Assembly (NCBI GenBank): GCA_951406725.2 | Contig: OX597814.1 | Coordinates: 71,424,001 to 71,488,000, forward strand | From: Octopus vulgaris | Lineage: Eukaryota | Direction of reading: 5' to 3' | DNA length: 64,000 bases | Part shown: positions 1 through 64,000 of the stretch, in pieces | How the letters are laid out: every line of letters begins with the position of its first letter | Position numbering within the stretch: the first letter of the stretch is position 1 | The notes under the pieces: generated by a model | What the model was told of the DNA's origin: nothing | Database searches by the model: none | What the model saw: the letters and a program-made list of their open reading frames with translations, nothing else | Made by a program: the position numbers and the translations under genes

Positions 1-872
1 CACTTGATGCTTTTCTTTTACCGTAAAGGGAAAATGCTTCACAAGCAACAAAAGAAATATGCGCAGTTTATGGTGATGTTTTTTTATCCAAAAGAACTGT
101 ACGGAAGTGGTTCGCAAGGTTCTGAGCTGGAGATTGTAGCCTTATTGATAAAGAGCAATCAGGCAGACCATCCACTACAGATGATGACCAAATCAAGTCA
201 TTAATTGAGAATAGCCCACATTGCACAACTCGAGAATTCGCAGAAAGCCTCAACCTATCAAATTTCATCATTCATGAGTACCTGGTAAAGCTTGGGTACA
301 CAAATCACTACGATGTTTGGGTACCACATGAGTTGAGTGAGAAGAATCTTTTGGATCACATTTGCATTTGTGATTCACTTTATAAACGGAATGAAAATGC
401 GCATTTTTTAATGCAAATTGTGACAGGTGATGAGAAATGGATTATCTACCGAAATGTTCAGAGAAAGCGATCCTGGAGTAAGCGACATGAGCCACCCTTA
501 GCCACCCCAAAAGCAAGTCTTCACCCTAAAAATGTCTTGCTTTGTGTCTGGTGGGATTGGAAAGGAATTCTGTACTATAAGCTTCTCCCAAGTTACCTGA
601 CAATTAATTCTGAGAAATATTGCACACAACTGGATGAGTTAAAAGCAGCAATTCAAGAGAAATGTCCAGAATTGGCCAACAGGAAGGGTGTTGTTTTCCA
701 ACATGATAATGCAAGACTGCACATTTCTTTGGGAACCAGACAAAAATTGCTGCAGCTCAGCTGGAATGTGTTACCCCATCCTCCATATTCACCAGATATT
801 GCTCCTTCGGATTTCCATTTATTCAGGTCTCTGCAGAATAGTCTTAATGGTAAAAATTTCAATTCCTTGGGT
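1..872 (+). pseudogene. Mariner (D,D34D) transposase relic, mellifera/cecropia-like; frameshifted, 3' truncated, runs off the window at the 5' end
   Basis: Translation shows WVPHEL, VTGDEKW, FQHDNAR and HPPYSPDIAPSDFHLF; the N-terminal HTH region has a frameshift and a stop; similarity ends after NGKNFNSL. Confidence 0.95.
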
Positions 873-1579
873 GACACTTTTGCGTCACCCAAGGAATTGA
901 AAGGATTGTTCTTTTTCTTTTTTGTCTGAAACTTCCAATTCACCATAACTACCACAAGTCACCCTACTAAGGGATAAACCCTAGTTTATATTTTCTTGGT
1001 TACCTCAAGAAAGTTTCTCTATCAAAATTCTGTACAGTGTGAACTCATGGACAAATAGGCTAGCATTTGCCAACCATACCTGATAATAAACTGTTTCAAT
1101 ACACCAAGTTATGTAAGAATATCCAATGAAAATCAGTTATTAATTATTTTGGCTCTAAGACTTTTTTTATAATATACTTGAAAAATACTTTTACTTATTC
1201 AAGCCATAGTGCTTTGTCTGAAAGAATTCAAGTATATTACCATTATCTGGCTTCTATAAATAATCCATAATATATAGCAATAGTTGCTAAACTGTTAAAG
1301 AGCTATAAAGTCATTAACACAATTAATTATCTAGCTAGCACCTAACAAGATGGTACTCTTAATGTTAGTAATGATTATGATCGTTTGAACATAATGGGTT
1401 GGAATGGCTCATACAATAAATAATTCATCAATAAAACTATATATATTAAATTTGCAAAAGGTTTTAGTTCTAGTAATAACACTTTTAAACTTCACACACA
1501 TGCATGCATGTGTGTGTGTAAAATTTCTCCAGGGAGGGAAGCTATAGCTTTGCAAAACACACCAATGCAGCCAATCTCA

Positions 1580-1636
<57 letters not shown>

Positions 1637-2441
1637 GAGCAATAAATGTGAATGTTACAGTTATAGAAAACAAAGCAGGAATGTGAATACAGCCATTTAA
1701 GTTAATATTAGATATAAGAGGGGTCCTGGTTAGGATAAGTAGTTTAAGAAAGTGAAATGGTTTTGCTTTTCTACTGGCACTTCATTATGAAGCAGTTAAG
1801 TACAGACCCTTTATCAGATACAAGAAAATTTTTTGAAAGACAAAGATGAATAAGTGTGCTGATGCATGAAAGATTTTCCTAAAAGCTGGTAATTAATGAT
1901 GCAGGATTATGTAGAATAACACTGAGGGAATAAGATAGGTATTCAAATTAAGTGACATCTAATTTGGTTAAACTATGTTCTTGAAAGAGAAAAAGAGAAA
2001 CCTTTCCAAGAAAATATTATGAAAAAGAAGATATCTAGTGGGAATTAATCTTATAAAAATAAATAGAAAGAAAATGAAGTAAAAAAAAAAACCTTCCTCT
2101 CTCTCTCTCTCTCTCTGTCTATCTAAATACTTAGTTCATTGAGGGACAATAATTACTCTTTATGCAAATTATTTCTCTCAGAAATTTAAATCATAGGGAA
2201 GTATGTATATTTGGAGACAGAAAGAAACCTAAATAAGATTATTTAATGGAAAAATATATAATAAATGATCTGGTATTAACATTTATTATGACGGTCCAAG
2301 GAAGACAAAGGAAGTAATTGTGAAGGCAGATCTCAGAAAGTTGAACTTTAAAAAGGAGACAGCAGGCTACAAGTAGCAAGACACTGTTTTGGAGAGACCC
2401 ATTCAATCCTTATAAACATGAAAAAACAGTTGTAGGATGAT

Positions 2442-2563
2442 GAGGAGGGGGAGGACAGAGAGGAGGAGGAGGACAGAGAGGAGGAGGAGGACAGAGAGGA
2501 GGAGGAGGACAGAGAGGAGGAGGAGGACAGAGAGGGGGAGGAGGACAGAGAGGAGAAGGAGGG
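2442..2563. repeat. 18 bp tandem minisatellite (GAGGAGGAGGACAGAGAG), about 6.5 units
   Basis: Directly visible tandem units. Confidence 0.9.
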
Positions 2564-2748
2564 GGTATTGAGTTGATAGAAAAAAAAAAGTAGATTGCTT
2601 TACAACTTGTCTTACAATATTTATTATTCTGATTTCCATGGTATAATTTAGCCATTTGTCTCTCTAAAGCTTATTCAGATTACTATAACTCTTCCATAAT
2701 TTCCTTGTGTATACATAAGAAATCCATATCTATTAAATGGAATTCACT

Positions 2749-2963
2749 TTAACCCAGCTGAAACCACCTCTGGCTCTGTAGTACAAATGTCTTGCTTTCA
2801 TAAGTTTCGAATTAAAATCTTCTACCAAACCTTAGTCACAATTTATGTTCCTAACACTAGCTTAATAATAACTAAGTTATTTTACTAAATTCTTTGTTAT
2901 ATTTTAAATTAATTGAAAGAAATAGAGAGCATCTCAAAATAAATATGGTAAGGAAAGGGTTAA
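2749..2963. mobile_element. piggyBac-like MITE
   Basis: Bounded by TTAA-CCC...AAAGGG-TTAA; the right end resembles the piggyBac end at 38060-38141. Confidence 0.6.
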
Positions 2964-3404
2964 TGTCATGATAAATTCTTACCAAACTGAGTTCACAATA
3001 CAGATCTGATTCCTGCTGCACCCACTTCATTCACTGAATTTATCTGCCACCTGATTTAACATCACCATTTGACCTTTAGAGGAGTTCTCTGGTTCAAAAA
3101 TAGCATGTTCTCCTACAAGTCTCAGAGGCCTTGAAAAAGGTCATGTACATGGCTCTTCCTGGTTTGATTAAATCATTAAAAAATAATTTATCTATCACTG
3201 ACACCCTCAAGGAATGCTTCAACAGCACAAATTTTCATTTCTTGGTCACTAAAATTAGATTTTATGCATATATAAAGAATGGCTGTTTACTAAGAAGTTA
3301 AGAAAAATAGTAAAACAAATTGCTAGTAGCTGCAGACAGATTAAATTTTATAATTATAAATAATAATTATAAACATCAACATAATTATAAATAATTATAA
3401 ACAT

Positions 3405-3800
3405 AGGCGTAGGAGTGGCTGTGTGGTAAGTAGCTTGCTTACCAACCACATGGTTCCAGGTTCAGTCCCACTGCGTGGCACCTTGAGCAAGTGTCTTCTG
3501 CTATAGCCTCGGGCCGACCAAAGCCTTGTGAGTGGATTTGGTAGATGGAAACTGAAACAAGCCCGCTGTGTATATGTATATATATATGTATGTGTGTCTG
3601 TGTTTGTCCCCCCAACATCGCTTGACAACCAATGCTGGTGTGTTAACATCCCCGTAACTTAGCAGCTCGGCAAAAGAGACCGATAGAATAAGTACTAGGC
3701 TTACAAAGATTAAGTCCTGGGGTCGATTTGCTCAACTAAAGGCGGTGCTCCAGCATGGCTACAGTCAAATGAGTGAAACAAATAAAAGAGTAAAGAGTAA
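3405..3800 (+). mobile_element. Full-length tRNA-derived SINE with a CR1-group LINE-derived 3' tail
   Basis: A box TGGCTGTGTGG, B box GGTTCAGTCCC, internal microsatellite; tail GGCGGTGCTCCAGCATGGC..TGAAACAAATAAAAGAGTAAAGAGTA matches the LINE tails in this window. Confidence 0.9.
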
Positions 3801-3857
3801 TATTGATCTGAAATGCAGAGGTAAGTAGAAAATTAGACTTACTGGGATTAGGCACAA

Positions 3858-4066
3858 TTAACCCTTCAGCATTTAGATTACTCTGTGAAGTGTATCGCTT
3901 ATTTATTGAAAACATTTTGAATTAATCATGCATTATCTCATAATTTCAACGTTTCAATGATGTGATTATTTTTAGAATGACATAGTGGGGTAGGCATGAG
4001 AGCTAGATTTGATTGGTTTGAACAGAAAACAAGAAGAATATTTTGGCTGCTTTAAATGCTTAAAGA
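3858..4066. mobile_element. Degenerate piggyBac-like MITE
   Basis: Starts TTAACCCTTCAGCATTTA and ends TAAATGCTTAAAG (imperfect inverted termini). Confidence 0.4.
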
Positions 4067-5494
4067 AGTAGCCTAAGCTAATATCAAAGAAATATTCAAT
4101 AAGTTGTGAAGTGAAATAGTCATAGACTGCAATTAAGCCGAATTGGCATAAAAAAATGTTTACATAGTTATTTGATCTTCTAGAAACAGCAGCTAAATAT
4201 CCTCCAAATCACACTCAAGCATGTTTGAAAAAAGAACAATTGAACAATGTAGTCCTAGATATACAAAATGACAAGATAGTCATGACTGAAATGCCTTTGA
4301 CTATAGACTTGTTGGACCAAGGTTGACTTGGACTGAGTGACGTTAAGATTATTTAAAAAATAGTTCCATGGCTGGTTGTTGACAAATTTTTCCACTTTGT
4401 AAGGGTTCATTTACACAGTATTTTTGCCATTCTGATGTTCTAATGGCAATTCTGTGTTTGAAAAAATATCATCTAATTTGTATCGGCCAATACACATTCC
4501 AATGCTTGTAAAAACAAATGTCAGTTTGTTTATATTCATACATGTAATAAAAAAAGTGTTTACATTTAGTTATACACCTTACATTCTAGAAAACAATGGA
4601 TCATGTACCAGTATAAATGTATTTACACACATAAATTTGCATATTATCTTTATAACATTTGCAATATGTCAAAATATTTCAAGAAGCCTAGACATGCTTT
4701 TGCCTTGGATTGCAACAAAGCAAATGACATTTATTGGGTCTACTATGCTCTGCTATTCTCCACTTCTTACAACTAGTTATTATTCATGTCCAGCCTTTAT
4801 TATCTCTCTTACTAATACTACTATATTTACCACTTGTGCCCTCTTTTCTTAGCAAACATCCTCCTCTACATCTTGCCAACACTACCCACCCCCTTCTCAA
4901 TCTAGTCACTCATTGCTGATAAACATGACAATCTCTTACCTCTCACCATTTCCATGATCATCTACCAAGTAACTCTCTTGCCAGCAAACATGTAGTTTTT
5001 AATACTGCCTCTTTCTCATTACCCTCTGTCATTAAAGTCTTGTCCCTTTTCTCCCTCCTTTCCCACATTGTCACTCATTTCCTCATTTCACCCTAATTAA
5101 TCTTCTGTAATCACTTTAATTTCTATCAACTCTATTAGCCATGGTGCCTGGAATAAATCATAACACCACTGAGCAGCAAGAACTATTTTATCTAGCAAGT
5201 ACAAAGCAATCTTACTGTTGCTGGTGCCATGATAAAATGTACCTAGTTCATTTTATAAAGTGATTGTGGAATGAACAGAGAAACTAAAGTGTCAAAATGA
5301 CTTGTTGAGAACATGACAATCTCATTACTACTGACGCCATTCTGTGAAGTGGTTGGTCTCAGGGGGAGCATCCAACTGCAAAAATCAAGCCAAAAATGAA
5401 ATTAATAAGGAAGACATGGTCTTCCAAACAGTCACATGGAGCATTAACTCAGAAAAGGAACTAACTCAGACCACAATGACCCCTCCAATCAATG

Positions 5495-5604
5495 CACCTT
5501 GGTCTTTTACTATAGGCCCAGGCTGACCAAAGATTTCTAAGTGGATTTAGTTGATAGAAAGTGAAAGAAATCAGTCATATATATATATATATATATATAT
5601 ATGA

Positions 5605-5635
<31 letters not shown>

Positions 5636-5922
5636 CAAGAGTTTACATCTGATGACAAAACAATAGGCATGTACTATAAGTGCTCATTTAGGTTCACCAC
5701 TAAAACTCTTTCTATATATATATGTATTGAGGTATGTATATACATATGTATGTATGTGTTTGTTGTCCACCACTGCTTGACAACCAGTGATGGTTTAGTT
5801 TTCTCCCATAACTTAACATTTTGGCAAAAGAGATGTACAGGATTCAATTTGTTCAACTAAACCCTGCAAGGTAGTGCCCAAGCATGACCACAGTCCAATG
5901 ACTGAAACAAGTAAAGGATAAA
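5495..5922 (+). mobile_element. Degenerate copy of the 3405-3800 SINE (head lost)
   Basis: Alignable body and tail CAAGCATGACCACAGTCCAATGACTGAAACAAGTAAA. Confidence 0.75.
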
Positions 5923-6574
5923 ACTGAGTGCTAGAAGAGTTGTGTCCCACCCTCTCTACCCTAAGAAATTGAACAACTTCTCTTCTAACTGCATCTGTCT
6001 CTTCCTCATATTTCCTTTTCATAAATTATGATTGTTTTCCAGTCTCCTTTCTTGCCCTCACTGTGCTGCTCACTGTATCACTGCTCCCCACACCCCTACC
6101 CTATTTTTCTAACCAGGTTCCATGTTCATATCCTTGTTACTTGTGAGTATATCCTAGCACTACACCATCTCTCTTTTACTCACTCTTACACTTTTGATGT
6201 TTTCTACTCTCTCTCTATTTCCTTTTGGTCACTCTCTCTCTCTCCTCATGTTTTCCCTCTGACTAGGTATCCAAGTATCTCCTTTACATCAGCACACTTG
6301 TTACTGGCCTCTCATTCTATTTCTCTCTCTCTCTCACTGGGTAACCATGTACCTCGTCTATAGCAAGACACCTATTTCTGCCTCTCTATTTCCCTGTTAC
6401 ATTCTAACTTTTTATCATTTGATACTGCATCACCTCCTCTAATGCCCACTCTATTGTGGTAAGACACCTGCTTCTGTCTCTTTGTCACACTCTAACCTTT
6501 CATCTCTAACATAAGTTCCCCTCCTCAAATGCCCTGCCCTCTCATAATTCCTTGTCTTGTGAGTTACTTGGTTA

Positions 6575-6870
6575 CCCTGCCAGTGCTGGTGCCACATTAA
6601 AAGCATCCAGTTCACACTGTAACATAGTTGGCATTTGGAAGGGCATCCAGCTGTAAAAATCATGCCAAAACTAACCTCACCTGTACTAGTGCCATGTAAA
6701 AAGCACTGAGTACACTCTGTGGAGTGGTTGGTGTTAGGAAGGGCATCCAACTGTAAAATGCCTGCCAAAACTGATGCAGTAGCCTATGGTAGATTTTCTA
6801 TCTGGCCGGCTCCTGTCAACCATCCTACCTAGATATGCATGGAAGATGGAAGTTAAACGATGATGATGAT
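6575..6870 (+). mobile_element. Old RTE-type 3' tail (non-autonomous element) ending in (GAT)n
   Basis: GGAAGGGCATCCAGCTGTA motif twice and GTTAAACGATGATGATGAT end, as in the RTE 3' UTR at 25800-25974. Confidence 0.75.
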
Positions 6871-7859
6871 CAGGTGTATATATACACACAGGTACACACA
6901 TAATGCCATATTTACTTTGTTTACGCTGTACTCCATCTCTTACATGGAATGGTTATTACAAAACTTTTATAATGAAATGTTACATGAAAGATATGACTAC
7001 AAGGGCCAGGAAGCGTTGCAAATGTCTCCTGTCATAAGCTACTCTTAGAAAAGAGTAACCAATGCATGACAAATAAATGTTTTTTAGATTACACTAGTAG
7101 TAGCCATTGTGACAATATTTAACATGTGGTAAAAATTTACCTGTTTACACAAATCTCTTTAACACATTTACAGCCTAATAGACAACCCAAATAAAACATT
7201 TTCCAGTTCTCTCTTGACCTTTGCTCTTGTGTTTCCTTATTTCTCCAAATCCATTTCTTTTAAATTTTGCTAGCATCATTACTCACTATGGCTTCTGTCA
7301 ATTATCTGTTTAACTCATCACTATCCACTCCCAACAATCTTCTGTAACAACCAGTTAATAGCTCAAAATATCAAAACCAAGAACAACATTTATAGTTAAG
7401 TTTTCATAAATGGAAATGTATTATAAAATATTCAAGATGGTGCACCCATATGTAATGTGGACTCACATGGTTTAGCAGTTATTATAGTAGCAACTGGATG
7501 TGATAAAGATAGAATTACCTGAAACTATGTACAGAAAAAAAAAAAACTGTGATTTATACATCGAAATACACATGTGTGAGAATGTCTCAGACACACATAT
7601 TCATACAAATACCAAAAAAACACAGTGGCATTGAATAAAATATATTCATGCAGAAATAGTCCTGATATATATATATATATATATATATATACTGGTTATA
7701 GATACTAAGATACTGGTAGCAGACAGATATAATTTTAATGTACCTATTAAGTCACCATGGGAACAATGATGATTTTCATTTTACTAGGGATTGGACATAT
7801 GTGTCTGTAGACTGCAGGATAAAGTTCTTTTATTGTTCTGTTTCTTCACCTCAAATTGT

Positions 7860-8100
7860 TTAGATGCATCATGACATATTTTACACTATAAATCAATCTA
7901 GGCAATAAACTTACCACAGATACTATATTAAGTTGTAGGGATTTTAGCGATTGCCTCAACATATGCTTATACATTGGCAGGAGTCTTCCGTTACTTGTTG
8001 GCCATACAAAAAACGTTTTGGAATATGACCATCTTGCATTCGAACATGTTCTGTCTATTTGAACTGAATTCTCAACAGCATGCTTTTTATGCTGGAGAAT
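7860..8100 (-). pseudogene. Degenerate RTE/BovB-type ORF C-terminal fragment
   Basis: Minus frame reads SIKSMLLRIQFK*TEHVRMQDGHIPKRFLYGQ, similar to the RTE motif LRWxGHVxRMxDxRIPKxLLYG. Confidence 0.6.
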
Positions 8101-8200
8101 CTCTCTCTCTCTCTCCCTCTCTCTCACACACACACACACAGAAATAGGTATAAATAAAGGTACGCACACGTGTGTGTGTGTGTGTGTGTGTGTATTTAAA

Positions 8201-8713
8201 TACAAGGATGGGCTGAAAAGTCCATAGGCTGATTATGAAAGAATGGTTCTAGAGCTGAGAAATCCTGCATGCATTAATTTCAACTCTTATTAATAACTAC
8301 ACTGTTTCTTTCAGGTAAACTGGCATCTAACTGTTCAAAGAAGACTTCAAAACTAACTAATAGTGACTTCTCTTGAAAACTGACAAAATTTGGCACCATG
8401 ATGTTATCAAATAACTGCAGAAAAATGGTTTAGACCCTAAGAACATTCATGCTGGTATGGTTGCTACATTAGGAGACGGTACTCCAGCTTTATCAACAAT
8501 GCAAAAGTGGGCAGCTGAATTGGAAGGAAGAGTTTTGATGATGACCCAAGGTCTGGACATCTTGCAACTGCCACCACCAAAGAAAACATCGAGCATGTTC
8601 ACCACATGGTGATGGATCACAGGTGATTGATTATAAATCAAATAGCCAATGCTATTAGCATATCCCATGAGAGAGCTGAGAATATTTTGCACAATAGACT
8701 TGGCATGACAATG
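8201..8713 (+). mobile_element. Mariner (irritans-like) left TIR and N-terminal half
   Basis: TIR TACAAGGATGGGCTGAAAAGTCCATAGGCTGA; translation MVATLGDGTPALSTMQKWAAE..DDPRSG..ENILHNRLGMTM. Confidence 0.85.
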
Positions 8714-9083
8714 TAAATTATTTATTTGTTCTGTATGTTCAATTAATATAGCAAAACCATTCTGGACCAATTTTAATGTAAGGGATTATCTATAATGCAA
8801 GTAAAAGAAAGGCTTCTTCGAGGCCTACTGTTAAAATCATGTTAAGCATGAGGGTAGCATTTTAACTCTGTTTTCTAGCATTAAAATTTGGGTCACATTC
8901 TATACATGATTGCATGGCATATGCATAGTAAATACAGAATATCTCACTGGCTGCCTGTAAAAAAAAAAATCTCTTAATATTTATCTCCTAGAATATCTGT
9001 TAGATAGATTTATAATCTGTTTTAGCATCAAAACACTTTTATCAGTATTCTCTCTCTCTCTCCTTAATATTAAGAAATATTTC

Positions 9084-9146
<63 letters not shown>

Positions 9147-9917
9147 GAGAGAGAGAGAGAGAGATGTTAGATACCATTGGTTTAATCATACTCTGATGTT
9201 TTTGACATGCTTATTTTTCTGCTTCTGCTCGATATTATCAGCAACAAGATTATTGATTAAGAACTAAATACCTATGAATCTTCCTCCATCTGCTTATCCT
9301 GACCAAAGTAAACTCTTTTTACAACCACTATAATTTTTAAACATACATTTAGATTGTATTTCTGCACTCAGCAACTGAACTTGTGTTAGTGTATGCATTG
9401 AACTTTCCACTGCGTTTATTCTGTGTAGGTATTGTGATTTGTTACACAATATTTCATAGCATACAAACATTATATATTTTGCAGCCCTGTGTTTCAAGGG
9501 TTTTGACAGTTGGTTGAAGATATATATTTTTGGAGATTTCTAATTAGCAGATTTCGACATTATCAAAATTTCATGTTACATAGACAATCAGCAGTGAAGA
9601 AGAGAAGGTCGATAAATACATGTATTGTAGGCTGCTGTATGAATTTTTCATAAAAGAAACTAAAAATAAGAGAACAAATGAAAGTGCCAATAATGATAAA
9701 AATAAGAGAACAAATGAAAGTGCCAATAATGATAAGTAAAAAATATATATATACTTTTAACATTAAAACATTACAATTCTTGCCAATGCCAGTCTCCTTC
9801 AATTCTCTGTTACCTGTGTAAATATAGGTATATGTATGTATGTGTGTGTGTGTGTGTGTTTACATGAGGATATATTTATATATGTATATTTCTTGCCCAC
9901 TTATTTCTTTTAATGTG

Positions 9918-11003
9918 TGTGAGGGTCAGCTGAAAAGTTCACAGGCTGACATTCTCATGGAATATGACCAAATGAGGTTTTTTTTTCATCCCCCTTGCAG
10001 TTCACATACTTCTTCCATCAGTGTTGCAGTACTTGGATCCCATTGGTGAACAAGCTTTCATCCGGTTGGTCAAACAAGTCATCAGTAGCTGATATGATGT
10101 CATCATCACTGCAATACTGGTCCCCAGTCAAGTGTTCTATCATGTTAGTGAATAGATGATAGTTAGATGGGGCCAAATCAGGAGAATAAGGAGGATGATC
10201 AACCAGTTCAAAGCTACAGTCATGCACAGCAGTGATTGAAACCAACGACTTGTATGCTGGAGCATTGTCCTGGTGAAACAAGACACCTTTCATCAGTTTT
10301 TCTGGGTGTTTGGTCTTCATAGCTTTTTGACATAGAACTTTCAATTGATGGTTTGGCCCTTTTGAAAATAGTTAATATGCACAATCTCTTTTGCATCCCA
10401 ATAAAACTGAGGCCATCTCTTTAACAGGTTTCTGTTATTTCACTGTAGCCACACTGGAGCACCACCTCAAAAGGTTTTAGTCAAAGAAATTGACCCCAGG
10501 ACTTATTCTTTTTAAGAACTGCTAACTTATGGGGACCTAAATACACCAACATTGGTTGTCAACTGATGAGGTGGGGGCAGCAAACACAGACACAAAGACA
10601 CACATAAATACACACACACATATAACAGGCTTCTTTCAGGTTCCATCTACCAAATCCCCTCACAAGACTTTGGTTGGGCCAGGGCTACAGAAGAAGACAC
10701 TTGCCCAAAGTGCTATGCAGTGGGACCGAACCTGGAACTATATGGCTGGGAAGCAAGCTCCTTACCACACAGTCAAACAAATGAAATGTCCTTGGCCTTC
10801 TTTGGAGCAGGTGAGGAGGGTATTTCCACTGCATGGATTGATCTTTATCTCTGGCTCAAAGTGATGAAGCCAACACTCATTCTGGTTTTGGAAACATTCA
10901 AGGAAACCAGCTGGATCTGCCTCAGACAATGTCAGACTTTCCAGCCTGATACATTTTGATCAGGTGTCATAAGACATGGCACTGACCGAGCACAAACCAT
11001 TGT
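9918..11003 (-). mobile_element. Mariner C-terminal half and right TIR (inverted partner of 8201-8713), interrupted by a SINE
   Basis: Minus translation VCARSVPCLMTPDQ..WLHHFEPE..FHQDNAPAY..HPPYSPDLAPSNYHLF; TIR GAGGGTCAGCTGAAAAGTTCACAGGCTGA at about 9920. Confidence 0.85.
10428..10775 (-). mobile_element. Degenerate copy of the 3405-3800 SINE nested in the mariner
   Basis: Reverse complement shows the head TGACTGTGTGGTAAG..GGTTCGGTCCCACTGC and the tail GGTGGTGCTCCAGTGTGGCTACAG. Confidence 0.8.
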
Positions 11004-13030
11004 TACAGAGTGAGCAAAAAAGATTTACCTTTATCATACGGAAATGATTTAGATAGAATATTCCATTTCAAATCAAATTGTTTATTATGTTCTTTTAGAG
11101 ACCAAATGAATTTACTAAGCCCAGTATTGTTATATCTAAATGTAGAGTAATGATTAGATATTCTTTTGGACAACTGAGATGAAGAACTACCTATATAAAA
11201 AAAAAAGACGTCAGAACCGTAAGTAATTTTACATTGATAAATAGTTTCTTGTTTTAGAATTACTGCTAAGGAAACGAATCGAGTGGAATCTATATCAGAA
11301 ATACTAATATTGTTGCTATTATTATTTAAAGAATGGTTAGTGTTAATATCGGTGCACTTATCAAAAATATTCCAGATAAATATATTTCTACTTTAGTTAA
11401 AAAATTAAAGCCTAATAATATGCTCTAATTCGTTCCAAGTGGTCAACTGGTTTAATTCTATTAATAACAAGAAGTGCACTAAGTTTATCCAGTTTGACAT
11501 TTCTAGTTTCTATTCTTCTATCAACTCAATTGTACTCAATAAGACATTTTGGTTTTCACACAACAAAGCAGGTCTCACCAGGGATGAAATTGATGTCGTG
11601 TTAGCTGCCAGAAAATCTATTATTAAATTTGATAATAAGCTGTGGATCCGTAAAGATATACCCAACAGTTTTGATGTCACAATGCGAAGTTCTGATTCAG
11701 CACAAATTGCTGATTTGGTATATATATCCTTTATGAGATGGCTGACCAATTCCCAAACAACAATGGAGGTCTATATCGTAATGACTGTCTACTCTACCTT
11801 CAAAATACCTCTAACCAAAAATTACAAAGGGTTAAAAATAGGTTGGTTAAATTCTTTTGAAGCATGGGCTTAAGCATTGTTTTCGATGATGATATAGCTA
11901 AAGTGAACTTTTTGGATACTACCCTTAACTTACATAATGATTCATATTTCCCATACCATAAACCCTCAACTAATTTAAAATATATTAGCTCTTTCAGTAA
12001 TCACTGTAAGGCTATTACAAGGAATTTAGTTAGGAATATTTTACTTAGACTTTCTAGATTATCTGCTAATGTTGATATCTTCAATGATAAAGCTGAATTT
12101 TATAACTCTGCCTACCTTAAAGCAGGCTATAAAGAAAAAATTACCTATATTAGCCCTATTGACATTAATTCTACCACTATTAATCAGGACATGAAATCAA
12201 GTCATAACGATATTAAAAAATTAATTTTAGTTCGAATAACAACACTAAATCAAGTAATGTAATCCTGCAGCATTAGGGAGATAACCGTTCTTTAAGACCC
12301 TTTCTTCATTATAAAGGTACATCAAGGACTTTTAAAGATAATTACCCTAATAATGAGGTATGTCATAGCAAAACTGTTTGGTTGATAATTCCATATGGTG
12401 AGCAGATCAAATCTGACCTCCCTTACCAGTTTTGTGAAGCTATAGATAAGAATTTCCCTCCAAAATTAAAGATACTATTTGATTATTAATTTACAGCAAA
12501 TCAGGATAGCGTTTTCTAACACCAAAAACCTTTCACAAAGCATCTCTTTGTATAATAAGTTGTTAAATACAAATCAACCTAATGAAAATAATAACAATGA
12601 TGTTATTAACATTAACCATTCTTTAAATAATAATAGCAACAATATTAGTATTTCTGATATAAATTCCAATTGCATTCATTTCCTTAGCAGTAATTCTAAA
12701 ACAAGAAACTATTTATCAATGTAAAATTACTTCCGATTCTGACGTCTTTTTATATAGATAGTTCTTCATCTCAGTTGTCCAAAAGAATATCTAATCATTA
12801 CTCTACATAAAGATATATCAATAAATGTAACACTACTGGGCTTAGAAAATAAATTTGGTTTCTAAAAAAACATAATAAACAATTTGATTTAGAATGGAAT
12901 ATTCTATCTAAATCATTTCTGTATGATAAAGGTAAATCTTTTTGCTCACTCTGTAACGATGAACTTTATTTCATCCTGTTCTTAGAGAATCCTCATATTA
13001 ACACTGTAAAATTCGAATTTTAACTGTCTT
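11004..13030 (+). mobile_element. Penelope-like element (probably Naiad-type) relic: RT and GIY-YIG remnants with a 5' inverted arm (11004-11349 mirrors 12602-12958)
   Basis: FIQFDISSFY, FDVTMRSSDSAQIADLV, GGLYRND, VNFLDTTLNL..PYHKP..SNH; the C-terminal ISNHYST..TTGL..IW.LK..EWNIL..CSLC aligns with the ORF at 40244-41150; many stops and frameshifts. Confidence 0.88.
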
Positions 13031-13436
13031 CTTACATTTCACTTCCACTGAATATATCTATTTCCATGCCTTTAACCTTCATTCCTATTCATTTATCACA
13101 CTATATTTCTCCACTTGCAATTTTCTGCTAATTTCTTTCTTGCTCCTCCTTCTCTTTCTATAAATTGCTTTTGATGTTATATGAAAGGTTGCAAAAAAAA
13201 GAGAATGAATGGGAGAAAGAGAGTCTGCCAAATGCCAACCCAACAGAGGGACCAGCTATCTGAATTGACAGTATTACATGTCGAAAGTGAAACAACAACA
13301 TCTCTATTGTACTGTGAGATAATAGTTTCAGTCTAATACTTTCACTATTAATACTGAATCTATTATCTCACATATATAAATGCATACCCACACACGTGTA
13401 TATACATACATACATACATATATATATATATATATG

Positions 13437-13478
<42 letters not shown>

Positions 13479-13656
13479 CATATATATACATATATGTATA
13501 AATATACGTATATATGTATACGTACATGTATATATATATATATACATATATGTGTATATATATACATGTATATAAATATATATGTATATAAATATATATA
13601 TATATATATATGTGTATATATCTATATATATATATATATATGTATATATATGTATA

Positions 13657-28553: not shown

Positions 28554-29264
28554 CCGGTTCCGACAGGGAAAGTCGTGTATCGCCTTTGCTCTGTTTAAAA
28601 AAGGCAGAAAATGTGCATAAATCGGTGAAATAATCTACTGAAAGTCACAAATTCAACTCATAAAGTTCACTACAACACTTCGGTTACAAATATATTAATC
28701 AAAAACGTAATATATTTTGCATGAAGCCAAATACAGTAATAATTTTTCTTTTCGCCGAAAACGCACATGGTGGAAAAATCCACTGAAGTAACTTATCTCC
28801 TGGAAGAAGGAAAAAGAAACATCTCCTGGAAAATAATCCCGTAAACCACAAAAAATCCAGACCACATCGTTGGATTAAGTATCACTTTTGATCTTCTATT
28901 TCATATTTTGTTTATTATCCTATTTTATCCCCCTTAACTTAAGCCCACATCTCCGTTAAAGTTATGATCGCCATTTTTGTTTGTTTACATTTCAATATCT
29001 GTTCTCGAAGGCAGAAATTGGCTTCAGAATTAAATAACCCTTTCTTCACACTTTAATATATATATATTTTAATATATTTTCACTCATTTTTCTTTTTTTC
29101 CACCTTCCTTCTCTCCCCGTCTGTGTTTATGTGTGTGCACGTGTATGTATGTGGGTGTGCGTGTATGTATATATGTATGCGTATATATGCATGGACGTGA
29201 ACTTTCACGAACTTTAGATAGATATATATTCTTTCCCCTCTTTCTTACCCTCTCATCTCTCCTC

Positions 29265-29992
29265 TTTCAGATACTCTATCTTCTAATTAGCCTTAAGATT
29301 AAATAACGTTTAATATTGTTTAACATTGTTAATAATTTTTCAGATACTCTATCTTCTAATTAGTCTTAAGAATAAACAACGTTTTTACCCACACTTTAAC
29401 ATCTTCTAATTTTTTACCCACACTCTAATATCTTCTAATTAGCCTTTTTACCCACATTTTAAATATTTGTTAATATATTTTCAGATACTCTATCCTCTAA
29501 TTAGCCTTAAGATTAAATAACGTTTTTACCCACACTTTAATATATTTTTGAATACTCTATCTTCTAATTAGCCTTAAGATTAAATAACGATTTTTACCCA
29601 CACTTTAATATAATAGTAATATTGTTAACATATTTTCAGATACTCTATCTCCTAATTAGCCTTAAGATTAAATAACGTTTTTACCCACAAACTTTAATAT
29701 TGTTAATATTAATAATACTCTATCCTCTAATTAGCCTTAAGATTAAATAACGTTTTTACCCACACTTTAATATATTTTTGAATACTCTATCTTCTAATTA
29801 GCCTTAAGATTAAAAAAAAAAAACATTTTTACCCACACTCTAATATAATATTAATATTGCTAATATATTTTCAGATACTCTATCTCCTAATTAGCCTTAA
29901 GATTAAATAACGTTTTTACCCACAAACTTTAATATTGTTAATATTTTTTTTTTCCAAATACTCTATACTCTATCTTCTAATTAGCCTTAATA
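29265..29992 (+). repeat. Tandem ~55-70 bp units (ATACTCTATCTTCTAATTAGCCTTAAGATTAAATAACGTTTTTACCCACACTTTAAT) in the LINE 5' region
   Basis: About 10-11 imperfect copies visible. Confidence 0.88.
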
Positions 29993-30051
29993 TCTTCTTG
30001 TCTTCTCTCGAACATAGTTAGATAGATAAACAAATAGACAGATCATCCAGC

Positions 30052-30954
30052 ATGTCCAGAGCATGGAGACCTGACGAACTAGACTTATTCGTACGAGCCT
30101 GGAAGTGCGCCGACGGAGATAGCCCTAGCGAGGTGATTGCGGCTGCGCTGAAGAGCAAAGGCTACAAGAGGACAGCGGCTCAGATGGAGCGAAAGAGACA
30201 GGAATTCGTGCGCTCATATGCGCTTATACCGTCGCACATTGGCACACTTGATGCCATCTTTGAGAACGAGCGGGGCAAAGATGGCAAGAATGGAGATGAT
30301 GAAAGAAGTCACCCCCACCTGGTGGACGCCCGGGAGGAGGTTTTGAATGAGAAACCTGACCGGGAAGTGAACCCAGGTGCAAGTTCTCCAACCGGCAGCA
30401 AGGGCCATGGAGACGGAGAACCCGGTGAAGAGGTAGAGGGAGGAGGAAGAACTAAAAGAAGGGCTGGAAGAGCTAAAAGAAAAGCTCAAGCAGGACCAAA
30501 GGGTGAAAAAACCAGGAATAGAAGTGGAACCGCAAAAGATGGAAACAAACAGCGCACACGGGTGTGTAGGTTCTACCTGAGAGGTTCCTGCTGGCATGGA
30601 AAGGAAGGTGCAGGCTGCCGCTTTGCACATTGGGGACCCTGCCACAGACACACGAGGCAGATGGACAAACCAACACAAGGAAAAGGGATGGACCACGCAC
30701 CACTTGCCCCAAAGCGGAGGTACGCAGATGTTGTGCGTGCCACAAACCACCAACATGATGTTGTCGAAAGGGCAGCTGCTGAGCAACAATCTTTTTTGTG
30801 CATGGCACAAAAGATTGTACAGCAGCTGACCTGGCTTCATCAAACCCAAGCCTGCAGGTGGGACTACCCACTATATACCAGACCACCACAGCAAACAGAC
30901 CCAGGATGGACACCACCGGCAACAACATACACCTCACCTCGATGCTCCTACTGA
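30052..30954 (+). CDS. LINE-A ORF1 (300 aa): Myb/SANT(trihelix)-like N-terminus, basic linker, CCCH zinc finger
   Basis: WRPDELDLFVRAW..IAAALKSKGYKRTAAQMERKRQEFVRSY; CRFYLRGSCWHGKEGAGCRFAH; homologous to 44309-45262. Confidence 0.88.
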   Translation: MSRAWRPDELDLFVRAWKCADGDSPSEVIAAALKSKGYKRTAAQMERKRQEFVRSYALIPSHIGTLDAIFENERGKDGKNGDDERSHPHLVDAREEVLNEKPDREVNPGASSPTGSKGHGDGEPGEEVEGGGRTKRRAGRAKRKAQAGPKGEKTRNRSGTAKDGNKQRTRVCRFYLRGSCWHGKEGAGCRFAHWGPCHRHTRQMDKPTQGKGMDHAPLAPKRRYADVVRATNHQHDVVERAAAEQQSFLCMAQKIVQQLTWLHQTQACRWDYPLYTRPPQQTDPGWTPPATTYTSPRCSY

Positions 30955-33887
30955 ACATCAGAGGACTGCAAACACTCAGTAACAGGACAAAAATCCCGTT
31001 CCTGAGAGACTTTGTTGCATGCAATCAAGCCTTATGCATAGCACTTACGGAAACGCATCTGAAACCGGATATAGCAGATGCGGAGTTACACATACCACAG
31101 TATGCTGTACTACGGACCGACAGGAAAGAAAGGAGTCATGGAGGTGTTGCTATGTACATCCGTGAGGACCTCACACCCCAGGTCCTCTTGTCATACTCAA
31201 ACTCGGTGTGTGACACACTAATTGTACATATTAGGCAAATTGATGTAGTTGTGTGTGCTACATATCGCCCTCCAGATGCCCCAAGCCATGTGGGCAAGTT
31301 TGAAGACTGCCTTATAAAAATAGAAGTTCTAACCACATTAGAACAACACATAAGTGTACTTCTTATGGGAGACTTCAATCTGCCCAATGTCAGATGTGAC
31401 AAGATGTGAATGACAAGATGTGAACAAGGACAGGCGAGGTCCCTCCTGAACCTCATCAACACCCTGTACATGGAGCAGGTAATACTCCAACCAACCAGGG
31501 CAGGTAACACACTGGATCTCTGCTTCACAAATGACATGGATCTCATCCATAATGTGAAAGTGACACCGACACTACTCTTGGATCACAACATGATAGAGCT
31601 GACCATGTACGGGCCAAAAGAGAGCACGGACATGCAGCCTACAAGAAACCCTCAGAATCTTTCCAGCTTGAACTACCATAAGGCAAACTGGAAACAAATT
31701 GAGAAAGAGATCCTCAAACAAAACTGGCCTAAATGTCTCTCCTCGCCAGACATCGACGTGAAACTTCAACAATTCATGTCTGTAATGCAAGCCATATGCT
31801 ACAAATGTGTCCCAGAGAGAAAGGCCACTGTACACAAGAACAAAATCCCCAGAGAGAGGAAAATTTTAATGAGACGGCGTACAAAATTTTCAAATCGCCT
31901 AAACAAACAGATTGAAAGCAGTGAAAAGTCCCGCCTGAAAATAAAACTGTTGGAAATCGAAAAATGTCTGAAACTCTCCCATGAAAAAGAAAGAGCAGAC
32001 AAAGAAGCCTGGGCTATAGACAACATAAAATCTAACCCCAGAGCTTTCTACAGGTATGCCAAAGAAACAGCTACGGTGCACTGTAGAATAGGGCCACTCC
32101 TCGAAAAGGATGGCACACTTACAGGAAAACCAATGAGGGTAAGTGAAATACTGAATGAGCAATTCAAGAGTGTTTTCACTCCACCCCTTGGGCATCTCCA
32201 AATCACCAATCCAACTGACATTTTTACCACTGCAGATATAAAATCAGAGGCGGCGACGATAGATTACATCGATATAAAGGAAGACGATGTAATCAAGGCT
32301 ATAGATGAAATGAAAACAGACTCAGCTACTGGCCCCGATGGATTCCCGGCAATCCTCCTAAAAGCATGTAAGAGAGTCCTAGCAAGAACACTGCAGTTCC
32401 TCTTTCAGAGCTTCCTTGCAGCTGGCAAACTCCCAAGAAAACTGAAGGAAGGTAAAATATGCCCCATTCATAAAGGAGGTAGCAGAGCGGAAGCCAAGAA
32501 CTATAGACCTATCTCTCTGACCTCACACATCAGCAAGGTCATGGAACGAATAGTCAGAAGGAAGCTGATCACCTTCCTTGAAGAGAATGACTTGCTGCCC
32601 GACACCCAACATGGTTTCCGACCAGGGAGAAGCTGTTTAACTCAGCTCCTACAACACTATGACTGGGTGCTGAAACGGCTGCTCAACCACTCAAATGTGG
32701 AAGTGATATATCTCGACTTTGCAAAGGCCTTTGATAAAGTCGATCATGGAATGATATGTCACAAACTGCGTGATCTCAACATAGTTGGAAAACTGGGAGA
32801 ATGGCTTCATGACTTTCTGAAAGATAGAAGTCAGGTGGTAGTGGCCAATGGGGCCACTTCCATTAACACGCAAATAGTGAGCGGTGTTCCACAGGGCACT
32901 GTTCTGGGACCACTACTGTTCATAATGGCCCTCTCAGACATGCCCTCAGCCACGCAGAGAGCCACGATCACAAGTTATGCAGATGATACAAAAGTTTCAC
33001 AGGCAATACAGAACCCTGAGGACACTAAACACCTGCAATGTGAGCTAGACAAAATATACAAGTGGGCCGAAAAGAATAGCATGCAGTTCAATGCTGAAAA
33101 GTTTCAAGCTCTATACTATCAGCATGCAAAACTAAATGCAATACCCAATGAATACACTGGACCCGGAGGAATAGCAATCCCAGAGGCACAATCAGTGCGT
33201 GACCTAGGTATTTACATGAGTGATGACGCGACCTTTCGTGTACATGTTGCTAAATTGGCAATGAAATGTAGACGACTGGCCGGATGGATCCTCAGAACCT
33301 TTAGAACAAGAGAACAAGAAACCATGATGGTCCTCTGGAGGACACTTGTCCTAAGCCACTTTGACTACTGCTCTCAGTTATGGTCACCATCCAGTGTCAA
33401 GTTGATCACAGAGCTCGAGGCGATCCAACGTAGCTACACGAAGAAGATAGCCTCTATGCAGAATGTAAGCTACTGGGAAAGACTCAAGAGATTAAAATTA
33501 TATTCCCTGGAGCGTAGGCGGGAAAGATATGCCATAATATACATCTGGAAGATCCTGGAGGGACGTGTCCTGAACTTTGGCATCGAGAGTTACGCAAATG
33601 CCAGAACTGGGCGCCACTGCGTGGTGCCTAGGACTCCAAACTTGCCATCAAGATGTAGGACAAGATTCTGTGATAGCCTGGGCTTCCGAGGCCCACAGCT
33701 CTTCAATATCCTCCCGAAGAACCTGAGAGACCTGCATGGGGTGGATGCAGATGTCTTTAAAATGAAGCTGGATCTCTTCCTGTCAGGTGTCCCAGATGAA
33801 CCAACTTCACGGCAGGAGGGGCAGATGAGGGCAGCTGCATCGAACTCTCTCATGCACCAAATGGCAGTTGCTAGAAAGCTTTCGTGA
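30783..33887 (+). pseudogene. LINE-A ORF2 (APE endonuclease plus RT) in the -1 frame; one in-frame stop at 31407-31409 from a local deletion/duplication
   Basis: LLNIRGL, ALTETHL, GGVA, YRPP, MGDFN, LDL, DH (APE); [37 protein letters not shown] (RT). Confidence 0.95.
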
Positions 33888-34433
33888 AGTGAAACCAAGT
33901 AGCAACACCAAATGGCGGTGCCCCAGCATGGCCACAGCTCATAAGCTGAAACTAGAATCAATCAATCAATCAATCAAACATATATATATATATATATATA
34001 CATATTATATTATATTGAGGGTACTACTATTCGTAGATACCAACACGCTAAGAGGGACCAATGCGGTCAAAACTACTAAAAATAAACAAAATTTTACCGA
34101 ATGCAAAACTTCAAAACACATCATTTTAAAAAAGAATTCAGTTACATATCACATGTGATTTCGCATTTAATGCAGAATATGCATTTCATGTTTGTCAGTG
34201 CAACAAACTCAAGAAATATAAGAAAAAACATAACATTACAAACTCGATAGCCAACCGTAGAATTCGTCGTAGCTTGTACGAATGTTTATCCTTACATATC
34301 TATGAAAATGGCGGGCTTTTTCGCAATGCATTTCGGTAACAAATTGCCTAGTTGGAATAAAAATTCAGTATTGAACTATTCCGGTGAAAAATATAAATTA
34401 ACAATTGTTAATTTATATATATATATATATATA

Positions 34434-34469
<36 letters not shown>

Positions 34470-34497
34470 ATATATATATATAATGTGTATATATATA

Positions 34498-34550
<53 letters not shown>

Positions 34551-34559
34551 ATATATATA

Positions 34560-34600
<41 letters not shown>

Positions 34601-34609
34601 ATATATATA

Positions 34610-34740
<131 letters not shown>

Positions 34741-34752
34741 ATATATATATAT

Positions 34753-34794
<42 letters not shown>

Positions 34795-34997
34795 GTATAT
34801 ATATATATATGTGTAAATATATATATATGTGTGTGTATATATATATATATATATATGTGTGTATATATATATATGTATATATATATATATGTGTGTATAT
34901 ATATATATGTATATATATATATATGTGTATATATATATATATGTGTGTGTATATATATATGTATATATATATATATATATGTGTATATATATATATA

Positions 34998-35072
<75 letters not shown>

Positions 35073-35093
35073 AGATATATATATATATATATA

Positions 35094-35352
35094 ACTGTTA
35101 TCGCCATATTAATATGGCATTCTTATAGATATAAGAATAATCGCTGCCATGGTCAGCTCCATGAGGCCACCGCCATCAAGATAGCTATTGATACACGATC
35201 TGTATCCATTATAACCTTCGAACAAGGGAGGTCAGCCGCTTCACACTGCCAGTCCGACAGCTACAGACGCGTTTCAGGGTATTGCCTCTTGTCAATGTAG
35301 CGCAGTCAGACCCGCAGGTTTCGCCACTAACGTCTCTGTTCGAAGGCTTATA
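35094..35352 (-). mobile_element. Short fold-back insert with a degenerate hammerhead (35260-35301), family H4
   Basis: gctaca-TTGACAA-gagg..cct-GAAAC-gc-GTC-tgtagc; 15 bp inverted arm 35337-35352 versus 35209-35223. Confidence 0.55.
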
Positions 35353-35915
35353 TTTACCAGATATTTTGAGCATCTCTGCAGTAATTCCTGATGGGCCTGG
35401 GGCTTTCCCTGTCTTCATGCATCTAATTGCCTTAATTACCAAGGAACTGTCAACTCGGATAGCTGGTCCCTCTGTTGGGTCGACATTCGGCAGACTCTCT
35501 TTATCCCATACATTTTCTTCATTCAGCAACCTTTCATAGTGGCGTCTCCACACCTCTCTCTTTGCATCCTCATTTAGCGCAAGTGAACCATCATCCATGA
35601 GAACACATTTCTCTCCTACCACATCACAATTCTCTCTCACACACTGTCTTGCAATGTGAAATACCTCAAGTTTTTGGTCCGCACGGCGCAGAACATTGGC
35701 AAATTTTTTCTTATCTGCTTCCCCTCTGGCTAAATAAACCTGTCTCCTAGCTTCTCTTTTGGCAGTCTGATACAATTCCCTGCTACCCCCATTTTTCCAG
35801 TCCTCCCAAACCTGTCTCTTTTCTCTAATAGCCCTGTCTACAACATTGTTCCACCACCACGTTATTCTAGGTCGAGAGGGGACTTTGCACCAGCCACAGA
35901 TTTGGTCAGTGGCTC
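35353..35915 (-). pseudogene. RTE LINE internal fragment (linker between APE and RT)
   Basis: TWWWNNVV..YQTAKREARRQV..WRRHYERLLNEE..MKTGKAPGPSGITAEML. Confidence 0.88.
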
Positions 35916-35929
35916 ATATATATATATGC

Positions 35930-35968
<39 letters not shown>

Positions 35969-35974
35969 TATATA

Positions 35975-37141
35975 AATCATCATCATCGTTTAACATCCGC
36001 TTTCCATGCTAGCATGGGTTGGACGGTTCAACTGGGGTCTGGCAAGCCCGAAGGCTGCACCAGGCCTGTCAGATCTGACAGTGTTTCTACAGCTGGATGC
36101 CCTTCCTAACGCCAACCACTCCGAGAGTGTAGTGGGTGATTTTATGTGCCACCGACACAGGTGCCAAATGAGGCTGGCAGACGGCCACACTCGGATGGTG
36201 TTATCTTATGTGTCACCGACACAGGTGCCAGACGAGGCTGGCGAACGGCCACGCTCGGATGGTGTTTGTTACGTGCCCTCAGCACGGAGGCCAGTCGATG
36301 TGGTACTGGCTACGGTCACGTTCGGATGGTTTTCTTATGTGCCACCGGCACTGGTACCACAAGGATACAAATTCCATTGATGTTCATCTATTTTGATTTG
36401 ATTTGATTTGATTTGATTTTCACTTGCCTCAACAGGTCTTCACAAGTGTCACAAGAAGGAAGGTATGCACCACGGGTTATGGCTTCACTAGCCTTACCGA
36501 GTCTTCTCACGCACAGCATACTTCCATAGGTCTCGGTCTCTAGTCATTTCCATGGTGAGACCTAAATTCCGAAGGTCGTGCTTCACCACCTCGTCCCAGG
36601 TTTTCCTGGGTCTACCTCTTCCACGGGTTCCCTCAACTGCTAGGGATTGGCACTTTCTCACACACCTATCTTCATCCATTCTCACCACATGACCATACCA
36701 GCGCAATCGTCTCTCTTGCACACCACAACTGATGCTTCTCAGGTACAACATTTCTCTCAAGGTACTAACGCTCTGTCGAGTAAGTACACTGACATTACAC
36801 ATCCATCGGAGCATACTGGCTTAATTCCTCACAAGCTTACACATGTCCTCAGCTGTCACGGCCCATGTTTCACTGCCATGTAGCATAGCTGTTCGTACAC
36901 ATGCATCATACAGTCTGCCTTTTACTCTGAGCGAGAGGCCTTTAGTCACCAGCAGAGGTAAGAGCTCCCTAAACTTTGCCCAGGCTATTCTTATTCTAGC
37001 AGTTTCACTTTCAGTGAACCCATCCCCACTACTGACTTGGTCACCTAGATAGCGGAAGCTATCAACTACTTCTAGTTTTTCCACCCGGAAAGTGACGGAA
37101 GTTGTTTTCTGCAGATTTTCGGAGGTCAATGCTCCCGAGCA
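35975..37141 (-). mobile_element. RTE LINE 3' part, 5' truncated, with (GAT)n tail
   Basis: ORFs 36821-37129 and 36494-36814 match the C-terminus of 23871-25277; one stop. Confidence 0.93.
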
Positions 37142-37181
37142 TATATATATATATATATATATGCATATATATATACATATA

Positions 37182-38647
37182 TCTCTTATTATAAAAGGCA
37201 GATTTTATCTGCCTCCCTTTGTATCTTATAGAAATCTACAATATAGGATTTCTTCAATTACAATTTACCTAGCATTTTTAAGAGTAGAATGCATCGGGTC
37301 GTGCCAGGTCCACTTTCTAAAATTTCAACCCCAATTAAGCAAAATTTAGAGAAAACTCACATTGTGGTGTATATGTCAAATGTTTTTCTTAGTGTGGCTT
37401 ACACCACACGCAAACGGAGCGAACTGTTTCACTGACGTTATCACCCTTCTCCTCCTTTGTCTTTGCAAGTTGGCAGCTATTAAAGTGAAAACAGTGAATT
37501 CGACAGCGATTAAGAAAATGAATTGGTACCTGAATGGAGTGAAAATTTAAAAACTGTTTCTTTCGGTGATTTTTCTGAAGAAACTGCACCAAGCCACAGA
37601 CTTTCCCAGAAGAGTAAAGCCTTAAACTATTTCTGTTTACTTTTTCGAATGAGCCCATTTGAAATCATTACAGTGGAAACGAAACGTTACGCTCAACGTA
37701 AACAAAACGAAAGAAAGGATAGTTTGTTATTTCCCACAACCTTAAATGAAATTAAGGCCTATTTTGCCATAAATATTATTATGGGTATCAGAAAGTTACC
37801 CAAACAAATTCTATCGTAAAATTTTGTTGTATACCCAATTGAATATTAGCTAATAACCCATTTTCTATAGCGATGTTTGAACAAAATTTTAATAATTTTA
37901 TATATTGTTGAATTTACCTGTATCTACCTGCAATTACAGTCACTTTGTGACAAAAATTATACTATAGAATTGGTTGAGGACATTTCATGAAATTGTCTTC
38001 CAAAAATCACATTAATATATTGATAAATAAAAATGTTATTGTTGTTTAATGAAACCAGACTAAATTTATGATTACGTTAGAAATTAATTGAAACACATAA
38101 GGGGTGTATTTTGGTCAGAAATATAGTAACGAAAGGGTTAAGAAAAACCAAAAAATATTTTATTCTTTATAAATGTTGTATTCAAAATAACATTTTCTTT
38201 TAAGAATGTGTATATAACAAAGTATGTGTATATAACTACGTGACTTATATCTTTATATATAAGAGTGAAGTTGTGTGTCTTTCTCCTACGATTTAGATTC
38301 CTAACTACTCCCACATTTTGCGGTGCAGTGTAACCAAAACCGGGTATCTTATAGTCGTGAGTCATATCGAGACCTTCTGGGTATTAGCGCGCGTCTACGA
38401 TGAGTCTACGATTTAAAAAAATTTACCATCATATTTTTCCATTTTAATGCATTTTTTTCGCTATTATATAAGGGAAGTAACTCTCTAAAAATATCTAGGA
38501 TGTGTCAACGATTTAAAAAGAAATTTACCTTAATTTTTTTTCCATTTTTAATGCATTTTTTTCCTATTTTTTGGCTATAACTCTCTAAAAATGCTTATAT
38601 AGTTATTTCCCTTACAAAATCCAAGCAACGCCGGGCGATACTACTAG
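37182..38647 (+). mobile_element. Non-autonomous Helitron, copy 1, with piggyBac cargo
   Basis: A|TC start, subterminal hairpin-like CCAAGCAACGCCGGG, CTAG|T end; both ends shared with 46003-47546. Confidence 0.85.
37480..38141 (+). pseudogene. piggyBac (PGBD4-like) transposase N-terminal fragment and right terminus
   Basis: FSEETAP..YFCLLF..IITVETKRYAQ..TTLNEIKAYFAINIIMGIRKLP; ends AAAGGG-TTAA. Confidence 0.8.
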
Positions 38648-38660
38648 TATATATATATGC

Positions 38661-38693
<33 letters not shown>

Positions 38694-38722
38694 CATATAT
38701 ATGCATATATATATATATATAC

Positions 38723-38754
<32 letters not shown>

Positions 38755-38829
38755 CATATATATATATATGCATATATATATATATATATATATATACATA
38801 CATATATATATATAAATATATATATATGC

Positions 38830-38874
<45 letters not shown>

Positions 38875-39160
38875 ATATAATATATATATATAATATATAT
38901 AATATATATATATACATATATATATACATATATATATATATACATATACATATATATATATATACATATAGCATATATATATATATATGCATATATATAT
39001 ATATATATGCATATATATATATATGCATATATATATATATATGCATATATATATACATATATATACATATATATATATATACATATATATACATATACAT
39101 AAATATATATATATATACATATATATACATATACATAAATATATATATATATACATATAA

Positions 39161-39205
<45 letters not shown>

Positions 39206-39570
39206 CATATATATATATACATATATATATATATACATATACATATATATATATATACATATATATACATACATATATACATATATACATACATATATAT
39301 ATATACATACATATATATATATATACATACATATATATATATATATATATAATTATGTGAAATAGAAAGATGAATAATCTTGTAGTAGATTAATCAAAAG
39401 TTTAACCGATACCTTAGTAGCAAAAATCACAGCAGTAAACAGCACGGTTGGAGGTACAACCATATGGTGTTGCAACCGTTCATTGGTGCGGATAATTGAA
39501 ATTAAAATATTATTGGTGAATTGAAGAAATGGAGCTGAACGCAGATTGAACAGAAATCGTTTTATTTCAT

Positions 39571-39650
39571 TTCTACACGTGTTTCGAAAGGCACAATTTA
39601 CCAAAATCCGATTGAATAATGGGACCATATTGTGTCTTTCTCTTCAGGAA
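39571..39650 (-). ncRNA. Type I hammerhead ribozyme with extended stem II
   Basis: ttc-CTGAAGA-gaaagacacaa..ttgtgcctttc-GAAAC-acgt-GTA-gaa; palindromic ACACGTGT. Confidence 0.85.
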
Positions 39651-40243
39651 GAAAATAGGAAATGCGTTGGAAAAAACAAAAACAGAACAGAGGCGGAGCA
39701 AAAACAAATCGAACTAGGCTCCTAAGAGCCCATGGCGAAACTGTTTATCAGTGTATGTTGAGAACCGGTGGCTGAAGAATTTAACGGGTCAGGCATCGGT
39801 CAATCATGTGGGTGAGGGTGTATAGATGTTCTTTGTGACCGAGAATAAAGTTCTGACTATTTAAGGAATATTGGATGTTTTATAAGGGGCGAGAAAAAAT
39901 CTACTTAGAGACGTGTGTGTGTGTATACTGTTCTATATATGTGTGTGTTGGCGTAGGGGTAGAAAACATTTTTTGTGTACGTGTGTGCGTTTGAACGTTC
40001 GGCTGTCAGTGGCTACTGCAGTGAGAACCGTTGGGTGGCAGAAAAAAAATATATATATTATGTTTTATGTGTGTGTGTGTTCATCTAAGCCTGCCTTGTC
40101 AAGGAAACCCCCCGTTGTGAAAAAACCAAGCCCCGTTTATCTTACAGGAGTAATTCCCCTTGCAGTGGTTAATCGTAGATATCTTAAAGGCTATTTCAGA
40201 ATTTGTTACCAAGGGCTATGGGTGCCGGTATTATTTATAAACG

Positions 40244-41152
40244 CTATTTAAAAGCCAGATAAGTGTAACGCCGCCAATGGGGGCATCGAAAAGCCGACTG
40301 TAAAAGCCCGTTTACCATCCGGCCTCTGGCAAACAAAATATGGAAGAGTTCGGAGACACAAAGGTTGCACTGCCTTCTGCCCCTATCAAATGGGAGGGCC
40401 ACCGACAAAATTGACCATTCCAGCCTGTAGCTTAAGTTCGTATCCTTCAGTCGCCATATTAGCTTACTGAGTCCCGTGGTCTGGCGCTTGTTCATGTCCC
40501 GAAAAGTTGCGTAATGGTTGGAGACCCGCAAAGACAATCTTGAGGATGAGGCCCCTACATAAGTGAAGACATCTGAGTCCGTGTAAACCTTGCATAGGTA
40601 GACGGCGTTTTTGATCTTGGAGTTCGCCGACGTGAATCTTATTCTGCTAGGATTAGTTTCTGAAATTAGAACTGCGTTCCTGTCACTATATTCGTTCCGA
40701 GACCTGCAGCCGCTTACTACTCTATTTTCCACTACGTCACTATTAACTATAGGAATAACCCCTGATTCTCCACTATCTATCAGAGTGCTGTCACTGCTAG
40801 TGCCCGTGGTGCTGCTATTGTGGGAAATGATGCAGGGGATGCTATTGGGGCTCACTACCCTACTCCCATTGTTACCGTCAACCACAACACCCCTATTTAT
40901 AACTATACCCCTAGTGGGTACTCCCTGGCTGGAGCTGAGATTATGTGTCACTGTACTGGCTCTCATATCATTATTACTACTATAATTATTCCTACTGAGC
41001 ATTAAACCGGGAGCGGAAGAGGCTGTACCTCCGGAAAAAGGTGATAGGGTCTTAGTAAGTAGCCTATTATTATGGGAGGCGATTATCTGGGCGAGGTTTT
41101 TAGTGTTGGAGAAAGCTATCCTAACTTTATGCGAGTTAACCGTGGAGTAATA
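40244..41152 (-). CDS. PLE linker plus GIY-YIG endonuclease (partial, open)
   Basis: AVYLCKV..TYVGAS..RVSNH..GLSKLIWRLK..EWSIL..CNLCVSE..CPH. Confidence 0.85.
   Translation of the reverse strand, partial: YYSTVNSHKVRIAFSNTKNLAQIIASHNNRLLTKTLSPFSGGTASSAPGLMLSRNNYSSNNDMRASTVTHNLSSSQGVPTRGIVINRGVVVDGNNGSRVVSPNSIPCIISHNSSTTGTSSDSTLIDSGESGVIPIVNSDVVENRVVSGCRSRNEYSDRNAVLISETNPSRIRFTSANSKIKNAVYLCKVYTDSDVFTYVGASSSRLSLRVSNHYATFRDMNKRQTTGLSKLIWRLKDTNLSYRLEWSILSVALPFDRGRRQCNLCVSELFHILFARGRMVNGLLQSAFRCPHWRRYTYLAFK

Positions 41153-64000: not shown

Follow-up and report, generated by a model that had tools for sequence, protein, structure and literature searches.

A conserved −1 slip-site signature at the ORF1–ORF2 junction of a CR1-like LINE clade

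TRE5-A and TRE3-A, L1-clade non-LTR retrotransposons of Dictyostelium, are stated to need a −1 frameshift for ORF2 synthesis (available text of PMC5911963). The LINEs described here resemble them as two-ORF APE-RT elements with a putative −1 frameshift into ORF2, but belong to a different clade and host; the Dictyostelium elements have a zinc finger at the C terminus and insert at tRNA genes (PMC5911963, same portion), whereas the site described here is a heptamer conserved across a metazoan-type CR1-like clade. A second parallel is offered by gag-pol expression in retroviruses and LTR elements, where an in-phase X XXY YYZ heptamer lies near the end of the first ORF and the second ORF follows at −1 (PMC5009743, in the part available). 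The HIV-1 shift site named in that part, U UUU UUA, is identical to the heptamer of families C and E and of the outside loci L173, L176, L179 and L293 introduced below, and neither U UUU UUG nor A AAU UUU was found named there. Unlike gag-pol systems, the present elements are of the non-LTR type, no protease domain was detected in them, and they possess no conserved stem-loop or pseudoknot at 5–9 nt. The frameshift passages in the accessible portion of PMC11835228 concern ALV.

Other bicistronic LINEs initiate ORF2 separately. Mammalian L1 ORF2 is described as initiating independently of an AUG, by a mechanism called unknown (PMC5009743, available part), and ORF2 of Candida Zorro3 initiates in an AUG-dependent manner (PMC1965478, available part); the two ORFs do not overlap in either element. 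Like these, the elements described here are bicistronic LINEs that would need little ORF2p; in contrast, they possess a −1 overlap of 150–410 nt that carries a slip site. For groups 1–3 of the Paramecium non-LTR elements, ORF2 recoding has been proposed from consensus sequences, but by +1 frameshifting or reinitiation, or by stop readthrough, and never at −1 in the available text (PMC5405496). The CR1/L2 elements of the Jockey superfamily share with ours an APE-RT ORF2, variable ORF1 modules, a 3′ stem-loop and a short tandem tail; the words CCCH, Myb and frameshift are absent from the main text of that source as available (PMC4120745). No report of −1 frameshifting in CR1/L2-group LINEs was found in the literature searched, mainly the main texts of open, recent papers. 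We regard the −1 recoding signature described here as real and as conserved across a CR1-like clade.

The window, by which we mean the whole 64-kb stretch of DNA that was analysed, lies on contig C1 of a host assembly of 2.8 Gb in 227 contigs. It harbors several APE-RT LINE copies of two CR1-like families, A and B (Table 1), that share about 68% DNA identity in ORF2. The copies display the traits of APE-type non-LTR elements: an ORF2 in which APE precedes RT, 5′ truncation, and a 3′ tandem tail. Both near-complete copies carry a broken ORF2; the family A copy has a premature in-frame stop at 31407–31409, and the frame of the family B copy is broken near 44170. The family A 5′ region is matched over 63–858 nt in 15 of 29 other A loci, and its degenerate tandem units resemble a monomer promoter.

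Table 1 Features of the LINE copies in the window
Feature	Position	Strand	Remark
Family A element	~29.26–33.98 kb	+	near-complete copy
Family A 5′ region, degenerate 67–75 nt tandem repeats, likely 5′ UTR	29261..30051	+	TRF
Family A ORF1, 300 aa	30052..30954	+	
TGA in the −1 frame, family A	30780..30782	+	9 nt ahead of heptamer
ORF1/ORF2 overlap, family A	30783..30954	+	−1 frame open, heptamer to APE
Family A ORF2 (APE and RT)	30783..33887	+	Exo_endo_phos and RVT_1 matches
Family A heptamer T TTT TTG (U UUU UUG), candidate −1 shift site	30792..30798	+	in phase with ORF1
ATG at ORF1 Gly-Trp junction (PGW), rival start site	30906..30908	+	
Second in-frame ATG, 4 codons ahead of APE Asn	30942..30944	+	A lineage only; ATA or GTG in some copies
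Family A 3′ UTR: conserved terminal motif and stem-loop, (AATC)n tail, then (TA)n	33888..33978	+	
Family B ORF2 (APE and RT)	41378..44567	-	no AUG ahead of APE
Family B ORF1	44309..45262	-	35% identity to A ORF1
Family B hairpin, starting 19 nt past the site	44426..44478	-	z −3.5; specific to B
Family B heptamer A AAT TTT (A AAU UUU)	44498..44504	-	in phase with ORF1
Second family A copy	51793–48436	-	5′-truncated
Heptamer T TTT TTG in the second family A copy	51648..51654	-	

An earlier note on this DNA had proposed that a −1 ribosomal frameshift joins ORF1 to ORF2. The underlying positions were confirmed: family A ORF2 lies in the −1 frame and opens immediately after a TGA, T TTT TTG is present in phase and is retained in the second A copy, A AAT TTT is in phase in family B, and the two ATGs stand in frame in family A. 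In the ORF1 frame, the A heptamer is read within TCT TTT TTG (S-F-L) and the B heptamer within AGA AAT TTT (R-N-F). The two sites had been called homologous; while both families possess an in-phase heptamer, the B site is displaced one codon 5′, such that a shared Phe codon occupies the P site in A and the A site in B. In B, 188 nt separate the end of the heptamer from the APE Asn codon. The junction displays three features of canonical −1 frameshift sites: an in-phase X XXY YYZ heptamer, an open −1 frame, and conservation of the site beyond what the amino acids need.

On comparative sequence evidence, we consider it probable that ORF2 is made by −1 ribosomal frameshifting at the conserved heptamer, as an ORF1–ORF2 fusion. 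At the site, most ribosomes would stay in frame and yield free ORF1p, comprising a Myb-like unit, a CCCH-like motif and a C-terminal helix. The minority that slips, at U UUU UUA/G (A AAU UUU in family B) and about midway along the predicted terminal helix, would go on through a Thr/Pro/Ser-rich linker of 50–63 codons into APE-RT; in the fusion, the second half of the terminal helix and the tail of ORF1 would be replaced by linker, APE and RT. What is observed are the reading frames and the heptamers with their conservation and enrichment; from these we infer slippage, a fusion product and little ORF2 relative to ORF1.

Conservation was queried within the host genome by fetching 30 of the 40 best matches for each of families A and B, with further families recovered by pattern and DNA searches. 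Among junction-spanning copies, the exact heptamer is present in 29/30 young A, 27/37 older A, 28/30 B, 13/14 F, 7/14 G, 5/14 C, 5/13 E and 7/29 D copies; the old families C, D, E and G have degraded copies. By majority, A, older A, F and G have U UUU UUG, C and E have U UUU UUA, and B has A AAU UUU. In the alignment, heptamer and open −1 frame are kept in all seven family majority sequences (A, older A, B, C, E, F, G); in each, the −1 frame is open from site to APE while the +1 frame is closed. Indels in the overlap between families are all multiples of 3, and the 9-nt spacing between TGA and heptamer recurs in families C, E, F and G. In family B the Leu codon has been lost, yet another canonical heptamer occurs one codon upstream. 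Family D departs from this pattern: across a hypervariable A-run, its register is −1 in just 7 of 29 copies, +1 in 15 and 0 in 7. For the lineage of this genome, the choice of slippery codons given the amino acids has p ~0.025; the open −1 frame alone is weak evidence (p 0.10–0.72), and the families do not count as independent cases. Directly 3′ of the site, synonymous codons are conserved to the same degree as those of APE (0.57 vs 0.57), with no excess. The worry that U UUU UUG, with G as its last letter, is a poor slippery sequence was eased by its replacement of U UUU UUA in several families and, independently, in the outside locus L297; it is still the weaker variant. In one family F copy (L365/L399), the linker has lost 2 nt from a CA repeat, which places ORF1 and ORF2 in a single frame of at least 813 aa; this one-frame form is a single copy without sign of activity.

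The six-T run of the heptamer raises the alternative that joining of the frames takes place in the RNA, through splicing or because the polymerase slips on the run, and one T more or less is indeed found at the site in 1/30 young A and 6/37 older A copies. The run is, however, always held in the same ORF1 phase, the in-phase-only enrichment described below is needless for polymerase slippage, and the heptamers of family B and L285 are written in other letters; we regard joining at the RNA level as extremely improbable. None of the sequencing runs listed as containing the element is recorded as RNA. In four runs that we presume to be of RNA, contigs span ORF1 as well as the junction; no GT..AG joint occurs among the matches listed for them, though contigs cannot prove absence.

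Relatives outside the genome were sought with an alignment of 55 of 171 ORF2 homologues, which retrieved 80 metagenome loci and 80 loci from prokaryotic genome bins; the LINE contigs in the latter (L284–L363) are probably eukaryotic host contamination. A scan of viral contigs yielded 2 weak loci. Of the 160 outside loci, the APE start is included in 85, and in 54 of these ORF1 can be read up to the junction, which lies at −1 in 29, in frame in 15 and at +1 in 10. In a FastTree phylogeny of 66 rows, the elements of the window fall within a 19-row clade of support 100, which forms a separate long branch. The tree holds no named clade references; the label ‘CR1-like’ is suggested by sequence motifs, and may stand for CR1 in the strict sense, L2, Daphne, Crack or Kiri.

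All four outside members of the clade with a readable junction (L173, L176, L179 and L285) combine the −1 register with a heptamer; L173, whose contig begins late in ORF1, was admitted under a relaxed rule. In L173, L176 and L179, U UUU UUA stands exactly 9 nt past a −1 UGA, no AUG precedes APE strand 1, and the site coincides with the same D/E-x-x-x-F-L motif, which is followed by a comparable helix-like tail. The heptamer of L285 is A AAA AAC. On a different branch, L293 (U UUU UUA) and L297 (U UUU UUG) carry their heptamers at the same motif. Slippery codon choice given the amino acids has p 0.022–0.055 in L173, L176, L179, L293 and L297, and 0.27 in L285; the open −1 frame has p 0.013–0.077 in these six loci, and the open −1 frames of the outside loci extend over 52–133 codons. 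The exact 9-nt distance between −1 UGA and heptamer was observed in five distant lineages (window 30780–30798, L173:121–140, L176:2536–2555, L179:1403–1422 and L293).

Enrichment was evaluated over 26 outside −1 loci, after setting aside L240, which has no overlap, and the near-duplicates L304 and L309. A strict in-phase heptamer is present in 20 of the 26 and absent from 6. Counted per position, heptamers occur at 22/1521 in-phase positions against 5/2990 out of phase (p 4e-7), an approximately 9-fold difference, and the same 22/1521 in the overlap compare with 20/8175 in upstream ORF1 (p 4e-8); these p-values treat positions as independent, but neither positions nor related elements are entirely so, and the values are therefore optimistic. 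A heptamer lies within 8 codons of the last −1 stop in 14 of 27 loci (L309 kept), as compared to 12 of 828 other −1 stops. The ten +1 junctions contain no heptamer in 328 codons. The comparative evidence for the proposed frameshift reaches well beyond the two families for which it was first put forward. The proposal as a whole is supported in part; its hairpins and its R2 likeness are discussed below.

The 15 in-frame junctions among the 54 mostly run across a single stop (L181, L182, L206, L209, L214, L223, L226, L336, L359 and others). Seven have UGA-C and L181 has UAG CAA CUA, and the junctions resemble readthrough contexts; 12 of the 15 possess no AUG before APE.

Hairpins about 30 nt downstream of the site had been suggested for both window families. 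Hairpins do exist in both but are neither shared between them nor conserved in older A copies, and they are unlikely to act as stimulators. The 5-bp family A hairpin (30833–30852) belongs to a stretch that folds with z +0.5; downstream folding in family A is no better than that of shuffled sequences (z 0 to +1.5). Family C has a hairpin about 18–19 nt from the site (z −1.7), and L173 alone has one at about +7 (z −2). Across the families, no stem-loop or pseudoknot recurs at the usual 5–9 nt spacing: RNAalifold detected no conserved 3′ structure (SCI ≤0.13 over 7 family sequences), and a simple scan for H-type pseudoknots, the check that had been called for, returned none that was significant against shuffles in 13 sequences. 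Pairing with the 3′ end of the element was likewise unsupported in a duplex scan of 9 elements and by visual inspection of the 3′ ends of A, B, C, E, F and G; the best duplexes (z about −3) are those expected from the best of ~400 windows and share no common place. The missing stimulator lowers our confidence in −1 frameshifting but does not exclude it, because stimulators that act without intra-mRNA pairing are known, for example in Semliki Forest virus (PMC5009743, available part). Since the search for a 3′ RNA stimulator was negative, we expect slippage to be either inefficient or dependent on a non-structural cue. A slip site devoid of an RNA stimulator would be of interest for the recoding field.

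The in-frame AUGs and the position of the ORF1 stop bear upon a different account, in which ORF2 has a start of its own. Ribosomes would reinitiate once past the ORF1 stop, or start internally or by leaky scanning, either at an NUG codon 16–23 codons before APE or without any AUG, as proposed for mammalian L1 (PMC5009743, available part), and the heptamer would be a by-product of a conserved x-Phe-Leu helix. The ORF1 stop is positioned at the APE start in every family, and in both A and B it overlaps the codon for the APE Asn by one base, the first. An NUG-G codon, mostly with a purine at −3, occurs at the same place in all six families and is the chief support for this account: at PGW, young A, F and G have AUG, older A, B and E have GUG, and C has UUG. 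The homologue P0001 also has Met at this position, but P0002 has Glu, and the NUG is imposed by an ORF1 Trp codon, its first base varying like a free synonymous site. An in-frame AUG of some kind is found between site and APE in 5 of 6 families (A, C, E, F, G); outside B, these AUGs are mostly by-products of ORF1 Trp or Cys codons and differ in position between families. Counted in codons back from the APE Asn, they lie at 16 and 4 in young A, at 32 and 4 in the majority of older A copies, at ~18 in F and at 16 in G; in family E an AUG sits directly at the heptamer in 5 of 10 copies. As the earlier note had maintained, family B has no AUG upstream of APE in the −1 frame (0/30 copies). The TURBS-like motif UGGGA is not conserved in the aligned overlap. 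Separate initiation also leaves unaccounted for the slippery codon choice in distant lineages, the replacement heptamer of B, the long open −1 frames of outside loci and the phase-specific enrichment, and we judge it unlikely.

A mixed scheme was also weighed, in which frameshifting is ancestral and the AUG families (young A, F, G) produce free ORF2p from their AUG, whether beside the fusion or in its place. These families share one AUG, at PGW, in a good Kozak-like context, and it is retained in 28/28 frame-intact young A and 11/11 F copies; the same families have the weaker heptamer ending in G and no hairpin. Against this, older A combines U UUU UUG with GUG at PGW (AUG in 6/31 copies), and AUG and terminal G are therefore uncoupled. 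We hold the mixed scheme to be very improbable, and retain −1 frameshifting at the heptamer as the preferred reading. Four other sequencing runs commonly show 30906 A>G as well as 30944 G>A; among the variants listed for these runs, none falls inside the heptamer.

ORF1 of family A is organized as an N-terminal three-helix Myb/SANT-like unit, a CCCH-like motif, a C-terminal helix (aa 224–267) and a Pro/Gln-rich tail. The Myb and CCCH domains previously ascribed to it correspond to weak matches, both under the Pfam cut-offs (Myb_DNA-bind_4, 14.7 bits against 27; zf-CCCH, 16.6 bits against 20.5). A structure model predicts three N-terminal helices at pLDDT 73–87, and the top two Foldseek matches of this unit are MYB and SANT domains, but with E 1.8. 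The shift site maps to Ser247-Phe248-Leu249, inside the predicted C-terminal helix. No ORF1 homologue was recovered among 1843 candidates of similar length, nor was there a usable ESM Atlas match. ORF1 of the same-clade element L176:3–2750 possesses a pair of PHD fingers along with CCCH-like motifs and gave no match to Myb.

R2 elements have a single ORF with a C-terminal restriction-like endonuclease and no APE. The ‘R2-like architecture’ that had been suggested for the fusion is at most a loose analogy: a Myb-like unit and zinc finger would precede RT on one chain, but the elements in the window have two ORFs and an APE domain ahead of RT, and lack a C-terminal restriction-like nuclease.

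If retrovirus-style slippage operates in this clade and in many of its CR1-group relatives, the active enzyme would be an ORF1–ORF2 fusion, which would change the annotation of these elements, the view of how ORF1 modules could steer insertion, and the design of constructs for retrotransposition assays. A broader conjecture, which we offer tentatively and regard as doubtful, is that a large part of the CR1/L2 group makes a Gag-Pol-like ORF2 fusion by recoding, alternating between −1 slippage and stop readthrough by lineage; here, a stimulator-free module (−1 UGA, 9 nt, U UUU UUA/G) would cut the terminal helix of ORF1 and tether its reader, of Myb or PHD type, to the endonuclease; insertion of this family into (TA)n repeats might be explained in this way.

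All 18 element tails inspected (window 33955–34000 and L399–L436) are directly followed by (TA)n, as compared to 396 of 3000 random positions, and 5′ truncation points often adjoin (TA)n as well; this adjacency suggests that the LINEs may target TA microsatellites. The short repeats L408, L415, L422, L428 and L430 share the 3′ terminal motif and stem-loop of the LINE behind unrelated 5′ parts and are likely its partner SINEs. Elsewhere in the window, positions 23823–25277 hold part of an RT with a PHD-like finger and an AT-hook-like motif behind it, a different type of retroelement, and positions 126–929 a Mariner-type transposase fragment (PF01359).
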